Sequence record: MN158210.1
DNA length: 52,716 nt
Reading direction: 5' to 3' (one strand)
From: Escherichia phage BEK12A
In this document: positions 1-52,716 of the stretch, piece by piece
Numbering within the stretch: the first letter of the stretch is position 1
Layout of the letters: every line of letters starts with the position of its first letter
Notes under the pieces: model-generated
What the model was told of the DNA's origin: nothing
The model's input: the letters and a program-made list of their open reading frames with translations, nothing else
Databases searched by the model: none
Made by a program: the position numbers and the translations under genes

Positions 1-528
1 ATGGCTAAAAATGTTGAGCCTGCTGTAAAGGCATTAAATTTCAAAGAGTTATACAATAAAACTTATGGCGATATTGTCACGCTAAACAACCGCCACAAGT
101 ACACGCCGGAACAGGTTTTTGATATGGCGATCCGCTATTTCACTTGGGCCGAAGAGAATCACATCCAGGCGGCTGAAACTGCTTCCTTTCAGGGTGACGT
201 GTACGAGAGCAGAGTTTACAAGCCTCGCGTTTTCACGGTTAACGGATTCAGCTTGTATCTCGGCGTGACTGAGGCTGCCGTAAGCAAATGGCGTAAAGAG
301 CCTGGATTCTGCGATGTGATGGAGTTTGTTGATAAAGTAATTTACGAGCAAAAATTCCAGCTTGCGGCAAATAACATGATTAACGCTGGATTTATCGGTA
401 AAGAGATCGGAGTAGAGAAGCCAGCAACAGTGAGCGTTGAAGCGAGCGCGGCAGCTAATGCAAGCATTGACGCAGTAACTGCCGATGAGGTTAAAGAGGC
501 TGTGATTGATATTCTGGAGAAGATATAA
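1..528 (+). CDS. putative terminase small subunit
   Basis: 175-aa ORF directly upstream of the terL/HNH block; RBS GGAGGA sits at the extreme 3' end of the window (circular permutation); position-based call. Confidence 0.5.
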   Translation: MAKNVEPAVKALNFKELYNKTYGDIVTLNNRHKYTPEQVFDMAIRYFTWAEENHIQAAETASFQGDVYESRVYKPRVFTVNGFSLYLGVTEAAVSKWRKEPGFCDVMEFVDKVIYEQKFQLAANNMINAGFIGKEIGVEKPATVSVEASAAANASIDAVTADEVKEAVIDILEKI

Positions 529-1019
529 TGAACTACTCAGATTACTTTGTCTTATCTGACGAATCGCCAAGCGGCTTGAAATGGAAGGTTAACAAAGGTA
601 GATCTAAGGTTGGAGATAACGCGATAACTGCTATCAGTGGCGGCTACTATAAAGGCCGCCTTAACCAAAAAACTGTATATGCGCACAGAATTGTGTTTGC
701 ACTTTACTATGGCTTTGAGCCTGATGTTGTTGATCATATTGATGGTGATGGTTTGAACAATAATCCGTTAAATTTAAGGGATGGAACAAAAGCAACGAAT
801 AATCAAAACCGCGTGGTGTTTGGGGCTTACTATCACAAAAGGGATGGTGTTTTTTATTCCTCGATATGTGTTAACGGTGAAAGGTATCATTTAGGAACAT
901 TTAAAAGTGAGATTGAGGCAAGGGCTGCGTACATTTCAGCAAAGCCAAAATTTCACGAGTTCGCAAATATGGAGAGGTATAAACATGCTAATTTGGGAAG
1001 ACTTGACGCCAGCGCATAA
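528..1019 (+). CDS. HNH homing endonuclease (HNH plus AP2-like DNA-binding domain)
   Basis: HRIVFALYYG...DHIDGDGLNNNPLNLRDGTKATNNQNR motif; C-terminal AP2-like segment; overlaps terS stop (ATAATGA). Confidence 0.85.
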   Translation: MNYSDYFVLSDESPSGLKWKVNKGRSKVGDNAITAISGGYYKGRLNQKTVYAHRIVFALYYGFEPDVVDHIDGDGLNNNPLNLRDGTKATNNQNRVVFGAYYHKRDGVFYSSICVNGERYHLGTFKSEIEARAAYISAKPKFHEFANMERYKHANLGRLDASA

Positions 1020-2553
1020 AAGAGCAATCAAGGAAATGAGCGAGCACTCATTCGAAAAGATGATCAGAATATGGTTTCCTCTTTTGCAAGGTCAGAAATT
1101 CTTAGGAAACTGGCATTTCAGCTACCTATGTAGCGAAGTTGAAAAAATAATCAAAGGAGAGTCGCAGAATGTGATTTTCAACATTACGCCAGGTAGCGGT
1201 AAGACTGAGATTTTCTCGATCCACATGTCACCCTACGCGTCATTGAAAAGCCGGAAAGTGAGAAACCTTAACCTTTCGTTTAGTGATGGCCTTGTCCAGC
1301 AAAACAGCAACCGGATAAAGGAGATTATTGGTTCTCCTGAGTGGCAAGAGCTATGGCCTGGAAAACTGGCAAAGGCGAGCGCTAAAGATCTGATAGTCAC
1401 CGAAGGCGGCAAGGTTAAATTGCAAGTTAACTCACGTTCTATTGGCGGCCAGGTAACAGGTTTGCGTGGCGGCTATATGGATGATGGTTTTACTGGTATG
1501 CTGGTTCTTGACGATCCAGACAAGCCGGATGACATGCTTTCTAAGGTCAAGCGCGAGGCTATTCACATGCGGTTAAAAAACACAGTGCGATCGCGTCGAA
1601 TGAAAGACACCACGCCAATTGTTATGGTGCAACAGCGACTACACGTTAATGATTCCACCTGGTTCATGCTTAATGGCGGGATGGGTGGTATTGAGTTTAA
1701 AGTTGTGAGCATTCCGGCGCTGGTTACGAAAGAATACCGCGAAACGCTTCCTGATTGGTTAAGGCATGAGTTTGATCGCGATGTTTTGTCCAGCAAGCCA
1801 GTAATGATTGATGGAGTTGCTCATTATTCATTCTGGCCTGCTAAGGAAAGCGCGGAGGAATTACTTGCACTTCGCAATGCTGATCCGTACACGTTCGCTA
1901 GTCAGTACCAGCAACAGCCTGTTGCGCTTGGCGGTAACGTGTTTAAAACAGAGTGGTTTCAGTATTACGGCAGCAGCGAGAAATGCACGCTACCAAAACC
2001 GGATCGCTTTGAATATACATTTATCACGGTTGATACCGCGCAGAAAACAGGTGAGCTTAACGACTACTCCGTGATCTGTTATTGGGGGATGTATAAAGAT
2101 CGCGTTTACTTCATTGATGGTGTTCGCGGAAAATGGGAAGCACCAGACCTTGAGACTAATTTTGTTGCGTTCGTTAATCAGTGCTGGAAGCGCAATAAAG
2201 AATGCGGAACGTTGCGAAGGATTCATGTTGAAGATAAGTCATCTGGTACTGGCTTGATTCAGAGCGCAGCGAAAAAAATCATGATCAAGATCAATCCCGT
2301 TCAGCGAGATAAAGATAAGGTTACGCGAGCAATGGACGCAGCACCAGTAATGCGCGCCGGACGCGTGGCACTTCCAGAATCGCATCCTATGCTGGCTGAG
2401 ATACTCGCTGAAGTTGCGGCGTTTACATTCGATGATAGCCATCCTCATGATGATATTGTTGACACATTGATTGATGCCGTTAATATAGAAATGAACTTGG
2501 CAGACGATCCAGTTGGAAGAATGAAGAAGTTAGCAGGGCTTAGAAAGAGATGA
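985..2553 (+). CDS. terL: terminase large subunit
   Basis: ATG at codon 27 of the 907..2553 ORF preceded by GGAGAGG; Walker A-like NITPGSGKTE; C-terminal nuclease-like acidic residues; size typical. Confidence 0.85.
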   Translation: MLIWEDLTPAHKRAIKEMSEHSFEKMIRIWFPLLQGQKFLGNWHFSYLCSEVEKIIKGESQNVIFNITPGSGKTEIFSIHMSPYASLKSRKVRNLNLSFSDGLVQQNSNRIKEIIGSPEWQELWPGKLAKASAKDLIVTEGGKVKLQVNSRSIGGQVTGLRGGYMDDGFTGMLVLDDPDKPDDMLSKVKREAIHMRLKNTVRSRRMKDTTPIVMVQQRLHVNDSTWFMLNGGMGGIEFKVVSIPALVTKEYRETLPDWLRHEFDRDVLSSKPVMIDGVAHYSFWPAKESAEELLALRNADPYTFASQYQQQPVALGGNVFKTEWFQYYGSSEKCTLPKPDRFEYTFITVDTAQKTGELNDYSVICYWGMYKDRVYFIDGVRGKWEAPDLETNFVAFVNQCWKRNKECGTLRRIHVEDKSSGTGLIQSAAKKIMIKINPVQRDKDKVTRAMDAAPVMRAGRVALPESHPMLAEILAEVAAFTFDDSHPHDDIVDTLIDAVNIEMNLADDPVGRMKKLAGLRKR

Positions 2554-3032
2554 ATTGGCACGATATTTTCTATATAGAAGATGATAAGCTATTCAATAAA
2601 GTTGATAGGGGAGCAAGGGCAATGGCTGGCAAGGAGGCTGGCTGCTTGCATAAGAATAGCGGTTATGTAGTTGTAAGGGTTGACGATAAGCTGCTAAAAG
2701 CGCATAGGATAATTTACGAAATGCGCCACGGTGCAATACCAGAAGGAATGGAGGTTGACCACATAGACCACAATAGATCAAACAACTCTGACAGCAATCA
2801 TAGGCTGGTTACGCATAAGGAAAATACACAAAACGTAACAAGGAGAAAGACAAACAACAGTGGTTGCACTGGTGTTTATTGGTATGAGTCAAGATCAAAA
2901 TGGTGGTCTTTTATTGGAACTGGCAAGGGCAGAAAATCACTTGGCTATTATTCTGACTGGTTTGATGCCGTTTGCGCCAGAAAGAGAGCGGAGTTTGAGC
3001 TTGGTTATCACGAAAACCACGGCAAGAAATAG
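2550..3032 (+). CDS. HNH homing endonuclease
   Basis: HRIIYEMRHGAIPEGMEVDHIDHNRSNNSDSNHRLVTHKENTQN; paralog of 528..1019; overlaps terL stop. Confidence 0.85.
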   Translation: MNWHDIFYIEDDKLFNKVDRGARAMAGKEAGCLHKNSGYVVVRVDDKLLKAHRIIYEMRHGAIPEGMEVDHIDHNRSNNSDSNHRLVTHKENTQNVTRRKTNNSGCTGVYWYESRSKWWSFIGTGKGRKSLGYYSDWFDAVCARKRAEFELGYHENHGKK

Positions 3033-3058
3033 CACGAATCGACAAACCAATATATAAT
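3029..3058 (+). promoter_or_regulatory. variant copy of conserved 20-bp box (ATAGCACGAATCGACAAAC) with downstream TATAAT
   Basis: stop codon TAG of HNH gene embedded in box; same variant as copy near 49296. Confidence 0.35.
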
Positions 3059-3060
3059 CA

Positions 3061-3087
3061 AGGCTGGTAAATCCAGCCTTTTTTTAT
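3061..3087 (+). terminator. rho-independent terminator
   Basis: hairpin AGGCTGGTAAATCCAGCCT followed by TTTTTTTATT, then RBS GGAGG. Confidence 0.6.
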
Positions 3088-3100
3088 TGGAGGAAAGATA

Positions 3101-4381
3101 ATGAGTAAATCACGAATCGTTAAGGCTGACGGCTACAACGAGATCTTTAAAGGCGAGAATTGCAAATCGCGAGTAGAGCAACCATTCTACATGCAGTCAA
3201 TGCCATACAAGACGCTTGCTGACTTTTACGAAAAAGATGGCCTGGCAAAAAGGATTATTGACGTAGTACCAGAGGAAATGGTTTCCCCTGGCTTTACTGT
3301 TGACGGCGTGGCAGACGAGGCAGCATTCCGTTCTTTGTGGGATGAGAAGCGATTGAATGCAAAAATTATTGATGCGCTTTGCTGGTCGCGTTTGTTTGGC
3401 GGATCTGCAATCATTGCTCTTGTTCAGGATGGGCGAGCGCTCAAATCACCTGTAAAGCCTGGAGCTATTCTGGAAGATGTGCGCGTTTACGATCGCTATC
3501 AGATTCGCGTTGAAGCGCGCGAAACTAATCCCCGCAAGGTTCGCTATGGTGAGCCAGTGCTTTACACTGTAACGCCAGGCGGAGACTTGCCGGAATACCA
3601 GGTACACTACACGCGCGTTTGCATTATCGACGGTGAGCGGATAACTAACGCAAAGCGACGCAGCAATGATGGCTGGGGTGAGTCAGTTCTTAACAAGAGA
3701 CTTGTTGAGGCTATTGTTGATTATAACTATTGTGAAACATTAGCGACGCAATTATTGCGGCGTAAGCAGCAGGCAGTATGGAAAGCTAAAGGTCTTGCTG
3801 ACTTGTGTGATGATGAGGAAGGTGTTAGCGCGGCACGACTGAGACTTGCGCAGGTTGACGACGAGGGCGGTGTTGGCAAAGCAATTGGTATTGATGCTGA
3901 GGATGAGGAATATGATGTTCTTAATTCTGACATTAGCGGCGTTGATTCTTTTCTGGAAAAGAAAATGGATCGCATAGTTTCCCTTTCAGGTATTCATGAA
4001 ATAATCCTGAAAAATAAAAACGTTGGCGGCGTTAGCGCAAGCCAAAACACGGCGCTTGAAACATTCTATAAGCTGATTGAACGAAAACGCATTGAGGATT
4101 ACAAGCCTATCCTTGAATTTCTATTGCCGTTCATCATTAGCGAGCAGGAGTGGAGCATTGAGTTTTCACCTTTGAGCGTGCCTAGCGATAAAGATCAGGC
4201 TGAAATTCTGAATAAGAATATCGACTCAATCAGCAAGGCTATTGATGGTCAGTTCCTTGATGTTGAAGAAGCGCGAGACACGTTGCGAGCAATCGCCCCA
4301 AGCGTTAAACTAAAGGACACTAATAAAATCAAGCTGCCGGAGCCAGCGGAGCCGGAGCCAGGCACACAGGGGAATGAGTAA
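3101..4381 (+). CDS. portal protein
   Basis: 426 aa, immediately downstream of terL, acidic C-terminus; synteny with siphovirus head modules. Confidence 0.75.
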   Translation: MSKSRIVKADGYNEIFKGENCKSRVEQPFYMQSMPYKTLADFYEKDGLAKRIIDVVPEEMVSPGFTVDGVADEAAFRSLWDEKRLNAKIIDALCWSRLFGGSAIIALVQDGRALKSPVKPGAILEDVRVYDRYQIRVEARETNPRKVRYGEPVLYTVTPGGDLPEYQVHYTRVCIIDGERITNAKRRSNDGWGESVLNKRLVEAIVDYNYCETLATQLLRRKQQAVWKAKGLADLCDDEEGVSAARLRLAQVDDEGGVGKAIGIDAEDEEYDVLNSDISGVDSFLEKKMDRIVSLSGIHEIILKNKNVGGVSASQNTALETFYKLIERKRIEDYKPILEFLLPFIISEQEWSIEFSPLSVPSDKDQAEILNKNIDSISKAIDGQFLDVEEARDTLRAIAPSVKLKDTNKIKLPEPAEPEPGTQGNE

Positions 4382-5145
4382 TGAAAGTGAAGGGCGTCGT
4401 TAAACAATGGCGCTTTCCTGAAGCAAGCGAGCGGCAACTTAGCCGCTCAATTCAGGAGGCAATTAGAGATCTTGTAATTCTCATGCGCAAGCGAACAAAA
4501 GCGATGAAGTTTGACGCAACGGATAATGAGATCAACAGCGCAGAAGATGAAATTAACAGCCTGGCAACTGACCTTATAGCTGGCATTGTTTCCACTCTTC
4601 CTGCAATCGCGTTGACCATTTATAAATTCAATGCGAAGCAGTTTATCAATGTTGCCAAGTCAACTGGCGGAAAGGATAACACGGCGGTAATTGTTTTGAT
4701 CGCGGTTGGCGCTAACGCTAACGAGGAGTGGTATAAGACGCTTTACGGTCAATGGCACGGACTTACAGAATCATCGCTAAGGAAGTTATTCACAAATATT
4801 GTGTCTGACTGGTCAACAAACATTCGCAATGCAAACTTTCGCGGAAGCAATGATAAACAGGTTAATGATCTTGCAGAAAAGAGATTTGCTGTTTATAGCT
4901 CCTGGGGTAAAACGAGATCAGAAAACATTATCGGCGCGTGGAATAGTCGCCTGATGCGCCAGCGCCTTTATGATGCTAAGGTGACTCATTATTTCTGGCA
5001 TGGAATGTTAGATGATAGAGAGCGCTTGCAGCATGTGTTATGGGAAGGTAAAAGAATAGCGCTTGATGCAATTCATGATTTCCCTGGTGAGCCGTGGGGT
5101 TGTCGTTGCTGGGCGATTCCAGATTGGAATAATAAAGGAGAGTAA
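4381..5145 (+). CDS. head morphogenesis / minor head protein
   Basis: 254 aa after portal, ATGA overlap; position-based call (SPP1 gp7 / Mu F-like slot). Confidence 0.55.
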   Translation: MKVKGVVKQWRFPEASERQLSRSIQEAIRDLVILMRKRTKAMKFDATDNEINSAEDEINSLATDLIAGIVSTLPAIALTIYKFNAKQFINVAKSTGGKDNTAVIVLIAVGANANEEWYKTLYGQWHGLTESSLRKLFTNIVSDWSTNIRNANFRGSNDKQVNDLAEKRFAVYSSWGKTRSENIIGAWNSRLMRQRLYDAKVTHYFWHGMLDDRERLQHVLWEGKRIALDAIHDFPGEPWGCRCWAIPDWNNKGE

Positions 5146-5148
5146 TTA

Positions 5149-6261
5149 ATGAAGGCAAAACAAAGATTTGATAGCGTCCAGGTTAAGGCGCATTTTGATG
5201 ATAATGGCTTTTTAGTGGATCGCCCAATTGTGGCGCGAATTGGTTTGCAGGAGTACCGCACACCGTATGGAATCAGACGAGAGTTCCGACCAGCGTCAGA
5301 GGTGTTTAAGGCTGATTCGCTTGCTACGTTCGCAGGCAAGCCGATCACTATCGGTCACGTCACGGTAACGCCAGACAATGCGGATCAGGTTGTTGTTGGT
5401 TCATGCGCTGGCGCTGGTGTTCCAAATGGGATTGGCGTTGAAGTTCCGTTAAGCATTTACTCAAAGCGAGCAATTGAGAGTGCAAAAAAGAAAGACACGG
5501 CGGAAATTTCAGTTGGTTACACATCGGTTGATATTGACAAGCCAGGCTGGGGTAATAATAAAACTGGTGATTACTTGTTTGAGGAAGACCTCAAGGAAGA
5601 CTGGAAGCCTGATTCTTCTGATTGGGTTAAATTTGACGCCATTCAGACGAACATCCGTGTTAATCACATTGCACTTGTCTTTCGTGGTCGTGCTGGCATT
5701 GCCAAATTAAATCTTGATAGTGAACAGGATTTTCCGTATAGTGACGAGGTTCTAAATGACAAAGGAGATGAGGAAATGACAGTAAAAATTAAACTTGATG
5801 GCGCGGTAGAATTTGATGTTCCAAAGGCCGTTGCTGATCATATTGAGGCGTTAAAGGCAGATGCAAAAGCTGCAACCGAAAAAGCTGATGGCCTTGAGGC
5901 AGAGCGCGACGCCCTGAAAACTAAAGTCGATGGCATTCCGGCGCAGATTGCAGAAGCTGTTAAGAAGGCAAAGACTGACGCAGAAGAACACGCCAAGCTG
6001 GTTGCAGATGCAACTGAAATTGGCATCAAGTGTGACGGATTGGACGCTAAAGCGATCAAGGTTGCTTACGTCAAAGAAGTCACTGGCGCTGATATTTCAG
6101 AAAAAGCCGATGCATATATTGAAACAGCTTTTGACCTTGCGAAGCAGTCTGATAAAATGGCGGCGCAGCGTAAATCTGTTAAGGGCGATTCTTTCGAATC
6201 TGGCAAGAGTGAAAAAACCGACTCCCTTGATCCGACTGCGCGTTTGAAAAAACTTAAATAA
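5149..6261 (+). CDS. putative prohead protease / scaffolding protein
   Basis: 370 aa; N-terminal globular part plus Ala/Lys/Glu-rich coiled-coil C-terminus typical of scaffolds; position between portal and capsid. Confidence 0.5.
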   Translation: MKAKQRFDSVQVKAHFDDNGFLVDRPIVARIGLQEYRTPYGIRREFRPASEVFKADSLATFAGKPITIGHVTVTPDNADQVVVGSCAGAGVPNGIGVEVPLSIYSKRAIESAKKKDTAEISVGYTSVDIDKPGWGNNKTGDYLFEEDLKEDWKPDSSDWVKFDAIQTNIRVNHIALVFRGRAGIAKLNLDSEQDFPYSDEVLNDKGDEEMTVKIKLDGAVEFDVPKAVADHIEALKADAKAATEKADGLEAERDALKTKVDGIPAQIAEAVKKAKTDAEEHAKLVADATEIGIKCDGLDAKAIKVAYVKEVTGADISEKADAYIETAFDLAKQSDKMAAQRKSVKGDSFESGKSEKTDSLDPTARLKKLK

Positions 6262-6273
6262 GGAGAAATAAAC

Positions 6274-6786
6274 ATGGCTACAATTGGAGCAAGTTATTTT
6301 GCTGTAATGTCTCGTGCGTTACCTGGTCAGGTTTCTGACACTTCAGCTTATAATATTGATGGCGCTTGTGTTCTTGAGAATGCGGCAGGCAATCAGAATA
6401 AGTCTGTTTTTGTTGGTGTGGCGGTCCAGCATGGCGGCGTTGATGCTATGGGCAATAAGCTAATTAAGCCGATGGCGGCAAGCGGCAAGGCTTACGGCGT
6501 TGCAATTCGATCTCACTTTCAGACAACTTCGTCTGACGGTCGAATGATTTATGAATCTGGCGGCGGAATCAACGTAATGACTGAGGGGCGTGTTTGGATG
6601 TTGGCTAAAGACGCTTCCGCTCCAGCGTTCGGCGCTGCAATCAAACTTTCTGATGATGGTCAGGTTGATACCGCGTCTGGCACTATCGAAACAAACTGGA
6701 TCGCGACTGGTGATTTCACCGAGTTTCAAGGCTTGAAGCTGGTAGAGGTTCAGGTGCAAAAAGTTCCGGCAGTTTCAGCAGGTTAA
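6274..6786 (+). CDS. structural protein, possible head decoration protein
   Basis: 170 aa; paralogous to the next ORF (shared G-R-x-W-x-L block); location upstream of capsid gene. Confidence 0.4.
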   Translation: MATIGASYFAVMSRALPGQVSDTSAYNIDGACVLENAAGNQNKSVFVGVAVQHGGVDAMGNKLIKPMAASGKAYGVAIRSHFQTTSSDGRMIYESGGGINVMTEGRVWMLAKDASAPAFGAAIKLSDDGQVDTASGTIETNWIATGDFTEFQGLKLVEVQVQKVPAVSAG

Positions 6787-6792
6787 TAAATA

Positions 6793-6816
6793 TGGCGCTC
6801 ACTGAGCGCCTTTTTT
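6793..6816 (+). terminator. rho-independent terminator
   Basis: GGCGCTCACTGAGCGCC hairpin plus TTTTTTAT. Confidence 0.6.
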
Positions 6817-6831
6817 ATATTTGGGGTTATC

Positions 6832-7266
6832 ATGAGTGATTATTCAGTCATTGTTGGCGCTGAGTCGCCAGGGTGCATGGTCGATTCTTCAATAATGGTG
6901 ATTAACGGATCTTTCGTGTGCGGAGATGAATTTATTGCGCCAGGTAAGATTGTGCGACTATCACATATAATAAATGGATACAAAATAGCAAGTGTTAATG
7001 GGGATCTTGTTATTGGCGTGGCAGTAAGGCCGCCGGACTCGTGCATATATGAGGAGGGTGATCCCGTTAATGTGGTTAGTAGAGGTAGTGTGTGGTGCTT
7101 AACTTCTGAGAGCGAAGCGCCAGAATATGGAGATAAAGTATTTGTAACGCAAGATGGAGATGCTGCATACAGTGAAGGCGACTTGCTGAGCGGTTGGATC
7201 TTTACTGGCGAACATGTAAAGGTTGATCATGATTCATATATTGTCGGGGTAAGCATTAGCGCATAA
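6832..7266 (+). CDS. structural protein, paralog of 6274..6786
   Basis: 144 aa; shared motif with the preceding ORF. Confidence 0.4.
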   Translation: MSDYSVIVGAESPGCMVDSSIMVINGSFVCGDEFIAPGKIVRLSHIINGYKIASVNGDLVIGVAVRPPDSCIYEEGDPVNVVSRGSVWCLTSESEAPEYGDKVFVTQDGDAAYSEGDLLSGWIFTGEHVKVDHDSYIVGVSISA

Positions 7267-7284
7267 CACAAAATTATGTTGCAC

Positions 7285-7303
7285 GTTTAACAAAAAATGC
7301 TAT
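7285..7303 (-). promoter_or_regulatory. conserved 20-bp box, reverse orientation, abutting capsid gene leader
   Basis: GTTTAACAAAAAATGCTAT on the plus strand equals the box on the minus strand. Confidence 0.5.
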
Positions 7304-7349
7304 CATTGTGGCGTTACATACTAACGGCCTTTATATATGGAGGAAGAAA

Positions 7350-8324
7350 ATGGAAAAAGAAAAATTTGATCAGCTAGATGCGGATATTGTTTCTAGCTAT
7401 CTGGCTACTCGCGGCGTTAAGGGTGATGCTTCTGATATGGGTATCTGGACGGCGCAAGAGCTTCACAAGATCCGCTCAACTGCTTACGAGAAAGAATATC
7501 CGGCAGGTTCAGCGCTTCGTGTATTCCCTGTAACTAATGAGCTTTCTGATACTGATAAGACTTTTGAATATCAGATGTTTGACAAGGTTGGTTACGCAAA
7601 AATTATCGCTGATTACACCGACGATCTGCCGACCGTTGACGCGCTGATGTCCAGCGAATTTGGTAAAGTGTTCCGCTTGGGTAACGCGTTCTTGATCTCC
7701 ATTGACGAAATCAAGGCTGGTCAGCGCACTGGTAAGAGCCTTTCCACTCGCAAGGCAAACGCAGCGCAAAACGCTCATGATCAGGAAGTTAACCGCCTGG
7801 TGTTTAAGGGTTCAAAGCCGCATAAGATTCTTTCGGTGTTTGAGCACCCTAACCTGACAAAGATCGTGTCAACTGGCTGGTTAAGTGCTGATGAAAACAC
7901 TAAGTTCCCGCAGGCGGCATCTGATGAACTGGAAAAGGCTATTGAAACAATTCAGAACATCACCAATGGTCAGCACCGAGCAACCAACATCCTGATTCCG
8001 CCGTCTATGCGCAAGGTTCTTTCCGTTCGAATGGAAAACACCACTGAAAGTTATCTGGAATACTTCCAGAAACAAAACAGCGGAATCACCATTGACTCAA
8101 TCGCAGAGCTTGAGGATATTGATGGCACAGGAACGAAAGGTTGCCTGGTATATGAGAAAGACCCGATGAACATGTCGATCGAAATTCCAGAAGCATTTAA
8201 CATGCTTCCTGCGCAACCAAAAGATCTGCATTTCAAAGTTCCGTGTACTTCAAAATGTACTGGCCTGACGATTTACCGTCCGTTTACGCTAGTGCTTATT
8301 ACTGGCTTGAAAAAATCAAGTTAA
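7350..8324 (+). CDS. major capsid protein
   Basis: ATG at codon 15 of the 7308 ORF preceded by GGAGGA; about 324 aa; strong terminator downstream; position in module. Confidence 0.7.
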   Translation: MEKEKFDQLDADIVSSYLATRGVKGDASDMGIWTAQELHKIRSTAYEKEYPAGSALRVFPVTNELSDTDKTFEYQMFDKVGYAKIIADYTDDLPTVDALMSSEFGKVFRLGNAFLISIDEIKAGQRTGKSLSTRKANAAQNAHDQEVNRLVFKGSKPHKILSVFEHPNLTKIVSTGWLSADENTKFPQAASDELEKAIETIQNITNGQHRATNILIPPSMRKVLSVRMENTTESYLEYFQKQNSGITIDSIAELEDIDGTGTKGCLVYEKDPMNMSIEIPEAFNMLPAQPKDLHFKVPCTSKCTGLTIYRPFTLVLITGLKKSS

Positions 8325-8336
8325 TCGTATAGCATT

Positions 8337-8366
8337 GGGGAATCCTTAACTGGATTCCCTTTTTTA
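8337..8366 (+). terminator. rho-independent terminator
   Basis: GGGAATCCTTAACTGGATTCCC hairpin plus TTTTTTATT, then RBS GGAGG. Confidence 0.65.
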
Positions 8367-8380
8367 TTGGAGGTTATGAA

Positions 8381-8653
8381 ATGGCTAAAGAAAAAACTGT
8401 AACGCTAAAGGTTTCCGGCGTGTGCCTTATCATTGTTGATGGTGAGCATTATCATCCAGGCAAAGAGTTTGACGTAGAAGAATCAAAATTGAAAACAAGC
8501 GCGTTTGAATATCTAATTGCAAAAGGCGATCTGGAGGTTAAAGACAACTCCGCATTGAACGAAGAAATCAAACAGAGCGCAGCAAGCAAACGTAAAAAAG
8601 ACCCGCGAGAGGGCAAGAGCAAAGCCGAACTTGAAGACGGCGGCATCTATTAA
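8381..8653 (+). CDS. hypothetical head-associated protein
   Basis: 90 aa ORF with RBS, between two hairpins. Confidence 0.45.
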   Translation: MAKEKTVTLKVSGVCLIIVDGEHYHPGKEFDVEESKLKTSAFEYLIAKGDLEVKDNSALNEEIKQSAASKRKKDPREGKSKAELEDGGIY

Positions 8654-8657
8654 TAAA

Positions 8658-8682
8658 GAGGGCGCTATAAGCGCCCTTTGTC
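8658..8682 (+). terminator. possible weak terminator hairpin
   Basis: AGGGCGCTATAAGCGCCCT with a short T-run. Confidence 0.3.
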
Positions 8683-8700
8683 ACATCTGGAGAAAACAAA

Positions 8701-9120
8701 ATGGTAGATGAATTTTACACAGACGCTGAAATCATGCAGCAGATCGTAAAGTTAGCGCCGCCAATGCAACAGGTTGATCCCGATTTAATTGTGGCATGGA
8801 TTGAGCTTGCTAAAGAGTTTGTTTGCAAAAAGCGTTTTAAAAACTCATACCCGAAAGCAGTTGCGCTTTACACTCTTCACCTTATGACCTTAGACGGGGC
8901 AATGAAACAGGAAGGTGAAAGCGTAGAAAGCTATTCCCGCCGCGTCGCCTCGTTCACTCTGACTGGTGAGTTTAGTCAGACGTTTGATCGAATCTCTTCC
9001 GATACAAGCGGAAAGCAGATCCGACAAACGCCGTGGGGCAAAATGTACGAAGTGTTAAACCGTAAGCACGGTGGCGGTTTTGGCCTTGTAACTGGATTGC
9101 GCCGGAGATGTTGCCGATGA
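8701..9120 (+). CDS. putative head-tail connector / adaptor protein
   Basis: 139 aa; position after capsid; overlapping stop/start with the next gene. Confidence 0.45.
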
Positions 9121-9491
9121 ACTACAATGAGATTGCAAGAATGGCTACTGCTGGGATTAACTTTTTCAGCGACGCTAACGGTATGTTTAAGTGCATCACG
9201 CAGCAGGGAGGAGTTGAGATTATCGGCGGAGAGGAAGTTACCAAGCCGGAGATTTCAGTGATGATAAAGGGGCTTGTTAGATCCCCGAAAACTAGAGAGG
9301 TTGACGGTGAAACAATCCGAGTAACCGACAAGTTGGGGATATTCACCAATGAAACTGAGATCAAAAATGGTTATCAGATTGAGATTGATGGCGAACGTTA
9401 TGTTGTCGTTGAAGCAAGACCAGTCAGGCAGACTAACATCACGGCGGCTTATCGTCCGATATTAAGGAGGATTGCTGTGCATGGCGGATAA
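9108..9491 (+). CDS. putative head closure / neck protein
   Basis: 127 aa, translationally coupled in the connector block. Confidence 0.4.
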
Positions 9492-9924
9492 TTATAAGAT
9501 CAGGGAATTTCACGGCGATATAAGCAGGTGGATTGATTCAGTAAGCAGCGGCCTTGTTGATTGCGTTGAAATGTTCGCGACAAACGTCCACGAGGATCTT
9601 GTAAAGCGCTCGCCAGTTGATACGGGCCGATATAAAGCTAACTGGCAGATAACAGCAAACAAGCCGCCGCTATATGCGCTCAACCAATACGATCGCGATG
9701 GTAGTAAAACCATTGCAGAAGGCAAGCGAGCAATATATGCAATCATGCGTGGCGGTGGCGCGGTGCGGTCAATCTATTTTTCAAACATGCTAATTTACGC
9801 CAACGCGCTTGAATACGGTCATTCAAAACAAGCGCCGTCCGGCATACTTGGAATCGTGGCGGTAAAGCTGCGATCTTATATGGCTAAGGCAATAAAGGAT
9901 TCGAGGGCAAAAAATGCACTATGA
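9481..9924 (+). CDS. putative neck / tail completion protein
   Basis: ATG at codon 4 of the 9472 ORF (ORF-track start is TTG); coupled to the upstream stop. Confidence 0.4.
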   Translation: MADNYKIREFHGDISRWIDSVSSGLVDCVEMFATNVHEDLVKRSPVDTGRYKANWQITANKPPLYALNQYDRDGSKTIAEGKRAIYAIMRGGGAVRSIYFSNMLIYANALEYGHSKQAPSGILGIVAVKLRSYMAKAIKDSRAKNAL

Positions 9925-10315
9925 TTTAATGTTGGCGGCAAGAAAGGCGCTGGCGGCTGAATATGAATCACGATTTAAGATAGCCTATGAAAACGTTGAT
10001 TTTGTGCCGCCTGGAGATGGTTCTATGTGGTTAAAATTTAACTACATGGAAGCAGACACGGATCGCATATCTCTTGATAGAAAATGTGTTTCTTATATCG
10101 GTTTGGTTCAGGTTGGGATTGTCATTCCTCCTGGCGGTGGCACTGATAAAGCGCGTTTGCTGGCTAAAGAGATTGCGAGATTTTTCTATGATGGTAGAAT
10201 GATTGAAACTGGCTATATTAGCGAGGGGGCAAACGTCCACACATTACTAAAAAGTGAAACAGGTTGGTTCTTGCCGATCCGTTTCAGTGTTAGGCTTGAT
10301 ACAAAGGAGGAATAA
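9914..10315 (+). CDS. putative tail terminator / completion protein
   Basis: 133 aa, immediately upstream of major tail protein. Confidence 0.4.
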   Translation: MHYDLMLAARKALAAEYESRFKIAYENVDFVPPGDGSMWLKFNYMEADTDRISLDRKCVSYIGLVQVGIVIPPGGGTDKARLLAKEIARFFYDGRMIETGYISEGANVHTLLKSETGWFLPIRFSVRLDTKEE

Positions 10316-10317
10316 TC

Positions 10318-10980
10318 ATGCACTTGCCTAATGGTTCTCAAATTTTCATCGGCGTTAATATGGGCGATCCGATTCAGGCTACGGCTATCACTAACGCTAA
10401 TGAGCCTGTATTTACAGCGACCGACACAAAAAATATCAATAAGGGTGCTTATGTTCTGATTGAAACGTCTTCGTGGGGTAAGTTGGTTAGCCGCGTGTTG
10501 CGCGTTAAGGCCGTTACAGACAATGAAAGTGTTACCCTTGAAGGTGTAGACACAACCGATCAGAGCGTGTTTCCGGCTGGTTCTAATACAGCAACCTTCC
10601 GAGAAGTAAAATCATGGGTAGAGATTCCTTGCGTACAGGATCTTGCGCAGGACGGAGGCGAGCAACAGTATTACACTTATCAGTGTTTGGCTGATGACCA
10701 GGAGCAGCAGTTACCGACCTATAAGAGCGCCGTTTCTCTTACCTACACTTTCGCGCATGAATATGATAATCCGATTTATCCGATCTTGCGCGATGCTGAG
10801 GAATCAGGCGACGTAACCGCTTTGCGTATGTATGTTCCGAAAGCTAAAGAGATGCGTTGCTGGGCTGGGGCGTTGTCTTTTAATGACATTCCACAAACCA
10901 CTATGAACGAAATCGAGACTGTTTCCCTTTCCGTATCCCTGAAAGGTCGATTTACGTTCTTATCTTCCGACATTAATTAA
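10318..10980 (+). CDS. major tail protein
   Basis: 220 aa preceded by AAGGAGGAA RBS and followed by a strong terminator; position before chaperone and tape measure. Confidence 0.6.
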   Translation: MHLPNGSQIFIGVNMGDPIQATAITNANEPVFTATDTKNINKGAYVLIETSSWGKLVSRVLRVKAVTDNESVTLEGVDTTDQSVFPAGSNTATFREVKSWVEIPCVQDLAQDGGEQQYYTYQCLADDQEQQLPTYKSAVSLTYTFAHEYDNPIYPILRDAEESGDVTALRMYVPKAKEMRCWAGALSFNDIPQTTMNEIETVSLSVSLKGRFTFLSSDIN

Positions 10981-10985
10981 AACAA

Positions 10986-11006
10986 GGGGCGTTGCGCCCC
11001 TTTTTT
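10986..11006. terminator. rho-independent terminator (hairpin flanked by T-run; also readable from the minus strand)
   Basis: GGGGCGTTGCGCCCC plus TTTTTTC. Confidence 0.6.
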
Positions 11007-11046
11007 CATTCCTGTAAAATCAATCTATCAAATAAATCAATTACAC

Positions 11047-11064
11047 TTTTAACAAAAAGTGCTA
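11047..11064 (-). promoter_or_regulatory. conserved 20-bp box, reverse orientation, directly before chaperone RBS
   Basis: TTTTAACAAAAAGTGCTA followed by CAAGGAG and ATG. Confidence 0.5.
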
Positions 11065-11079
11065 CAAGGAGAAATTAAA

Positions 11080-11394
11080 ATGGCAAAGATGAAATTAACA
11101 CTTGGCCCACTGCCGGACTTCAAGCTACCAGTAAACTTCGTTATGCCTGACGGGAGCGAACAGAAAATCATTTTCACCGTGAAGCACAAGAAAGCGACGG
11201 AGGTCCAGGAGCTTTACCGGAAAGATGGGATCAAAGATTCCGACTTTATCATGAACATTGCGACGGGTTGGGATCTTGAAGAAGAATTTAACCACGAAAA
11301 CGCAAAACTGTTAGTCGATTATTACCCTGGGTCAGCGTTGGCGCTCGTTCAATCCTACTTAGGCGCTCTGGCTGGTCAGCGCGTAAAGGGTTAA
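11080..11394 (+). CDS. tail assembly chaperone
   Basis: 104 aa directly upstream of tape measure; RBS AAGGAG. Confidence 0.55.
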   Translation: MAKMKLTLGPLPDFKLPVNFVMPDGSEQKIIFTVKHKKATEVQELYRKDGIKDSDFIMNIATGWDLEEEFNHENAKLLVDYYPGSALALVQSYLGALAGQRVKG

Positions 11395-11705
11395 GGCGCG
11401 CGGTTTACCTGTTTTACCAGAAGCCACCGACAGACGCAGAGCTTGAAGCGGTCGGATTAACACGCGCCGACTACGAAGGCGAGGAGCCGCCGGAGGTTAT
11501 TTTCGATGAAAGCATGATGCAATCATGGGATGTTTTTTGTGCAATGCAAACGCAGTGGAGAAGCGCCGGATCTGGCGCTTACGGATTTGACTATAATGTT
11601 TTGCCGATGTTGTTCAGAATCTATAAAATAGAAGATGAAGAAATGGCCTTAAACGATTTGCGAATCATGGAACAAAAAGCATTAGAAATGATGCACCAAA
11701 AATAG
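11292..11705 (+). CDS. possible -1 frameshift extension of tail assembly chaperone (G/GT-like)
   Basis: the -1 frame is open from about 11292 to 11705, overlapping the 3' end of the chaperone ORF; no canonical slippery heptamer identified. Confidence 0.3.
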   Translation, partial: PRKRKTVSRLLPWVSVGARSILLRRSGWSARKGLRRAVYLFYQKPPTDAELEAVGLTRADYEGEEPPEVIFDESMMQSWDVFCAMQTQWRSAGSGAYGFDYNVLPMLFRIYKIEDEEMALNDLRIMEQKALEMMHQK

Positions 11706-11711
11706 CAATCA

Positions 11712-11735
11712 AAGCGCCTACTGGCGCTTTTTTAA
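11712..11735 (+). terminator. terminator-like hairpin
   Basis: AAGCGCCTACTGGCGCTT plus TTTTTAAT. Confidence 0.45.
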
Positions 11736-11753
11736 TATCTGGAGTAAATGAAC

Positions 11754-14678
11754 ATGGCTGATAAATACGCAGGCTTAACACTTGGCGTTGACGTGTCGCA
11801 GGTAACGAATGCTGTTAAATCATTGCAGCAGTTCAAGAAGGCCAACGACGACGCAAAGAGCAGCGTCGAGGGATTCGTTGATACTGAGGCAATCGCACGA
11901 CAGCAGGCTAAACAGCTTGCCGAGGAATTGCGCAGGCAGCGAGCGGAGTTTAGAAAAATTCAGGACTCCATTGATCCTACAGCGGCAAAAATGGATAAGT
12001 TGCGACAAGCGGCATCACAGCTTGATTCCCTTTGGAAAAAAGGCGTAGTGCCGGATGATACTTTTTTTGAGCTTGGCGCCATCTTGGAAACGCAGCAGAA
12101 TAAGCTGATCGCCACAAAGAAAGCATTAACCGAAGAAGGCCGAGCAGCAGCAGAGGAAGCGAAACAGAAAGCCCGTGCAGAGGCTGAGGCGCGTAAATTC
12201 ATCTCTGCATTGCAACAGCAAGCTGAGGCAGCAGGGAAAACCAGGGAGGAATTGCTGGAGATTCGCGCCGCGCAACTAGGGGTAAGTGCTGAAGCAGCGC
12301 CATTTATCTCGCAGATGAAAGCGCAGGATAAGCAAGCCCAAAAATTAGGCATCTCAATGGGGCAATATCGGCATGCTATGCAAATGCTTCCAGCGCAAAT
12401 CACTGACGTGGTTACTTCGCTTGCTTCCGGTATGCCTGTGTGGCTGGTTGCTATCCAGCAGGGGGGGCAGATTAAGGACTCTTTCGGCGGAATCTCTAAC
12501 ACGTTCAAAGTGTTGTTGTCGTACCTTAATCCGGTAAATGTTGGCGTTGGTGCGCTTGTTGTTTCCCTGGGTGCTTTGGTGAAAGCTGGTTATGATTCCT
12601 ACTCTTCGCAACGAAACTTGCATGAGGCGTTAGTCCTGACTGGAGGTTATGCAGGAACTAACGCGGCGCAATTCGAAAAGATGGCGCAGGACATCAACAG
12701 TAGCACGAATGCAACGATTGGAAGTATCCGCAATATTGCAACCGAGCTTGCAAGATCCGGTAAGTTTACGATTACCCAAATCAGGGCAATCACCAAAACG
12801 ACGACGCAATGGTCAGCGGTAACGGGCGAATCAAGCGGAAAGATTACGGAATACTTTAACAAGATTGCTGACGATCCGGTCAAAGGTCTTGCTAAGCTAA
12901 ACGAAGAATTTAACTTCCTGAAACAAGGCCAGCTAACCTATATCGCCGACCTTGAAAAAACCAGCGGCAAAACTGCGGCAGTAACACGTGCGACCGAGCT
13001 ATTCGCCGATGTAATGGAGCAACGCCTTGCCAACCTTGCCGATTCAGCAACGCCGTTAGAAAAGATGTGGGACGACGTGCGCAAGTGGGCTTCTGACGCC
13101 TGGGGATGGGTAGGCGATCACACAATTGGTGCGCTTAACCTGATCACTGACGTTGTGGCGGCAACGGTTGAGCAGGTTCGCTACTTGCTTAATCAGGGTG
13201 ATATTCTGATCGGTGAGTTTGTTATTTCTGCCACTAAAGCAATGCAGAACATCCCAGGACTTAGCGGTGTTGGCGATGAATTTATCAAGCAGCAGCAGGA
13301 AATCATCGACCAGAGCAAGAAGGAAAACGAAGAACTGGCGAAGTCCATCGAAGAACGCGACGCGCGAGTCAGAAATGGCGAGATGGGTTACATTGAAATG
13401 ATGCGTGAACGCGCGGCGACAGAGCAGCAGTATTCCGAGAAGACGCGCGAAGCAATCAGGAAAGAGGCCGAAGAACTGGCGAAGCGTGACAAAGCACGTT
13501 CTCAAAAGGTCAAAGTGTCGGCTGGAGACAGGATTGAGGATCAGTATCAGCGAGACATTGTTGCACTGGAGACTCAATTGCGAGTATTGAAGGAGCACGA
13601 AACTGTCATTGCATCAATCAGCCAGCAGCGCCGTGCGTTATGGACTGAGCAAGCAAAAATCCAGGTCTTGCAGGAAGCATCACAGAAACGCCAGCTTACT
13701 GACGAAGAAAAAAGCATTATTGCCAACAAGGATAAGATCCTTTCGCTGGCAGAGCAGCGGGCTATACTTGGCGACCAGATCCAGTTGCAGGATACATCAA
13801 TTAAATTCTTGCATCGTCAAAAGGAAACGCTTCAATCACTTGAGCTACAGCAAAAAGGCATGAGCGACCGAGAGACGCAAAGGGAGCTTGAACGGCAACG
13901 CATCGTAACTGACTGGCTGGCAAAAGGCGGTCAGCTTACTGATGCAAGACTCGCCGAGATGATTGATAAGATCAACGAAGTCTACGCAATGCAAGATGAG
14001 TTGAGCATGAATTCAATCGCAGGGATTGAACGCTCTACGAAAAACTGGATTGATTCGGCTATGGATTTGGGCGGTCAATTTGGTAACGTAATGACAAACG
14101 CGTTAAACGGAATTAGCGATCAGTTTGTGGAGCTATTGAGCACAGGCAAAAGCAGTTTTAAAGACTTCGCATCTTCAATCATCAAAATGATTATGAACAT
14201 CATTACGCAGTTGAGTATTGCCTACGCAATTCAGGCAGCAATGGGATGGGTTAGCGGAAGTCCTAAAACTGGCGGCGGATCTGGTCAGTCATTCCCCGTT
14301 CCGTCATTCCGTCCTCGCGGCTTCTCTGATGGCGGTTACACTGGCGACGGCGGGAAATATGAAGCGGCTGGAGTGGTTCACAAGGGTGAATTTGTCATGA
14401 CGAAGGAGGCAACGAAGCGGATCGGAGTTGGCAATCTTTACAAGCTGATGCGCGGTTATGCTAACGGCGGCGTGGTTGGTGGTTCCAGCTATAGCGGCGG
14501 TGGCATCAATGCTGGCGCGGCGCAATTCAATATCGGCGGGATTAGCGTTGATATTAACAACGGTAGCGATCCGAAGGGTATCGAAACTGGCGTTAAGATG
14601 ATCTTTACTGATATGATTAGACGTTCATGTATGCAGGGCGGGGAGGTTTACGAATTTGTTATGAGCAAGCGAGGTTGA
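11754..14678 (+). CDS. tail tape measure protein
   Basis: about 974 aa, long coiled-coil Ala/Gln/Glu-rich middle, Gly-rich C-terminal region; position after chaperone. Confidence 0.85.
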   Translation: MADKYAGLTLGVDVSQVTNAVKSLQQFKKANDDAKSSVEGFVDTEAIARQQAKQLAEELRRQRAEFRKIQDSIDPTAAKMDKLRQAASQLDSLWKKGVVPDDTFFELGAILETQQNKLIATKKALTEEGRAAAEEAKQKARAEAEARKFISALQQQAEAAGKTREELLEIRAAQLGVSAEAAPFISQMKAQDKQAQKLGISMGQYRHAMQMLPAQITDVVTSLASGMPVWLVAIQQGGQIKDSFGGISNTFKVLLSYLNPVNVGVGALVVSLGALVKAGYDSYSSQRNLHEALVLTGGYAGTNAAQFEKMAQDINSSTNATIGSIRNIATELARSGKFTITQIRAITKTTTQWSAVTGESSGKITEYFNKIADDPVKGLAKLNEEFNFLKQGQLTYIADLEKTSGKTAAVTRATELFADVMEQRLANLADSATPLEKMWDDVRKWASDAWGWVGDHTIGALNLITDVVAATVEQVRYLLNQGDILIGEFVISATKAMQNIPGLSGVGDEFIKQQQEIIDQSKKENEELAKSIEERDARVRNGEMGYIEMMRERAATEQQYSEKTREAIRKEAEELAKRDKARSQKVKVSAGDRIEDQYQRDIVALETQLRVLKEHETVIASISQQRRALWTEQAKIQVLQEASQKRQLTDEEKSIIANKDKILSLAEQRAILGDQIQLQDTSIKFLHRQKETLQSLELQQKGMSDRETQRELERQRIVTDWLAKGGQLTDARLAEMIDKINEVYAMQDELSMNSIAGIERSTKNWIDSAMDLGGQFGNVMTNALNGISDQFVELLSTGKSSFKDFASSIIKMIMNIITQLSIAYAIQAAMGWVSGSPKTGGGSGQSFPVPSFRPRGFSDGGYTGDGGKYEAAGVVHKGEFVMTKEATKRIGVGNLYKLMRGYANGGVVGGSSYSGGGINAGAAQFNIGGISVDINNGSDPKGIETGVKMIFTDMIRRSCMQGGEVYEFVMSKRG

Positions 14679-14680
14679 TA

Positions 14681-15031
14681 ATGAAGATGGATCAGTTTAA
14701 GTGGTGTACGCAGGTTCAGAACGGCGGCGGGGCAATGACGTCATCGAATAACGATCGAGAGATTGCATTCGGTAACGGATACACACAGGTAGCATCTGGA
14801 GGTTTTAACACAATCCGGCGAGAGTTTAGCATTGTTTACGCTGGGCTTGATTACAGAGATGTTGTCAAGTTCCTGAATGAGCACAGGCTAAAACCTTTCT
14901 TGTGGATCATGCCAGATGGAAGCCCTGGATTGTTTAGGGTGAAAAGCGGTAGCGTCGGGCTTACCCCATTGTCGCCAACCGTTCAGGAAGTAAAAGCCAC
15001 TTTTACGGAACAATTTACATCAATGCAGTAA
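14681..15031 (+). CDS. minor tail protein (lambda gpM-like slot)
   Basis: ATG at codon 19 of the 14627 ORF, 3 nt after tape measure stop; about 116 aa. Confidence 0.55.
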   Translation: MKMDQFKWCTQVQNGGGAMTSSNNDREIAFGNGYTQVASGGFNTIRREFSIVYAGLDYRDVVKFLNEHRLKPFLWIMPDGSPGLFRVKSGSVGLTPLSPTVQEVKATFTEQFTSMQ

Positions 15032-15034
15032 TTT

Positions 15035-15059
15035 AAAGCCGCCTTTGTGCGGCTTTTTT
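15035..15059 (+). terminator. rho-independent terminator
   Basis: AAAGCCGCCTTTGTGCGGCTTT plus TTTTC. Confidence 0.55.
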
Positions 15060-15093
15060 CTTGATGTTACAATGAGCAAAAAGGAGGTAGAAA

Positions 15094-15855
15094 ATGGCTA
15101 ATAAAGAATCAGGTAGAGTTGAATTTGAGAACTGCCTACAAAGTTTGTACCCAGGCGAGATTATAACGCTTGTAGAGATTGACGGGACGAAGTTCGGAGC
15201 AAATATTTACCGATTTCACAATGAGAACATCTCTTATACTGCCGAGGAATTAATGCAAGCGCAGCAAACCGGAGTATTGCCGCCGAAAGATATTATTTTC
15301 CAGGGTGAGGTTTACGGAGCGCGGCCTTTCGGTGTTAGCGGGATTAACTTCACAAGTAACGGCAGGGCAGATAAGCCTCAGCTTATGGTGTCAAACCTTG
15401 ACAGCAGGGTTAGCGCCATGATCAGAAATTACAATGGCATGATGCAAGCAAGGGTGACTTTCTGGATCACGGCAAAGGAATTTATCGGAGAAGGCGGAGC
15501 AATCAAAGATGGCGCTTACAGAAAATTGGTTTATTACATTGAGCGCCCAAGCCAGTATAATAGAGAGGTGGCGAAATTTGATCTGACATCGCCTTACGAT
15601 ATGGATGGATTAATGATCCCGCCGCGCATCACTCAAAGCGTTTGCTATTGGGCGCAAAGGGGGTGGTACAGGAGCGGAAAGGGTTGCTCTTATAACGGAT
15701 CGGCAATGTTCGATAAAGACAATAAGCCAGTAACAGATCCATCGCAAGACTATTGCGCAGGAACTGTAACGGCTTGCAAATTGAGATTCGGTCAGCAAAA
15801 CGAGTTGGATTTCGGCGGTTGCGCGGTGGCGTCACTGCTACGGAGGAATCAATAA
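15094..15855 (+). CDS. minor tail protein (lambda gpL-like)
   Basis: 253 aa; cysteine cluster near C-terminus; synteny M-L-K-I-J. Confidence 0.6.
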   Translation: MANKESGRVEFENCLQSLYPGEIITLVEIDGTKFGANIYRFHNENISYTAEELMQAQQTGVLPPKDIIFQGEVYGARPFGVSGINFTSNGRADKPQLMVSNLDSRVSAMIRNYNGMMQARVTFWITAKEFIGEGGAIKDGAYRKLVYYIERPSQYNREVAKFDLTSPYDMDGLMIPPRITQSVCYWAQRGWYRSGKGCSYNGSAMFDKDNKPVTDPSQDYCAGTVTACKLRFGQQNELDFGGCAVASLLRRNQ

Positions 15856-16586
15856 TGATTAGTGCAAAAATTAAACTTGAAATAATGCAGCACGTTAAAG
15901 AGGAATACCCTAAAGAGGCTTGCGGCGTCATAACTCAAAAGTCACGGGTACAGAAATATCACCGCATAACCAACGTGCATGACGATCCAGAAAATCATTT
16001 TGAAATGGACGCCGTAGAATACGCTGAATCGCTCGACAAAGGCGAATTAATCGCGGTGGTGCATTCCCATTGCGGTGATGGTGCTAGTACGATACCGAGC
16101 GCGCACGACTCATGTATGTGCGATGAAATGGGTGTGTCGTGGATTATAGTGTCATGGCCCGAAGGTGATATGAGAATTGTCGAGCCGCAGGAGAGGCCGC
16201 TTATCGGTCGCCCGTGGTCGCTTGGGTCGTTCGATTGCTGGGGTCTTATCATGGCGTGGCATAAACAGCACGGAGTAGTATTGAATGACTTCCGAAAGCC
16301 TTACGAGTGGTGGAAGTCAGAATATGGTGAAAATCTTTACCAGGATAATTATTTAAAAGAGGGATTTATTGAAACTAACGAGCCTCCAAAGCCTGGCGAT
16401 ATGGTTATCATGCAGCTATCATCGCCAGTCTGGAATCATGCGGGGATTTATTTGGGTAACAACCAGCTATTACATCATGCGTTTGGAAAGCTATCTCGCA
16501 TCGACTTGTATTCTGGATGGTATCAGGAGCACACTGTAAAAATTTGCCGACATAAGGATCTGAAATATGACATTGAAAGTAATTAA
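15855..16586 (+). CDS. tail assembly protein (lambda gpK-like, MPN/JAB plus NlpC/P60 peptidase)
   Basis: ATG at codon 35 of the 15753 ORF; EACGV..HSHCGDGASTIPSAHD (JAMM-like) and C/H peptidase-like residues. Confidence 0.7.
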   Translation: MISAKIKLEIMQHVKEEYPKEACGVITQKSRVQKYHRITNVHDDPENHFEMDAVEYAESLDKGELIAVVHSHCGDGASTIPSAHDSCMCDEMGVSWIIVSWPEGDMRIVEPQERPLIGRPWSLGSFDCWGLIMAWHKQHGVVLNDFRKPYEWWKSEYGENLYQDNYLKEGFIETNEPPKPGDMVIMQLSSPVWNHAGIYLGNNQLLHHAFGKLSRIDLYSGWYQEHTVKICRHKDLKYDIESN

Positions 16587-17163
16587 GCTATCTGGTTCCC
16601 TGGGTCGTAGATTTGGCGTCTTTCACAAAATGGCGGTTGACTCATACCCCGAAGCAATACGCGCGTTATCTTCCCAGGTTGAAGGGTTCAAGGACTACAT
16701 GCAAAGCGAAGTAGGATCGCGAATGAAGTATGCTGTATTCGTTGATGGAAAAAACGTTGGTCAGCATGATGAAAAATCATGGAAGTGCGCGCGAGAGGTT
16801 CGAATAGTTCCTGTTCCAACTGGTTCTAAGTCCGGCGGCCTGTTCAATGTTGTTTTTGGTGCTGTAATTATGGCTACTGCGTTCATTACTGGCGGTGCAA
16901 GCCTGGCGGCTATGGGCGCTTTTGCATCTTCCGCATTTATGATGGGTGGTGCTATCGCGCTTGGCGGTGTCATGCAAATGATCTCTCCGCAGCAGGGCGG
17001 AATGAAACTGCAAAGCCAATCAGCAGAAAACAAGCCTTCTTACGCTTTCGGCGGCGCAGTAAATACCACGGCGGCAGGTTATCCGGTTCCTTTGCCATAT
17101 GGATATAGGACAGTAGGCGGCGCGATCTGGTCGGCTGGCAGCTACGCAGAAGATAAGGCTTAA
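16567..17163 (+). CDS. tail assembly protein (lambda gpI-like)
   Basis: 198 aa with Gly/Ala-rich hydrophobic C-terminal half; synteny. Confidence 0.55.
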   Translation: MTLKVIKLSGSLGRRFGVFHKMAVDSYPEAIRALSSQVEGFKDYMQSEVGSRMKYAVFVDGKNVGQHDEKSWKCAREVRIVPVPTGSKSGGLFNVVFGAVIMATAFITGGASLAAMGAFASSAFMMGGAIALGGVMQMISPQQGGMKLQSQSAENKPSYAFGGAVNTTAAGYPVPLPYGYRTVGGAIWSAGSYAEDKA

Positions 17164-17178
17164 TTAAACTGGCGTTAA

Positions 17179-17207
17179 TTGACTTTTTATTTTAGTTGTG
17201 AATAATA
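17179..17207 (+). promoter_or_regulatory. sigma-70-like promoter (TTGACT-17-ATAATA)
   Basis: consensus-like hexamers with 17-bp spacer in the I-J intergenic gap. Confidence 0.5.
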
Positions 17208-17274
17208 CATGACACGTAGTGTTTTTGCCGAAGTACTACAGTAACATCTCAACTTAACAAATATAAATTACACA

Positions 17275-17304
17275 AAGACCGTGCATTGCACGGTCTTTTT
17301 TTTG
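17275..17304 (+). terminator. strong rho-independent terminator
   Basis: AAGACCGTGCATTGCACGGTCTT plus TTTTTTTT, only about 70 nt downstream of the promoter. Confidence 0.7.
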
Positions 17305-17348
17305 CCCGTATAATTCAACAAATCAAATAGCACAAAAGGTGAAAAAGC

Positions 17349-20300
17349 ATGGCTGAAAATATGATAACTGGCAGTAAGGGCGGAAGCAAAAAGCCATACG
17401 TGCCAAAAGAGATGGAAGATAACCTGATCTCGATAAACAAGATTAAAGTTTTGCTGGCTGTATCTGATGGCGAATGCGATCCAGATTTCACGTTGCGTGA
17501 TCTTTATCTTGATGATGTTCCGGTTATTGCCAGCGATGGCACTGTTAACTATGAGGGGGTAACGGCTGAATATAGACCAGGTACACAGACGCAAGATTAC
17601 ATCCAGGGGTTTACTGACACATCAAGCGAGGTGACAGTTTCGCGAGATATTACAGCAGACAATCCCTATATTATCTCTGTAACAAATAAAAATCTTTCTG
17701 CAATCAGAATCAAGATTCTGATGCCAGTTGGCATAAAACAGGAGGATAACGGCGATCTTGTTGGTGTAAGGGTTCAATATGCCGTAGATATGGCTGTTGA
17801 TGGCGGTTCTTATAACGAGGTTATGAGAGATGTAATTGATGGCAAGACAAGATCAGGATATGACCGCAGCAGAAGGATTGATCTTCCTAAGTTTGATGAG
17901 CGCGTTTTAATCAGGGTCAAGCGACTGACTCCAGACAGCACATCTTCAAAGGTGACTGATAAAATCAAACTGCAAAGTTACGCTGAGGTTGTGGATGCAA
18001 AATTCCGTTATCCTCTGACTGGCCTTGTATTCGTAGAATTTGACAGCGAATTGTTTCCTACGCAAATCCCTAACATTTCTATAAAAAAGAAATGGAAGAT
18101 TATTAATGTGCCAAGCAACTATGATCCAATATCTAGAGAATATCACGGGTCATGGGATGGGACTTTTAAAAAAGCGTGGTCAAATAATCCTGCTTGGGTT
18201 CTTTATGATCTGGTAACTAATCAGCGTTATGGACTTGACCAGCGAGAGTTAGGAATACAGATCGACAAGTGGAGCTTATACGAGGCTGGTGTTTACTGTG
18301 ATCAGAAAGTTCCAGACGGTAAGGGCGGTACAGAGCCTCGCTACCTATGCGATGTGGTGATCCAGAATCAGGTTGAGGCTTATCAGCTAATCCGTGACAT
18401 TTGCTCAATCTTTCGCGGAATGAGCTTTTGGAATGGAGAGAGCTTATCAATCGTAATTGATAAACCGCGCGATCCATCATACGTGTTTACTAATGAAAAC
18501 GTCATCAACGGTGATTTTCAGTACACAGCAGCAAGCGAAAAAAGCATGTACACGCAATGTAATGTGACGTTTGACGACGAACAAAACATGTATCAGCAGG
18601 ACGTAGAGGGGGTTTTTGATACTGAGGCGGCATTACGATTTGGATACAATCCAACAAGCATTACAGCGATCGGGTGTACACGCAGGAGCGAAGCGAATCG
18701 TCGCGGTCGGTGGGTTTTGAAAACAAACCTTAGAAGCACTACTGTAAACTTTGCTACCGGACTAGAGGGGATGATTCCATCCATAGGTGATGTGATTGCT
18801 ATCGCTGATAATTTTCAGAGCAGCAATCTAACGCTAAATCTTTCGGGCCGAGTAATGGAAGTTTCAGGCTTGCAAGTTTTCGTTCCGTTTAAGGTTGATG
18901 CGCGTCCTGGTGATTTTATTATCATCAACAAGCCGGACGGAAAGCCAGTTAAGCGAACGATCTCAAAGGTGAGCGCAGACGGAAAAACCATTGAGTTAAA
19001 TATTGGCTTTGGTTTTGATGTTAAGCCTGATACTGTTTTTGCGATTGACCGTACTGACCTTGCGTTGCAGCAATACGTTGTGACAACTATCAGCAAGGGT
19101 GATGACGAAAACGAGTTTACCTATTCAATCACGGCTGTAGAGTACGATCCGAACAAATACGACGAGATTGATTATGGAGTAAACATTGATGACAGGCCAA
19201 CTTCAATTGTTCAGCCTGACGTGATGGCAGCGCCTGAGAACGTGCAGATCTCTTCTTATTCTCGCGTCGTGCAGGGTGTAAGCGTTGAAACTATGGTTGT
19301 GTCGTGGGAAAAAGTGCCTTATGCATCGCTCTATGAAATGCAGTGGCGTAAAGGTGATGGAAACTGGCTGAATACACCACAGACCGCAAACAAAGAAATT
19401 GAGGTTGAAGGTATTTATTCAGGTAACTACCAAGTAAGGGTGAGATCTGTTTCTGCTTCCGGTTCTACGTCGCCGTGGTCAAAGATTGCAACCGCCACCC
19501 TGACAGGTAAAGTTGGCGAGCCAGGAGCGCCGATTAATCTTACAGCTTCTGATAATGAAGTTTTTGGCATTCGTGTCAAATGGGGTATGCCGGAAGGATC
19601 GGGCGATACGGCTTACATTGAGCTTCACCAATCGCCAGATGGGACGGTGGAAAACTCAAGTTTGCTTACGCTGATCCCGTATCCTCAATATGAGTATTGG
19701 CATAGCACGTTACCAGCGGGTCAAGTTGTATGGTATAGAATCCGTAGCGTTGACAGGATCGGCAACGTTTCCGGCTGGACTGACTTTGTTCGCGGCATGG
19801 CGTCAGATGATGTTGAATCTGTTTTAGGCGACATTCTGGACAAGATTTTTGATACCGAAGCGGGTCAAGAAATCAAAGAGAACGCCATAGACAGTGCAAA
19901 CAAAATCAAAGACCAGGCGCAATCAATCATCCAGAACGCATTGGCAAACGATGCCGATGTGAAGTGGACGCGAGTACAAAACGGAAAGCGTAAGGCTGAA
20001 TATGGTCATGCACTGGAGCTTATTGCTAACGAAACGGAGGCGCGAGTAACTCAAATCGAAGAGTTAAAGGCGTCAATTGATGAAGATATAGTTTCAAGTA
20101 TCAAAACCGTTCAGGAAGCGATTGCCAATGAATCAGAGACGCGAGCTACTCAAGTTCAGCAGCTTGATTCTAAATTTACGAAGGAAATAGACGGCGTAAA
20201 ACGAGATACGGCTGCAAGCATTGGCGAGGTAAGGCAAACCATTACCAATGAATCAGAAGCGCGTGCTCAAGCCGTTCAGCAGCTTGACGCTAAGTTCACG

Positions 20301-20927
20301 AAAGAGATAAACGACCTTGACGGAGTTATCAAAACAGAAGTCGAGGCTAACATCTCAGAAGTGAAACAGGCGATCGCCAATGAGACAGAGGCAAGGGTTC
20401 AGGCTGACCAGGCTTTAACAGCTAAATTCGGAGATGTTGAATCAGCACTAGCCGAAAAACTTGATTCGTGGGCTAACGTTAATTCTGTTGGCGCTAAGTA
20501 CTCTATGAAATTGGGCCTTACTTACAATGGTCAGAAGTACAGCGCAGGAATGATCATGCAGTTGTCGCAATCTTCTCAAGGCTTGATCTCGCAAATCTTG
20601 TTTGATGCTAACAGGTTCGCGATCATGACTAGCTCTACTGGCGGAACGTTTACTTTGCCTTTCGTTGTTGAAAACAACCAGGTTTTCATTAACAGCCTGC
20701 TAGTTAAAAACGGTTCAATTACAAATGCCATGATCGGTAATTATATTCAGTCGAATAACTTTGTTGCCAATCAGCAGGGTTGGAGGCTGGATAAAAACGG
20801 CAGATTTGAGAACTACGGAACTAGAGCGGGAGAAGGAGCTACAAAATTCACTAACGAAGGCTTAAAGGTGAAAGATGCAAATGGACGATTGAGAGTTGAG
20901 ATAGGGAGAATAACCGGAAGTTGGTAA
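17349..20927 (+). CDS. tail tip / central tail fiber protein (lambda gpJ-like host specificity protein)
   Basis: 1192 aa; follows M-L-K-I block; C-terminal coiled-coil repeats (NESEARA..VQQLD.KFTKEI repeated). Confidence 0.8.
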   Translation: MAENMITGSKGGSKKPYVPKEMEDNLISINKIKVLLAVSDGECDPDFTLRDLYLDDVPVIASDGTVNYEGVTAEYRPGTQTQDYIQGFTDTSSEVTVSRDITADNPYIISVTNKNLSAIRIKILMPVGIKQEDNGDLVGVRVQYAVDMAVDGGSYNEVMRDVIDGKTRSGYDRSRRIDLPKFDERVLIRVKRLTPDSTSSKVTDKIKLQSYAEVVDAKFRYPLTGLVFVEFDSELFPTQIPNISIKKKWKIINVPSNYDPISREYHGSWDGTFKKAWSNNPAWVLYDLVTNQRYGLDQRELGIQIDKWSLYEAGVYCDQKVPDGKGGTEPRYLCDVVIQNQVEAYQLIRDICSIFRGMSFWNGESLSIVIDKPRDPSYVFTNENVINGDFQYTAASEKSMYTQCNVTFDDEQNMYQQDVEGVFDTEAALRFGYNPTSITAIGCTRRSEANRRGRWVLKTNLRSTTVNFATGLEGMIPSIGDVIAIADNFQSSNLTLNLSGRVMEVSGLQVFVPFKVDARPGDFIIINKPDGKPVKRTISKVSADGKTIELNIGFGFDVKPDTVFAIDRTDLALQQYVVTTISKGDDENEFTYSITAVEYDPNKYDEIDYGVNIDDRPTSIVQPDVMAAPENVQISSYSRVVQGVSVETMVVSWEKVPYASLYEMQWRKGDGNWLNTPQTANKEIEVEGIYSGNYQVRVRSVSASGSTSPWSKIATATLTGKVGEPGAPINLTASDNEVFGIRVKWGMPEGSGDTAYIELHQSPDGTVENSSLLTLIPYPQYEYWHSTLPAGQVVWYRIRSVDRIGNVSGWTDFVRGMASDDVESVLGDILDKIFDTEAGQEIKENAIDSANKIKDQAQSIIQNALANDADVKWTRVQNGKRKAEYGHALELIANETEARVTQIEELKASIDEDIVSSIKTVQEAIANESETRATQVQQLDSKFTKEIDGVKRDTAASIGEVRQTITNESEARAQAVQQLDAKFTKEINDLDGVIKTEVEANISEVKQAIANETEARVQADQALTAKFGDVESALAEKLDSWANVNSVGAKYSMKLGLTYNGQKYSAGMIMQLSQSSQGLISQILFDANRFAIMTSSTGGTFTLPFVVENNQVFINSLLVKNGSITNAMIGNYIQSNNFVANQQGWRLDKNGRFENYGTRAGEGATKFTNEGLKVKDANGRLRVEIGRITGSW

Positions 20928-20930
20928 AAA

Positions 20931-20952
20931 AAGGGGGCATAGCCCCCTTTAA
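20931..20952. terminator. terminator between convergent genes
   Basis: AAGGGGGCATAGCCCCCTT flanked by A-run and T-run. Confidence 0.6.
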
Positions 20953-20954
20953 TT

Positions 20955-21569
20955 TTAATCATAGTGTGATGAATTTATAACCAAAACAGATGAAGCCGTG
21001 TAAATACCAACAGGACCAGAAGTTTGTGCAACCTGCCTAGATAAAGAATATACCCCGTTGCCATACGCGGCAGCTTGAGACTCAAATATCATGAATCCAC
21101 CTAAAGACGGATTACGCACAGAGTTTAAAGCTGTTAGTGACGGCATGATGGCGCAAGGGTATCCCAAGTTAACGTCAAAAGTGATCCCGCTTACAGATAC
21201 AAGTTTTGCATCTAAAGGCTTCATCTTTCCATGATAAACCATCTCACCATTAGCATTATAAAAAGCTATTCCGTGACTACCAGGAGGAGTAACCATATTG
21301 CTAAAAGCATAAACAAATACCTCACCTTGATTGTCTGACTTTTCTATCTTTATTGCGTGCTTCCCACCATTATTAAATTGAGTAAATGCTATGTATGATT
21401 TTGATGTTAACCTTACAAAAAAGAAGCACGGTATATTTATTGGTATAGAAGTATTAAAAACGGTTCCTGTTTTTGCTGATATTTTACCTTTATCTATAAG
21501 GTTAACAGGAGTGAAATCTGGACTTAACCACAATGATCCGTCTGGTTTTTTTATGCTCATCCCGTACAT
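20955..21569 (-). CDS. hypothetical protein, candidate receptor-binding protein
   Basis: about 204 aa (ORF-track start is TTG; first ATG at codon 5); last gene of lipoprotein-led leftward operon downstream of J. Confidence 0.4.
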   Translation of the reverse strand: MYGMSIKKPDGSLWLSPDFTPVNLIDKGKISAKTGTVFNTSIPINIPCFFFVRLTSKSYIAFTQFNNGGKHAIKIEKSDNQGEVFVYAFSNMVTPPGSHGIAFYNANGEMVYHGKMKPLDAKLVSVSGITFDVNLGYPCAIMPSLTALNSVRNPSLGGFMIFESQAAAYGNGVYSLSRQVAQTSGPVGIYTASSVLVINSSHYD

Positions 21570-21571
21570 TA

Positions 21572-21850
21572 TTACCCCCAAAAAGTATATATATATCTTG
21601 AGTCAGATCCAGAAAGTCCGCTCCATGTAACAGTATCACCGCTTACACCTAAACTTGGAGCGCCTGGATCGCCTCCTCGCCACGAATTCATTCCAACATA
21701 TATTGCTTTCAAAGACTTACCTGGAGGCCTGTTTGAGTAGGTCTTACTGCCGGATGATTGAGTAAATTTATCCAAGAAAAAAACTGGAGTTAAAAGGCCA
21801 GTAACATTTCTACCTTGCTCATCATATATTGCATACCCATATTCAGCCAT
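21572..21850 (-). CDS. hypothetical Gly/Ser-rich protein
   Basis: 92 aa, RBS GAGGTG; 3' end contains (TA)5 tract; coupled to lipoprotein gene stop. Confidence 0.4.
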   Translation of the reverse strand: MAEYGYAIYDEQGRNVTGLLTPVFFLDKFTQSSGSKTYSNRPPGKSLKAIYVGMNSWRGGDPGAPSLGVSGDTVTWSGLSGSDSRYIYTFWG

Positions 21851-22118
21851 TTTTGCACCTCAAATCAATGAATTTTCTTTCATCTTGCCAACGGTTGATA
21901 AATTTAACTTCTTTATTGTCAACGCTCAACCTGTATTGCTTTTGGCTGAATCTGTTTTCGCGGACCGCATTAATTTTAACTTCATGGAATCCGTTAACAG
22001 GGAATGTTTTAACGTTAAATTTTGCCGTGCAATCGATCTCCTTGAAGTTGCCAGTAGGCGAAGAAGAACATCCGGTCAGGGCGGCTACGGTGGCGATAAC
22101 TGCGATTAATTTTTTCAT
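21843..22118 (-). CDS. lipoprotein, candidate superinfection-exclusion (Cor/Llp-like) protein
   Basis: MKKLIAVIATVAALTGCSSS signal peptide with lipobox; RBS AAGGAG; first gene of leftward operon next to tail tip gene. Confidence 0.5.
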   Translation of the reverse strand: MKKLIAVIATVAALTGCSSSPTGNFKEIDCTAKFNVKTFPVNGFHEVKINAVRENRFSQKQYRLSVDNKEVKFINRWQDERKFIDLRCKNG

Positions 22119-22173
22119 CTTCAATACTCCTTAGTTGTTGTTGGCTGTAACTATACACGATCCGGCAAGCCGA

Positions 22174-22192
22174 GTTTAGCAAAAAGTGCTAT
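22174..22192 (-). promoter_or_regulatory. conserved 20-bp box upstream of leftward lipoprotein operon (variant GCTAAAC)
   Basis: minus strand reads ATAGCACTTTTTGCTAAAC, then 18 bp, then TATAGT. Confidence 0.5.
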
Positions 22193-22254
22193 TTGTTATT
22201 TTTTGTTTTCCGGTGTTATCGGATTTAAGACGGCGTAAATTTAGCGCAAATCTT

Positions 22255-22460
22255 AGCCAACATAAGAACAATAAATAATCAATAAAATAGATATATACAT
22301 ATAAAATCAATAGTTTATTTATTTATGTATGTATATTTGTTTTTTCTTGTTATCTGTGTTTCTTGTGGTTTTGGTTGTTTGTGGTGATTTTTCTTTCTGA
22401 GTATCTGTATGTGCCATCATTCATGTGTATGTATATAATCCGGCGTATCTGAGAGAACAA
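22255..22460. repeat. AT-rich noncoding repeat region A (homologous to 43890-44030)
   Basis: TATTTATTTATGTATGTATATTTG..TTGTTATCTGTG..TTGTGG..TTTGG..GTATCTGTATGTG shared with region B. Confidence 0.6.
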
Positions 22461-22561
22461 GGGAACAAGAAAAATAACACATATTAATCATTAACTTACT
22501 CGTCAAATTTGTTTTATTGCCATCTGAGAACGTTTAGAAAACAGAAAAAACAAAACAACTA

Positions 22562-22589
22562 TTGACTAAATCAACCAAATGGCTACAAT
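22562..22589 (+). promoter_or_regulatory. sigma-70 promoter (TTGACT-16-TACAAT) for recombination operon
   Basis: near-consensus hexamers about 30 nt upstream of the 22620 start. Confidence 0.6.
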
Positions 22590-22619
22590 GCACACACAAA
22601 GCAACGAGGAGCATTAAAG

Positions 22620-23675
22620 ATGAGTGATTTTAACGCCTATACTAGCGAAGAAATGAGTAACGAGCTTTATCACGATCCAGAAGCGTGGACGGCTGAATAT
22701 GTCAGCGGTTCCAGCCTGGCGGAGATTTACAGCACTTGCCCGGCGTACTGGAAGTACAAGCCTCGCCAGGAAACTAAGGCACTTGTTTTCGGTACGCAGT
22801 CGCATACCAATTTTGAAAGCAAGGAGTTATTCGAAAAAACATATCGCCGCGCACCGTCGCAGGATGATTTTAAAGATCTGATCACAAGTCAAACGGCGTT
22901 AGCCTCAAAGCTGAAATCTTTTGGCCTGAAAGGTACAACGGGTAAGCAATATCCAGAATTGCTGGAAATGCTGTACAAGTGCGGTGAGGATCTCAATGTA
23001 TGGTGGCTTATCGAAATGATGGCAGAATGCCAGGCCGCAGCGGACGGCGTGCAGTTAATCGACGCGAAAGATTATGATGCCTGTGTAGCGATGCGGCGCG
23101 TACTTGAGGCAATACCTGAGCATAATGCTTGCATGAATAGCCCAACCGCGCAGCGTGAAATGTCAATATTCGGGATCATCAATGGCGTAAAAGTTAAAGT
23201 GCGTCTTGATCACGTTGACGTAAACAAGGATGTAAAGGCCACAATCATTAACGGTTACGACGAAAAAGGCCGACCGATTTATGAAGAAGTCATCTATCCA
23301 GAAGCTGTGATTATCACTGACTATAAAACAACGGTTAGCGCAAATCCGGTTGACTTCCAGCGCCTGGCTTACAATCACGGCTATTATCTCAAAATGGCTT
23401 TGCAGCATGATTTATTTAAAAAGGCTTATCCAGACGAGGAAAGGCCAGTAATTGTGAGATTGCTTGCTCAAGAGAAGAAAGAGCCTTACTTGCCGCTCGC
23501 ATTCCGCATGAACATTGAGCAATTGAAGATTGGGCGTATCCAGTACATGAGCGTGATCAATAAGTTCAATGTTTGCCAGAAGTTAGATGAATGGCCTTCG
23601 TATGCAAACGGGCAGCCAGAAATTGATCTTGATACTCCTGATTGGGTCCGCGCCCAATTCAGGCAGTATCTATGA
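22620..23675 (+). CDS. PD-(D/E)XK family exonuclease (recombination exonuclease)
   Basis: RLDHVD ... VIITDYKT motif arrangement typical of RecB/lambda-Exo-like nucleases; followed by annealing protein and SSB. Confidence 0.55.
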   Translation: MSDFNAYTSEEMSNELYHDPEAWTAEYVSGSSLAEIYSTCPAYWKYKPRQETKALVFGTQSHTNFESKELFEKTYRRAPSQDDFKDLITSQTALASKLKSFGLKGTTGKQYPELLEMLYKCGEDLNVWWLIEMMAECQAAADGVQLIDAKDYDACVAMRRVLEAIPEHNACMNSPTAQREMSIFGIINGVKVKVRLDHVDVNKDVKATIINGYDEKGRPIYEEVIYPEAVIITDYKTTVSANPVDFQRLAYNHGYYLKMALQHDLFKKAYPDEERPVIVRLLAQEKKEPYLPLAFRMNIEQLKIGRIQYMSVINKFNVCQKLDEWPSYANGQPEIDLDTPDWVRAQFRQYL

Positions 23676-23747
23676 CAAACTAAACAAATAGCTAAACTTT
23701 TATAATGGTTGGTGATATAATTCGCCAACCAGATAACGGGAGAATGA

Positions 23748-24404
<657 letters not shown>

Positions 24405-24409
24405 TAAAC

Positions 24410-24428
24410 GGGGCGCTTGCGCCCCTTT
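24410..24428 (+). terminator. hairpin, weak terminator / attenuator before ssb
   Basis: GGGGCGCTTGCGCCCC plus TTTTG, then RBS AGGAGA. Confidence 0.35.
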
Positions 24429-24447
24429 TGTCATAGGAGAAAACAAA

Positions 24448-24900
24448 ATGCACGTTATTACAGGTGAGATCCGAAAAGAGCCAAAAGTAAAGCAAATGCC
24501 TAACGGCAGCACGCTATATGTTGTTGAGCTTTCAGAACGATATAAAGACCGTGAAGGCAATTGGCAGTATACAAACTATGTGTTTTTCTTTAACGCGAAA
24601 ACAGACGGCCTGAATGGTTGGTATGCTGAGGCGTTCCAGGTAGGCAAGGTTATTTCTGTTTCCTGCGAAACCTTGCGAGTTGAAACGCGAGAATACAACG
24701 GAAAGATTTACAGCACCGTGCAGCCTGGCGGATTTGCAAGCCTGCTATTTAGCCAGCGCGGAGAAAGTCAGCAACAATATCAGCAGCGAACGCAAGGAGG
24801 CTGGGGGCAACCACAACAGCAACAGCAACAAAACGCTCAACAGCAGCCGCAGCAAAGCAATCAGCCTCCGATTGACTTTGACGATGATATACCATTCTGA
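24448..24900 (+). CDS. ssb: single-stranded DNA-binding protein
   Basis: OB-fold-like N-terminus, Gly/Gln-rich linker and C-terminal acidic tail PIDFDDDIPF diagnostic of SSB. Confidence 0.85.
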   Translation: MHVITGEIRKEPKVKQMPNGSTLYVVELSERYKDREGNWQYTNYVFFFNAKTDGLNGWYAEAFQVGKVISVSCETLRVETREYNGKIYSTVQPGGFASLLFSQRGESQQQYQQRTQGGWGQPQQQQQQNAQQQPQQSNQPPIDFDDDIPF

Positions 24901-24903
24901 TAA

Positions 24904-24936
24904 CAAAAAGCCCCGCATGTGCGGGGCATTTTTTTA
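24904..24936. terminator. bidirectional rho-independent terminator
   Basis: GCCCCGCATGTGCGGGGC flanked by A-run and T-run between convergent ssb and tail fiber genes. Confidence 0.7.
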
Positions 24937-27333
24937 GTTAAGAGTAGTAGGATTGTTGATTAGCTTTGACAGCAACTCTTTTAACTCTGCAACCTCCTTT
25001 TCAAGTTTTGATATTCTTTCTTTGTTATCAACATCACGAGCGCGAAGCGCTTTTATTGCAGCCAGTCCATCCATCAGCAGCGGATTAGTGTCAAGAGTCA
25101 TAATTCCAGATACAGAATCGCTATGAACATACTCCCTATCTATCATCATGGCATCTTGAGCTATTATTCCGCGTCTTGCACTCCTTTCGTTGCTATCAAA
25201 TGTATACCTAAATAATTTGAAGTTCATCCTTGATATATTATCTAGCGCGCATTCAACATTAAGATTTCCTTTAACATCCTTGAATCTAATATCAGAGGTT
25301 CCAGACTTCTGTAATGTGTTCCAAGGCTTAGTTGTTTTGGCTACCTTCGGATCTCCTGTATCGTTATATCTAGTGTATGCATTCCCAGCCGTGTCAATCC
25401 AGAATTGAAATATCCTGTATTTATCATAGGATGATTGAAAACCACCTCCATTTGCAGGAGCCCACTTAGTACCGCTTAGATTATCACTTATAAACTGACA
25501 TCCGGCGTTTGTTATATCATTAGCAAGGCTTTTTACTTGACCAACTCCATATTTTGATGCTACAGGATGCCAAACCCAACCACTCCACTTCCACGAACCA
25601 GAAGCCTTGTCATAACTCCTTGAATAGTAAGATGGATCGTCAATAGGGTAATAATATTGATTTGCATGTTCTACCCCGTTCGCAGTAGAGCTTGTAACAA
25701 GAAGAACGCCAGCTTTTTGTACTGGATAGTTATTTTGAGGAGTTGCGTTAGCATTTGCACCCTGATAGTAATAACCAAAATTACTATAACCATATAAGTC
25801 ATTTAGGTTTCCGCTTAATGCACCCCTTTGCTGCCTCATTAAATTTAGGTTGTCTCTTGCCGACTCTGCTGATTTTGAACCAGTACCCCCCTTGCTTATT
25901 GGTAAAGCTATATCAGATTTCGATGTAGAATCCCACATTCCCCAATCGCCATTATTTTTTACGAAAATTCGCTTTGTTCCATCAGCACTTGAAACGACGG
26001 TCTCACCGGATGCATCAGTTCCCTGCACCAATCTATCTACGCCAAGATTCACCTTTGTAGTTTTCACATCTGACACTGAAATAGAATTTCCGATGAAATT
26101 ACCGCTAATGCTGAAATTTCCATCAATGTCAAGACCTGCATACTTGTTAACAGAGCTGTCAGCATTTGACAAATGAAGTGTTAACCATTCCTTATTGTCT
26201 CCGCGTATTTCACCATAAAACCTATATCCAAGCCTTTTTTGACCAGATGTATTATTCAGATACCCTGACAATATGCCAGCCGCAGCTTGCGGTGAGTCGC
26301 TTTTCTTAACAAGATTAATGTTTTGAAATTGAGGGGTATTATCATCTCCAAGCCCTATCCTTGTTCTGTATGTGTCAGTTGCCTCCTGAGAATAAAATGC
26401 AGACCATGCTGACCATACTTGTCTTGTTGGATCGTACCATCTCGAATAAAAGTAAGCCTGAGAATTGTAAGGCATGTAAATTTGATGGCAGGCATCGTTA
26501 CCGTTAGCCCTGTTTGAGATAACTTGCAAAGATCCGGCCAATTTTGCTGGATACCCCCTTTCAGGAGTAGCTAAAGCACTATCACCTTGAAAGTAAAGAC
26601 CAGCTTGCTCACCCTTAAGATTATCTATGTTTGTCTCATCAAGATTAACCCATGATTGATAGTATGCGCTTAAATTCTTTCGTGAGACAACCTTATCAGC
26701 AAGATCATTAAGATTTTGAGACTTAACAAGAAAATTACCAGGTTGAATGCTTTCTGCATACTGCTTAGCTTTATCTTCGCTTGCTTTTGCTGCATCCTGA
26801 CTACCCTTAGCGGCTGTTGCAGAATTTGCCGACGCATCTTGACTGGCCTTTGCAGCATTCTTGAATTGCTCGGCGTCATTTCTTGCATTAACAGCATTTG
26901 TTTCGCTTATTTTTGCAGCTTCCGCGCTTTGTTTTGCTGATTCAGCGCCTTGCTTCACCTGATTTACAAGATCTTTCAACCCATCAAGATCGAAATCTCT
27001 AAAAAATTCAAGCGCGTCAGCGATCTCTGTTTCCTTGCTTTGATAGTAACGCAGCGTTTCCGCTACGTCCTGCGCCAGCCCGTCAACCGTTAACGAGTCA
27101 TGAAGCAAGATCAGGTAATTTGTCTTCTGAACTACCGCGCCGCCAGTAGTAATTGCGCGAATGCTTGTATCGCTAATCACTTCTGTAATCACAGCAGCTT
27201 GCAAAGGTTGAGTAAGAAAGAAAATAGTTGCGCCTGGGCGAATCAAGGTTAATTGCTCACGCCATTTTGTGTCGTAACCAGTTACATAACCTTGCGCGTC
27301 CATAGACGCTTGGCCTTGTCTGTAAATTGCCAT
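24934..27333 (-). CDS. side tail fiber with C-terminal intramolecular chaperone (peptidase S74-like) domain
   Basis: 799 aa; C-terminus [21 protein letters not shown]...[12 protein letters not shown] resembles auto-cleaving chaperone domain of T5 L-shaped fiber / endosialidase; RBS AGGAGG. Confidence 0.75.
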
Positions 27334-27350
27334 TTGTAAAATCCTCCTAA

Positions 27351-27370
27351 ATAGCACTTTTTGCTAATGA
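27351..27370 (+). promoter_or_regulatory. conserved 20-bp box (variant), opposite orientation to adjacent tail fiber gene
   Basis: ATAGCACTTTTTGCTAATGA immediately upstream of the fiber RBS on the other strand. Confidence 0.4.
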
Positions 27371-27398
27371 CAATGCAGATAATAGCATTTTCAAATGC

Positions 27399-27422
27399 AA
27401 AAAAAAACCCCGCATAAGCGGG
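27399..27422 (-). terminator. rho-independent terminator of primase operon
   Basis: minus strand CCCCGCTTATGCGGGG followed by TTTTTTTT. Confidence 0.65.
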
Positions 27423-27439
27423 GCAATACTAGCGGAGTT

Positions 27440-28369
27440 TTATAGTAGTGATTCAGGCTTATAGAGTTTTCTTTCTACGCCCTGTTTAAAATTATCGTTA
27501 ACAGGCATCATTATGTCAAGACCTCTTTCCTCTGCTGCGATTATCACATCACGATCATCTTTCCGGCAGACTACGCGCATTCTTCTTTCTCCTTTATATC
27601 TATGCGCAACCATTTCAAGATTTGAAGGAGTAAAGCAGGCCCACACCTCTTGACCAGTTGACAAATGAACATGCTGGGAATCAACCCAATCAAGGCACAA
27701 ATAGATCGTCTTATCTGTGCTACCTGTTTTAACAACAGATCCGCGCGTGTAGTCGCGAGCTAAAAACCAATCCTTTCCATCCTCATCAATGAAAAGCACG
27801 TTACACATTTCATCATCCAGCCCGTCATCATGCACCAGGTGACAAGGTAGCGCGTGAATGTATCGACCATCCTTGACGCCGCAATCATAATAACAATCTT
27901 CCGGCGGATATATCCCCTCATAAACGCTTAAGGGTGTGCGATCGAATTTTAATGTTTTTGCCATCACTTTTTCGCAGCATTCATGACTTGCCTGTTTCCC
28001 GAACGAGTAACCAGAAGAACGCGAAGCGCGCTTGTTTGCTCTGATCCTGTAATCCTGCGGCACTTTTCCGAGGAAGCGGCCCAAAATGTTGATGGCCTCG
28101 CTGTAAGGTTCGCCAGTTAATTTCATTAACCAACCGATCCCCGTGTCGTTACCGCATACGTTGCAGATCGCGCCGCCATCGCCCTCTTCATTTAGCTTAT
28201 CAGTCCATCTAAAACGATCCTTACCGCCGCAGTGTGGGCAAGGCTGATGCTTTTTGTTGAAAACATCGCTATGCAGTCCGCAAATGCTTTGTAGTGCTTC
28301 ACGCCATAACCCCTTCATATATGGCAAAACGTCTTCTTTCTGATAGGTCATAAAGTTTTCAGTATTCAT
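27440..28369 (-). CDS. DNA primase (zinc-ribbon primase domain)
   Basis: CPHCGGKDRFRWTD...CNVCGN zinc-binding motif typical of primase-helicase Zn ribbons; start taken at MNTENF downstream of a hairpin; start uncertain. Confidence 0.6.
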   Translation of the reverse strand: MNTENFMTYQKEDVLPYMKGLWREALQSICGLHSDVFNKKHQPCPHCGGKDRFRWTDKLNEEGDGGAICNVCGNDTGIGWLMKLTGEPYSEAINILGRFLGKVPQDYRIRANKRASRSSGYSFGKQASHECCEKVMAKTLKFDRTPLSVYEGIYPPEDCYYDCGVKDGRYIHALPCHLVHDDGLDDEMCNVLFIDEDGKDWFLARDYTRGSVVKTGSTDKTIYLCLDWVDSQHVHLSTGQEVWACFTPSNLEMVAHRYKGERRMRVVCRKDDRDVIIAAEERGLDIMMPVNDNFKQGVERKLYKPESLL

Positions 28370-28381
28370 GGCAAACCCCAA

Positions 28382-28417
28382 TAAAAAAGCCCAGCAAATA
28401 TTATCATTTCGCTGGGC
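28382..28417 (-). terminator. terminator / attenuator hairpin between HTH gene and primase
   Basis: minus strand GCCCAGC-15 nt loop-GCTGGGC followed by TTTTTTAT. Confidence 0.4.
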
Positions 28418-28424
28418 CTTATCA

Positions 28425-28901
28425 TTAGCTATTCGTGCTGTTATCACCTTTGTAGAATCGTCCGCCTGGTTCGTAGTCTGAATTTTTGACTACGCGCAAC
28501 ATTTCGTATTTGTCGCAACGGGTAGTAAGAGGCTTGCCGTTAGAATCAAACCGCAGATCTGGACGACAAAACGAGGCGCGGTATCCTTTGCATCCATTAT
28601 ATTTGTAGTCGTTATGCACCTTTTGTGCTCCAGCGGCTGAAATCATACCACGCTTTCGCCATTGGTTAACAACTTGCTGAGATACGCGCAGACGTCGAGC
28701 CATAGCAGGAACGCCGCCGTAATACTCGATCAGAATGTCAAGGCGAGATTTCAGGCTTGCTTTTACCTCATCTCGCAGGATAAGAAATCCGGTTCGGTGT
28801 TTTCGTGGCTTTTTGTCTTTACCTCGTCGCGTTCCGTTGTTACCGTTAATAGTGCGCTTGTCGATCTCACCCGTAGACACTGCAATTCGTGCATCTTTCA
28901 T
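28425..28901 (-). CDS. HTH DNA-binding protein (Cro/YdaS-like helix-turn-helix)
   Basis: YGGVPAMARRLRVSQQVVNQWRKRG motif; RBS GAGGTG; first gene of leftward operon. Confidence 0.5.
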   Translation of the reverse strand: MKDARIAVSTGEIDKRTINGNNGTRRGKDKKPRKHRTGFLILRDEVKASLKSRLDILIEYYGGVPAMARRLRVSQQVVNQWRKRGMISAAGAQKVHNDYKYNGCKGYRASFCRPDLRFDSNGKPLTTRCDKYEMLRVVKNSDYEPGGRFYKGDNSTNS

Positions 28902-28913
28902 CTAGTCACCTCA

Positions 28914-28965
28914 TAGCATTTTTTGTTAAAACAGTTTATTGTAATGAGTCTATTATATACTCCAA
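28914..28965 (+). promoter_or_regulatory. conserved 20-bp box plus -10-like TATTAT upstream of helicase operon
   Basis: ATAGCATTTTTTGTTAAAAC, 18 bp, TATTAT; divergent from HTH gene. Confidence 0.55.
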
Positions 28966-28988
28966 ATGGCATTTTTTAAAGGTTTAAG

Positions 28989-30986
28989 ATGATTCCAAAT
29001 ATCGAAAAACAAATATCGGCGTTAGGCGAGGCAGTAATAAAAAGCATCCAAGAGCGATTCACGGTTGGCAATATAGTGCCTTATCCTTATCAGTGCGTTG
29101 CGTATGCCGAGATCGCAAAGCGCATGAAAAACTATGAGCATCCTTTCTTTGTTAAGGCTTCTGTGTCGGCTGGTAAAACATTGATGTTTGCGATGGTTGC
29201 GGCGCAATGCCGCAAGATGGGATTGAAAATGATGGTCCTTGCTCGCCAGGCTGAAATTGTTGATCAGGATTCAGAAGAGATCAGCAATCTTGGCGTGCCA
29301 AACTCAATCTATTGCGCCGGACTGAAAACAAAAAGCGCATACTTTCCGATCGTAGTCGGTTCTGAGGGCACTGTAGTAAACGGATTGTTTAAGTCGTTAG
29401 GTGATTATGTTCCGCACGTTATCGGTATTGATGAATGTCACCAGGTGGATTGGGAGGATCTCGCTGATGCGATAGAAAATAATGAATCTTACCAGCAGAT
29501 GACCACTAAGAAGGATTTGCCTGTACTGATTGGAGAAGAACAGCAATTTGATTCCAATGGCGATCCAATGTTCGGAACAGGGCGCACACAGTACACCGTA
29601 ATAATCATGGAAATGATGCGCAGGTGTCGCGAGGCATACGGGCATGAATTGCGAATATTCGGTATGACTGGATCTGAGTTTCGCGGCGTGGTTCCAATAC
29701 TGGTTGAAGATAAGAACAAAAAGGGATTCTGGCGTGAGCAGGTGACTAACATAGACACAAACTACTTAATCAAATTTGGTTCGGTAGTGCCAACAAATTT
29801 CGGCGACGTAGGCGACCTGGGGTATGACCTTTCAGAGTTCGAAGCCAGTAGCGAGGATGGCGTTTCAGACTTTGACGCTAAAACATTGCGCAAGATGGAA
29901 GAAAAGATCCATCAAGACGCAACAATGACACAGAAAATCATGGCTAAAGTCCATGAGATATGCAAAGACAGGAACGGAGTTTTAGTTACATGCGCAGGGG
30001 AAAGGCACTGCAAGGAGGCCGCCGCCGCACTGCCGCCAGGCGTTGAATACAGGATCATAACTGGCAAGACTGGAGACAATCAGCGTAAAGAGTGGCTAAG
30101 GGAGGCATACGAGGGAAAAGTAAAATACATCTTCCAGGTACAGGCGCTTACCACTGGCGTTAACGTTCCGTTTTGGGATACTTCTGTAATACTGAGAAAG
30201 ATAGGATCTCTAACATTGCTTATCCAGCTTTTGGGGCGCGGTATGCGACTGCTTAAGCAATGGCACATTGAGCAGGGATTCAAGAAAAAAGACCATCTTG
30301 TATTGGATTTTGCCGGTACTATGGATGAGTTAGGGGATTTGTATTTCGATCCAATCCTTGAGCAAGCGCAATTCCAAAAGAGATTTACAAACGGGAAAGA
30401 GCCTAAGACTTGTCCGATATGTGGAACGCTAAACAGCTTTTACGCTCGCCGATGTATGCACGTAGACGATAACGGGAAGAGATGCGAGCATTTTTGGACT
30501 TACAGAATTTGCGAGGACCAGGTAGATCCGAGAACGAAAAAGATAATCAAGCGCGGTTGCGGAACAAAAAATGACGTAGTGGCGAGAGTATGCCGTTGTT
30601 GCGATATTTCTCTTGTCGATCCTAACGAGAAGTTAAGCGGCAAGCACTACACCAAAAACGATTGGTGCAACGTTAAATCTTTCCGCGTTGATATGACGAA
30701 AAACCAGAAAGGAATTGTTTTTTGCTATGAGCTTGAGGCCAACGGCGACACGTTCAAGGCATACGAAAGATTTTTCCCTGAGTCAGAAAGCAACATTTGC
30801 CGGACGATATGGAGAAAAATAGCATTGCAGCACATACCGGATCGCAAGATTGCTGGTATGGTGGCGAGCTATAGAAATGCGCGTAAAATAATGTCATACG
30901 CTCATCACATCATGCCTCCTGTACGCGTAACGCATCGCAAAAACGGCAAAGGTGAGGATAACATTGCAAAACGGGAGTTTGTTTAA
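28989..30986 (+). CDS. SF2 DNA helicase (DEAD/DEAH-box type)
   Basis: Walker A SVSAGKT, motif II GIDECHQ; C-terminal Cys-rich zinc-finger-like region. Confidence 0.8.
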   Translation: MIPNIEKQISALGEAVIKSIQERFTVGNIVPYPYQCVAYAEIAKRMKNYEHPFFVKASVSAGKTLMFAMVAAQCRKMGLKMMVLARQAEIVDQDSEEISNLGVPNSIYCAGLKTKSAYFPIVVGSEGTVVNGLFKSLGDYVPHVIGIDECHQVDWEDLADAIENNESYQQMTTKKDLPVLIGEEQQFDSNGDPMFGTGRTQYTVIIMEMMRRCREAYGHELRIFGMTGSEFRGVVPILVEDKNKKGFWREQVTNIDTNYLIKFGSVVPTNFGDVGDLGYDLSEFEASSEDGVSDFDAKTLRKMEEKIHQDATMTQKIMAKVHEICKDRNGVLVTCAGERHCKEAAAALPPGVEYRIITGKTGDNQRKEWLREAYEGKVKYIFQVQALTTGVNVPFWDTSVILRKIGSLTLLIQLLGRGMRLLKQWHIEQGFKKKDHLVLDFAGTMDELGDLYFDPILEQAQFQKRFTNGKEPKTCPICGTLNSFYARRCMHVDDNGKRCEHFWTYRICEDQVDPRTKKIIKRGCGTKNDVVARVCRCCDISLVDPNEKLSGKHYTKNDWCNVKSFRVDMTKNQKGIVFCYELEANGDTFKAYERFFPESESNICRTIWRKIALQHIPDRKIAGMVASYRNARKIMSYAHHIMPPVRVTHRKNGKGEDNIAKREFV

Positions 30987-31405
30987 TGGCTATAACTGAT
31001 AAAGGCGATTATCTTGAGTTTTACGAAAGGGATCCAACCGACACGAGAAGGGAAGTTAATCACCAGATAGATAGTTTTCAGTGGTTGACTTATGCTCATC
31101 CTTATTTGCTGGCGTGGCATACGGTAAACGAGAATGAGAAGTCTAAAGCAACGGCGATGATTGATCAGCAGTCCGGCTTGGTTAAGGGAGTAAGCGATTT
31201 CATCATCCTGATTGGTTTAAACGGAAAATACCCCTTTGCAGCGATTGAGATCAAACGAGTGAATAAATCAGGCAAGGGGAAAGCATCACCAGTCAGCGAT
31301 GAACAAAAGGCTTTTTTGCGTCGCGTTCGCAGCTTAGGAGGATTCGCTGCGGTAGCCTACGGATTCAATCAGTTTAAGTTGGCTATTGAATACATGCTTA
31401 AATAG
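30986..31405 (+). CDS. VRR-NUC domain nuclease
   Basis: GVSDFIILIG...AAIEIKR arrangement (D..E.K) typical of VRR-NUC. Confidence 0.6.
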   Translation: MAITDKGDYLEFYERDPTDTRREVNHQIDSFQWLTYAHPYLLAWHTVNENEKSKATAMIDQQSGLVKGVSDFIILIGLNGKYPFAAIEIKRVNKSGKGKASPVSDEQKAFLRRVRSLGGFAAVAYGFNQFKLAIEYMLK

Positions 31406-31446
31406 CACTTTTTGTTAAAACTGGCGCGATGGATTGCGCCATAATA
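31402..31446 (+). promoter_or_regulatory. conserved box - hairpin - ATAATA module
   Basis: ATAGCACTTTTTGTTAAAAC, hairpin GGCGCGATGGATTGCGCC, ATAATA; stop TAG of upstream gene inside box. Confidence 0.6.
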
Positions 31447-31474
31447 CAGAAAAACAAAACACGGGGTTACTAAA

Positions 31475-31909
31475 ATGAAACTTAAATCATCTTTACTTAT
31501 CGCAGCTTTGGCATTAACAGGTTGTGGATTTAAAAAGACAGTGCACACTGATTTTAATATCAACTCTTGCACAAACTTAACAATGAATGTTGTGATGCAT
31601 TCAGCATCAAAGGCATACCATGATTCATGGTATAACAAAAACAGAGACACGATCAAATATATCGCTTACAGTGAGTGCAAGTCATCAATCGAAAACAATT
31701 TAATAGAAAACATCGGCACGAAATATAATTTTGTACGCGAAAAGGAAAAGTACATCACCCCATCAAAGCCTAGTGATATTGATATTTCAAATGTTCTTTC
31801 GGAAGTTCCAGAGATAATAACCTATGCTCACGCTGTAGGTTCAAAGCTCGCAACTACATCAAAGGTTGAGACTATCGAGATCTCAAAGAAGGCAAACGAA
31901 GTTTTTTAA
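31475..31909 (+). CDS. lipoprotein of unknown function
   Basis: MKLKSSLLIAALALTGCGF signal peptide with lipobox. Confidence 0.55.
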   Translation: MKLKSSLLIAALALTGCGFKKTVHTDFNINSCTNLTMNVVMHSASKAYHDSWYNKNRDTIKYIAYSECKSSIENNLIENIGTKYNFVREKEKYITPSKPSDIDISNVLSEVPEIITYAHAVGSKLATTSKVETIEISKKANEVF

Positions 31910-31925
31910 TAGCGGAGAAATGAAA

Positions 31926-32651
31926 ATGGCTAAATATATTTTAGATAAAGACACCCATGACGCATTCGTTAGCTTTGAGCAGTTGGAGAGAGAAACGTTT
32001 ATAGGGAATGCCCTTGCAACTGGAGGCCATTACCAGGCAGTAAAGCCAAATCAATATTATAAGGTAAGCGGCAACCGATACGCTGGAAGCACCACGCCGG
32101 ACGTTGTGCGAGATATGTGGAGCACGCCTCAAGAGATCGTGGAGTGGATGGAATCAGAATTTGGTGAATACGATCTCGACGCGGCAGCAAGCCAGGAAAA
32201 CGCAGTTTGCGAGAAGTTCTATAGCAAGGAAACAAACTGCTTAAAGCGTTGGTGGGGTAGCAACAAGCACGTATGGCTTAACCCGCCGTACAGCAACCCA
32301 ACTCCATTTATCAAGAAAGCAATTGAGCAAATGGAGCACAACAACCAAATTGATGTTTTGTTGCCAGCCGACAACTCTACAGCATGGTTTTATGAGTCGC
32401 AGAAAAACGCGGCTGAAATCATCTGGATCACTGGCGAGGTTTACGAAGAGGGTGGAGTAGAATACTCCCGCACCGGAAGAATCGCCTTTGTGTCTGGATT
32501 GACTGGCGAGCCTGTGCAGGGCAACAACAAGGGGAGCGTGATTTTTGTCATGCGCAAACTTAAAGAAGGAGAGGAGCAGAAAACGCGATACGTTAAGATC
32601 AGCGATATTTGCCCTTCTGTAACCGAACGCCGCGCGCGCAAACGGAGCTAA
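31926..32651 (+). CDS. dam: DNA N6-adenine methyltransferase (Dam-like)
   Basis: catalytic NPPY motif in HVWLNPPYSNP; start at second ATG after RBS (first ATG at 31920 possible). Confidence 0.75.
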   Translation: MAKYILDKDTHDAFVSFEQLERETFIGNALATGGHYQAVKPNQYYKVSGNRYAGSTTPDVVRDMWSTPQEIVEWMESEFGEYDLDAAASQENAVCEKFYSKETNCLKRWWGSNKHVWLNPPYSNPTPFIKKAIEQMEHNNQIDVLLPADNSTAWFYESQKNAAEIIWITGEVYEEGGVEYSRTGRIAFVSGLTGEPVQGNNKGSVIFVMRKLKEGEEQKTRYVKISDICPSVTERRARKRS

Positions 32652-32655
32652 CACG

Positions 32656-32913
32656 ATGAAAAAAGAGAGAAGCGTTTATTTAAATGAAACTGGCGAATGG
32701 TTGTTATTTCGCGCTATGGTGTGCGATGCACTTGATAAAAATCCTAACGTGAAAAAGATGATTGATTGCGATCCGTGGGAATTTTCAAGCGCATTAGATA
32801 TGAGCTTTGAGGAGACAAGAAAACTCCCGCTTGAAAAATGGCACGAACAAATCAGAAATGACATGCAAGAGTTTGTCGATTCGTGGAATTTTCAGCACGG
32901 AATGATCCACTAA
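32656..32913 (+). CDS. hypothetical protein
   Basis: 85 aa ORF ending in TAA that abuts the conserved box. Confidence 0.45.
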   Translation: MKKERSVYLNETGEWLLFRAMVCDALDKNPNVKKMIDCDPWEFSSALDMSFEETRKLPLEKWHEQIRNDMQEFVDSWNFQHGMIH

Positions 32914-32957
32914 TAGCACTTTTTGTTAAAACGCCCGGCCTAGTGTCGGGCATAATT
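32914..32957 (+). promoter_or_regulatory. conserved box - hairpin - CATAAT module
   Basis: ATAGCACTTTTTGTTAAAAC, CGCCCGGCCTAGTGTCGGGC, ATAATT; inverted twin at 36135-36173. Confidence 0.6.
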
Positions 32958-32988
32958 ATTTCAACGAAGCAAACATGAGGAAATAAAA

Positions 32989-33168
32989 ATGGTGGTATTC
33001 GATAAACGCGCTTTTAATCTTGCTCAAGAAGTAGCAAAAGGTTCAGTGGATGGCGGTTCAAAGGAAGGATTCCAGTTTGATTGGGAGATCGCAATGTTTT
33101 TACTGAAAGTTGCATACGGTCACGCACCAATTGAACAAGCGGAGGCATATTATAAGCATGAAGGTTGA
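32989..33168 (+). CDS. small hypothetical protein (59 aa, not in ORF track)
   Basis: ATG preceded by GAGGAAAT; stop overlaps next start (ATGA). Confidence 0.3.
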   Translation: MVVFDKRAFNLAQEVAKGSVDGGSKEGFQFDWEIAMFLLKVAYGHAPIEQAEAYYKHEG

Positions 33169-33400
33169 GCAAGGAAGAGATGCGGTATGGAATCACGCTA
33201 AAGAATGCGGTATTGCCGACGATATAAAGAAGATCGCGCAATACTTTGATATTGCAGATGTGAGCATAATTAGCGGCGACAAGATGACTTTCCTCAAGGA
33301 AAGGCCGCGAAAAATGGTAAGAGTTCCAGCAGTTCCAACAAAAATTGATTTCAAAGAGGCAATGGCTAAAATCCGAGAGCCTCGCAAATATTATAAATGA
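33158..33400 (+). CDS. hypothetical protein
   Basis: ATG at codon 17 of the 33110 ORF; about 80 aa. Confidence 0.4.
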   Translation: MKVEQGRDAVWNHAKECGIADDIKKIAQYFDIADVSIISGDKMTFLKERPRKMVRVPAVPTKIDFKEAMAKIREPRKYYK

Positions 33401-33494
33401 GGATAGTTATCATGTGGCGCTTGTTTGTTCTACCGTTACCCGTTATCATCGCTGTTACAGTTATGTACCATATAGTAATGAGATAGGTAGCAGA

Positions 33495-34610
33495 ATGAAA
33501 AATGTAAAAATTACAGATGAGCAATTCAAGATCGAACGGGCGGCAGGTAAGACATATAAACAGATCGCTCAAGAGTACGGAATGAATGTGAGAAGCGTCG
33601 AGCGTCGCGCGGCGCGTCTTGCAAAGCAAGGACAGTTATCGACCATTGGAGCGCCTGGTTTTGGTGTTCATGGTGAGTCAGTAATGACCGACAAAGAAGG
33701 CAACATAATCCTCAAGTGGACCAAAACCAGCAAGGACAAAGAGCAATTAGAAGCATTGATGCGCGCAGCAATGGAGGCGTTTAGCGAGGAAGTGCCGCGA
33801 TTAGATCCAGTTCCATTGCAGGAGCGTGACTATAATGAAACGCTTTCATTGTATCCGATCTTTGACATGCACTTAGGCGCTATGGCCCATAAGCACGAAT
33901 GCGGCGAAAATTGGGATACTGCGACGGCGGAGCGCGTTATGAATAACTTTATCGACTATGCTTTGATGTGCGCACCTGACAGTGAAAAGGCTGTTATCCT
34001 GATTGGTGGCGACATGCTTCATAGCGATGGCCTGGAGGCTGTGACCCCTGCAAGCGGTCACGTACTTGATCAAGATAGCCGATATGCAAAATTGGTTTAC
34101 GTTGCAATACGTGCAATGCGCCGCGCAATTAATAAAATGCTGTTAAAGCATAAACATGTTGAGGTCCAGATCGTTGAGGGCAATCACGACCAATCAGGAA
34201 TGATTTGGCTACGCGCAGCAATGGCGGCAGCATATGAGAACGAGCCGCGCGTTTACGTTGATGTTTCTCCTCGCGTTGTTCACCACACGCAATACGGAAA
34301 AACTTTCCTTGCGTACCATCACGGGCACACAGTGCGCAAACCTGAGACTTTGCTAATGATGTGCGCGTCAGATTGGCGGGAGGACTTCGGAAACTCAAAA
34401 ACGATGTATGCGCACGTAGGGCACTGGCATCACCAGACCGTGACGGAAACGTCGCTTGGGATCGTGGAGGTACATAGCACCCTGGCGGCAAAAGACGCAT
34501 ACGCCGCGCGCGGTGGCTGGAGATCTCGACGCCGTGCAGCGGTTATCATTTACGACAAAGAGCATGGAGAAGTTGGGCGATTTGTTCACTATCCAGAAAT
34601 GATGAATTGA
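33495..34610 (+). CDS. metallophosphoesterase with N-terminal HTH-like domain
   Basis: calcineurin-like motifs DMHLG, GGDMLH, GNHD, HHGH, GHWHH; N-terminal YKQIAQEYGMNVRSVERR helix-turn-helix-like. Confidence 0.6.
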   Translation: MKNVKITDEQFKIERAAGKTYKQIAQEYGMNVRSVERRAARLAKQGQLSTIGAPGFGVHGESVMTDKEGNIILKWTKTSKDKEQLEALMRAAMEAFSEEVPRLDPVPLQERDYNETLSLYPIFDMHLGAMAHKHECGENWDTATAERVMNNFIDYALMCAPDSEKAVILIGGDMLHSDGLEAVTPASGHVLDQDSRYAKLVYVAIRAMRRAINKMLLKHKHVEVQIVEGNHDQSGMIWLRAAMAAAYENEPRVYVDVSPRVVHHTQYGKTFLAYHHGHTVRKPETLLMMCASDWREDFGNSKTMYAHVGHWHHQTVTETSLGIVEVHSTLAAKDAYAARGGWRSRRRAAVIIYDKEHGEVGRFVHYPEMMN

Positions 34611-34658
34611 TGAATTTTTATTTAAATCAATGACAAATTAAATCAAAAACTTGCAAAG

Positions 34659-34686
34659 GGGCGGCGTTTGTCGCCTCTTTTTTTTG
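34659..34686 (+). terminator. rho-independent terminator
   Basis: GGCGGCGTTTGTCGCC hairpin plus TCTTTTTTTTG. Confidence 0.55.
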
Positions 34687-34755
34687 TTTAATTTTTTACC
34701 ATGTGCGTTTATCATGCGGTCAATATATTGACTTTAATTAATATGGAGAATAAAA

Positions 34756-34971
34756 ATGAAAGATTTTATTAACGCAGCTACCGCCGGATCTGGCGGTTCA
34801 TCTATCGCAAGCGCCGCTACAGGGCAGTTAACCATTGCTATTGCCAGCTTTGTTTTAATGGCTGCATTCGGTGCATGGGGCGCTTACCTTCGCTGGCGTG
34901 ATAGTAAAAAATTCCACGAGGCGATCGAAAAAGGTGATATTCAAAAAGCTATTGAAATCAGGGGCAAGTAA
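34756..34971 (+). CDS. holin
   Basis: 71 aa, hydrophobic TM segment and charged C-terminus, immediately upstream of endolysin. Confidence 0.6.
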
Positions 34972-35462
34972 TGAGCATAAAGAACAAGGTAGCGGCTGCG
35001 GCCTTTGGCGTTGCGGTTGCCTTGACTTCTCCACTTCTTGAAGAGATCGAAGGGGTAAGATACAAGCCATACAAAGATATTGCGGGAGTATGGACGGTTT
35101 GCGCAGGAATCACCGGACCTGATGTTATCCTGGGGAAAACGTACACTAAAAAAGAGTGTGATGCTTTGTTGGCTAAGCATATCCAGGTTGCTAAAAAGGA
35201 AGTTGACAAGCAAGTTAAGGTTGACATTCCTGATAGTATGCGTGCAGCAATGTACTCATTCACTTACAATGCAGGTGTGGGAGCTTTCAGAAATTCAACA
35301 ATGCTGAAACTCATCAACCAGGGGAAATTAAACGAGGCTTGCGATCAGCTTTATCGTTGGACGTATTACCATAACCCCAAAACAGGAAAGCGCGAGAAGT
35401 CTAAAGGCTTACTTAACAGGCGCAAGGTCGAATACAAATATTGCACGATGGATCTGAAATGA
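34971..35462 (+). CDS. endolysin (lysozyme, glycoside hydrolase family 24-like)
   Basis: catalytic E in LEEIEG and T4-lysozyme-like [16 protein letters not shown] block; ATGA overlaps. Confidence 0.75.
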
Positions 35463-35854
35463 TGAAGAAATTTTTACTTACACCAATCGCAATGGCGGTG
35501 ATCTTGTCTGGATGTTCAAGCGTTACGCCACTGACCGGATTAATCGGCAGTAAGCCGGAAATAACAGCACAGGCTGGCGCGGAGAACGTTAAGCAGACAG
35601 TTGGCATTACATCAAAGCAGGACGCCAGCACAAAACAGGAAACCACAATAAAGGAATCTGCGGTTGACAAGGTGGACACGTCCAGCAAGAAGGATTTCAC
35701 AACATCAACCATTCAGGCCAATACCATCAAGGCAGACAAAATTCAGGTCGTGCAGGGTAATAACGGCAGATGGTACGATCCAATAATCATATGCGTGGTT
35801 GTGTTCATTGTGCTGATTTGTCTTTACTGGAGGGAAAAGAAAAAGGAGGCTTAA
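35459..35854 (+). CDS. unimolecular spanin (lipoprotein with C-terminal transmembrane anchor)
   Basis: N-terminal lipobox AVILSGCSS and C-terminal [18 protein letters not shown] in a single 131-aa protein; last gene of lysis cassette. Confidence 0.65.
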
Positions 35855-35870
35855 TGCCTCCTTTATTTTT
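35844..35870. terminator. terminator between convergent operons
   Basis: AGGAGGCTTAATGCCTCCT plus TTTATTTTT. Confidence 0.55.
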
Positions 35871-36093
35871 ATGCGTCTGGCCACATATGAGTTTCGTTTG
35901 TTGGCTTGTTCGATTCGTCGTGCTGCCTTACTTCAATGCTGCAAGTGTCGCCGTACAGTTCTGCAATCTTGCGCTCATTTTCAACCGCCGATTGCTCGCT
36001 CCATCCAAAATCCCTGTCGTAAATTGTCGGTATTTCAGCAGAAGATCCGTTGTCATGATTATATACGCGAACTACTAAAAACTTGCTGGACAT
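35869..36093 (-). CDS. hypothetical protein
   Basis: 74 aa; RBS AAAAGG; last gene of leftward early operon. Confidence 0.45.
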   Translation of the reverse strand: MSSKFLVVRVYNHDNGSSAEIPTIYDRDFGWSEQSAVENERKIAELYGDTCSIEVRQHDESNKPTNETHMWPDA

Positions 36094-36129
36094 AATTTTA
36101 CCTTTTGGTTGTTTCGTTTCGATGAAACA

Positions 36130-36173
36130 AATATACCCGACACTAGGCCGGGCGTTTTAACAAAAAATGCTAT
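36130..36173 (-). promoter_or_regulatory. conserved box - hairpin - TATATT module (leftward)
   Basis: minus strand ATAGCATTTTTTGTTAAAAC, GCCCGGCCTAGTGTCGGG, TATATT, then CATCGAAACGAA box. Confidence 0.6.
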
Positions 36174-36364
36174 TCCATACGCTTTACCGTAACCAGTAAT
36201 ACACCATCATCATTGCATAAAACATGTTCAGTGGTGCTAAAAGCGCGCATATCTGAATAAAGTAGCGTAAGTAAAGCATGAATAAAATCCTCATGTGATA
36301 TTGAATTTACGGCGCAGTGCTTCAAGATCTTGTCTATTAGCTTTTGCCTGGAACAATTCATCAT
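36170..36364 (-). CDS. hypothetical small protein (start uncertain)
   Basis: stop TAG lies inside the conserved box like other early genes; 5' end overlaps upstream gene; possible RBS GGGGAGA. Confidence 0.3.
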   Translation of the reverse strand: MMNCSRQKLIDKILKHCAVNSISHEDFIHALLTLLYSDMRAFSTTEHVLCNDDGVLLVTVKRME

Positions 36365-36686
36365 CGCCCATCTCCCCTATTCTCGCCATATCCCTGATCC
36401 AGTCGTTGCGCATACCATCCAGGCTATACAATTCGAATCCGAAAGGCCGCTTTGATGATCCTTTGGACCAGTATTTTCCGCAGACCCCATCTATATAACC
36501 AGCCGTCATCATTCTTGCGCAAAATTCCTTAGATGCAAGGCTGGCGAACATTCGCGGCGTAAGTCCGGCGGCCCGCGCGAGCCGCTCGCATTCTCTATGC
36601 TGATAGATAAATTTGGCTATGTGCTGCCTGTTAAACCAGTCGTATGACTCACACCATTTATACAGATCAAGCAAAAACATAATCAT
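36291..36686 (-). CDS. hypothetical protein
   Basis: 131 aa, start overlaps stop of ATPase gene. Confidence 0.45.
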   Translation of the reverse strand: MIMFLLDLYKWCESYDWFNRQHIAKFIYQHRECERLARAAGLTPRMFASLASKEFCARMMTAGYIDGVCGKYWSKGSSKRPFGFELYSLDGMRNDWIRDMARIGEMGDDELFQAKANRQDLEALRRKFNIT

Positions 36687-38263
36687 CCCAGCAGTATTGG
36701 ATTGACAAAAATAACACCATTAATCACGCAAACATAATTTCTTTCTTCCAGCATTGGCAGCAAGTGCCCCTCTATCCTCTTCATTACGCCAGCCTGACCA
36801 ACGAAAGGTTTTACCTTTCTCGCTGATTCGTACAGGGCGCGAATATTCAGGATCCCTTTGTTAGCCTTGCCGTGCCTCGTGATCAATTCAATCAATTTAC
36901 CCATTTCAGCATCATCACCAGCATAACCAGAAGCATTGGCGGCGCTAATGTATGTTTTGCTCAATTCATGAAACATGATCAGCGCCTCTTGCATTGTTTC
37001 AACGTCGATCTCTTTCGACTTCTGCGGGTATCCAGCAGGATTAAACCAGTTGCGGATAACATGCAGGACGGAAGCAAGCCTGATCACCTGTTTATCCATT
37101 TTACCCAGCGCACCGCGTAACATTGTATGAGAATACTTTCCGCCGTCTGCAAGATGCGGTTCCATATCCTGGCGAGCAATGTTGAGCACTCGCATAGCTG
37201 AACGGCTTATTTTCAGCGATATATTTGATTCGCTCATGATGTTATGCACCAATTGATAATATTGGGCCTTCAATTCAGGATCCACCGCCTCATAGGTAGA
37301 ATCACCATTTTCATCAATGAATGAGCGACGGCCTAAGAATGATTCCTCACGGACCAACAAAAAGCGCTCACTCACACCGATACCGCGCGATCCAGCGTCC
37401 ATGATTCCGCTTATCGTTTCATCCTGGGCTATAACGCTCATACATCCAAGCGCGCGAAAACTCATGTTATTGTCAGCATTAGCACGGGCGATTGATACGT
37501 GACCATTATCCCACGCCTTAAGCACTAGCTCGCTGTTAGTCTTCCTTTCGCTATTGGCATATGTCAAGCCTAACAGGCTGTTAATACTTGTTGCTTCGTC
37601 AGATATTACGGCAAAGTTACCTTGCTTGTTGTTGATTTTCGCCAAGCCTTCTGGAGTTGTATCTGAAACAGGGAAAGTTATATCACACATTTTTTCCAGC
37701 TTCTCCTCCAGATCCTCTTTTTCCTGGTATAGAGATTCCATATCAGCGCCTGATCTTTCGCTTTTCATCTCCTTTGCAAGACCTGCCAACTTTGCCTGTA
37801 TTTTCTTTCTTTCCTTGCGGCGTTGCTCGTTGATCTTCTCAACTTCCGCAATCATCGGAGCAATAGCCATGCTGTTGATCGCAGATTTACCAGTTGACGG
37901 CGGCTGGCTTGTAACGACGTAAAGCGCAGTCGGCTGATCGGTCCCGTGATAGTCAACCGTAAAGCGTCCAAGCATGGCGGCAGAAATGCAGCCGATAAAG
38001 TGCATGTAAGCCGATGATTCAGGGAATTGAATGGATCGCGCAATACTGCGTGATAACTTTCCGACAACATCAATATCATTACCAAGAGAAATGACGGGGT
38101 AGCGATCGTGACCGCTATTTACATCCTTTACGTCGCCCCAAAAGCTGGACGACTGGCGATAGCCGTTAGCCTGAATTGATACGCGAACTGGTGAAAGGTT
38201 CTGGCTTTCAGCCATAGCGATTATTTGCTGTGGAGTTAATTTGTTCGTTTCTAATGAAAACAT
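36683..38263 (-). CDS. P-loop NTPase of unknown function
   Basis: Walker A-like QPPSTGKS and Walker B-like AVISDEAT separated by a charged coiled-coil segment; RBS AAAGGAG. Confidence 0.5.
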   Translation of the reverse strand: MFSLETNKLTPQQIIAMAESQNLSPVRVSIQANGYRQSSSFWGDVKDVNSGHDRYPVISLGNDIDVVGKLSRSIARSIQFPESSAYMHFIGCISAAMLGRFTVDYHGTDQPTALYVVTSQPPSTGKSAINSMAIAPMIAEVEKINEQRRKERKKIQAKLAGLAKEMKSERSGADMESLYQEKEDLEEKLEKMCDITFPVSDTTPEGLAKINNKQGNFAVISDEATSINSLLGLTYANSERKTNSELVLKAWDNGHVSIARANADNNMSFRALGCMSVIAQDETISGIMDAGSRGIGVSERFLLVREESFLGRRSFIDENGDSTYEAVDPELKAQYYQLVHNIMSESNISLKISRSAMRVLNIARQDMEPHLADGGKYSHTMLRGALGKMDKQVIRLASVLHVIRNWFNPAGYPQKSKEIDVETMQEALIMFHELSKTYISAANASGYAGDDAEMGKLIELITRHGKANKGILNIRALYESARKVKPFVGQAGVMKRIEGHLLPMLEERNYVCVINGVIFVNPILLG

Positions 38264-38294
38264 TCGTTAGCTTCTCCTTTGTGGGCCGTAAATT

Positions 38295-38335
38295 TTAACG
38301 GCCCAATACTACCCCGTTTTGTCAAAAAGTGCTAT
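38295..38335 (-). promoter_or_regulatory. conserved box (variant TTGACAAAAC) - hairpin module (leftward)
   Basis: minus strand ATAGCACTTTTTGACAAAAC, then 18 bp, then TAAAAT inside hairpin GGGCCGTTAAAATTTACGGCCC. Confidence 0.55.
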
Positions 38336-38553
38336 TTGATCCGCTCTATTGCAACCAGAAGTCGATCAGGCTGGCGGTCGCTGTAGCATTCTCCTGTAAT
38401 CCCATCCTTAAACGTAAAGTAAAGCGCCTTATGATATGAAAAACCAATCAGCCAACCTACCGACGTTTTTTTGATGGGCCTGACTATATCGCCAGGCTTG
38501 AAGGTTTTTGTTGCTGAATTAGTAACCTTATAGCGATATTCAGTCTTGATCAT
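38332..38553 (-). CDS. hypothetical protein
   Basis: ATG at codon 40 of the 38670 ORF, overlapping HNH stop; about 73 aa; stop TAG in box. Confidence 0.4.
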   Translation of the reverse strand: MIKTEYRYKVTNSATKTFKPGDIVRPIKKTSVGWLIGFSYHKALYFTFKDGITGECYSDRQPDRLLVAIERIK

Positions 38554-39061
38554 AAGGCTTCTCGCTTCCGTGGTTTTCGTGGAATCCGTACTTTTTCCAA
38601 ATAGCATCTCTTGATGATACAGCGCTATCAATTGATGCATGATAACCACCAGAAATACACCTGCCATCAACAGTTACTTGTACGCACCATTTAGACACCC
38701 TCTTATTCCACATCACGCCAGTATAACCAGATTTATTTGTCGATCTCCTTGTGTGGTTTTGTGAGTTTTGTTTTCTTGTGACAAGCCGGAGGTTTTCGAT
38801 TCTATTGTCATCTCTTATGTGATTCACGTGATCTATCTCCATTCCTTTTGGTATTGTTTTTCCATGCATCCACCAAACAATCCAATGCGCCGGATACTCT
38901 CTGCCACCAATACCTATACGTCTATATCCGTTTTTAGTTATATAACCTGCCTCATCGCCAATTTTTGCCCGTCTTCCTGATGGGCTTTTCCATAATAGAC
39001 GACCATTTTCATATATAAATAAATTTAGAAGTACTTGCCTTGAAATTCCGCTATTGCACAT
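38540..39061 (-). CDS. HNH homing endonuclease
   Basis: HWIVWWMHG...EIDHVNHIRDDNRIENLRLVTRKQNSQN. Confidence 0.8.
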   Translation of the reverse strand: MCNSGISRQVLLNLFIYENGRLLWKSPSGRRAKIGDEAGYITKNGYRRIGIGGREYPAHWIVWWMHGKTIPKGMEIDHVNHIRDDNRIENLRLVTRKQNSQNHTRRSTNKSGYTGVMWNKRVSKWCVQVTVDGRCISGGYHASIDSAVSSRDAIWKKYGFHENHGSEKPYDQD

Positions 39062-39252
39062 TTAAATCCCACCTCGCGTCTTTCAAGAGTCCATTGCTCA
39101 CCTTGAGCATCAACAACGTAACCAGCTACAGCGCCTAAAACCCTTCCCATAATTATCTCATAGCGTTTCCCTTCCTTAAAATGCTGACCTGGCTTTACGC
39201 TGTTCATGTGGTGGTAAACTTTTGTGCATTTTATTGTTCTCTTCTTTGTCAT
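39025..39252 (-). CDS. hypothetical protein
   Basis: 75 aa; RBS AAAGGAGAAATAAACG. Confidence 0.45.
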   Translation of the reverse strand: MTKKRTIKCTKVYHHMNSVKPGQHFKEGKRYEIIMGRVLGAVAGYVVDAQGEQWTLERREVGFKCAIAEFQGKYF

Positions 39253-39283
39253 CGTTTATTTCTCCTTTCGTTTCGGTGAAGTG

Positions 39284-39327
39284 ATTATGCCAGGTTTTTA
39301 CACCTGGCTTTTAACAAAAAGTGCTAT
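39284..39327 (-). promoter_or_regulatory. conserved box - hairpin - CATAAT module (leftward)
   Basis: minus strand ATAGCACTTTTTGTTAAAAG, CCAGGTGTAAAAACCTGG, CATAAT, CACCGAAACGAA. Confidence 0.6.
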
Positions 39328-40010
39328 TTTGAGTTTGACTCAAAGACGGCGCGAGCAAATCCGCGCGGAGTGAGGGAGCGTAGTTGCTTTGTTCTGGCAG
39401 ACTTACCGCCTAAAAACTTCCAACCCCAAAAGAACATTACGCCCTCATCATTGGATAACGGCTTGCGTTCCGGTTCTGTAAATCCGTTGCCGCACCAGAT
39501 AGCAGTCCTTTTTGTGTAGCCATCCTTTAGCGGCATCTTGGGGTGAAAAGATCCATCGGATTCGTCCAGGTAGTTACCAAAATCGCGAGGATTGAAATAA
39601 AAATCAGGCTTGCGCCATAGCGTTGATAGTCGGCCTACAGGATTCTCAGCCATCCAGGGAACACCGAAATGATTCCCGACAGTTTCAACCATGATTGCAT
39701 TTTTGAGCGCAACCTGAATATCATCATCGCTTCGCACGTGCTTGATTCCTGATTGGGCAAACATGGTGCAGTCTGGAAATCCAAATACAATATCTGGTTT
39801 TGGAATACCAATCTTACTGATTCTTTCAATGAAATTTTCATCAATCCACATATTCACATAATGCAGATTTTCATGTTTCATCTTGATGAAATATTCGCCG
39901 TGATTGCCTTCATCAGCGTTAAAGCAATAGCATTGATAGCCAGCCTTCGCATATTCAAGCAGCATGATTCCAGATCCATCAAACATTGAGTAAGCAACTT
40001 TATTTCCCAT
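39324..40010 (-). CDS. putative DNA methyltransferase-like protein (divergent C5-cytosine MTase-like motifs)
   Basis: FDGSG (motif I-like), GFPDCTMFAQSG (PC-motif-like with an insertion), ENPVG (ENV-like); divergent, so assignment is tentative. Confidence 0.35.
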   Translation of the reverse strand: MGNKVAYSMFDGSGIMLLEYAKAGYQCYCFNADEGNHGEYFIKMKHENLHYVNMWIDENFIERISKIGIPKPDIVFGFPDCTMFAQSGIKHVRSDDDIQVALKNAIMVETVGNHFGVPWMAENPVGRLSTLWRKPDFYFNPRDFGNYLDESDGSFHPKMPLKDGYTKRTAIWCGNGFTEPERKPLSNDEGVMFFWGWKFLGGKSARTKQLRSLTPRGFARAVFESNSK

Positions 40011-40527
40011 GATTTTTATGATACCCCAATTCATTCTCGGCTTTACGTTTTGCGGCAACAGCATCTCCAAAACTGGAAAAACAACCTATATAAATCCTAC
40101 TTCCTCTCCTTCCGCCTCCAACCCTTACAACCCATTTGCCATGTTTATTTTTATGCACACCTGGTATGCCACTTGTATTGTTTTTCTGCTTTGATGTGTT
40201 TCGCATATTTCCTTTGTGATCTTTTAACTCAAAGTTTATTGCTCTGTTATCAGTCGTAATGTGATTTACGTGATCAACCTCCTTTCCTTCCGGTATAGGC
40301 CCATAGTGCATTTCATAGCATATTCTATGAACTTTCAGGTTATAACGTTTTCCGTTTACAGTAAGTGCAGTTTCTAAATATCTGCCACCACTACCCAAAG
40401 AGCCAACCTCATTACCAGCATTGCAAGCATTCCATTGTTTAACTCTTGATGGGTGAATATCTTTTCTTTCTTTCCAGAACAGCTTTCCAGTTTCTGGATT
40501 GTATGTAAAGTAATCGTGCCAATTCAT
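40000..40527 (-). CDS. HNH homing endonuclease (HNH plus AP2-like)
   Basis: HRICYEMHYGPIPEGKEVDHVNHITTDNRAIN; C-terminal AP2-like segment similar to 528..1019. Confidence 0.8.
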   Translation of the reverse strand: MNWHDYFTYNPETGKLFWKERKDIHPSRVKQWNACNAGNEVGSLGSGGRYLETALTVNGKRYNLKVHRICYEMHYGPIPEGKEVDHVNHITTDNRAINFELKDHKGNMRNTSKQKNNTSGIPGVHKNKHGKWVVRVGGGRRGSRIYIGCFSSFGDAVAAKRKAENELGYHKNHGK

Positions 40528-40535
40528 TCATTACC

Positions 40536-40763
40536 TCAAAACGGAAAACAGCGCGCACAACCAGGATCGAAATCGCATCCACAATCATTAACAATCATAG
40601 TGGGATCTGCAAATATTGCGCTTGATTCAAGATCCATATCCATATCACCTAAAGCCTCATCAAGAGTCTTAATTTTATATGCCACTTCAAGCGCCGCCTC
40701 TTTATTTAGTCCGGCATCTTCTGCCATTTGAAGGCGATCAAAAAAACCGTCCTGACTCATCAC
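40536..40763 (-). CDS. hypothetical acidic protein
   Basis: 75 aa with C-terminal Cys cluster CGCDFDPGCARC. Confidence 0.4.
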   Translation of the reverse strand: MMSQDGFFDRLQMAEDAGLNKEAALEVAYKIKTLDEALGDMDMDLESSAIFADPTMIVNDCGCDFDPGCARCFPF

Positions 40764-40873
40764 ATAACTCCCTTAATAACAGCCAAGATAATAGCCAGAC
40801 CAGCAGCAGTAACCAAAAAACCAACCGCGCCAATAATCGAATAAAAAAAGAAATCAATAGCTTTATCTATCAT
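40762..40873 (-). CDS. small hydrophobic membrane peptide (about 37 aa, not in ORF track)
   Basis: MIDKAIDFFFYSIIGAVGFLVTAAGLAIILAVIKGVM; RBS GAGGTGG; coordinates approximate. Confidence 0.3.
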
Positions 40874-40887
40874 TTTCCACCTCATTT

Positions 40888-40912
40888 AAAAGGCGGCAAA
40901 ACGCCGCCAGAT
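40888..40912 (-). terminator. hairpin with T-run (leftward), attenuator-like
   Basis: minus strand GGCGGCGTTTTGCCGCC plus TTTT. Confidence 0.35.
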
Positions 40913-40915
40913 TAA

Positions 40916-41143
40916 TTAAAGAGCGCGCCAACTTTGAATATAGAAAGCGTTTTCTTCCAGTAATTCTTTTAACTGATCTTTATTGTATTTGCGCACCTTG
41001 CCGCCTGGATGGATACCAATAAGATAGCCGCCTTTGCCCTCTGTGATAGTGATTTGGCTAATTCCGCAGGACTTATCAAGTTTTACAGCCACGCGGTGAT
41101 GAGCGTCAATAGTTGCCATAATGTTTAAAACTTTTGCTTTCAT
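40916..41143 (-). CDS. hypothetical protein
   Basis: 75 aa; RBS GAGGA. Confidence 0.45.
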   Translation of the reverse strand: MKAKVLNIMATIDAHHRVAVKLDKSCGISQITITEGKGGYLIGIHPGGKVRKYNKDQLKELLEENAFYIQSWRAL

Positions 41144-41255
41144 TTAAATATCCTCAATTGAAATATGAATGACGTGGCGCTCTTTTTCCGTCGCCTCCGT
41201 AATGGTCATTTGCAACAGCTACCATCCAGGAATTATGGAATATTATTAGCTTCAT

Positions 41256-41537
41256 CTAATTAATGCCAACAACGTTAAAACTTACAGCTTTTGTTGCGCT
41301 AAATACATACGCTTCAACAGCCTCACCAAATACACGAATTTTACCCTGGCCGTACTGCGCATTCATATTTCGCCAAACCGTTCTATTAGAGCAGAATGCG
41401 CTACCAGTCTTAATAAGCGTATCCATCTCTTTTCTTAGATCGCGATAGTCAAGCCAGAATCTAAAGGCGCGCTGTTTAATTCGCGCCGCCTTGATTTTTT
41501 CTCTTGCGCTATTGAAATCATTCTTTTCGTATGCCAT
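41256..41537 (-). CDS. hypothetical protein
   Basis: 93 aa, basic. Confidence 0.45.
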   Translation of the reverse strand: MAYEKNDFNSAREKIKAARIKQRAFRFWLDYRDLRKEMDTLIKTGSAFCSNRTVWRNMNAQYGQGKIRVFGEAVEAYVFSATKAVSFNVVGIN

Positions 41538-41734
41538 TAAATGATCTCCATGTATGTTTCAAAGCCATTTAACTTGAACAGGCCGTTTTCACATTTGCGC
41601 ACGTTCCAAGTTAGCCCTGAGTGGTACGCCTCCATATCATCAAGGTCAATGGTGATTTCAGCACCTTTCTTAAACAAACCTTTTTCGTGAGACTTGTCGC
41701 GCTTAACAACTTTAACATCAACCTGATTTTCCAT
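41537..41734 (-). CDS. hypothetical protein
   Basis: ATG at codon 18 of the 41785 ORF with RBS GAGGA; about 65 aa. Confidence 0.45.
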   Translation of the reverse strand: MENQVDVKVVKRDKSHEKGLFKKGAEITIDLDDMEAYHSGLTWNVRKCENGLFKLNGFETYMEII

Positions 41735-41764
41735 CTTTAAATCCTCGTTCGTTGTCGATGGGTG

Positions 41765-41809
41765 TAATATACCATTCAGGCGCACATCGTTTTTAACAAA
41801 AAGTGCTAT
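41765..41809 (-). promoter_or_regulatory. conserved box - TATATT - CATCGACAACGAA module (leftward)
   Basis: minus strand ATAGCACTTTTTGTTAAAAAC, then 17-18 bp, then TATATT. Confidence 0.6.
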
Positions 41810-42096
41810 TCAACAACTTTTCCAGTTAAAGAGATAAGTTGCCTTGTAATATTGTGGCGGCGATACTGACGCGCAACAACAGGAAGGCTTTCACCGCTTT
41901 GATGACCAAAACAGATCGGCAATTCACCTTCAAGGGAGCGGAAGCCACCAAATTCAAGATCCCGCACTGGCTTCGTGCGCCAGGCTTCAATAAATCCGCG
42001 CTCGTCACGAGTGATATAGCGGTATATATTTGGGAGGGGCAATTGTATCCCCTCAAAATCCACTGTGTCGGTGTAGCTGTAAAACTTAGAACTCAT
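41806..42096 (-). CDS. hypothetical protein
   Basis: ATG at codon 18 of the 42147 ORF; stop TAG in box. Confidence 0.4.
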   Translation of the reverse strand: MSSKFYSYTDTVDFEGIQLPLPNIYRYITRDERGFIEAWRTKPVRDLEFGGFRSLEGELPICFGHQSGESLPVVARQYRRHNITRQLISLTGKVVE

Positions 42097-42239
42097 AGTC
42101 AACAACTCCAAACTCGTTAACGATTTGCGCCTTGTAGAATCCGCCATTTTTCGCCAGGTTGTAACAAGCGGCTACGGTTTCAAATTCGCGCGCTTCCGGC
42201 TGGCTGTTTTCGTGTTCCCAGGTAATCAGAGTAACCATT
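42087..42239 (-). CDS. small hypothetical protein (about 50 aa, not in ORF track)
   Basis: MVTLITWEHENSQPEAREFE...; first ORF after the 42273-42316 module; coordinates approximate. Confidence 0.3.
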
Positions 42240-42272
42240 TTCAAATCCTCGCATTCGTTGTCGATGCGTGTA

Positions 42273-42316
42273 ATGTACAGGAATGCGAGGATTGAGTTTT
42301 AACAAAAAGTGCTATT
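42273..42316 (-). promoter_or_regulatory. conserved box - TACATT - CATCGACAACGAA module (leftward)
   Basis: minus strand ATAGCACTTTTTGTTAAAAC, then 18 bp, then TACATT; stop TAA of upstream gene abuts box. Confidence 0.6.
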
Positions 42317-42579
42317 TAGTCCAGGAATTCGATTTCACGCTCTCCAGTTAACGGATCTACAAGCCAGAATCCGAGCGGTTCGCCGTGAACACCGCCATAG
42401 AATCCAAGCGCCGTCAGATCTTCACCTTTAACAAATACCAGGTTTCCGCTACGGCTTACGTGAGACACGTTAACGATAACCGGAAATGTGCGATCCTTAA
42501 ATGCGGGCCGCAGGGCGTAGCATCCGTTGTTGAGCAAACGTGCTTTGCGCTTAACTGGAATAGGTGCATTAATTTTCAT
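42316..42579 (-). CDS. hypothetical protein
   Basis: 87 aa; RBS AAGGAG. Confidence 0.5.
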   Translation of the reverse strand: MKINAPIPVKRKARLLNNGCYALRPAFKDRTFPVIVNVSHVSRSGNLVFVKGEDLTALGFYGGVHGEPLGFWLVDPLTGEREIEFLD

Positions 42580-42591
42580 GGTTATTACTCC

Positions 42592-42804
42592 TTATCGTAA
42601 AGATTTAAAGACGTATAGTTTATTGCGGTAACTATATATCCGCATTGTTATTTCTCGCAGTGCAATATATTCCTTCCTGTTTTCCGGCAGACTGGCGAGC
42701 AACAACAGGCAGTATTTATAAGCGCGGTCAAGATTTCTTTCCGTGCCCCTGCAATATCCCTTGTTGCGCCTGGAGCGGTACAGCCATAACAATTTCTTGA
42801 ACAT
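42592..42804 (-). CDS. hypothetical protein (start uncertain)
   Basis: internal ATG chosen to avoid overlap with upstream gene. Confidence 0.3.
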   Translation of the reverse strand: MFKKLLWLYRSRRNKGYCRGTERNLDRAYKYCLLLLASLPENRKEYIALREITMRIYSYRNKLYVFKSLR

Positions 42805-42805
42805 T

Positions 42806-43015
42806 TCAGATACGCCCATACAGATCACAGACTTCGTTGATAAAACAGCGTTGAGACTCTTTATCCTGCTTCTCAAACATCGCAAGGCATTCAAACTTAT
42901 GATTATGCACGATGACTACAACCATGTTTTCAGGCATTGAGCGGTTATAGCGTTGCGCATCACTGATTGAAACGTCCATACCCATTTCATGTGCTTTCTT
43001 GATCACATCCAACAT
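42806..43015 (-). CDS. hypothetical protein
   Basis: ATG at codon 9 of the 43039 ORF (ORF-track start is TTG). Confidence 0.4.
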   Translation of the reverse strand: MLDVIKKAHEMGMDVSISDAQRYNRSMPENMVVVIVHNHKFECLAMFEKQDKESQRCFINEVCDLYGRI

Positions 43016-43269
43016 TTTTTCTTCTCCTGCAATAAGCAAACATCATTGATAAAATCAGCACGGCCCTTAATGTTGCTGATGTGGAACGTCTTTTCAGCGT
43101 ACAGGCCATCACCTTCAATCACGATCATTACGCGAGTCGGTTTATTCACGGGCGCACACGAAAAGAGTGGTCGCGCCGGAAGAAATTTAGTCATCACATC
43201 CAGGTTAGCCCTGGCGGCCCTGCAAAATGCCTCCGCCAGATCCAAATCATTTTCGGTAATCACCGCCAT
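43003..43269 (-). CDS. hypothetical protein
   Basis: 88 aa, ATGA-type coupling to upstream gene. Confidence 0.45.
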   Translation of the reverse strand: MAVITENDLDLAEAFCRAARANLDVMTKFLPARPLFSCAPVNKPTRVMIVIEGDGLYAEKTFHISNIKGRADFINDVCLLQEKKKCWM

Positions 43270-43541
43270 TACTTCTTGATCTCCTCACTGATAAATTTCA
43301 GCACCTGACGTAAGAAAACCTCGTTGTTGATAGTCGCTGGCAATTCTTCTTTCACTTCTTGCGGCAGATAGATATTGCCGTGCCAGGTCAAGCAATCGTA
43401 GTTGATGCGATAAGAGCAAAGCCACTCGCAATCGTTATCTGCTTCCCAAATGCAGAGTTGCAGAACATCGCCAAAATCCTCAACAGTCAGATCCAGACCG
43501 TGACGCTTAGCGAAGTTGAAAGTGGTTTTGCTGATGTTCAT
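43269..43541 (-). CDS. hypothetical protein (first gene of leftward early operon)
   Basis: 90 aa; RBS CAGGAGA. Confidence 0.5.
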   Translation of the reverse strand: MNISKTTFNFAKRHGLDLTVEDFGDVLQLCIWEADNDCEWLCSYRINYDCLTWHGNIYLPQEVKEELPATINNEVFLRQVLKFISEEIKK

Positions 43542-43575
43542 TGCTATCTCCTGAGCGGTTCGTTTCGATGTGTGT

Positions 43576-43619
43576 AATGTACCCGATCAGGTGGTCTGAG
43601 TTTTAACAAAAAGTGCTAT
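43576..43619 (-). promoter_or_regulatory. conserved box - TACATT - CATCGAAACGAA module heading the leftward early operon
   Basis: minus strand ATAGCACTTTTTGTTAAAAC, then 18 bp, then TACATT; no gene upstream, so it acts as operon leader. Confidence 0.6.
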
Positions 43620-43644
43620 TTGACGGTTAGCGCCAGGATTGTGA

Positions 43645-43745
43645 TCGAAATAATCAAAAGTAATCATTCGTAATCAAATCACGTCAAAATGATGATTGCC
43701 TTTGCAAATTTTATGAGAAAAGTAATCACGTTTAATCATTGGTTG
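43645..43745. repeat. phased TAATCA direct repeats (iteron-like)
   Basis: TAATCA at about 43651, 43661, 43671 (10-bp phasing) and again near 43723 and 43734. Confidence 0.5.
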
Positions 43746-43889
43746 CAGGGGAGATAGTGAAACCTTCCCCTCTTGCCTCACTTTTTTGCCTGGCTGTCAG
43801 TGGTTGTTATGTTCCGTTCCCTCCTGTTCTTTTGTTGACCTTCCGCAAAATACGATAACAAAAAATAACAAACAATACCTATATAATAC

Positions 43890-44030
43890 ATTGAAAAATA
43901 AGGATTATTTATTTATATGTATCTATATATTCTCTTTTGTTATCTTGGTTATTGTGGTATTTGGTGGGGGTATATAGTTTTTGTGTATCTGTATGTGTGT
44001 ATGGGTATGTAGGGGCATATATATCTATAT
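43890..44030. repeat. AT-rich noncoding repeat region B (homologous to 22255-22460)
   Basis: TATTTATTTATATGTATCTATAT..TTTTGTTATCTTGG..TTGTGG..TTTGGTG..GTATCTGTATGTG. Confidence 0.6.
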
Positions 44031-44158
44031 GGCGCTTTCCGCGAGAAAACTTCGATAACAGGCAATGATAACATTGATTTATAAGGAAAAATAACTCCTA
44101 TATTGTTATTGTGCCACCATATAAAATTGATAAAACACGCAGGAACAAGAAAAAACAG

Positions 44159-44187
44159 TTGACACATTAAATAGCATTATTGATAAT
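44159..44187 (+). promoter_or_regulatory. consensus sigma-70 promoter (TTGACA-17-GATAAT) for rightward early operon
   Basis: perfect -35, 17-bp spacer, good -10, about 30 nt upstream of 44216 start. Confidence 0.7.
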
Positions 44188-44215
44188 GCCCACACCTAAC
44201 AACCAGGAGGCAGAA

Positions 44216-44680
44216 ATGAGCGAGCAATCATTCACTGACACGCTGCGCCGTGCCGCTATTATGCTGGCTAATGGCGAGGAAGAGACGATCAAGATTCCTG
44301 ACGCGTATTTGCAGGTCCACATGTTCGGCAAGAAGTCGGCAAGCAATCCGGCGGCCTACATTCGCCAGATCATGAGTCGAGTGCCAGAAGTCGCCGAGCG
44401 GGGGCGCGTATCCGTTACCCGTGGCGTTTACGGGCCGGAAGATGAAAACTTCGGTAGCACTTTCTACGAGGTGCGCATTGTTGAAGGCCGTCGCAAGGTT
44501 TACAACAAAGAGGCACTGGAAAGGGCAGTACGCCAGGCTAAGCGCAAGGTTGCAGAGGCGATCATTGATATGTCACCAAACCTGGCAAACTATGCGCCGG
44601 AAGAGTACGAAACATTATCAAAGGCCGTCGCTGACTTTCACGCGATGATCAAAAAAACTTTCCTGGAGGATGAGCAATGA
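44216..44680 (+). CDS. hypothetical early protein
   Basis: ATG at codon 13 of the 44180 ORF with RBS AGGAGG; about 154 aa. Confidence 0.5.
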   Translation: MSEQSFTDTLRRAAIMLANGEEETIKIPDAYLQVHMFGKKSASNPAAYIRQIMSRVPEVAERGRVSVTRGVYGPEDENFGSTFYEVRIVEGRRKVYNKEALERAVRQAKRKVAEAIIDMSPNLANYAPEEYETLSKAVADFHAMIKKTFLEDEQ

Positions 44681-44949
44681 AAAAGGCATTAATCAGCGTT
44701 TTGGTGGCAATGGCATTCCTGACCGGATGTAAAGAGGATGGCGCGCATGTTGGCAATGTGCAGATGGCTAACCCTGGCGATAACTACAGCGTAAGGGAGC
44801 TATTCACCGTTGACGGTTGCACCGTTTACCGATTCTATGACGATCGCACTGTTTACTTCACCAACTGCAAGGGCACTACTAGCTGGGGAGTGTCGAAAAG
44901 CAATGGCAAAGGCACGAAGACAGAACATATGACCGTCGAGACAAAATAG
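44677..44949 (+). CDS. lipoprotein of unknown function
   Basis: MKKALISVLVAMAFLTGCKE lipobox signal; ATGA coupling. Confidence 0.5.
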   Translation: MKKALISVLVAMAFLTGCKEDGAHVGNVQMANPGDNYSVRELFTVDGCTVYRFYDDRTVYFTNCKGTTSWGVSKSNGKGTKTEHMTVETK

Positions 44950-44989
44950 CACTTTTTGTTAAAACTCGAAAACGATAACCAGACATAAT
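44946..44989 (+). promoter_or_regulatory. conserved box - CATAAT module
   Basis: ATAGCACTTTTTGTTAAAAC, 18 bp, CATAAT, then hairpin GGGCGGCACGGCGTCGCCC; stop TAG in box. Confidence 0.6.
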
Positions 44990-45043
44990 AAATCACATAG
45001 GGCGGCACGGCGTCGCCCACAAAACCAATCAGGAGAAAGCACC

Positions 45044-45940
45044 ATGTTAAAACTTGCTGACATTAAATTCCCGATCACCTTCGAATCTCGCGGCATTGGT
45101 CATTACATTTTTACTGATGAAAAAACATGCCATAGAGTTGATTTGCATAGCTACAAGCGTGCGCCATCAATCATGGAGATTGAACACTTCATTGATGCAC
45201 ATAACAAGCACTACAACGCCCTTAAAGACTATGGCTATGCAATGCCAGGCTACACATGTTTGCACTACAAGCCATATAAGGGCCAGGTTCTACCAGTGCG
45301 ACCGATGCAACCATTGCGACCGCAGGACGTAGCAAGCCAGACAACTTACAAGCGATTAGATGAAGTGATCAAGAAATCAGTGAAAGAAGCGACTAAGCTG
45401 ACGGTTGATAAAATCAAGTATCCGATCACGTTCCATACAGTAGGAAACAGTAAGGTAACTTTCACATCGCGCGAAGATGGCAAATACGAAAGCGGTAACG
45501 CGACTGGTTACAAGGTTGATTACTTTGTTGACTGCCACAATGATTACAATCCTGAAAACGAAAAAGGTATAGTTTACTACGTGGAAGACCTTGCAAAGCA
45601 CATTTTTTCGATTCCAGACTACTGGAAGATTAACAAGGTGGGCGACGCTATTCACAACCAGGTAGAGCAATCCCTAAACGACCGTTGCAAGACTTTACGC
45701 ATCGAAAAAGGCGAAGTGGTCACTATTGGGCGCATTGAGTCCATGCCGCTTGGGGCCAAACTCCTGGCTATCCAGGACGACGAGGGCAACTATCAAGATG
45801 TGGTAATGCCGATCGTTAAAATTGAAGTGCACGACGACAACATTTGTCTACTGTCACATTTTGGCGGGTACAAGAGCAAGCGGTTTACGGCTGAGCTAAA
45901 TATCAAGCGCGGAACGTTTGCTAAGTGGAAGTTTGACTGA
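45044..45940 (+). CDS. hypothetical protein with internal tandem duplication
   Basis: 298 aa; IKFPITFESRG...HFIDAHNKHYN and IKYPITFHTVG...YFVDCHNDYN repeat units. Confidence 0.5.
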   Translation: MLKLADIKFPITFESRGIGHYIFTDEKTCHRVDLHSYKRAPSIMEIEHFIDAHNKHYNALKDYGYAMPGYTCLHYKPYKGQVLPVRPMQPLRPQDVASQTTYKRLDEVIKKSVKEATKLTVDKIKYPITFHTVGNSKVTFTSREDGKYESGNATGYKVDYFVDCHNDYNPENEKGIVYYVEDLAKHIFSIPDYWKINKVGDAIHNQVEQSLNDRCKTLRIEKGEVVTIGRIESMPLGAKLLAIQDDEGNYQDVVMPIVKIEVHDDNICLLSHFGGYKSKRFTAELNIKRGTFAKWKFD

Positions 45941-45982
45941 TAGCACTTTTTGTTAAAACTCAAATGTGGGGCCAGATATAAT
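45940..45982 (+). promoter_or_regulatory. conserved box - hairpin - TATAAT module
   Basis: ATAGCACTTTTTGTTAAAAC, GGGCCAGATATAATGGCCC with TATAAT 17-18 bp after box; stop TGA abuts box. Confidence 0.6.
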
Positions 45983-46012
45983 GGCCCTACTTTCAACGAG
46001 AGGGGAAACGCG

Positions 46013-46240
46013 ATGGAAAGTTTAATCATCCAGAAAAAAATGAAGTGTGTCAGTGTAGCGCCAGGTTGCGGCTTTATGTTCACAGTGGGGCATATCTACT
46101 CCGCGCAGAAAATGAGAACATCAACCGGATCGTTTTACGTCAATAACAATCAAGGATTCCGTATGTTCCTGAACGGTCAAAACGGCAACGCAATTTGCGC
46201 TTACGCCGACCTTATCGCAACCTTTGAGGAAGTCAAATAA
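46013..46240 (+). CDS. hypothetical protein
   Basis: ATG at codon 22 of the 45950 ORF with RBS GAGAGGGG. Confidence 0.4.
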   Translation: MESLIIQKKMKCVSVAPGCGFMFTVGHIYSAQKMRTSTGSFYVNNNQGFRMFLNGQNGNAICAYADLIATFEEVK

Positions 46241-46599
46241 TGTTCAAGAGCTACAAAGACGTTGATTTTCGCGTAAGCCATATCATCGAACGCAACCAGT
46301 CAGTAGATCAGATTGGTCACAATGTGGCGATGAAAATCGTAGCGAAAAAGGACGAGCTAACCAAAAAGGCCGTCAAGGAATTTTACGGGATTGACGATCC
46401 CTACTTGGCTGTTTCCCGTGTAGCTCGCATATCAGACAATTGGGGACGCGAGCGATTCATTGATGGCGAAACTGGCGAGGCCATCATTGAATTTAATAAT
46501 CAGCAATCGCGCATTGCAAGCGGCGGCCTGGCTGATTATTGCGTCGCGATTATCAAAGCGAAGGTTAACAGCAAAATTGCTCACGCGTTTAAGGATTAA
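46240..46599 (+). CDS. hypothetical protein
   Basis: 119 aa ORF, coupled. Confidence 0.45.
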   Translation: MFKSYKDVDFRVSHIIERNQSVDQIGHNVAMKIVAKKDELTKKAVKEFYGIDDPYLAVSRVARISDNWGRERFIDGETGEAIIEFNNQQSRIASGGLADYCVAIIKAKVNSKIAHAFKD

Positions 46600-46601
46600 T
46601 C

Positions 46602-46811
46602 ATGGACCAGAACAAAACAGCAAAATATAAATTCACTGACGACTACGGAGACACTATCGACGTTTATCAGCGTGGGAATCAGATCTTTATAGATGGCACT
46701 TTCGAATATGGCCGGATGCCAGACTTTCGGGGAATACTTTCGGCAGAGAGCGCGCGCCGCATGGCGAACGTGTTAAATAAACTGGCGGCAAAGATTGAGG
46801 CGATGCAATGA
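46602..46811 (+). CDS. hypothetical protein
   Basis: 69 aa ORF. Confidence 0.4.
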   Translation: MDQNKTAKYKFTDDYGDTIDVYQRGNQIFIDGTFEYGRMPDFRGILSAESARRMANVLNKLAAKIEAMQ

Positions 46812-47602
46812 AAAAATACACTTTCGAACTGTGGGGCAAGAAGTACGAATTAATGACCAGTAAGCCGATTGTTATCGTTGACCTGGACGGCACACTATCG
46901 GACGGATCGCATCGTTTGCATTTGCTGCCAACTGAAAACTTGCACCTTACGGAATCGTGGCGCGAGTTTAACAGGGCCGCCGCCGGAGATTCACCGATTA
47001 AAAGCACTATCGCGGTTATTAACGGTTTATGGGTGTCGGGATTTGCCATCGTCATCTTGACCGGACGCAGCGACGAGGTTCGCTATGAAACCTGCAAATG
47101 GTTGAATGAGAACGGCGTGAAGTTTGACGAAATCATCATGCGCCGCCAGGATGACAACCGAAAGGATACGGTTATTAAAGAAGAAGCCTTGCGCGCTATT
47201 GGCCTGGGCAACATTGTTTGCGCCTTTGACGATTCGCCGAACGTGGTTAAGCACTTCCGCAGCTTGGGAATCACAACCTATCAGGTCACGGAATACGACA
47301 AGCCACACGCTCACATACAATCTCACGGCGTGGATGAATTGAAGCCAAAAATCGAATGCGAAGGCGAGCACTGTTTTAGTGTGGTTGATGGTAAATGTTT
47401 GCGTTGCGGCGTGGAATCAATCAAGATCACGAAGCGCGCCCGATTCGTTGGCAGCAAAGATAGCCTTGTCAATGCCAACTTTATAAAAGATAAGGTTTAT
47501 GATGTTTGGAGCTACAACGAAACGGCGTTTCTCGTGTGTGATGAGGCAGGAACGGCCTGGCAGTTTAAGCACGACGACGGCGATTTTGTTAATGCGGAGT
47601 AA
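46808..47602 (+). CDS. HAD-superfamily phosphatase with C-terminal Cys-rich domain (polynucleotide 3'-phosphatase / nucleotidase-like)
   Basis: motif I VIVDLDGTL (DxDGT), motif II-like VILTGR, distal DD; C-terminal CEGEHC...CLRCG zinc-ribbon-like. Confidence 0.55.
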   Translation: MKKYTFELWGKKYELMTSKPIVIVDLDGTLSDGSHRLHLLPTENLHLTESWREFNRAAAGDSPIKSTIAVINGLWVSGFAIVILTGRSDEVRYETCKWLNENGVKFDEIIMRRQDDNRKDTVIKEEALRAIGLGNIVCAFDDSPNVVKHFRSLGITTYQVTEYDKPHAHIQSHGVDELKPKIECEGEHCFSVVDGKCLRCGVESIKITKRARFVGSKDSLVNANFIKDKVYDVWSYNETAFLVCDEAGTAWQFKHDDGDFVNAE

Positions 47603-47608
47603 TTATAA

Positions 47609-47800
47609 ATGGCTGACTTTATGCATCAAATGATTGTTGTATTTAAGGGCAGTGAAGATGAAGAGGTTCGCGAATGCTTCACCATTGAGAAATCATACAG
47701 CGCATCTTTAACCAGTTTTGGCAACATATCTATGATTGATGATAATGGCGATCCGTGGATTTTTGAAGATGATACGGATTGCTTTGAGATTAAAGAATAG
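47609..47800 (+). CDS. hypothetical acidic protein
   Basis: 63 aa; stop TAG in box. Confidence 0.4.
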   Translation: MADFMHQMIVVFKGSEDEEVRECFTIEKSYSASLTSFGNISMIDDNGDPWIFEDDTDCFEIKE

Positions 47801-47840
47801 CACTTTTTGCAAAAACAGATTGTCGGGCTTGCGGTATAGT
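47797..47840 (+). promoter_or_regulatory. conserved box (variant GCAAAAAC) - hairpin - TATAGT module
   Basis: ATAGCACTTTTTGCAAAAAC, GGGCTTGCGGTATAGTAAGCCC, then CATCAACAAACGAGGA. Confidence 0.55.
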
Positions 47841-47868
47841 AAGCCCATCAACAAACGAGGATTAAATC

Positions 47869-48132
47869 ATGGCTAACAAGATCGAGTTTTTTAAAGCGGT
47901 AGACATTATTGATGGCGCTCCGAGCTTCTTTGCCATCCATTCTATTGACGGCAAGGATATTGGGTACAATGTTATCCGTCGAGATGGAATCTCAAAACTT
48001 AGTGACCTGGTAGGTCGAGTTGCGTCAGACGGTAAATGCTCATGCCCCGATTCGAAACGAGAGCCACGCCGCCGCGACATGGTAGAGCCTGTTCTGCTTT
48101 ACACCCTGGTAGTAGAAGGAGAAAATAAATGA
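47869..48132 (+). CDS. hypothetical protein
   Basis: 87 aa ORF with RBS CGAGGA. Confidence 0.4.
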   Translation: MANKIEFFKAVDIIDGAPSFFAIHSIDGKDIGYNVIRRDGISKLSDLVGRVASDGKCSCPDSKREPRRRDMVEPVLLYTLVVEGENK

Positions 48133-48370
48133 TTTGATTACTTGCTTTTTTGGTTGTTTTTCTTTACATTTCAGGCTTATTCACGTTCCGCGCGTTTGCG
48201 AAATATTCTGGCGCGACAGACAAGGACGATAAAATAGTTCTCGCTTTCTGGTTTGTTTGGGTGTGGTTAGTAATTTACGAGATCATCAGAGACAAACAGA
48301 AATTTGATTGGTGATTCTTGCTATGGCGCATTCATGCAGTGCGCCATGTTGAGAAAACCTAAAGGGGGAA

Positions 48371-48514
48371 ATGATGCGTAACTTTGAAAAAATCATTACC
48401 AAAAAGAAGCGTCGCGGGTACGATGAGCATGTGGAGTTTGTGAACAAACAGCGCAAGAAGCGCCATAGACGCGAAATGCTGCATAATATCAACTCACGCT
48501 ATGGAGAAAACTAA
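48371..48514 (+). CDS. small basic protein (47 aa, not in ORF track)
   Basis: ATG after RBS AAAGGGGGA; Lys/Arg-rich; stop abuts next start. Confidence 0.3.
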   Translation: MMRNFEKIITKKKRRGYDEHVEFVNKQRKKRHRREMLHNINSRYGEN

Positions 48515-48706
48515 ATGCAATTGCCACCATTTGACAAAAAAAGCGAAGAGATTGCCAAAACTGCATGTCACCTTCGAGAGCTTGCCGACATGATAGAGCG
48601 CGGTCAGGTTATGATTGTCAATATGACGATCAAAAGCGAGAATAGAAATTTCAAGGTTTTAAGCGAGACAACAGAAATTACCGTCTTGAAAGCAAGGGGA
48701 GAGTAA
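48515..48706 (+). CDS. hypothetical protein
   Basis: 63 aa ORF. Confidence 0.4.
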   Translation: MQLPPFDKKSEEIAKTACHLRELADMIERGQVMIVNMTIKSENRNFKVLSETTEITVLKARGE

Positions 48707-48708
48707 TC

Positions 48709-49299
48709 ATGAAACGAGACATTATCATCCTTAATGGGCCTCCAGGTTGCGGGAAGGACACTATTGCAGCTTACCTAACGGGCCATCGTTACCAAGCGGT
48801 TAAGGCATCATTCAAGCAACCTATGTTCGACATTGCTTTTTCTATGCTTGGCCCGACTCGATACGATGAATTTATGGACCTGTACAACGACCGAGAGCAA
48901 AAAGAAAAGCCTCAAGTTATCTTAGGCGGCAAGTCACCTCGACAATTCATGATCTGGATTAGCGAGGATGTAATGAAGCCAGTTTTTGGGGATCACTATT
49001 TCGGGCGTCGAATGGTTGAAGAGATTCACGAGATGTACCGAGATTTGGCGGTTGTGATCAGTGATGGCGGATTCCCCGAAGAAATCAAGCCGCTCGTTAA
49101 GGCGGGGCATGAGGTGCATATTTGCCGATTGCATCGCTACGGCTTCACGTTTGCTGGCGATTCGAGAGACTACATTGACCTGAGCGGTTATCACTATCGA
49201 ATCCATCACTATGATTTCCACTTGCAGGACGGTAAGCCGGAACTGGCTGTAAACGAGATCGTCAATGCTGTCAAATGGAAGCACACACAGATTAAATAG
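48709..49299 (+). CDS. P-loop kinase (nucleotide / polynucleotide kinase-like)
   Basis: Walker A ILNGPPGCGKDT at extreme N-terminus, typical of small NMP/polynucleotide kinases. Confidence 0.5.
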   Translation: MKRDIIILNGPPGCGKDTIAAYLTGHRYQAVKASFKQPMFDIAFSMLGPTRYDEFMDLYNDREQKEKPQVILGGKSPRQFMIWISEDVMKPVFGDHYFGRRMVEEIHEMYRDLAVVISDGGFPEEIKPLVKAGHEVHICRLHRYGFTFAGDSRDYIDLSGYHYRIHHYDFHLQDGKPELAVNEIVNAVKWKHTQIK

Positions 49300-49339
49300 C
49301 ACGAATTGCTAAACGCGGGGTTATCGGCCCCGCTATAAT
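49296..49339 (+). promoter_or_regulatory. variant conserved box - hairpin - TATAAT module
   Basis: ATAGCACGAATTGCTAAAC, GCGGGGTTATCGGCCCCGC, TATAAT; stop TAG in box. Confidence 0.45.
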
Positions 49340-49369
49340 GCTCACATCAACAAGCAAGAGGAAATCACA

Positions 49370-49750
49370 ATGGTTAACATTCGAAAAATCCGCGTCGGCA
49401 CTAAATTCTTAGTTACTTACGCAATTCCAGATAGCGGAATGAAGAAGGGCCAGATTGTTAAGGTTGATAGCAAAAGGTTCGGAATCCCTGGTATCAATGG
49501 CTATCTAATCAATAGAGATCTTGGATTCGACGGCTTCGCTATCCGTGCGCTTGAGGGTATTGTTGCCACTCTTAAGCGAATCACTAATCATCGCGGTTGT
49601 CCAATCAAGACGATTAAAGCGCCAACCAATTACGGCAAACTGGATAATCGTCGAATCCGCCGCCTGGCGCGTAACGCGTTAAAATTCCGTGGCGTAGGCG
49701 ATGATTTCTACTATGGTTACAAGAGGATTGCGCGCAATGCTGGGAAATAA
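49370..49750 (+). CDS. hypothetical basic protein
   Basis: 126 aa ORF. Confidence 0.45.
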   Translation: MVNIRKIRVGTKFLVTYAIPDSGMKKGQIVKVDSKRFGIPGINGYLINRDLGFDGFAIRALEGIVATLKRITNHRGCPIKTIKAPTNYGKLDNRRIRRLARNALKFRGVGDDFYYGYKRIARNAGK

Positions 49751-49849
49751 CAATAACGCAACGAATCCTAAGCCACCTTTTGATTTTCATTCCGCAATGA
49801 TTGCGGTATTATTAATGCTAATTTTTCTTTATAGCATGAGGGCGCTACT

Positions 49850-50098
49850 ATGGTTTTTAACGCATTGAAACGACTGTTTAAGCCGGAATACCGGATCGTA
49901 TTTTGCCGCGACTGTTCTACTTATCATGTGCAGCGACGCAGCTTAGGCGGCAATTGGCACTATGTTACAGACGACTTTTTCGGCATCATTGCCACTGAAT
50001 TTAAGTATTACAGTGATGCTTATATGTACGTCAAGAAGCGCCACCGCTTACGCAAGTGTCGTTTTTCCGTACTGATTCACGTTAATGATTGTTACTGA
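49850..50098 (+). CDS. hypothetical protein
   Basis: 82 aa ORF with RBS GAGGG. Confidence 0.4.
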   Translation: MVFNALKRLFKPEYRIVFCRDCSTYHVQRRSLGGNWHYVTDDFFGIIATEFKYYSDAYMYVKKRHRLRKCRFSVLIHVNDCY

Positions 50099-50105
50099 GG
50101 TGAAA

Positions 50106-50288
50106 ATGAAAACTGGTATTATTATTCTTTTCCTGATCCTTTTCGGCAGCCATTTAACCATTAACTATGAGGGCATTATGGCCTTTTGGGGCAACTTGAT
50201 GATTTTTGCCGCTGGTTCAATTACTGGCTACTCTGACGGGAAAAAGGACGGCGTTCGCAAGATGCTGATGGGACTTAAACAAAAATAA
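50106..50288 (+). CDS. small membrane protein
   Basis: ATG at codon 8 of the 50085 ORF; two hydrophobic segments. Confidence 0.4.
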   Translation: MKTGIIILFLILFGSHLTINYEGIMAFWGNLMIFAAGSITGYSDGKKDGVRKMLMGLKQK

Positions 50289-50299
50289 GGGGATCTGAA

Positions 50300-50590
50300 A
50301 TGGCAAACAAAACTTACCGCAAACTACTGGTTAACGCTTTTGAAAACATCGCGCAGTCTAACAAGTGGAACGACTCTAAACACTCGCCAGTCACAATGAA
50401 GCGCGTCGGATTCAAAAATGCTCGTTCATGGGCGCGAGCTTTCGCAGCTTGCTATATGCCGGATGGTGGGCTAGGAGCGATGAACGATTTTTTGATCAAC
50501 ATGATAGAGGAAGCGGCGCGAGAGGATCGACCGCTGACACAGCGAGATTTTGACGACTTCGCGCGCGATGAGCTTTACTATCTGAGCTAA
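50300..50590 (+). CDS. hypothetical protein
   Basis: 96 aa; stop TAA abuts box. Confidence 0.45.
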   Translation: MANKTYRKLLVNAFENIAQSNKWNDSKHSPVTMKRVGFKNARSWARAFAACYMPDGGLGAMNDFLINMIEEAAREDRPLTQRDFDDFARDELYYLS

Positions 50591-50631
50591 TAGCACTTTT
50601 TGTTAAAACTTCCGCAAGGGCATTTGATAAA
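50590..50631 (+). promoter_or_regulatory. conserved box - hairpin - GATAAA module
   Basis: ATAGCACTTTTTGTTAAAAC, AAGGGCATTTGATAAAGTGCCCTT, then GAAGCGAAACAGAGGA. Confidence 0.55.
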
Positions 50632-50665
50632 GTGCCCTTATTGAAGCGAAACAGAGGAAAGCGCA

Positions 50666-50878
50666 ATGAAAATCAAAATCACCAAAATCGACACTATCAA
50701 CGGCGACGGATCAATCACTCTTGAGCAATGCGGTTTGGTTGTTGGTGATGTGCTGGAGGTTGACGGTCATTTCAGCGACGGATCTTATTGTGTTATTGCG
50801 CCGCGTAACAGCGAGTTTATCAAGGCTGGCGATAATATTAGTGTTAACCATGACGAATGCGAGGTAGTAGAAGAATGA
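50666..50878 (+). CDS. hypothetical protein
   Basis: 70 aa ORF. Confidence 0.45.
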   Translation: MKIKITKIDTINGDGSITLEQCGLVVGDVLEVDGHFSDGSYCVIAPRNSEFIKAGDNISVNHDECEVVEE

Positions 50879-51138
50879 TCACGATTAACCTGTCAGAGCA
50901 GCAAGCGCGCATTATGTTAGCGGCCTTTGGCTGGCGAGATGATGACGGCATCCAGGCAACGGTTAAAATTCCTGAGCCAGTTGCGCGTGAAGTTTTCAGC
51001 CAGCTAGAACACGCATTTGATCCTGCTGGGACTGAGCAAGCGGAAACTGCCGCATGGTTCGGAGAGAACGGATACAGAGATCAGCAAGTCGAAAACTGGA
51101 AGCGCATAAACGAGACTATGGAGGAATCAGGTTTATGA
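50875..51138 (+). CDS. hypothetical protein
   Basis: ATG at codon 7 of the 50857 ORF, ATGA coupling. Confidence 0.45.
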   Translation: MITINLSEQQARIMLAAFGWRDDDGIQATVKIPEPVAREVFSQLEHAFDPAGTEQAETAAWFGENGYRDQQVENWKRINETMEESGL

Positions 51139-51449
51139 TTTACATTCACTACTACCAAATCGGAACTAACGAGAACAAAAAAGAGCATCGTTTCATCCAC
51201 GATGATTTGGACAAGGCAAAGGCACAGCAACAGGTTTTAGGCGGCGTCATTCAGGCTTTTGAGCCTGTAGAAGATATTGAGTACCGCGAGCATTTAAAAG
51301 ATGTTGTTATTGATGAGATCTCTTGCTTGATTGATGATATGACAAATCACGGCCCTGGTTCCCCGTGGGAAGACGCAGGATCTGTAACGTGGGACAAGGC
51401 CAAAATTAAGACGCTAAACAACTTTCGAGAGATTCTCGACGGTTTTTAA
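51135..51449 (+). CDS. hypothetical protein
   Basis: ATG at codon 28 of the 51054 ORF, ATGA coupling. Confidence 0.4.
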   Translation: MIYIHYYQIGTNENKKEHRFIHDDLDKAKAQQQVLGGVIQAFEPVEDIEYREHLKDVVIDEISCLIDDMTNHGPGSPWEDAGSVTWDKAKIKTLNNFREILDGF

Positions 51450-51648
51450 TTAAAAAACGCATAGCCGTTAGAGCGCCTCAATCGCATTCTAACGAGCTAT
51501 TTTTCTGGTAAGGTGATTTAATGGATGAGTACAAACAACCTTCGCAGTGGTGCAAAGAGAAGCAAGAAGAGGCACTGGAGCGCGGAGATGTGGAAGAAGC
51601 TATGAACTATTTCAAACTTGCGGAAGAATGGAAGGGGAGAGGATACTG

Positions 51649-51879
51649 ATGTTCGGCATGAATGAGGCGCAATTCAACGCAGCTAAACGCCAGGCTAAAA
51701 AGTGCGGCGAGGCGATGAAAGCGGATGTGGAAAAGCGCGGGAAGTATGTTGATGAAGTAATGAAGGGCATCATTGCAGAACACTACCAACCAATCGCGCC
51801 AATGTTGACGATCACTCAATTCATTTGGCTATGTGGTTACTTGCGCGGACGCTGGGGGAACGCTTTCGACAGGGAATGA
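51649..51879 (+). CDS. hypothetical protein
   Basis: ATG at codon 35 of the 51547 ORF; preceded by a possible 42-aa ORF at about 51521..51649. Confidence 0.35.
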   Translation: MFGMNEAQFNAAKRQAKKCGEAMKADVEKRGKYVDEVMKGIIAEHYQPIAPMLTITQFIWLCGYLRGRWGNAFDRE

Positions 51880-52150
51880 TTGACAACTCTTTCCTGATTG
51901 GTTAGCATGGCGTCGTTTACATAAGAGCGGCTTAGTCCGAACGCGTGACGCGATAGTCACACAACAACGGCGATATGCAGGAGGTTTTTGCAATGCAAAA
52001 TAATCCGTAAGACGTATCGCCTTTTTTAATGGAGATCCAAAATGATTAAATACAAATTAACCGTTTCTTTCCGTGATACCGTTATTCATCCTTTCTACAA
52101 TAGCTTTGTTAACAGCTTTACAGTAGAAGTTACAGAGGATTAGCTAGACG

Positions 52151-52417
52151 GTGACGAAACTTGCATTTCTATTGGAAATGTTGCTTACCCGATTCACAAC
52201 ATTACCAGCATTAAGCGTGAGGTTGTCGCTGATGAATTACAAAGTGAAGATGACGATCCGGCGAATGGGGCGTAATTGCCAATCATGCAAACAGGAATAT
52301 GAATGCGTAGTTGATGCTCTTGATGAACTGGAAGCAGTAGCAAAAGCAAAAGAGCAATCGGGCGCTAATCCTGAAACACATCAATTTTCAATTAACCTTG
52401 TGAGGGCTTTACAATGA
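52151..52417 (+). CDS. hypothetical protein
   Basis: 88 aa ORF. Confidence 0.4.
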   Translation: MTKLAFLLEMLLTRFTTLPALSVRLSLMNYKVKMTIRRMGRNCQSCKQEYECVVDALDELEAVAKAKEQSGANPETHQFSINLVRALQ

Positions 52418-52638
52418 TCGCATTATCTTTCTTCATTGGTTTTATCATGGCTATCATTATCTTTTCCGTTGTCATGCGCTTTGCTTATAAGTTCGTTATT
52501 AATAAAGGCTGGTACGCTTCTGCAATCTGGAGCGAAAAACAAAAGAAATGGCTTGTACGTGGTCAATACCTGATGATCGGCAGCAAGATCCTAAATTCCA
52601 TTCGAGCCAAAGATGGAAAAGTAAAATATACAGCTTAA
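52414..52638 (+). CDS. small membrane protein
   Basis: N-terminal TM segment ALSFFIGFIMAIIIFSVVM; last gene before terminator. Confidence 0.4.
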   Translation: MIALSFFIGFIMAIIIFSVVMRFAYKFVINKGWYASAIWSEKQKKWLVRGQYLMIGSKILNSIRAKDGKVKYTA

Positions 52639-52644
52639 AAATTA

Positions 52645-52668
52645 CCCGCCGCACGGCGGGTTTTTTAT
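52645..52668 (+). terminator. strong rho-independent terminator
   Basis: CCCGCCGCACGGCGGG plus TTTTTTATT. Confidence 0.75.
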
Positions 52669-52679
52669 TGCCCGTTGTC

Positions 52680-52716
52680 TGGTATAATCAGGCATCTAAC
52701 AAAAGGAGGATTGACA
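52680..52716 (+). promoter_or_regulatory. extended -10 promoter (TGGTATAAT) and RBS (AGGAGG) for the ORF at base 1
   Basis: TGnTATAAT followed by AAAAGGAGGATTGACA at the window end; ATG at base 1 lies 7 nt after the SD when the ends are joined. Confidence 0.55.

What the first reader, a model, noticed from the sequence alone, without database searches (positions are those of the whole stretch)
43625..44215. Region B: second copy of the AT-rich repeat block plus a consensus TTGACA-17-GATAAT promoter at the head of the rightward early operon
About 590 bp of noncoding DNA between the two divergent early operons. It carries the homolog of the region A repeat block, a hairpin (GGGGAGATAGTGAAACCTTCCCC) and a near-perfect sigma-70 promoter. 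The ORF-track ORF 43786..43977 inside it has low complexity and no RBS, and is probably not a gene. Two homologous control regions suggest duplicated regulatory DNA driving host-polymerase early transcription in both early blocks.
Basis: seen in the sequence. Interest (0 to 1): 0.55.

Follow-up and report, generated by a model that had tools for sequence, protein, structure and literature searches.

The report
T1-like phage control region, possible origin
This 674-bp gene-free stretch of a T1-like coliphage carries a conserved strong host-type promoter, one of two ancient copies of an extremely AT-rich, symmetric, repeat-studded DNA module that may be the family's never-identified replication origin, and probably the DNA-packaging start site.

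Summary
The window is the whole genome of Escherichia phage BEK26 (Drexlerviridae), rotated to start at terS. The observation mostly holds. The stretch 43542-44215 is non-coding and lies between divergent operons. TTGACA-17-GATAAT (44159-44187) is real and conserved across the family. Region B is homologous to region A (22119-22619) over about 365 bp, far beyond what composition explains. The hairpin is not significant, and ORF 43786-43977 is not a gene.

The interpretation, duplicated early-promoter DNA, is only partly right. Region B has three parts:
- a leftward promoter of the known T1/TLS "21-nt repeat" class;
- a block found only in B (43622-43845) with five phased TAATCA repeats, which lies where the T1 and TLS records place the genome end (pac);
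- an anciently duplicated module made of oriented TGTT/AACA site arrays around a dyad-symmetric AT core, ending in the sigma-70 promoter.

The two AT cores are the two least stable duplex segments in the genome. They sit 250-350 bp from the rightward start sites, so they are not promoter elements. My best reading (about 0.4) is an origin-like protein-assembly site coupled to divergent early transcription. A purely transcriptional operator or enhancer array is nearly as likely (about 0.33). No experiment exists either way. The papers I could read report that no origin was found for T1-like phages.

The parts
43576..43620 (-). Leftward promoter of the T1/TLS '21-nt direct repeat' class. The repeat AATAGCACTTTTTGTTAAAAC is at 43620->43600, followed by 18 nt and then the -10-like hexamer TACATT at 43581->43576. 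It lies 59-80 nt upstream of the leftward ATG at 43541.
   Evidence: There are 15 copies in the genome with 3 or fewer mismatches, against 0 expected. All copies are followed 18-19 nt later by a -10-like hexamer. The element matches the TLS consensus aaATAGCACnnnTTGnTAAAA (PMC11447400).
43651..43738 (+). Five direct TAATCA repeats at 43651, 43661, 43671, 43723 and 43733, phased at 10 bp. They lie in the B-specific left block, which is the candidate pac / TerS-recognition region.
   Evidence: Five copies against 0.75 expected, P about 1e-3. This is the top TAATCA cluster in the genome. The block shows 10.5-bp periodicity. Region A has no counterpart. T1 and TLS carry TGATTG/TGATTA-type repeats at the same place, around their record starts.
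43689..43698 (+). ATGATGATTG box. Similar boxes (TLS ATGATGATTG, T1 ATGATGAG) lie 10-20 nt to the left of position 1 of the TLS and T1 records. By position, the BEK26 packaging cut would fall at about 43690-43745.
   Evidence: Read directly. The T1 record annotates a terminal repeat at 1..2800. The TLS record starts with the AGATTT that its authors assigned as pac. This is an inference from position only.
43748..43770 (+). The box GGGGAGATAGTGAAAC (43748-43763) is conserved in sequence; the stem is not significant.
   Evidence: Fold z-scores are +0.42 and -0.93. The box is conserved across Tempevirinae, and T1 has GGGGGGATCTAGTG.
43786..43977 (+). ORF of 63 codons with a TTG start; not a gene.
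   Evidence: It is interrupted by stops or frameshifts in relatives. It is not annotated in BEK26. It runs across the AT core.
43795..43845 (+). Outer left array of TGTT sites on the top strand (for example TTGTTATG at 43804).
   Evidence: Strand-resolved site track; TGTTAT enrichment.
43847..43947 (.). AT-rich dyad-symmetric core (82% A+T), centred near 43903. The left arm is A-rich and G-poor with AACA sites. The right arm is T-rich and C-poor with TGTT sites.
   Evidence: It is the second least stable 100-bp window of the genome, z 4.5; the first is its paralog in region A. The dyad fold has z -2.7. The core is conserved across the family.
43905..44015 (+). G+T-rich, C-poor right arm (5 C in 111 nt) with TGT-containing sites and three TATCTRTAT repeats (43920, 43986, 44022).
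   Evidence: The region is homologous to A 22315-22425.
44050..44158 (+). Promoter-proximal array of AACA sites (GATAACA at 44055 and 44068; GGAACAAGAAAAAACAG abutting the -35). It includes an A-rich UP-like tract at about -38 to -50.
   Evidence: AACA/GTAAC-type sites lie next to the -35 in the aligned homologs.
44159..44187 (+). Near-consensus sigma-70 promoter PB: TTGACA, 17 nt, GATAAT.
   Evidence: 11/12 matches. Hits of this quality are rare genome-wide. Both hexamers are conserved in all region-B homologs.
44205..44218 (+). RBS AGGAGG (44205-44210) and the ATG (44216) of the first rightward gene, a DUF7174 protein.
22119..22619 (.). Region A, the paralogous control region upstream of recE-erf-ssb. 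It holds a 21-nt repeat (22173-22193, minus strand), TGTT/AACA arrays, an AT core (22262-22362) and the promoter PA, TTGACT-16-TACAAT (22562-22589).
28425..28901 (-). Candidate trans-acting binder: a 158-aa Cro/YdaS-like HTH protein (the ST23 'transcriptional regulator' of T1), encoded between the primase and the helicase.
   Evidence: Pfam and PHROG hits; Cro-like PDB hits; conserved family-wide. Binding to these sites was not shown. The covariation test was inconclusive.

Best explanation
Region B is the main cis-acting control region of a T1-like phage genome. It is composite.

(1) Shown by sequence and conservation. A near-consensus sigma-70 promoter (PB, 44159-44187, with an A-rich UP-like tract) fires rightward into a block of small genes. 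A promoter of the phage-specific 21-nt-repeat class (43576-43620) fires leftward.

(2) Shown. Between the two promoters lies one of two ancient paralogous copies of a module of about 370 bp; the other copy is region A, upstream of recE-erf-ssb. In each copy a dyad-symmetric core of 82-84% A+T is flanked by four blocks of short TGT-containing sites (TGTTAT/AACA in BEK26, TGTAAC in T1). Site orientation alternates + - [core] + -. The two cores are the two most easily melted stretches of the genome.

(3) Inferred. The module is a platform for a sequence-specific protein. Candidates are the Cro-like HTH protein encoded between primase and helicase, or the P4-alpha-like zinc-ribbon primase itself. 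I propose that it acts as a replication origin. Protein bound to the site arrays, together with the negative supercoiling generated behind the two diverging RNA polymerases, opens the AT core. The phage primase and helicase then load onto the G+T-rich template strands of the two arms. Region A would be a second origin or a cis-acting partner.

(4) Inferred from position. The block found only in B (43622-43845), with five phased TAATCA repeats and an ATGATGATTG box, is the packaging (pac) region.
For: - The promoter has 11 of 12 consensus matches. It is one of three hits of that quality in the genome. Its hexamers are conserved in all homologs, while the spacers and flanks vary.
- The paralogy is real: E 2e-27, score 73 against a null maximum of 38. 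It is also seen within T1 (E 5e-11) and within TLS (E 2e-12). Orthologs cluster A with A and B with B, so the duplication predates the family's divergence and both copies have been kept.
- The two AT cores are the two least stable windows at 50, 100 and 200 bp (z 3.9-4.8).
- Both paralogs are dyad-symmetric (z -2.7 and -2.3).
- TGTTAT occurs 7 times in B and 4 times in A; these are the top two clusters in the genome. In T1, 7 of the 24 genomic TGTAAC copies lie in region A. Another lineage has 10 copies of ATTACA.
- The sites occupy conserved alignment columns. The TGT is largely invariant and the flanking bases vary.
- Block orientation alternates in the same way in A and B, and the arms are strongly strand-biased: the left arm is 5% G and the right arm 4.5% C.
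- The cores lie 250-350 bp from the rightward start sites, too far away to be promoter elements.
- The phage encodes a primase, helicases and SSB, but no recognised initiator.
- Papers on two T1-like phages report no origin: the TLS paper found no iteron repeats, the SU57 paper no oriC-like site (PMC11447400; PMC7718038).
- For pac: the T1 record starts inside its own region B with an annotated terminal repeat at 1..2800. The TLS record starts at its assigned pac AGATTT in the same block. The SU57 paper places the end in this UTR.
Against: - There is no experimental datum on replication, transcription or packaging for BEK26.
- There are no DnaA boxes. An IHF consensus occurs only in the core of region A.
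- The 'iterons' are short (6-7 bp) and degenerate. In Tempevirinae only TGTT/AACA is constant. Within-genome A-B motif concordance is only moderate (cosine 0.41-0.69, overlapping the cross-genome values).
- BEK26 and contig 032316 have 99%-identical HTH proteins, yet the bases flanking their promoter-proximal sites differ. The HTH-to-site pairing is therefore not supported by covariation.
- In T1, regions A and B use largely different motifs: TGTAAC in A and GTTAATC in B.
- The third divergent junction of the genome (about 28.9 kb) is also among the least stable regions. AT-richness therefore partly tracks divergent promoters in general.
- Site arrays that reach the -35, and in T1 the 5'UTR, fit transcriptional control equally well.
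- The T1 and TLS genome ends come from restriction mapping plus sequence similarity, so they are not nucleotide-precise.
Confidence: 0.4

Rival explanations
1. The region is purely a transcriptional control region; this is the first reader's view, extended. In this reading the AT-rich module is an operator or enhancer array. A phage regulator (for example the Cro-like HTH protein) or a host nucleoid protein (H-NS, Fis, IHF) binds the TGTT/AACA sites and the bendable AT core. Binding boosts the two consensus immediate-early promoters PA and PB and later shuts them off, in the manner of the phi29 p4/p6 early-late switch region. There would be no role in replication.
For: - The only recognisable DNA binder near the replication genes is Cro-like and is annotated as a transcriptional regulator.
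- Sites abut the -35 in all lineages, and in T1 region B they also lie in the 5'UTR.
- Both copies end in a conserved consensus promoter. TLS has only three intergenic sigma-70 promoters, one of them upstream of the exonuclease gene (PMC11447400).
- CGATAAC sequences resemble the H-NS nucleation motif; this comparison rests on my own knowledge.
- A and B in T1 use different motifs. That is easier to explain for promoter-specific regulators than for one initiator.
Against: - The AT core is 250-350 bp from the rightward start sites, far beyond UP-element or activator range.
- About 20 sites spread over 370 bp, with an alternating block orientation and extreme strand bias conserved since before the family diverged, is more than known Cro-type operators need.
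- The region holds the genome's two melting minima.
Confidence: 0.33
2. The whole of region B, including the AT-rich block, is a packaging signal. Region A would be a secondary or relic pac-like site.
For: The T1 and TLS record starts, and the SU57 coverage step, fall in this intergenic region. Phased repeats are typical of TerS binding sites; this is from my own knowledge.
Against: - The T1 and TLS ends map to the block found only in B, to the left of the shared module.
- A single pac does not explain an equally conserved copy at region A.
- The TerS HTH does not covary in any obvious way with the left-block motif.
Confidence: 0.07
3. The block encodes an unannotated small protein or a non-coding RNA, for example transcripts running outward from the TATAAT and TATAAATA sequences in the core.
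For: A TATAAT at 43882-43887 and, on the other strand, a TATAAATA at about 43909-43916 are conserved in several lineages. Outward transcripts would be G/U-rich.
Against: - The ORF is not conserved.
- There is no Rfam match at the gathering threshold, and only chance-level hits at E<1.
- No -35 or extended -10 accompanies these hexamers.
- The G+T-rich arm is poorly conserved in sequence.
Confidence: 0.05
4. The block is non-functional AT-rich spacer that was duplicated together with a promoter.
For: The sequence is low-complexity and the promoter-proximal half diverges strongly between close relatives.
Against: Both copies have been retained, with the same architecture, from T1 to BEK26.
Confidence: 0.03

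Closest known systems
T1/TLS intergenic 21-nt direct repeats and the few sigma-70 promoters of TLS (PMC11447400)
   Same: The leftward element at 43600-43620 matches the TLS consensus. It is oriented with transcription and lies upstream of a start codon. Region A's promoter corresponds to the TLS promoter upstream of the exonuclease gene. T1 and TLS have the same A and B regions.
   Different: That paper does not describe the AT-rich paralogous module. It states that no iteron-like repeats were found anywhere in the genome and leaves the origin open. Here, every 21-nt repeat is followed at a fixed 18-19 nt by a -10-like hexamer.
Satellite phage P4 ori and crr. These are two separated cis-acting regions with TGTTCACC iterons bound by the alpha primase-helicase. 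The ori/crr details are from my own knowledge; the winged-helix domain of alpha is cited in PMC2777425.
   Same: Both systems have two distant homologous non-coding regions with many short TGTT-type sites in both orientations. The T1-like primase resembles the N-terminal half of P4-alpha-type primases (phrog_510 positions 7-316 of 667; zinc ribbon PF08273). TLS and relatives even carry TGTTCAC.
   Different: The BEK26 primase lacks the SF3 helicase and the winged-helix origin-binding domain. No winged-helix initiator was detected. The site sequence differs in BEK26 (TGTTAT) and T1 (TGTAAC). The regions are about 21 kb apart, and each ends in a consensus promoter.
Bacillus phage SPP1 oriL and oriR (from my own knowledge)
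   Same: A virulent pac-type siphovirus with two homologous origin regions far apart. Each has repeated initiator boxes next to an AT-rich unwinding region.
   Different: The SPP1 boxes are bound by a known initiator (G38P), and oriL lies inside its gene. No cognate initiator is identified here, and both copies are intergenic.
Promoter-coupled phage origins: T7 primary origin, T4 oriF/oriG, lactococcal phage c2 ori (from my own knowledge)
   Same: An AT-rich unwinding element sits in a non-coding region next to early promoters. Transcription activates or primes initiation.
   Different: In those origins a promoter fires into the AT-rich element. Here both flanking promoters fire away from it, so activation would have to come from supercoiling, not from an R-loop primer.
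phi29 early-late switch region, p4/p6 (from my own knowledge)
   Same: Multiple regulator sites lie between divergent promoters and build a large nucleoprotein complex.
   Different: The phi29 region is about 220 bp with four sites and is not duplicated. It has no extreme AT core lying distant from the promoters.

Membership tests
Sigma-70 (housekeeping) promoter | A -35 like TTGACA and a -10 like TATAAT (A at position 2, T at position 6), separated by 16-18 bp | tested here: met
   TTGACA-17-GATAAT, 11 of 12 matches. It is one of three such hits in the genome.
Sigma-70 (housekeeping) promoter | Placed upstream of a gene, with the hexamers conserved while the flanks drift | tested here: met
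   The -10 ends 28 nt before the ATG, and an AGGAGG lies between them. The hexamers are conserved in 10 region-B homologs, and the paralogous promoter in 17 region-A homologs that include T1 (one further A sequence is truncated before the promoter).
Sigma-70 (housekeeping) promoter | Transcription initiation by E. coli RNA polymerase holoenzyme | not testable with these tools
   No transcription start map of a T1-like phage was found in the searchable literature.
T1/TLS 21-nt direct repeat | Match to aaATAGCACnnnTTGnTAAAA, intergenic, oriented with transcription, tens of nt upstream of a start codon | tested here: met
   An exact copy lies at 43600-43620 on the minus strand, 59-80 nt upstream of the ATG at 43541 (PMC11447400).
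Iteron-type replication origin | AT-rich DNA-unwinding element | tested here: met
   The cores of A and B are the two least stable windows of the genome.
Iteron-type replication origin | Several copies of a specific repeat that binds the initiator | tested here: inconclusive
   Clusters of TGTTAT (BEK26), TGTAAC (T1) and TGTAATC (L034) are unique or nearly unique in their genomes. However, the sites are only 6-7 bp, degenerate, and in both orientations.
Iteron-type replication origin | A cognate initiator protein encoded by the replicon | tested here: inconclusive
   The only candidate is a Cro-like HTH protein between primase and helicase. Its covariation with the sites is not convincing.
Iteron-type replication origin | Host-factor sites (DnaA boxes, IHF) | tested here: not met
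   There is no TTWTNCACA in A or B. One IHF consensus occurs, in region A only. This feature is not universal among phage origins.
Iteron-type replication origin | Supports initiation of DNA synthesis | not testable with these tools
   This needs marker-frequency, 2D-gel or plasmid assays.
P4-type ori/crr system | Two separated cis regions that share the same iterons | tested here: inconclusive
   The feature is met in BEK26 and TLS and only partly in T1.
P4-type ori/crr system | A multifunctional alpha protein (primase, SF3 helicase and winged-helix origin binder) | tested here: not met
   The BEK26 primase is 309 aa and covers only the N-terminal half of the family profile. The separate helicase is RadD-like SF2.
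pac site of a headful-packaging phage | Coincides with the first packaging cut or the end of the terminal redundancy | tested here: inconclusive
   The homologous block holds position 1 of the T1 record (terminal repeat 1..2800) and of the TLS record. The SU57 coverage step falls in the same UTR. No virion-end data exist for BEK26.
pac site of a headful-packaging phage | Recognition repeats matched to the small terminase | tested here: inconclusive
   Phased TAATCA repeats are present. The TerS HTH differs between motif groups, but not in an informative pattern.
Intrinsic terminator or structured hairpin | A stable G+C-rich stem, with a T-run if it is a terminator; more stable than shuffled sequence | tested here: not met
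   z-scores are +0.42 and -0.93. The scan found no terminator in 43542-44215.
Protein-coding gene (ORF 43786-43977) | Reading frame conserved in relatives, with an RBS | tested here: not met
   Relatives carry stops or frameshifts. No AGGAGG-like sequence lies upstream.
Known RNA family | Rfam covariance-model match | tested here: not met
   No hits at the gathering threshold; only chance-level hits at E<1. No tRNA genes.

The most novel reading that the evidence does not exclude
Regions A and B are the long-sought replication origins of T1-like phages (Drexlerviridae). They would form a paired, ori/crr-like system. In it, alternating arrays of TGT-containing sites load a phage protein (the Cro-like HTH protein or the zinc-ribbon primase) on both sides of a symmetric unwinding core. 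Divergent early transcription would supply the supercoiling that fires the origin. In region B this origin would sit immediately beside the pac site.
Probability: 0.3. Interest if true: 0.7.

Novelty: new variant of a known kind. Interest (0 to 1): 0.5.

Why it matters
T1 is one of the original seven T-phages, and its relatives are common laboratory contaminants and therapy candidates. In the papers I could read, the origin of replication of T1-like phages is reported as not found (PMC11447400, PMC7718038), and their transcription programme is described only from sequence predictions. This analysis gives two precisely bounded, family-wide conserved candidate elements (43847-43947 and 22262-22362). 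It also gives their flanking site arrays and a short list of candidate binding proteins. The origin question therefore becomes directly testable with plasmid-amplification, marker-frequency or footprinting experiments. Two further results are that the 21-nt repeats behave as the upstream half of a promoter class, and that pac probably lies in the left third of region B. If the module turns out to be only a transcriptional operator array, the finding is ordinary phage regulatory DNA.

Tried and rejected
- Hairpin or terminator at 43748-43770: folding is no better than for shuffles on either strand, and the scan found no terminator.
- ORF 43786-43977 as a gene: the frame is not conserved.
- Known RNA: Rfam at the gathering threshold over the whole genome, Rfam at E<1 over the region, and ARAGORN all gave nothing meaningful.
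- Host initiation signals: no DnaA boxes, and a single IHF consensus, in region A only.
- A-tract bending: there is no 10-11 bp AAA/TTT periodicity in the shared module; it appears only in the TAATCA block.
- Covariation of the small terminase HTH with the left-block motif: uninformative.
- Covariation of the Cro-like HTH protein with site sequence. The recognition helix varies between lineages. However, 99%-identical proteins coexist with different site flanks. TGTNNN profiles of A and B agree only moderately within genomes.
- Concerted evolution of A and B: rejected, because orthologs cluster.
- Copies of the module in E. coli genomes or plasmids, such as satellites or decoys: none.
- Additional strong sigma-70 promoters inside B: none. 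A has a 10/12 match at 22411-22439.
- Literature searches for a T1-family origin, iterons or a transcription start map found nothing beyond the TLS and SU57 papers.
Full report
**Identity and context**

The window is the complete 52,716-bp genome of Escherichia phage BEK26 (MN158216.1; Drexlerviridae, Tempevirinae, Warwickvirus). It matches at 100% identity and is rotated so that position 1 is the start of terS; window coordinate = record coordinate + 22,177.

The finding lies in the 674-bp gap between two diverging gene blocks. A leftward block of small genes runs from 43541 to 35869. A rightward block starts at ATG 44216 and runs on into the terminase and structural genes. "Region A" is the 501-bp gap at 22119-22619. 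It separates a leftward three-gene block (Cor-like and membrane proteins) from the rightward recE-erf-ssb operon.

**Checking the observation**

- The region is unannotated.
- TTGACA-17-GATAAT is at 44159-44187 with 11 of 12 matches. Only three hits of that quality exist on both strands of the genome.
- Region B aligns colinearly with region A from the AT-rich block through the promoter to the Shine-Dalgarno sequence. B 43845-44208 matches A 22258-22611 at 65% identity, E 2e-27. The local score of 73 compares with 13.7 +/- 1.7 for dinucleotide shuffles and 25.1 +/- 4.3 (maximum 38) for shuffles that preserve the local AT profile. The similarity is therefore homology, not composition.
- The left ends of the two regions also match, through a shared 21-nt element.
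- The "hairpin" is not significant (z +0.42 and -0.93).
- ORF 43786-43977 is broken by stops in an 83%-identical relative and in more distant ones.
- No Rfam family and no tRNA is present.

**Anatomy of region B, left to right**

(a) Leftward promoter. At 43620->43600 (minus strand) lies an exact copy of AATAGCACTTTTTGTTAAAAC. The genome has 15 copies with 3 or fewer mismatches, against 0 expected. Nearly all are oriented with the local genes. This is the "21-nt direct repeat" described for TLS, T1 and Rtp, whose function is listed as an open question (PMC11447400). Aligning the BEK26 copies shows that each is followed, 18-19 nt after its last base, by a -10-like hexamer (CATAAT, TATAAT, TATATT, TACATT, TATAGT and so on). 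Often a G+C-rich inverted repeat fills the spacer or brackets the -10. The repeat therefore behaves as the upstream half (about -52 to -31) of a promoter class. The leftward promoters of both A and B belong to this class.

(b) The B-specific block, 43622-43845, has no counterpart in A. It contains five direct TAATCA repeats at 43651, 43661, 43671, 43723 and 43733, that is, in 10-bp phase. Other lineages carry different short repeats here (GGAATA/TATTCC, TGATTG) but keep the G-rich box.

(c) The shared module, 43795-44215, has the following elements in order:
- a block of TGTT sites on the top strand;
- a block of AACA sites (TGTT on the bottom strand);
- an AT core (43847-43947, 82% A+T) with dyad symmetry centred near 43903;
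- a G+T-rich, C-poor arm with TGT sites and three TATCTRTAT repeats;
- a second short TATATA element;
- a block of AACA sites running up to an A-rich tract that abuts the -35 of PB.

Region A shows the same + - [core] + - pattern.

**How unusual the module is**

- The two cores are the two least stable duplex windows in the whole genome at window sizes of 50, 100 and 200 bp (z 3.9-4.8).
- Both cores fold as long imperfect palindromes better than shuffles (z -2.7 and -2.3).
- TGTTAT occurs 7 times in B and 4 times in A, the two densest clusters in the genome.
- The arms are extremely strand-biased. The left arm has 3 G in 56 nt and the right arm 5 C in 111 nt, and A shows the same bias.

**Comparative evidence**

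I retrieved 43 loci upstream of the exonuclease gene from IMG/VR, including T1 and TLS themselves, and about 25 loci upstream of the first leftward gene.

Region A is alignable across Tempevirinae and Tunavirinae. The -35 TTGACT, the -10 TAyAAT, the central TATATA-rich core and a series of columns containing TGT are conserved. The bases that follow each TGT differ by lineage: TGTTAT/TGTTCT/TGTTTA/TGTTCAC in Tempevirinae, TGTAAC in the T1 group (7 of 24 genomic copies lie in region A), and TGTAATC in another Tunavirinae contig (10 copies of ATTACA).

Region B shows the same architecture in every lineage, with TTGACA and (G/T/C)ATAAT conserved.

T1 and TLS each carry both regions with detectable A-B paralogy (E 5e-11 and 2e-12). 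Core sequences cluster by orthology (A with A, B with B). The duplication is therefore older than the family's radiation, and both copies have been maintained.

The module has no match in 5,426 complete E. coli genomes or in 72,556 plasmids.

**Which protein might bind**

The phage encodes the following near its replication genes:
- a 309-aa primase with a T7/P4-type zinc ribbon, which corresponds to the N-terminal half of P4-alpha-like primase-helicases;
- a RadD-like SF2 helicase;
- between the two, a 158-aa protein with a Cro/YdaS-type helix-turn-helix. It is the ST23 "transcriptional regulator" of T1.

The HTH protein is conserved family-wide, and its recognition helix varies between lineages. 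I could not show covariation with the sites. BEK26 and contig 032316 have 99%-identical proteins, yet the bases flanking their promoter-proximal sites differ. TGTNNN profiles of A and B agree only moderately within genomes. The near-invariance of TGT with free flanks would also fit a conserved reader, such as the primase zinc ribbon or a host protein.

**Packaging**

The T1 RefSeq record begins inside T1's region B, about 57 bp to the left of its GGGGGGATCTAGTG box, and annotates 1..2800 as a repeat region, that is, the terminal redundancy.

The TLS authors mapped pac by restriction analysis and assigned it to an AGATTT. The TLS record starts with exactly that hexamer, in the same block.

The SU57 paper reports a read-coverage step in the corresponding UTR and states that pac of T1-like phages lies there (PMC7718038).

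By position, the BEK26 equivalent is about 43690-43745, between the two TAATCA clusters. This is an inference from homology of position only. The T1 and TLS coordinates are not nucleotide-precise, and TerS covariation was uninformative.

**Interpretation**

Shown: region B is a conserved composite cis-acting region. It has a consensus sigma-70 promoter, a 21-nt-repeat promoter, a B-specific repeat block, and an anciently duplicated AT-core/site-array module.

Inferred, with overall confidence of about 0.4: the module is an origin-like nucleoprotein assembly site. My reasons are:
- The cores are the genome's two melting minima, yet lie 250-350 bp from the rightward start sites, outside the range of UP elements or activators.
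- They are symmetric, and oriented site arrays flank them on both sides.
- They sit between diverging promoters, whose transcription would under-wind the DNA between them.
- The phage has a primase, helicases and SSB but no recognised initiator or origin.

The closest known systems are compared here from my own knowledge. They are P4 ori/crr and SPP1 oriL/oriR (two homologous cis regions) and the promoter-coupled origins of T7, T4 and lactococcal phage c2. Region B fails membership of the P4 system, because the alpha-type helicase and winged-helix domains are absent. It has no DnaA boxes.

The main rival (about 0.33) is a purely transcriptional operator or enhancer array for the two immediate-early promoters. 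Three observations support it: the only visible DNA binder is Cro-like, sites reach the -35 and (in T1) the 5'UTR, and T1 uses different motifs in A and B. The two readings are not exclusive.

Minor rivals are that the whole region is pac (0.07), that it hides an RNA or peptide gene (0.05), or that it is functionless spacer (0.03).

**Novelty and score**

The 21-nt repeats and the scarcity of sigma-70 promoters are already published for TLS. I did not find the paralogous AT-core module, its site arrays or its family-wide conservation described in the searchable literature. The TLS paper states that no iteron-like repeats occur anywhere in that genome, and the SU57 paper that no origin was found.

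The kinds of element involved (promoter, unwinding element with binding-site arrays, pac) are all known. I therefore rate this a new variant of a known kind, with interest 0.5. It is not surprising in principle, but it turns the unanswered question of the T1-family origin into a testable one.

Noticed in passing
window 28912, 31401, 32912, 36154(-), 38316(-), 39308(-), 41790(-), 42296(-), 44945, 45939, 47796, 49295, 50589: Every 21-nt repeat is followed at 18-19 nt by a -10-like hexamer. In many copies a G+C-rich inverted repeat fills the spacer or brackets the -10 (for example GGGCCagatataatGGCCC at 45967-45985). These are promoters with a built-in hairpin, possibly terminator-promoter combinations.
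   Followed up: partly
window 32912-32973 and 36113-36174: A 62-nt inverted repeat, 89% complementary, with arms 3.1 kb apart. Each arm is a 21-nt-repeat promoter with the same spacer hairpin (gcccggcctagtgtcgggc). One arm points rightward into the block that includes the lysis genes; the other points leftward into the leftward small-gene block.
   Followed up: no
window 43972-44216 compared with relatives: Most Warwickvirus relatives are 94-97% identical in the flanking genes and about 85% identical in the left 430 bp of region B, but have an unalignable promoter-proximal half. The BEK26-type half is shared with Shigella phage 2019SD1, and the other type with phage W011D. This suggests mosaic exchange with a breakpoint inside the module.
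   Followed up: partly
window 24349-24378 (+) and 27519-27491 (-): These are the only other 11/12 sigma-70 matches in the genome. TTGACA-18-TAAAAT lies upstream of ssb. TTGACA-17-GATAAT lies inside the 3' end of the primase gene, upstream of the leftward tail-fibre gene.
   Followed up: no
window 22305-22317: AATCAATAGTTTA at the centre of the region A core is one of only four perfect IHF consensus matches (WATCAANNNNTTR) in the genome. The same sequence type occurs in the cores of Hanrivervirus regions A and B, but not in BEK26 region B.
   Followed up: partly
L097 (phage T1), record 48735-48755 and positions 102-122: T1's region B carries two leftward copies of the 21-nt repeat, about 200 bp apart. 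The record start (genome end) lies between them.
   Followed up: no
window 528-3032: Homing-endonuclease genes sit between terS and terL and directly after terL. Two more lie in the leftward small-gene block.
   Followed up: no
window 20116-20328: A 93-nt direct repeat at 120-bp spacing (72% identity) lies inside the large tail-fibre gene.
   Followed up: no
GenBank MG0656xx 'Campylobacter phage' records: About 15-18 records labelled as Campylobacter jejuni phages match this coliphage family across regions A and B. They look like T1-like coliphages carrying a doubtful host label.
   Followed up: no

What the first reader, a model, noticed from the sequence alone, without database searches (positions are those of the whole stretch)
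43645..43745. Helically phased TAATCA iterons
TAATCA occurs three times at exactly 10-bp spacing (about 43651, 43661, 43671) and twice more at about 43723 and 43734 (11-bp spacing), all in the same orientation and adjacent to the leftward early operon leader. Same-face phasing is typical of cooperative protein binding sites (origin iterons or operator arrays). The motif also occurs in region A (near 22275 and 22486).
Basis: seen in the sequence. Interest (0 to 1): 0.55.

Follow-up and report, generated by a model that had tools for sequence, protein, structure and literature searches.

The report
Phased TAATCA repeats at probable pac site
Five same-strand TAATCA repeats, spaced one DNA turn apart in a T1-like coliphage, are real and non-random; they most likely mark where the phage's small terminase binds to start DNA packaging, not a replication origin, but this has not been tested by experiment.

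Summary
The window is Escherichia phage BEK26 (Drexlerviridae, Warwickvirus), rotated to start at terS. TAATCA occurs on the + strand at 43651, 43661, 43671, 43723 and 43733. It is the densest same-strand hexamer cluster in the genome, and no simulated genome matched it.

The array lies in the 674-bp gap between the divergent early operons, just upstream of the leftward promoter. That gap is syntenic with the ends of the T1 and TLS GenBank records. Their junctions align to about 43694 and 43705, inside the 46-bp spacer between the two clusters.

The ~130-bp array module occurs in exactly the 60 phage records that carry the BEK26-type small terminase. The neighbouring winged-helix-like gene and the leftward early gene do not track it. 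Hanrivervirus has a different TGATTAA arrangement and a different TerS allele.

Best reading (~0.45): a lineage-specific pac recognition array. Rivals: an operator or upstream site for the leftward promoter (~0.25), curved DNA (~0.1), origin iterons (~0.07).

By-product: the unexplained 21-nt T1-like repeat fits the MarA/SoxS/Rob marbox consensus in class II promoter geometry.

The parts
43651..43676 (+). Left cluster: three TAATCA copies (43651, 43661, 43671) at exactly 10-bp spacing. On the strand of the leftward genes they read TGATTA.
   Evidence: identical in 15 aligned Warwickvirus sequences except one A>G at 43676 in tonnikala
43681..43686 (+). Degenerate fourth phased unit (ACGTCA; TGACGT on the other strand), 10 bp after the third copy.
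   Evidence: read from the sequence; a related locus, L016, has a 10-bp phased TGAC/TGAT array at the same place
43677..43722 (.). 46-bp spacer between the clusters. It contains the box ATGATGATTG (43689-43698), which is shared with T1 and TLS. This is the predicted position of the first packaging cut, by homology only.
   Evidence: global alignments put the T1 record junction at about 43694 and the TLS junction at about 43705; T1 has repeat_region 1..2800 annotated; TLS pac was restriction-mapped (PMC11447400)
43723..43738 (+). Right cluster: two TAATCA copies (43723, 43733), 10 bp apart and in helical phase with the left cluster.
   Evidence: 43723 is C in three of 15 relatives, so the core there is AATCA
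43748..43771 (.). G/C-rich box GGGGAGATAGTGAAACCTTCCCC (imperfect hairpin) that bounds the module on the right. Its sequence is conserved across Drexlerviridae lineages.
   Evidence: module identity within the genus breaks at about 43828
43576..43619 (-). Predicted leftward early promoter P_L. A 20-mer, ATAGCACTTTTTGTTAAAAC (43600-43619), is followed by an 18-nt spacer and a -10 hexamer TACATT (43576-43581). It is one of 13 copies of the T1-like '21-nt repeat' cassette.
   Evidence: the repeat is described for TLS in PMC11447400
43269..43541 (-). First gene of the leftward early operon (90 aa, phrog_6147, function unknown).
   Evidence: 97.8% identical in Hanrivervirus BEK7, although the array differs there
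1..528 (+). Small terminase (TerS, P22 gp3-like). This is the proposed trans-acting partner of the array.
   Evidence: PF16677 at E 3.7e-11; phrog_606; the allele co-occurs 60/60 with the array module

Best explanation
The TAATCA array is the lineage-specific recognition part of the phage's pac (packaging initiation) site.

Two in-phase clusters sit either side of a 46-bp spacer: three copies plus one degenerate copy on the left, two on the right. The proposed mechanism is as follows. The oligomeric P22-gp3-type small terminase contacts the hexamers along one face of the DNA. It bends or wraps the ~130-bp module and positions the large terminase to make the first cut in or near the spacer. Headful packaging then runs rightward through the rightward early operon towards terS.

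Shown here:
- the repeats and their phasing;
- the array is unique in the genome;
- the T1 and TLS genome starts map by synteny and alignment into the spacer;
- the module co-occurs exactly with the TerS allele;
- the module is not linked to the alleles of its neighbouring genes.

Inferred, not shown:
- that TerS binds these hexamers;
- that BEK26 is cut here;
- the direction of packaging, which is taken from T1 and TLS.
For: (1) Location. The window is BEK26. The 43542-44215 gap separates a leftward operon (helicase and small genes) from a rightward operon (pnk ... terS, terL). This is the same layout as the two ends of the T1 and TLS records.
- T1 annotates the terminal repeat as 1..2800.
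- TLS pac was mapped by restriction digests to this point, and the pac-HindIII fragment runs rightward (PMC11447400).
- For SU57, a step in read coverage places the start of the terminal repeat in the equivalent untranslated region (PMC7718038).
- The alignments are anchored by the promoter cassette, ATGATGATTG, ATTTTrTGA and the G/C box. They put the T1 junction at about 43694 and the TLS junction at about 43705, both inside the 43677-43722 spacer.

(2) Co-variation. The 131-bp module (43630-43760) is found in 60 phage records at 96.9-100% identity. TerS at 97.7% identity or more is found in 60 records. The two sets are identical. No TerS falls between 80% and 95% identity.
- In Hanrivervirus the alternative module occurs in 64 records and its TerS allele in 63.
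- BEK26 against BEK7, amino-acid identity: TerS 75%, but TerL 91%, portal 98.6% and the first leftward gene 97.8%. TerL identities form a continuum.

(3) Lack of linkage to neighbours. Phages with the identical array carry DUF7174 alleles only 28-30% identical to BEK26's. The leftward gene allele is shared with phages that have the other array.

(4) The array is the only such cluster in the genome. The AT-rich core of the same gap has a paralogue in region A, so it is a poorer candidate for a unique pac site.

(5) The core AATCA/TGATT is the most enriched 5-mer in this module across 8 Drexlerviridae lineages: 33 observed against 10.4 expected, z 7.2.

(6) From my own knowledge: the architecture resembles known pac and cos sites, where repeated small-terminase sites flank or adjoin the cut (P1 pac hexamers, SPP1 pacL/pacR, lambda cosB).
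Against: - No packaging ends have been mapped for BEK26 or any Warwickvirus. I could not read the T1 genome paper, so I do not know how T1 position 1 was chosen.
- The TLS start is a restriction-mapping estimate that was refined by a weak 6-nt resemblance to P22 pac.
- An earlier proposal placed T1 pac at ATATA repeats about 200 bp to the right (cited in PMC8421802).
- From my own knowledge, P22-type gp3 terminases recognise a single asymmetric site inside their own gene, not phased hexamers. BEK26 has no P22-pac-like 22-mer anywhere: best 16/22 in the genome, at most 12/22 in this gap.
- The array/TerS co-occurrence is confounded by genus membership. Other Warwickvirus-specific genes were not scanned.
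- Within the genus the hexamers are not significantly more conserved than their spacers: 2 of 30 hexamer columns vary against about 14 of 90 others, by my count.
- In Hanrivervirus the motif forms a perfect palindrome (TTAATCA-NN-TGATTAA). That arrangement is more typical of a dimeric regulator's operator.
Confidence: 0.45

Rival explanations
1. Operator or upstream-activator array for the leftward early promoter. An unidentified phage protein, or a host protein, binds the phased hexamers 70-180 bp upstream of the P_L start. It activates early leftward transcription or later shuts it off, for example by oligomerising along one face of the DNA or by looping between the two clusters.
For: - The array starts about 30 bp upstream of the P_L cassette.
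- The promoter-proximal part of the module is lineage-specific in the way operators are. Hanrivervirus has a perfect TTAATCA-NN-TGATTAA palindrome plus GGAATAA inverted repeats. TLS has two tandem AGACCGATTGGTCT palindromes.
- P_L lacks a -35 element and probably needs an activator.
- From my own knowledge, arrays of about 10-bp phased direct repeats are known operators (P2 Cox boxes, 186 Apl).
Against: - P_L and its first gene are 93-98% identical in Hanrivervirus, yet the array is replaced there. The array is therefore not tied to this promoter.
- Twelve other copies of the same promoter cassette have no such array.
- No sigma70-type promoter overlaps the array.
- None of about 30 early proteins matches a DNA-binding family.
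- The adjacent winged-helix-like DUF7174 allele is not linked to the array.
Confidence: 0.25
2. Sequence-directed DNA curvature, possibly with non-specific nucleoid-protein binding. The 10-bp repetition of A-rich units (AAAAGTAATCA...) creates a static bend upstream of P_L. The bend boosts RNA polymerase binding, and no dedicated sequence-specific protein is involved.
For: The 10-10.5-bp phasing of AA/TT dinucleotides at 43674-43733 is in the 99.95th percentile of the genome and is the sixth-highest peak. The repeats carry A-tracts in phase.
Against: - Curvature needs only phased A/T tracts, not five exact copies of one hexamer in one orientation.
- The core AATCA is enriched in lineages whose spacing is not helical, such as a 5-6-bp period in TLS and a palindrome in Hanrivervirus.
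- Five other places in the genome have equal or stronger phasing without hexamer repeats.
Confidence: 0.1
3. Replication-origin iterons. A phage initiator binds the repeats and melts the AT-rich core about 150-300 bp to the right.
For: - Direct repeats lie near an AT-rich, repeat-laden core at 43850-44110.
- The origin of T1-like phages is unknown (PMC11447400).
Against: - The same array coexists with DUF7174 alleles only 28-30% identical to BEK26's. The AT-rich core co-varies with DUF7174, not with the array, with a breakpoint at about 43828.
- The repeat core is 6-7 bp, not iteron-sized.
- GC-skew turns simply follow gene orientation.
Confidence: 0.07
4. Sites for a host OmpR/PhoB-type response regulator. 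GTAAT-N5-GTAAT resembles the CpxR box GTAAA-N5-GTAAA, so early phage transcription would be tied to the host's envelope-stress state.
For: Three of the five copies read GTAATCA, with 10-bp centre-to-centre direct repeats. That spacing is typical of winged-helix response regulators. The CpxR consensus is recalled from memory and was not tested here.
Against: - Each half-site matches only 4 of 5 positions.
- The arrangement is replaced by a palindrome in Hanrivervirus phages isolated on the same E. coli K-12 strains, K514 and MG1655.
- No binding-site library was available to score the match.
Confidence: 0.05

Closest known systems
Phage P1 pac site (TGATCA/G hexamer clusters bound by PacA on either side of the cut)
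   Same: Short hexamer repeats in one orientation form two clusters (3+2 here, 4+3 in P1) either side of a central region where the genome end maps. The site is unique in the genome. Even the hexamers are similar: TGATTA against TGATCA.
   Different: - The P1 hexamers contain GATC and are regulated by Dam methylation. Here there is only one GATC nearby, at 43643, and it lies outside the hexamers.
- The P1 terminase (PacA/PacB) is unrelated to the gp3-type TerS.
- Binding and cleavage are unproven for BEK26.
- The P1 details are from my own knowledge.
SPP1 pac (pacL boxes a/b, pacC cut, pacR box c) and lambda cosB R-sites
   Same: Phased, bend-associated small-terminase sites lie next to the cut, outside the terminase gene. 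The specificity pair (TerS and its site) differs between related phages.
   Different: - The TerS families differ: SPP1 G1P and lambda Nu1 against P22 gp3-like PF16677 here.
- The repeat sequences and sizes differ.
- No IHF consensus site lies in or beside the array, unlike lambda cosB.
P22/Sf6-type pac sites (same TerS family)
   Same: The TerS belongs to the gp3 family. Packaging is headful from a pac site, as shown for T1 and TLS.
   Different: P22 pac is a single asymmetric 22-bp sequence inside gene 3. BEK26 has no such sequence. In T1 and TLS the mapped start lies about 8-9 kb upstream of terS, in an intergenic region.
Phased direct-repeat operators (P2 Cox boxes, 186 Apl sites)
   Same: Several short direct repeats at about one helical turn, next to an early promoter.
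   Different: Those belong to temperate-phage switches with an identified small regulator encoded alongside. No such protein was found here, and the array is not linked to the promoter next to it.
Plasmid and lambda origin iterons (RepE, Pi, lambda O)
   Same: Same-orientation repeats in helical phase lie near an AT-rich stretch and next to a gene with a weak winged-helix-like fold.
   Different: The repeat core is 6-7 bp rather than 17-22 bp. The array does not co-vary with the adjacent protein. The TLS authors found no iterons in that genome.

Membership tests
pac site (packaging initiation site of a headful phage) | Lies where the first packaging cut, i.e. the fixed genome end, maps | tested here: inconclusive
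   By homology only. The T1 and TLS record junctions align to about 43694 and 43705, between the clusters. TLS pac was restriction-mapped. The SU57 coverage step lies in the equivalent untranslated region. No end data exist for BEK26.
pac site (packaging initiation site of a headful phage) | Single copy per genome | tested here: met
   It is the only 5-copy same-strand hexamer cluster in the window. The module sequence has no second copy.
pac site (packaging initiation site of a headful phage) | Specificity co-varies with the small terminase | tested here: met
   The 60 records with the module are the same 60 records with TerS at 97.7% identity or more. In Hanrivervirus the counts are 64 module records against 63 TerS-allele records. 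TerS is 75% identical between the genera, while TerL is 91% and portal 98.6%. Caveat: this is confounded by genus-level descent.
pac site (packaging initiation site of a headful phage) | Bound by TerS and cut by TerL | not testable with these tools
   Needs a gel shift or footprint and end mapping.
Replication-origin iterons | Repeats of about 17-22 bp adjoining an AT-rich unwinding element | tested here: not met
   The core is 6-7 bp on a 10-bp period. The AT-rich core begins about 130 bp to the right, beyond the G/C box.
Replication-origin iterons | Co-inherited with a cognate initiator encoded nearby | tested here: not met
   The adjacent DUF7174 allele varies from 28% to 100% identity among phages with the identical array.
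Operator array of a transcription regulator | Overlaps or closely adjoins the core promoter it controls | tested here: inconclusive
   The array lies about -70 to -180 from the predicted P_L start. No promoter lies inside it.
Operator array of a transcription regulator | A cognate DNA-binding regulator is encoded by the phage | tested here: inconclusive
   About 30 early proteins gave no DNA-binding family in Pfam or PHROGs. Most have no known function, so a regulator cannot be excluded.
IHF-assisted terminase or operator site | IHF consensus WATCARNNNNTTR in or beside the array | tested here: not met
   There are 11 matches genome-wide and none between 43542 and 44215.
CpxR/OmpR-type response-regulator site | Tandem pentamer half-sites at 10-11 bp matching the regulator's consensus | not tested
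   GTAAT-N5-GTAAT against GTAAA-N5-GTAAA, recalled from memory. No matrix library was available.

The most novel reading that the evidence does not exclude
The array serves two purposes. It is the small-terminase landing pad for packaging, and because it sits directly upstream of the activator-dependent leftward early promoter, it is also a switch. As terminase accumulates late in infection, its wrapping of this DNA would shut off or insulate leftward early transcription. Packaging initiation and the end of the early programme would then be coupled through one cis element. The element swaps together with terS between T1-like genera.
Probability: 0.1. Interest if true: 0.65.

Novelty: new member of a known kind. 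Interest (0 to 1): 0.45.

Why it matters
T1 was one of the original 'T' phages. Its pac site has been known genetically and by restriction mapping since the 1980s, but it has never been defined at the sequence level. The TLS authors could assign theirs only by a 6-nt resemblance to P22.

If the phased TAATCA clusters are the terminase recognition site, three things follow:
- They give a concrete, mutable ~130-bp candidate pac for Warwickvirus.
- A different but related candidate exists for Hanrivervirus, which forms a natural specificity-swap pair with TerS.
- They show a gp3-family terminase using an intergenic, repeat-based site far from its own gene.

That would help in engineering T1-like phages and transducing particles, and in orienting genome records correctly.

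The by-product may matter more. The unexplained '21-nt repeat' of T1-like phages matches the marbox consensus in class II geometry. This turns an explicitly posed open question into a simple experiment.

Tried and rejected
- An exact-pattern scan of IMG/VR for TAATCA-N4-TAATCA-N4-TAATCA returned 120+ unrelated period-10 tandem repeats, including in giant viruses. It was uninformative.
- A literature search for the cassette sequence as a string found only unrelated primers.
- The T1 genome paper and the Rtp paper are not held. I therefore could not check how T1 position 1 was chosen, or the 'ATATA' pac proposal.
- There is no P22-pac-like 22-mer, no IHF site in the gap and no Rfam family. The scan found no sigma70-like promoter or terminator inside the array.
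- Conservation within the genus is uninformative, because the relatives are 95-100% identical here.
- I tested DUF7174 as the array's binding protein. It gave a confident model with only generic winged-helix-like fold matches. I rejected it as the specific partner because its allele is not linked to the array.
- The word-indexed homologue search found only 2 relatives. The profile alignment was too diverse for the search for related loci.
- The XY3 record ends just after the array. It is deposited as circular and no termini paper was found, so it gives no evidence.
- Papers on KanT1, MSK and the UPEC phages gave no end coordinates.

Full report
**Identity and setting**

The window is the complete 52,716-bp genome of Escherichia phage BEK26 (MN158216.1; Drexlerviridae, Tempevirinae, Warwickvirus). 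It is rotated, so that window coordinate = record coordinate + 22177 and position 1 is the start codon of terS.

The finding lies in a 674-bp non-coding gap (43542-44215) between two divergent early operons.
- The leftward operon has 20 genes on the minus strand, from 43541 down to the helicase at 36683-38263 and beyond.
- The rightward operon has about 25 genes. It runs from 44216 through polynucleotide kinase to terS and terL.
- The rightward operon has a near-consensus sigma70 promoter, TTGACA-17-GATAAT, at 44159-44187.

**The observation**

TAATCA occurs on the + strand at 43651, 43661, 43671, 43723 and 43733. All five copies fall on about one helical face.

No other hexamer in the genome reaches five same-strand copies within 90 bp. 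None did in 200 simulated genomes, where the maximum was 4. Tandem Repeats Finder calls a period-10 array. The clusters share a longer 21-nt unit, AAAAGTAATCAnnnKTAATCA. A degenerate fourth unit (ACGTCA, 43681) continues the phase.

**What sits next to the array**

Immediately to the left (43560-43625) is one copy of a cassette that recurs 13 times in the genome, always in the direction of the local genes. Each copy has four parts in order:
- the 20-mer ATAGCACTTTTTGYTAAAAC;
- an 18-nt, often hairpin-forming spacer;
- a sigma70-type -10 hexamer (TACATT, CATAAT, TATAAT and similar);
- a conserved CATCGAAACGA leader, followed by the ribosome-binding site.

This is the "21-nt intergenic repeat" reported for TLS, T1 and Rtp. 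The TLS authors list its function as an open question (PMC11447400). Distant relatives have an ordinary TTGACA-17-CATAAT promoter at the same place. I therefore read the cassette as the leftward promoter P_L. The TAATCA array then lies about 70-180 bp upstream of its start, so it is not in the leader itself.

To the right of the array come several further elements:
- a conserved G/C-rich box (43748-43771);
- GATAAC/GTTATC repeats;
- an AT-rich core and a GT-rich stretch, which have a paralogue in the other large divergent gap of the genome (region A, 22135-22619);
- the rightward promoter.

**Comparative anatomy**

Fifteen Warwickvirus versions of the region are 95-100% identical. All five hexamers are kept, apart from one A>G at 43676 and one T>C at 43723. 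Variation in the spacers is not significantly higher, so conservation within the genus says little.

Outside the genus, similarity stops abruptly at about 43625, the edge of the promoter cassette. In Hanrivervirus (BEK7, pSf-1, haarsle) the equivalent module has the same word in a different arrangement. There is a perfect palindrome, TTAATCA-NN-TGATTAA, plus one TGATTAA set inside GGAATAA inverted repeats.

TLS has a TTGAT(T) tandem run and two AGACCGATTGGTCT palindromes. T1 has GATGTGATTGTTGC twice, and CGATTAACA three times near its rightward promoter.

Across eight lineages, AATCA/TGATT is the most enriched 5-mer in the ~170 bp between the promoter cassette and the G/C box. I counted 33 against 10.4 expected (z 7.2), and it is present at least twice in every lineage. 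The null 95th percentile of the maximum z is 5.0. So the core word is family-wide, while its number, spacing and orientation are genus-specific.

**Where the genome ends map**

The gap is syntenic with the junction of the T1 and TLS GenBank records. In both, the leftward small genes and the helicase sit at the right end. The rightward small genes, pnk, terS and terL start at the left end.
- T1 annotates its 2.8-kb terminal repeat as 1..2800.
- The TLS authors mapped pac by restriction analysis of the sub-molar pac fragment, then fixed position 1 by a 6-nt resemblance to P22 pac.
- For SU57, a step in read coverage put the start of the terminal repeat in the corresponding untranslated region. 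Its authors state that pac lies there in T1-like phages.

The alignments are anchored by the promoter cassette, the shared box ATGATGATTG, ATTTTrTGA and the G/C box. They place the T1 junction at about 43694 and the TLS junction at about 43705. Both fall inside the 46-bp spacer (43677-43722) that separates the two TAATCA clusters, almost at its centre.

**Which trans-acting gene travels with the array**

I compared the distribution of the array module with the alleles of nearby and candidate genes in 50,697 phage records.
- The 131-bp module (43630-43760) is present in 60 records at 96.9-100% identity.
- The BEK26-type small terminase (97.7% identity or more) is present in 60 records. The two sets are identical.
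- No TerS lies between 80% and 95% identity. The next class, at 60-80%, includes Hanrivervirus.
- In Hanrivervirus the alternative module (64 records) and its TerS allele (63 records at 95% or more) match in the same way.
- Between BEK26 and BEK7, TerS is 75% identical, while the adjacent TerL is 91%, portal 98.6% and the first leftward gene 97.8%. TerL identities form a continuum.

The array module is therefore a small mosaic unit with recombination breakpoints at about 43625 and about 43828. It is inherited with terS, 9 kb away, and not with either neighbour.

**Interpretation**

The best-supported reading is that the array is the recognition part of the pac site. The reasons are its location at the homologue of the mapped packaging start, its uniqueness in the genome, its architecture of two phased clusters around a central spacer, and its exact co-occurrence with a sharply bimodal TerS allele. 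The TerS is a P22-gp3-family protein (PF16677; phrog_606).

I infer, but have not shown, that its oligomer contacts the hexamers along one face, bends the DNA and directs the first cut into or near the spacer, with packaging then proceeding rightward as in T1 and TLS. I give this reading 0.45.

The weaknesses are real:
- No ends are mapped for this genus.
- The basis of T1's position 1 could not be checked.
- The TLS position is approximate.
- An older proposal put T1 pac at ATATA repeats in the AT-rich core.
- From my own knowledge, gp3-type terminases elsewhere use a single site inside their own gene. No such sequence exists here.
- The co-variation is confounded by genus-level descent.

**Rival readings**

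- *Operator or upstream activating array for P_L (0.25).* The palindromic versions in Hanrivervirus and TLS favour it. Against it, the same promoter and first gene occur with a different array, the other twelve cassette promoters lack any array, and no regulator could be found.
- *Pure curvature (0.1).* AA/TT phasing here is in the 99.95th percentile. But exact hexamer identity, and enrichment of the motif in arrangements that are not helically phased, argue for sequence-specific recognition.
- *Origin iterons (0.07).* The repeat size, the distance to the AT-rich core and the lack of linkage to DUF7174 all disfavour it. If anything in this gap is origin-like, it is the right half (43829-44215), which co-varies with DUF7174.
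- *A host response-regulator site, resembling the CpxR box from memory (0.05).* This is untested.

**Novelty and interest**

Phased repeat arrays at pac or cos sites, and at operators, are known kinds. This would be a new member, in a phage group whose pac site has never been defined in sequence. That makes an old question directly testable, with a natural specificity-swap pair (Warwickvirus against Hanrivervirus). I score interest at 0.45.

**By-product**

The 20-mer of the recurrent promoter cassette fits the marbox consensus AYnGCACnnWnnRYYAAAYn at 13 or 14 of the 14 specified positions. There are 15 genomic hits with at most one mismatch, against 1.2 expected. Thirteen of these are ATAGCA-type 20-mers; eleven of them coincide with the cassette copies found, and at most of them a -10 hexamer follows 18 nt downstream. 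The 20-mer reads in the forward orientation and ends 18 nt before the -10 hexamer, so its centre is near -40. That is the class II geometry described for MarA/SoxS/Rob promoters (PMC12052159).

The positions that vary among TLS repeat subtypes (ATAGCACnnnTTGnTAAAA) are, except the last, unspecified positions of the marbox. I found no paper in the held library that links the two. It is a sequence-level resemblance only. DUF7174 is not MarA-like.

Noticed in passing
window 43600-43619 (-) and at least 10 further copies: 22173-, 31402+, 32913+, 39308-, 41790-, 42296-, 44946+, 45940+, 49296+, 50590+; variant copies near 7284-, 27346-, 36159+ and 38321+ (+ and - give the strand): The recurrent '21-nt repeat' of T1-like phages (ATAGCACnnnTTGnTAAAAC) has no known function; the TLS paper poses it as an open question. 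It matches the MarA/SoxS/Rob marbox consensus AYnGCACnnWnnRYYAAAYn at 13-14 of 14 specified positions. At most copies it reads in the forward orientation and ends 18 nt upstream of a sigma70 -10 hexamer, with no -35 element, which is class II marbox promoter geometry. There are 15 hits with at most 1 mismatch against 1.2 expected. No paper linking the two was found.
   Followed up: partly
window 43829-44680, and region A at 22135-22619: The right half of the gap holds GATAAC/GTTATC repeats, an AT-rich 'tatttatttatatgtat' core, a GT-rich stretch and the rightward promoter. It co-varies with the allele of the first rightward gene (DUF7174, weakly winged-helix-like), with a breakpoint at about 43828. 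It also has a paralogous AT-rich/GT-rich core in region A, upstream of the exonuclease/recombinase/SSB operon. It may be an origin-like or early-promoter module.
   Followed up: partly
window 44216-44680: The DUF7174 protein evolves very fast at a fixed position. It is 100% identical in 12 records but 23-60% in close relatives whose flanking genes are 97% or more identical. The motif YIRxxMxRVPEV is conserved. The AlphaFold model has pLDDT 86.6, and no solved structure matches beyond generic winged-helix similarity.
   Followed up: partly
whole window: GTTATC/GATAAC is over-represented genome-wide: 52 copies against 22 +/- 4.9 expected. Four copies lie in the 43542-44215 gap and two in region A (a third, at 22095, lies just inside the flanking gene). 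The reason is unknown.
   Followed up: no
window 41537-41734 (-): A small early protein matches Pfam PF25180, 'phage antiviral trigger protein Gp54', at E 1.7e-38.
   Followed up: no
window 528-1019 and 2550-3032: Homing endonuclease genes are inserted between terS and terL and directly after terL. Two more lie in the leftward operon (38540-39061 and 40000-40527). BEK7 lacks the terS/terL insertion.
   Followed up: no
window 43269-43541 (-): The 90-aa first gene of the leftward operon has homologues at 50-65% identity in unrelated large coliphages (JSE/RB49-like T4 relatives, phi92/rV5-like phages, Av-05). There it sits behind ordinary sigma70 promoters, so it is a mobile early gene.
   Followed up: no
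related GenBank records MG0656xx: About 20 records named 'Campylobacter phage' (host Campylobacter jejuni) carry Hanrivervirus-type terS, the array module and early genes at 95-99% identity to coliphages. This suggests contamination or a wrong host assignment in those deposits.
   Followed up: no
window 43748-43771: The G/C-rich box GGGGAGATAGTGAAACCTTCCCC (imperfect hairpin followed by a distant T-run) is conserved in sequence, rather than in pairing, across Drexlerviridae lineages, just right of the repeat module. Its function is unknown, and it was not scored as a terminator.
   Followed up: no

What the first reader, a model, noticed from the sequence alone, without database searches (positions are those of the whole stretch)
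46808..49299. Split polynucleotide-kinase/phosphatase-like pair (HAD phosphatase and P-loop kinase)
A HAD phosphatase with the DxDGT motif and a zinc-ribbon-like tail lies 1.1 kb upstream of a small P-loop kinase, both in the rightward early operon. Together they resemble the two activities of end-healing enzymes such as T4 Pnk, which phages use to repair nuclease-damaged RNA or DNA. No ligase was recognised nearby, so a nucleotide-metabolism role is equally possible.
Basis: inference. Interest (0 to 1): 0.45.

Follow-up and report, generated by a model that had tools for sequence, protein, structure and literature searches.

The report
Phage phosphatase plus nucleotide-kinase gene pair
This T1-like coliphage carries a T4-Pnkp-type phosphatase gene and, 1.1 kb downstream, a T4-gp1-like nucleotide kinase gene; the two are adjacent or even fused in many other phages, and they look more like a nucleotide-supply module than an RNA/DNA end-repair enzyme, though no one has tested what they do.

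Summary
The window is the whole genome of Escherichia phage BEK26 (Drexlerviridae). Both ORFs exist exactly as described.

- **Phosphatase, 46808-47602.** It is a HAD phosphatase of the Pnkp type by sequence and by fold. The five documented T4 Pnkp phosphatase active-site residues are all present and invariant.
- **The pairing is real.** In 65 of 80 viral contigs the phosphatase lies upstream on the same strand, abutting the kinase in 29. Three protein clusters are phosphatase-kinase fusions. BEK26 has five small ORFs inserted between the two genes.
- **Nucleotide-metabolism context.** A close phosphatase homolog sits in a td-nrdA-nrdB operon of a T-even-like phage that has its own PseT and RNA ligase. 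In phage 4MG the kinase overlaps an NT5C-like HAD gene.
- **BEK26 has no recognisable ligase and no tRNAs.**

Verdict: a known, already-annotated accessory pair, most likely serving dNTP supply. An end-healing role is not excluded, because podophage relatives place a metallophosphoesterase, the phosphatase, the kinase and a DNA ligase side by side. Interest is modest.

The parts
46808..47602 (+). Stand-alone Pnkp-type HAD phosphatase gene (264 aa): core residues 1-179, Cys/His knuckle module 180-206, small beta-rich C-terminal domain 207-264
46880..46894 (+). HAD motif I, DLDGT (D25 nucleophile, D27 acid-base)
   Evidence: Invariant in alignment A1. Aligns with T4 D165-V-D167-G-T. Residue roles are taken from PMC3592404.
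47357..47407 (+). Cys/His cluster C184, H188, C189, C197, C200 (possible zinc knuckle), an optional module of this phosphatase clade
   Evidence: Read directly from the sequence. The module is present in about 205-aa and 264-aa homologs and absent from 179-aa and 236-aa ones. pLDDT is below 50 here.
47426..47599 (+). C-terminal domain of about 58 aa fused to the phosphatase; weakly similar to the next ORF
   Evidence: BLASTP against ORF 47609-47800 gives E=5e-4. In the sampled loci it occurs only fused to the phosphatase. No PHROG match.
47609..48706 (+). Five small ORFs (63, 87, 54, 47 and 63 aa) inserted between the two genes; they are not part of the module
   Evidence: ORF list. PHROGs of unknown function, and Pfam Phage_1_1 for ORF 48371-48514. 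In 29 related contigs the phosphatase and kinase abut with nothing between them.
48709..49299 (+). gp1-like P-loop nucleotide kinase gene (196 aa); P-loop GPPGCGKDT at 48736-48762
33495..34610 (+). HTH + metallophosphoesterase protein (PHROG 704, 'DNA repair exonuclease'). It sits 12 kb away here but directly beside the phosphatase-kinase pair in other phages
   Evidence: PHROG 704 E=6e-149. Weak Pfam Metallophos match. Adjacent to the pair in L048, L056 and L073, and to the fusion gene in L003.
44159..44187 (+). Promoter-like site at the start of the rightward gene block
   Evidence: 11 of 12 consensus matches. This is a consensus match only.
52644..52661 (.). Bidirectional hairpin terminator-like site at the end of the block
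   Evidence: 7-bp stem with 6 G-C pairs followed by a T run.

Best explanation
The two genes are a conserved accessory DNA-metabolism module of T1-like and SP6-like phages. BEK26 has it split by later insertion of five small ORFs.

**Kinase.** The downstream gene encodes a T4-gp1-like nucleotide kinase. It most likely uses ATP to convert (deoxy)nucleoside 5'-monophosphates into diphosphates, feeding phage DNA synthesis.

**Phosphatase.** The upstream gene encodes an active DxDxT phosphatase of the T4 Pnkp 3'-phosphatase type. It most likely removes 3'-phosphates from mononucleotides or short breakdown products, or otherwise trims the nucleotide pool, so that its products enter the kinase step.

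**What is shown.**
- Family and fold of both proteins.
- Intact catalytic residues in the phosphatase.
- The conserved phosphatase-then-kinase gene order.
- Overlapping gene ends in many phages, and rare fusions.
- Links of both gene families to nucleotide-metabolism genes in other phages.

**What is inferred.** The substrates, the order of the two reactions, and any physical association between the proteins.
For: **Kinase resembles gp1.**
- hhalign against gp1 gives 91.8%, E=7e-7, across the P-loop, the helical NMP-binding domain and the lid. Shared positions include GKD-T, D-R-E, D119/E125, R140 and D151.
- Against a T-even PseT, only the P-loop aligns.
- Its viral structural neighbours are mostly annotated as dNMP kinases. 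One carries the name of a nucleoside 2-deoxyribosyltransferase.

**Context links to nucleotide metabolism.**
- A phosphatase homolog (46% identity, PHROG 415) overlaps the end of nrdB in the td-nrdA-nrdB operon of Krischvirus Ec_Makalu_002. That phage has a separate PseT and RNA ligase A.
- In phage 4MG the kinase overlaps an NT5C-like HAD gene, near ThyX and ribonucleotide reductase.

**The two genes are coupled.**
- 65 of 80 contigs carry the phosphatase upstream on the same strand, and 29 of them have a gap of -9 to +3 nt.
- Fusion proteins P0257, P0386 and P0265 exist. P0257 occurs on 3 contigs, and the two places shown come from two different sequencing runs.

**Nothing to heal or seal with.**
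- BEK26 has no ligase and no tRNA genes.
- T4 Pnkp's phosphatase does accept a 3'-TMP mononucleotide (PMC3592404).

**Published view.** A 2026 paper on T1-like phages already proposes that these two genes extend the replication module and improve nucleotide supply (PMC13164509).
Against: - No biochemical data exist for either protein or for any close homolog. Six literature searches found none.
- The kinase is only about 15% identical to gp1, and no Pfam family reaches threshold.
- The kinase family lacks a basic residue where gp1 has its D-T-R motif. It reads DGGFxxE instead.
- The phosphatase is closest to enzymes that act on polynucleotide ends.
- No abundant cellular source of 3'-phosphorylated deoxynucleotides is known to me.
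- In podophage relatives the pair sits between a metallophosphoesterase and an ATP-dependent DNA ligase, which fits end processing equally well.
- The 80 contigs are related to one another, so the counts are not independent events.
Confidence: 0.5

Rival explanations
1. A true end-healing pair, a split non-canonical Pnkp. The phosphatase removes 3'-phosphate or 2',3'-cyclic phosphate from broken DNA or RNA. The gp1-like kinase has been recruited to phosphorylate 5'-OH ends. Sealing is done by the host ligase in T1-like phages, or by the neighbouring phage DNA ligase in podophages.
For: - The phosphatase is Pnkp-type by sequence, fold and catalytic residues.
- Phosphatase and kinase are adjacent or fused, giving the same two classes of activity as Pnkp.
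- In roughly 44-kb podophage contigs the order is exonuclease, endonuclease VII, metallophosphoesterase (PHROG 704), phosphatase, kinase, ATP-dependent DNA ligase, with overlapping gene ends.
- The fusion gene in L003 is followed by the same metallophosphoesterase.
Against: - The kinase aligns with gp1 over its whole length but with PseT only at the P-loop.
- No invariant acidic residue follows strand 2, where hydroxyl kinases of this fold carry their general base (the rule itself is from my own knowledge).
- BEK26 has no ligase.
- A T-even-like phage with a complete PseT and RNA ligase A carries this phosphatase clade as an extra gene in its nrd operon.
- In T7 the proven nucleotide kinase gene 1.7 also lies near the ligase gene 1.3 (my own knowledge), so proximity to a ligase is weak evidence.
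Confidence: 0.2
2. Two functionally independent accessory genes that travel together only through shared ancestry of a DNA-metabolism gene block. The kinase is a dNMP kinase. The phosphatase is a DNA 3'-phosphatase or a general acid phosphatase with its own role.
For: - Each gene occurs without the other. 15 of 80 kinase loci lack the phosphatase.
- Kinase-only contexts occur in N4-like, Vibrio and PHROG-221 podophage loci.
- Phosphatase-only contexts occur in P1 (pap) and Krischvirus.
- P1 pap is dispensable in a CRISPRi screen (PMC10695390).
- In BEK26 the two genes are separated by 1.1 kb.
Against: - Gene order and strand are constant in all 65 loci that have both genes. 29 of them have overlapping or abutting ends typical of translational coupling.
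- The pairing spans siphoviruses and podoviruses.
- Fusions persist at 37% identity between P0257 and P0265 and share a linker motif.
Confidence: 0.15
3. The phosphatase, with or without the kinase, acts on some other phosphorylated molecule, such as a signalling nucleotide, pAp or a phosphoprotein, as a host-takeover or counter-defence function.
For: - The clade has a conserved cap insertion of about 14 residues (HRLHLLPT..LHLTESW.EFN) that T4 Pnkp lacks. This could set a different specificity.
- BEK26 adds variable C-terminal modules.
- The genes lie among small early-type ORFs.
- Pnkp-type HADs are related to the protein phosphatase Fcp1 (PMC3592404).
Against: There is no direct evidence for this. 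The neighbouring genes in other phages are DNA and nucleotide enzymes, not known counter-defence genes. The anti-defence library (PADLOC) was not searched.
Confidence: 0.1

Closest known systems
T4 polynucleotide kinase-phosphatase (PseT/Pnkp), C-terminal 3'-phosphatase domain
   Different: It is stand-alone, with no N-terminal Pnk kinase domain. It has an N-terminal beta-hairpin and a cap insertion of about 14 residues. In BEK26 it also carries a Cys/His knuckle and an extra small C-terminal domain. No partner RNA ligase is present.
T4 gp1 deoxynucleoside monophosphate kinase (PDB 1dek)
   Different: Only about 15% identity. It lacks gp1's large insertion (196 aa against 241 aa). It has DGGFxxE where gp1 has D-T-R-x-x-x-E. 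No Pfam dNMP-kinase family was matched. Activity is untested.
Stand-alone PHROG 415 phosphatases: P1 Pap and the gene downstream of nrdB in Krischvirus
   Same: Same clade (PHROG 415, E=1e-51 to 1e-57; 39-46% identity). All lack a fused kinase.
   Different: They have no adjacent gp1-like kinase within the regions fetched. The Krischvirus gene is operonic with ribonucleotide reductase. P1 pap is non-essential.
Bacterial Pnkp (Clostridium thermocellum type: kinase, metallophosphoesterase, ligase) and the Pnkp1/Rnl/Hen1 repair complex
   Same: Podophage relatives place a metallophosphoesterase, a P-loop kinase and an ATP-dependent ligase side by side. Pnkp1's HAD is the best PDB sequence hit for the phosphatase.
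   Different: These are separate genes. The kinase belongs to a different family. The ligase is a DNA ligase of T7 type, not an RNA ligase. BEK26 has no ligase, and its metallophosphoesterase lies 12 kb away.
T7 gp1.7 nucleotide kinase
   Same: Plausibly the same role: a phage-encoded dNMP kinase sitting in the DNA-metabolism gene block near the ligase. This comparison rests on my own knowledge of the T7 map.
   Different: gp1.7 has no P-loop and is not homologous.

Membership tests
T4-type Pnkp (bifunctional 5'-kinase / 3'-phosphatase) | DxDxT HAD phosphatase domain of the HAD_PNKP family | tested here: met
T4-type Pnkp (bifunctional 5'-kinase / 3'-phosphatase) | Phosphatase active-site residues (T4 D165, D167, S211, K258, D278) | tested here: met
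   BEK26 D25, D27, T85, K124 and D142 align with them and are invariant in A1. Residue roles are from PMC3592404.
T4-type Pnkp (bifunctional 5'-kinase / 3'-phosphatase) | Pnk-type P-loop 5'-OH kinase domain | tested here: not met
T4-type Pnkp (bifunctional 5'-kinase / 3'-phosphatase) | Kinase and phosphatase in one polypeptide | tested here: not met
   They are separate genes 1106 nt apart. Fusions exist only in three distant clusters, and with the reverse domain order, phosphatase N-terminal.
T4-type Pnkp (bifunctional 5'-kinase / 3'-phosphatase) | Works with a phage RNA ligase to repair broken tRNA | tested here: not met
   No ligase is annotated or detected in BEK26. No tRNA genes were found.
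T4-type Pnkp (bifunctional 5'-kinase / 3'-phosphatase) | 3'-phosphatase and 5'-kinase activity on polynucleotide ends | not testable with these tools
   Needs enzyme assays.
gp1-type dNMP kinase | NMP-kinase fold with helical NMP-binding domain and lid, closest to T4 gp1 | tested here: met
gp1-type dNMP kinase | GKD-T variant of the P-loop | tested here: met
   GPPGCGKDT. K16 and D17 are invariant and T18 nearly invariant across 58 diverse homologs. gp1 has SGKDT.
gp1-type dNMP kinase | Match to a curated dNMP-kinase family model | tested here: inconclusive
   PHROG 139 'dNMP kinase' E=7.6e-50, but that label is annotation only. No Pfam or NCBIfam family reaches threshold.
gp1-type dNMP kinase | Phosphorylates dNMPs to dNDPs | not testable with these tools
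   Needs enzyme assays or complementation.
5'(3')-deoxyribonucleotidase (NT5C-type HAD) | Match to the NT5C family | tested here: not met
   NT5C is not among the BEK26 phosphatase's Pfam hits at E<=0.1. An NT5C-like HAD does pair with the kinase in phage 4MG.

The most novel reading that the evidence does not exclude
The phosphatase-kinase pair, with the HTH-metallophosphoesterase (PHROG 704) and in podophages the adjacent ATP-dependent DNA ligase, is a previously unrecognised nucleic-acid end-processing set. In it a gp1-like kinase, not a Pnk-type kinase, supplies the 5'-phosphate. This would be a third, independently assembled version of the heal-and-seal toolkit. T1-like and SP6-like phages would use it to repair nicks left by host nucleases. 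The rare phosphatase-kinase fusions would then be its single-chain form.
Probability: 0.2. Interest if true: 0.6.

Novelty: new member of a known kind. Interest (0 to 1): 0.3.

Why it matters
- **Annotation.** Many phage records label this phosphatase 'polynucleotide kinase' or '3'-phosphatase, 5'-polynucleotide kinase', although it has no kinase domain. The real neighbouring kinase is often left as 'hypothetical' or 'ATP-binding'. Correcting this prevents false inference of RNA-repair capacity in T1-like phages.
- **Biology.** The tight coupling of a Pnkp-type phosphatase to a gp1-like kinase, including fusions, points to an untested step in how small virulent phages feed or protect DNA replication. 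It can be tested directly with two small soluble proteins and a genetically tractable coliphage.

Tried and rejected
- **PDB sequence searches with the kinase.** Single sequence and a 58-sequence profile gave only P-loop matches. They could not separate gp1 from Pnk, so fold and profile-profile comparisons were needed.
- **Literature.** Six searches found no experimental work on the T1-like genes. The retron Eco2 paper matched only through T4 PNK used as a reagent.
- **Metallophosphoesterase replacing the phosphatase.** I considered that the metallophosphoesterase takes the phosphatase's slot in an 'esterase-kinase-ligase' triad. I rejected this because the PHROG 704 metallophosphoesterase is also present directly upstream of the phosphatase in loci that have it.
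- **C-terminal domain as a former separate gene.** I considered that the BEK26 C-terminal domain derives from a separate downstream gene in relatives. No free-standing copy was found in 84 loci.
- **Other long kinase homologs.** Beyond P0257 and P0265, the eight longer homologs scanned showed only disordered extensions or a generic AAA_17 match.
- **'Phosphatase' near the kinase in an N4-like phage.** It is a Macro domain, not a HAD.
- **NT5C 5'-nucleotidase membership of the BEK26 phosphatase.** Not supported.
Full report
**What the window is.** The 52,716-base window is the complete genome of Escherichia phage BEK26 (MN158216.1; Drexlerviridae, Tempevirinae, Warwickvirus). It is rotated so that it starts at the small terminase gene. 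GenBank annotates the first ORF of the finding as '3'-phosphatase, 5'-polynucleotide kinase' and the second as 'hypothetical protein'.

- ORF 46808-47602 (264 aa) carries DLDGT at residues 25-29.
- ORF 48709-49299 (196 aa) carries GPPGCGKDT at residues 10-18.
- Both are on the + strand, 1106 nt apart, with five small co-oriented ORFs between them.
- A promoter-like site (44159-44187) and a strong hairpin terminator (52644-52661) bracket the block. There is no strong terminator in between. The scan totals do not exceed shuffled controls, so a single transcription unit is only plausible.

**The phosphatase is Pnkp-type.**
- It matches Pfam HAD_PNKP (E=1.6e-20) far better than class B acid phosphatase (E=5.7e-10). 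It does not match NT5C.
- Its best PDB sequence relatives are Pnkp1 and the T4 Pnk phosphatase domain.
- A profile comparison with a T-even PseT gives 98.4% probability over the phosphatase half only.
- The residues a T4 Pnkp study names as nucleophile, acid-base catalyst, phosphate contacts and Mg ligand are D165, D167, S211, K258 and D278 (PMC3592404). They align with BEK26 D25, D27, T85, K124 and D142, all invariant among homologs. The enzyme is almost certainly active.
- PHROG 415, to which it belongs, is labelled 'polynucleotide kinase' but covers only this phosphatase. That label is a misnomer.

**The phosphatase has a modular C-terminus.**
- Homologs come as a 179-aa core, as the core plus a Cys/His knuckle of about 27 residues (about 205 aa), or as the core plus a domain of about 58 residues (about 236 aa).
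- BEK26 has both additions (264 aa).
- The knuckle is C184, H188, C189, C197, C200, and is modelled with low confidence.
- The last domain is weakly similar to the next ORF (E=5e-4). No free-standing copy was found in related loci.

**The kinase is gp1-like, not Pnk-like.**
- No Pfam or NCBIfam model reaches threshold. PHROG 139 ('dNMP kinase') matches at E=7.6e-50.
- Fungal tRNA-ligase kinase scores 9.4, and T4 Pnk is not among the 60 listed matches.
- hhalign of a 58-sequence family profile against T4 gp1 gives 91.8% (E=7e-7) over the whole protein. Against PseT it gives 30.9% over 23 P-loop columns.
- The family shares gp1's unusual GKD-T P-loop and several charged positions. It reads DGGFxxE where gp1 has D-T-R-x-x-x-E, so identical specificity should not be assumed.
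- Viral structural neighbours are mostly annotated as dNMP kinases.
- The family is large: 3909 representatives at 50% identity and 1454 phage records across several virus families.

**The pairing is real.**
- Among 80 viral contigs carrying a kinase homolog (43-98% identity), 65 have the phosphatase upstream on the same strand.
- In 29 of these the two genes abut or overlap (gap -9 to +3 nt). In 36 they are separated by 50-2073 nt. 15 lack the phosphatase.
- These contigs are related to one another, so the counts are not independent. They do include both T1-like siphoviruses and podoviruses of about 44 kb. The Aeromonas podovirus ZPAH7 shows the same overlap.
- Three protein clusters are fusions with the phosphatase N-terminal and the kinase C-terminal: P0257, P0386 and P0265. 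P0257 and P0265 are 37% identical and share a linker motif. P0257 occurs on three contigs, and the two places shown come from two different sequencing runs.
- BEK26's 'split' state therefore looks derived, through insertion of small ORFs.

**What the context says: nucleotide metabolism.**
- Krischvirus Ec_Makalu_002 carries a 46%-identical phosphatase overlapping the end of nrdB in a td-nrdA-nrdB operon. It also has its own PseT and RNA ligase A a few kb away.
- In phage 4MG the kinase overlaps an NT5C-like HAD gene, near ThyX and ribonucleotide reductase.
- 19 of 265 kinase homologs end in DDIPW or a close variant (DEIPW, DGLPW), resembling the DFDDDIPF tip of BEK26's own SSB. This hints at replisome association.
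- A 2026 paper on T1-like phages already notes the pair and suggests it boosts nucleotide supply (PMC13164509).

**What the context says: end processing.**
- In podophage contigs the order is exonuclease, endonuclease VII, HTH-metallophosphoesterase (PHROG 704), phosphatase, kinase, ATP-dependent DNA ligase.
- One subgroup has a metallophosphoesterase (PHROG 221), the kinase and the ligase, but no phosphatase.
- The fusion gene in L003 is followed by the PHROG 704 gene.
- BEK26 has that metallophosphoesterase 12 kb away (33495-34610).
- Such phages cluster all their DNA-metabolism genes. T7's proven nucleotide kinase also lies near its ligase (my own knowledge). I therefore treat this as weak but real support for end healing.

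**Conclusion.**
- The best-supported reading (about 0.5) is a nucleotide-supply module. A gp1-like (d)NMP kinase is coupled to a Pnkp-type phosphatase that acts on 3'-phosphorylated nucleotides or small breakdown products.
- A true end-healing pair with an unconventional kinase remains possible (about 0.2).
- Independent functions linked only by synteny (about 0.15) and another phospho-substrate (about 0.1) are the remaining options.
- BEK26 has no ligase and no tRNAs.
- Nothing here is new as a gene family. The pair is annotated in dozens of relatives.
- The open question is biochemical, and simple assays would settle it.

Noticed in passing
window 47345-47599, compared with homologs P0002-P0116: The phosphatase C-terminus is built from optional modules, giving variants of 179, about 205, about 236 and 264 aa. 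The junctions repeat a short GV(D/E)xxK peptide (HGVDELK ... CGVESIK), which suggests recombination at a short repeat.
   Followed up: partly
window 47609-47800: This 63-aa ORF (PHROG 11551) is weakly similar to the last domain of the phosphatase just upstream (30% identity over 44 residues, pairwise E=5e-4). It may be a small duplicated domain.
   Followed up: partly
window 48371-48514: A 47-aa basic ORF between the two genes matches Pfam Phage_1_1, the T7 gene 1.1 protein (E=6.8e-5, 23.7 bits against a cut-off of 21).
   Followed up: no
kinase homologs P0180, P0202, P0216, P0228 and others; BEK26 SSB at window 24448-24900: 19 of 265 kinase homologs end in an acidic DDIPW or a close variant (DEIPW, DGLPW), resembling the SSB C-terminal tip. 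BEK26's own SSB ends DFDDDIPF. The BEK26 kinase lacks this tail. It may be a replisome or SSB-partner docking motif.
   Followed up: partly
window 33495-34610: A 371-aa 'hypothetical protein' is an HTH + metallophosphoesterase (PHROG 704, 'DNA repair exonuclease'). In other phages it sits directly next to the phosphatase-kinase pair or the fusion gene.
   Followed up: partly
L086 4998-5474 (Escherichia phage Ec_Makalu_002): A stand-alone Pnkp-type phosphatase overlaps the end of nrdB in a td-nrdA-nrdB operon. The phage also encodes a full PseT and RNA ligase A.
   Followed up: partly
L090 2998-4198 (Escherichia phage 4MG): The kinase homolog overlaps a downstream NT5C-like HAD gene (PHROG 420, motif DVDLT), near ThyX and ribonucleotide reductase. 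This is a second, independent kinase-plus-HAD pairing, in the reverse gene order.
   Followed up: partly
BFVD hit A0A7S6HV70 (Escherichia phage JEP1, 518 aa): A kinase homolog is annotated as containing a DOD-type homing endonuclease domain, which suggests an intein inserted in the kinase gene.
   Followed up: no
window 1-3032: According to the record's annotation, homing endonuclease genes sit after both the small and the large terminase genes. Two more lie at window 38540-39061 and 40000-40527.
   Followed up: no
GenBank records MG065687.1 and MG065649.1: Records named 'Campylobacter phage A136/A143' hold T1-like sequence about 80% identical to BEK26 proteins. About 9 records with this host label match the DNA query and 39 match the kinase protein. 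The host label looks doubtful.
   Followed up: no
window 36683-38263 (- strand): A 526-aa hypothetical protein matches DUF3987 (E=8e-44).
   Followed up: no

What the first reader, a model, noticed from the sequence alone, without database searches (positions are those of the whole stretch)
52640..52716. Window ends join: complete circularly permuted genome linearised at terS
The 3' end of the window carries a strong terminator, an extended -10 promoter and an AGGAGG Shine-Dalgarno with nothing downstream, while the ORF at base 1 begins at its ATG with no leader. Joining the ends places the SD 7 nt before that ATG. This is the signature of an assembly of a terminally redundant or circularly permuted phage genome opened at the packaging gene.
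Basis: seen in the sequence. Interest (0 to 1): 0.4.

Follow-up and report, generated by a model that had tools for sequence, protein, structure and literature searches.

The report
Rotated complete T1-like phage genome
The window is the complete genome of a known T1-like coliphage (BEK26), rotated by computer to start at the small-terminase gene, so its two ends are neighbours in the real DNA; this is ordinary bookkeeping, not new biology.

Summary
The last 77 bases hold an intrinsic terminator (52644-52666), a TGnTATAAT extended -10 box (52680-52688) and an AGGAGG Shine-Dalgarno (52704-52709). The SD lies 7 nt before the ATG at base 1, which starts a P22-gp3-type small terminase gene.

The window equals GenBank MN158216.1 (Escherichia phage BEK26, Drexlerviridae, Warwickvirus; 52,716 bp) rotated by 30,539 bases, apart from one base. 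In that record the window's two ends are contiguous. They are also contiguous in 103 related phage records. The record's own ends (window 22177|22178) are spanned by 64 relatives. The map is therefore circular and complete. Starting at terS is a re-orientation convention, not a physical end.

Terminal redundancy with limited circular permutation is inferred from homology, not shown for this phage. TerL is 65% and TerS 53% identical to phage T1, a pac-initiated headful packager. In T1, TLS and Chapo the pac end lies about 8.4-8.8 kb upstream of terS, not at it. The syntenic place here is the divergent intergenic region 43542-44216. The terminator/-10/SD module before terS is conserved across five Drexlerviridae genera. 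Already known; low interest.

The parts
52414..52638 (+). Last gene of the upstream (early/middle) unit, a 74-aa DUF7299 protein
   Evidence: ORF list. Pfam PF23973, E = 1e-28. Annotated as a hypothetical protein in the BEK26 record.
52644..52666 (+). Intrinsic terminator: 7-bp stem with 6 G-C pairs, a 4-nt loop and a T6 tract
   Evidence: Terminator scan. Folds at -13.8 kcal/mol. A stem at the same place pairs in 8 phages. Annotated as a terminator in Sip, G29-2 and T1.
52680..52688 (+). Extended -10 promoter element TGGTATAAT (hexamer 52683-52688), with no recognisable -35
   Evidence: Sequence. The hexamer positions T, A, -, A, A, T are invariant in 8 phages. TG is present in 5 of 8 by my reading. 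Not called by the two-hexamer scan. Activity not tested.
52704..52709 (+). Shine-Dalgarno AGGAGG for terS, 7 nt before the ATG at base 1 once the ends are joined
   Evidence: The purine-rich SD is conserved in relatives.
1..528 (+). terS, small terminase subunit of the P22 gp3 family
   Evidence: Pfam GP3_package PF16677, E = 3.7e-11. PDB 3P9A (P22 gp3), E = 1.7e-15. 53% identical to T1 TerS and 47% to TLS TerS. Annotated as terminase small subunit in the record.
528..1019 (+). HNH (HNH_3 plus weak AP2) homing endonuclease inserted between terS and terL
   Evidence: Pfam. Annotated as a homing endonuclease. Absent from Sip and EC167, where terL follows terS directly.
985..2553 (+). terL, large terminase subunit
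   Evidence: Pfam Terminase_6C. Record annotation. 65% identical to T1 TerL and 64% to TLS TerL over the full length.
22177..22178 (.). The point where the ends of GenBank record MN158216.1 are joined in the window. Record base 1 (window 22178) is the first base of a copy of the T1-like intergenic repeat.
   Evidence: Rotation check. Spanned in one piece by 64 related records. Repeat copy at 22178-22193.
43542..44216 (.). 675-bp non-coding region between diverging transcription units; the candidate pac region by synteny. The position aligning with Chapo's mapped cut is about 43756|43757 (tentative).
   Evidence: ORFs and sequence. It lies 8.5-9.2 kb upstream of terS, against 8.4 kb in T1 and 8.8 kb in TLS. 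Gapped similarity to TLS nt 15-578 scores 189, against a shuffle maximum of 70. The Chapo cut at 68/69 is from PMC7471380. The cut-site motif match alone is not significant.

Best explanation
The window is the complete 52,716-bp genome of Escherichia phage BEK26 (Drexlerviridae; Tempevirinae; Warwickvirus), rotated by computer so that base 1 is the A of the terS start codon.

Shown: the last 77 bases are the 5' control region of terS and are contiguous with terS in the real DNA. They hold an intrinsic terminator that follows the upstream block of small early/middle genes, then an extended -10 promoter-like element and a Shine-Dalgarno sequence.

Inferred: that promoter and SD start the packaging and morphogenesis (late) unit.

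Inferred from homology with T1 and TLS: virion DNA is linear, terminally redundant and partially permuted. It would be made when the P22-gp3-type TerS and TerL cut concatemers once at a pac site and then by the headful for a few rounds.

Inferred from synteny: pac is not at terS. It lies about 9 kb upstream, in the divergent intergenic region 43542-44216, and packaging runs towards terS. The window's end junction would then lie inside essentially every packaged chromosome.
For: Identity with the record:
- The window is an exact rotation of MN158216.1 except for one base.
- The window junction is contiguous in that record and in 103 phage records.
- The record's own ends are contiguous in 64 relatives.
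- Neither the window nor the record has a terminal direct repeat.
- The window is collinear over its full length with EC167.

Packaging proteins:
- TerS belongs to the P22 gp3 family.
- TerL and TerS are 65% and 53% identical to those of T1.

What is known from relatives:
- The T1 record carries a 2.8-kb terminal repeat at 1-2800, with terS at 8396.
- TLS has a submolar pac fragment, about 1 kb of redundancy and 3-4 headfuls per series (PMC11447400).
- Chapo has a read pile-up pac cut at 68/69 of a T1-aligned record (PMC7471380).
- The Warwickvirus phages Poky and Phunderstruck circularised on assembly (PMC9119101).
- SU57 and KanT1 showed no fixed ends.

Control region:
- The terminator/-10/SD module before terS is conserved in Warwickvirus, Hanrivervirus, P-K7R, T1 and TLS.

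Synteny:
- Window 44.2-52.7 kb is collinear with T1 1-8.4 kb and TLS 1-8.8 kb.
Against: - No reads or restriction data exist here for BEK26 or any Warwickvirus, so redundancy, permutation and pac are not shown for this phage.
- I found no paper on BEK26.
- The pac-proximal DNA of T1 and Chapo shows no blastn-level similarity to the window. The motif aligning with Chapo's cut is not significant on its own.
- The promoter has no -35 and was not called by the scan. Its activity is untested.
- The terminator stem shows no two-sided compensatory changes.
- BEK26's unique length (52.7 kb) exceeds the virion DNA sizes implied for T1 (48.8 + 2.8 kb) and TLS (49.9 + about 1 kb). Its redundancy therefore cannot be taken from those phages.
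Confidence: 0.9

Rival explanations
1. The window's ends are true physical ends (a cos or fixed-end genome that begins exactly at the terS ATG).
For: In some cos phages, lambda for example, the end lies just upstream of the small terminase gene (my own knowledge). Two other records, PeterMerian and EC167, also begin at the terS ATG.
Against: The deposited BEK26 record runs straight through this point. So do 103 other records. A cut here would separate the SD from its start codon. The terminases are close homologues of T1's headful enzymes and of P22 gp3. Records that start at the terS ATG follow a re-orientation convention.
Confidence: 0.01
2. The ends of the GenBank record (window 22177|22178) are the physical ends, and the window wrongly joined them.
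For: The record is flagged linear. Its first base coincides exactly with the start of a conserved repeat copy.
Against: 64 relatives, including the sister isolates BEK7, BEK1-23 and BEK12B, span this point in one piece, and each of those records opens somewhere different. There is no terminal repeat at the record's ends. A contig that breaks at a 15-copy repeat is what an assembler would produce (inference).
Confidence: 0.03
3. Headful packaging with pac inside or next to terS, as in P22 and Sf6, so that the terS opening point is close to the real first end.
For: TerS is a P22 gp3 homologue. In P22 the pac site lies within gene 3 (my own knowledge; the P22 pac sequence is quoted in PMC11447400).
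Against: No P22-like pac sequence is present: 0 matches to the 22-mer with up to 3 mismatches, and matches to the 12-mer core are below chance with none in terS. In T1, TLS and Chapo the mapped end lies 8.4-8.8 kb upstream of terS.
Confidence: 0.07
4. Headful packaging without a preferred pac site, giving complete random permutation as in T4.
For: PhageTerm found no obvious termini for KanT1 and several possible ends for SU57.
Against: T1 and TLS show a submolar pac fragment and short packaging series. About 20% of Chapo's reads in the pac region share an identical end. MSK gave a significant single-strand peak.
Confidence: 0.08

Closest known systems
Escherichia phage BEK26, GenBank MN158216.1 (Warwickvirus)
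   Same: Same length, and identical at 52,715 of 52,716 bases after rotation by 30,539.
   Different: The opening point differs: record base 1 is window 22178. Window 40340 is T where the record has G; this changes Thr63 to Asn in an HNH endonuclease ORF. No record in the collection matches the surrounding 101 bases at 100%.
Coliphage T1 (Tunavirus), a pac-initiated headful packager with a 2.8-kb terminal redundancy
   Same: Same gene order from the divergent early region through the small ORFs to terS, terL and portal. TerL is 65% and TerS 53% identical. The same terminator/-10/SD module precedes terS.
   Different: Different subfamily. The pac-proximal DNA is not alignable by blastn. BEK26 is 3.9 kb longer and carries HNH insertions on both sides of terL.
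Phage TLS (Tlsvirus, Tempevirinae)
   Same: Same subfamily. The start of its record (nt 15-578, which holds the mapped pac) aligns with window 43687-44210. It has the same family of intergenic repeats, aaATAGCACnnnTTGnTAAAA.
   Different: TerS is only 47% identical. The pac of TLS was placed by restriction mapping and a weak resemblance to P22, so it gives no exact site to transfer.
Salmonella phage P22 gp3 small terminase (PDB 3P9A)
   Same: Same protein family, E = 1.7e-15 over residues 34-144.
   Different: In P22 the pac site lies inside the terS gene. Here no P22-like pac sequence exists, and relatives place pac about 8.5 kb upstream.
The database convention of re-orienting circularly assembled phage genomes to start at a terminase gene
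   Same: The relatives PeterMerian and EC167 are deposited starting at exactly the same terS ATG.
   Different: None; this is a bookkeeping practice, not a biological system.

Membership tests
Drexlerviridae / Warwickvirus (phage BEK26) | Genome-wide nucleotide identity to a classified member | tested here: met
   Exact rotation of MN158216.1 apart from 1 base. The record's taxonomy line reads Drexlerviridae; Tempevirinae; Warwickvirus.
pac-type headful packaging phages | Circular (closed) sequence map with no fixed terminal repeat in the assembly | tested here: met
   Both possible junctions are spanned by other records. No terminal direct repeat. Relatives circularised on assembly.
pac-type headful packaging phages | Terminase homologous to enzymes with experimentally shown headful packaging | tested here: met
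   TerL is 65% and TerS 53% identical to T1. TerS belongs to the P22 gp3 family.
pac-type headful packaging phages | Submolar pac fragment or strand-specific read-start pile-up | not testable with these tools
   No reads or virion DNA are available. Known only for the relatives TLS, Chapo and MSK.
pac-type headful packaging phages | Terminal redundancy (virion DNA longer than the unique sequence) | not testable with these tools
   Known for T1 (2.8 kb) and TLS (about 1 kb). The headful size of Warwickvirus is unknown.
cos (cohesive-end) phages | Unique ends with complementary single-stranded overhangs | not testable with these tools
   No physical data. Nothing in the sequence or its homologies points to it. 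SU57, a T1-like phage, tested negative for cos.
Rho-independent terminator | G+C-rich hairpin followed directly by a U tract, downstream of a stop codon | tested here: met
   7-bp stem with 6 G-C pairs plus T6, starting 6 nt after the stop of the 52414-52638 gene; -13.8 kcal/mol.
Rho-independent terminator | Structure kept through compensatory changes in relatives | tested here: inconclusive
   The stem pairs in 8 of 8 phages, but 0 pairs show changes on both sides in the alignment.
Sigma-70 extended -10 promoter | TGnTATAAT | tested here: met
   TGGTATAAT at 52680-52688, one of only 2 such sites on the + strand. The hexamer is conserved in 8 phages.
Sigma-70 extended -10 promoter | Transcription start shown experimentally | not testable with these tools
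   No RNA data. The scan that needs a -35 did not call it.

The most novel reading that the evidence does not exclude
The module cut by the window boundary may be a distinct, family-wide late-promoter class for the packaging and morphogenesis genes. It runs terminator, then a conserved TGCCYG block about 9-14 nt upstream of the -10 hexamer, then TATAAT, and it has no -35. It also lacks the ATAGCAC...TTGnTAAAA repeat that precedes many of the early/middle genes; all 15 copies of that repeat lie at 22-51 kb. A phage factor might bind the conserved block. If so, this would bear on the open question raised by the TLS authors of how T1-like phages, which have no RNA polymerase or sigma factor of their own, time their transcription.
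Probability: 0.12. Interest if true: 0.3.

Novelty: already known. Interest (0 to 1): 0.07.

Why it matters
It matters mainly for bookkeeping. The window is a whole, closed phage genome whose start was set by convention, so the sequence at its two ends must be read as one continuous terS control region and not as termini. Anyone looking for the real packaging start should look about 9 kb upstream of terS, at 43.5-44.2 kb, as in T1, TLS and Chapo. No new biology follows from the joined ends themselves.

Tried and rejected
- Exact terminal direct repeats at the ends of the window and of the GenBank record: none found.
- P22-type pac sequence (22-mer with up to 3 mismatches, 12-mer core with up to 2): absent, or below chance and not in terS.
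- Transferring Chapo's and T1's mapped pac cut by blastn: no similarity in the pac-proximal DNA. A gapped alignment suggests about 43756|43757, but the ungapped motif match is no better than 36 other places in the genome, so I keep it only as a tentative pointer.
- Looking for relatives whose records open in the divergent region, which might reflect determined termini: none among the top hits.
- Literature on BEK26: no paper found. Papers on the genus or its close relatives (JK16, vB_EcoS-95, FhuA phages, Danish wastewater phages, G29-2) report no terminus experiments.
- The simple two-hexamer promoter scan does not call the terS promoter. I kept the promoter reading only because of the extended -10 and its conservation.
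- TerL against solved structures by sequence: no hit.

Full report
**1. The observation**

All the described elements are present at the stated coordinates.
- The last gene on the + strand ends at 52638 (a 74-aa DUF7299 protein).
- A hairpin ACCCGCCG-CAC-CGGCGGGT follows at 52644-52661, with a T6 tract ending at 52666. The terminator scan calls it, and it folds at -13.8 kcal/mol.
- TGGTATAAT lies at 52680-52688. The pattern TGNTATAAT occurs only twice on the + strand of the whole window.
- AGGAGG lies at 52704-52709, followed by a 7-nt spacer that ends the window.
- Base 1 is the A of an ATG that opens a 175-aa ORF.
- One qualification: there is no usable -35 hexamer, and the two-hexamer scan did not list this promoter.

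**2. What the window is**

- A 1-kb query from the 3' end matched Escherichia phage BEK26 (MN158216.1) at 100%. That record has the same length, 52,716 bp, but the match lies at record 29540-30539.
- I fetched the whole record. The window is the record rotated by 30,539 bases, with one difference: window 40340 is T and the record has G.
- In the record, the base after the window's last base is the first base of the CDS annotated 'terminase small subunit'. The ends therefore join; this is observed, not inferred.
- A query made by joining the last and first 500 bases is covered at 80% or more in one piece in 103 phage records.

**3. Is the map really closed?**

- Rotation means the window has joined the record's own ends, at window 22177|22178.
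- A 1-kb query across that point is covered in one piece by 64 related records. These include three sister isolates (BEK7, BEK1-23, BEK12B), each opened somewhere different.
- Neither the window nor the record has a terminal direct repeat.
- The window is collinear from base 1 to its end with EC167, an independently sequenced Warwickvirus also deposited starting at the terS ATG. The differences are discrete insertions or replaced modules.
- The genome is therefore complete and its map circular.
- Record base 1 is exactly the first base of a 15-copy repeat. That fits an assembler break better than a physical end (inference).

**4. Packaging type**

- ORF1 is a P22-gp3-type small terminase: Pfam PF16677 and PDB 3P9A at E = 1.7e-15.
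- TerL (985-2553) is 65% identical to T1 TerL and 64% to TLS TerL. TerS is 53% and 47% identical to theirs.
- T1 and TLS are experimentally pac-initiated headful packagers. Their DNA is terminally redundant and only partly permuted, with three or four headfuls per series (PMC11447400; the T1 record annotates a 2.8-kb repeat).
- Other family members behave the same way:
  - Chapo: overlapping contig ends, no twofold-coverage region, and a pac cut supported by about 20% of the reads in that region (PMC7471380).
  - SU57: a restriction pattern like a circle, and no cos.
  - MSK and KanT1.
  - The Warwickvirus phages Poky and Phunderstruck circularised on assembly (PMC9119101).
- I found no data for BEK26 itself, so this step rests on homology.

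**5. Where pac probably is**

In T1-like phages that link does not hold.
- T1's record starts at the redundant end, with terS at 8396. TLS has terS at 8792. Chapo's cut is at 68/69 of a record aligned to T1's start.
- Window 44.2-52.7 kb is collinear with T1 1-8.4 kb and TLS 1-8.8 kb.
- The syntenic place is therefore the 675-bp non-coding region between diverging genes at 43542-44216. It is AT-rich and repeat-rich.
- This region has significant gapped similarity to TLS nt 15-578: score 189 against a shuffle maximum of 70.
- The position that aligns with Chapo's cut is about 43756|43757, but that motif match is not significant alone.
- No P22-like pac sequence exists in the window.
- If packaging runs rightwards from there, as in T1, the window's end junction lies about 9 kb inside the first packaged chromosome.

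**6. What the 77 bases do**

- I aligned the 100 nt before the terS ATG from BEK26, Sip, G29-2, haarsle, WaterSpirit, Klebsiella phage P-K7R, T1 and TLS.
- All eight show the same order: terminator hairpin with T tract, a conserved TGCCYG block, TATAAT or TAAAAT, SD, then ATG. There are 30 invariant columns.
- The stem pairs in all eight, though its variation is one-sided only.
- Terminators are annotated at this place in Sip, G29-2 and T1.
- Best reading: this is the boundary between the early/middle small-gene block and the packaging and morphogenesis unit.
- The ATAGCAC-type repeat that precedes many of the early/middle genes is absent here.

**7. Verdict**

- The thing itself is a known genome shown in a conventional orientation. 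Novelty: already known. Interest: low.

Noticed in passing
window 22178-50604 (15 sites, e.g. 31401, 32912, 39313, 41795, 42301, 43605, 44945, 50589): The repeat AATAGCACTTTTTGTTAAAA occurs 15 times where 0.24 are expected. All copies lie in the early/middle region, and all but one (27350) read in the direction of transcription. Each is followed about 22-24 nt later by a -10-like hexamer and about 70-80 nt later by an SD and start codon. It is the same element as the TLS 21-nt repeat aaATAGCACnnnTTGnTAAAA, whose function the TLS authors list as an open question (PMC11447400). None lies in the late region (1-22 kb) or before terS.
   Followed up: partly
window 40340: The only difference from GenBank MN158216.1: T here, G in the record. 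It changes Thr63 to Asn in the HNH homing endonuclease ORF 40000-40527 (- strand). No record in the phage collection matches the surrounding 101 bases at 100%, so the T appears private to this copy of the sequence.
   Followed up: partly
window 528-1019 and 2550-3032: Two HNH_3-domain homing endonuclease genes flank terL, one between terS and terL and one right after terL. Both are absent from the close relatives Sip and EC167, where terS, terL and portal follow each other directly. The record annotates two more homing endonucleases in the early region.
   Followed up: partly
whole window (52,716 bp): BEK26 is the longest of the Warwickvirus records listed (47.8-52.7 kb). Its unique sequence is also longer than the virion DNA implied for T1 (48.8 + 2.8 kb) and TLS (49.9 + about 1 kb). 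Under headful packaging, either the Warwickvirus capsid holds more DNA or BEK26 has little terminal redundancy left.
   Followed up: no
window 22178 (base 1 of the GenBank record): The deposited record begins exactly at the first base of one copy of the 15-copy intergenic repeat. This suggests the contig was broken at a repeat by the assembler and not at a physical end.
   Followed up: no
window 52669-52674: A short block TGCCYG lies between the terminator's T tract and the -10 hexamer, about 9-14 nt upstream of the hexamer. Its positions T, G, C and G are invariant in all 8 phages compared, T1 and TLS included, yet it is at the wrong spacing to be a sigma-70 -35 element.
   Followed up: no
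one search hit list (relatives of window 51717-52716): Eight records named 'Campylobacter phage' (host Campylobacter jejuni, e.g. A16a, A14b) match this coliphage region at 70-90% identity. That is odd for a T1-like enterobacterial phage and may reflect contamination or mislabelling of those records.
   Followed up: no
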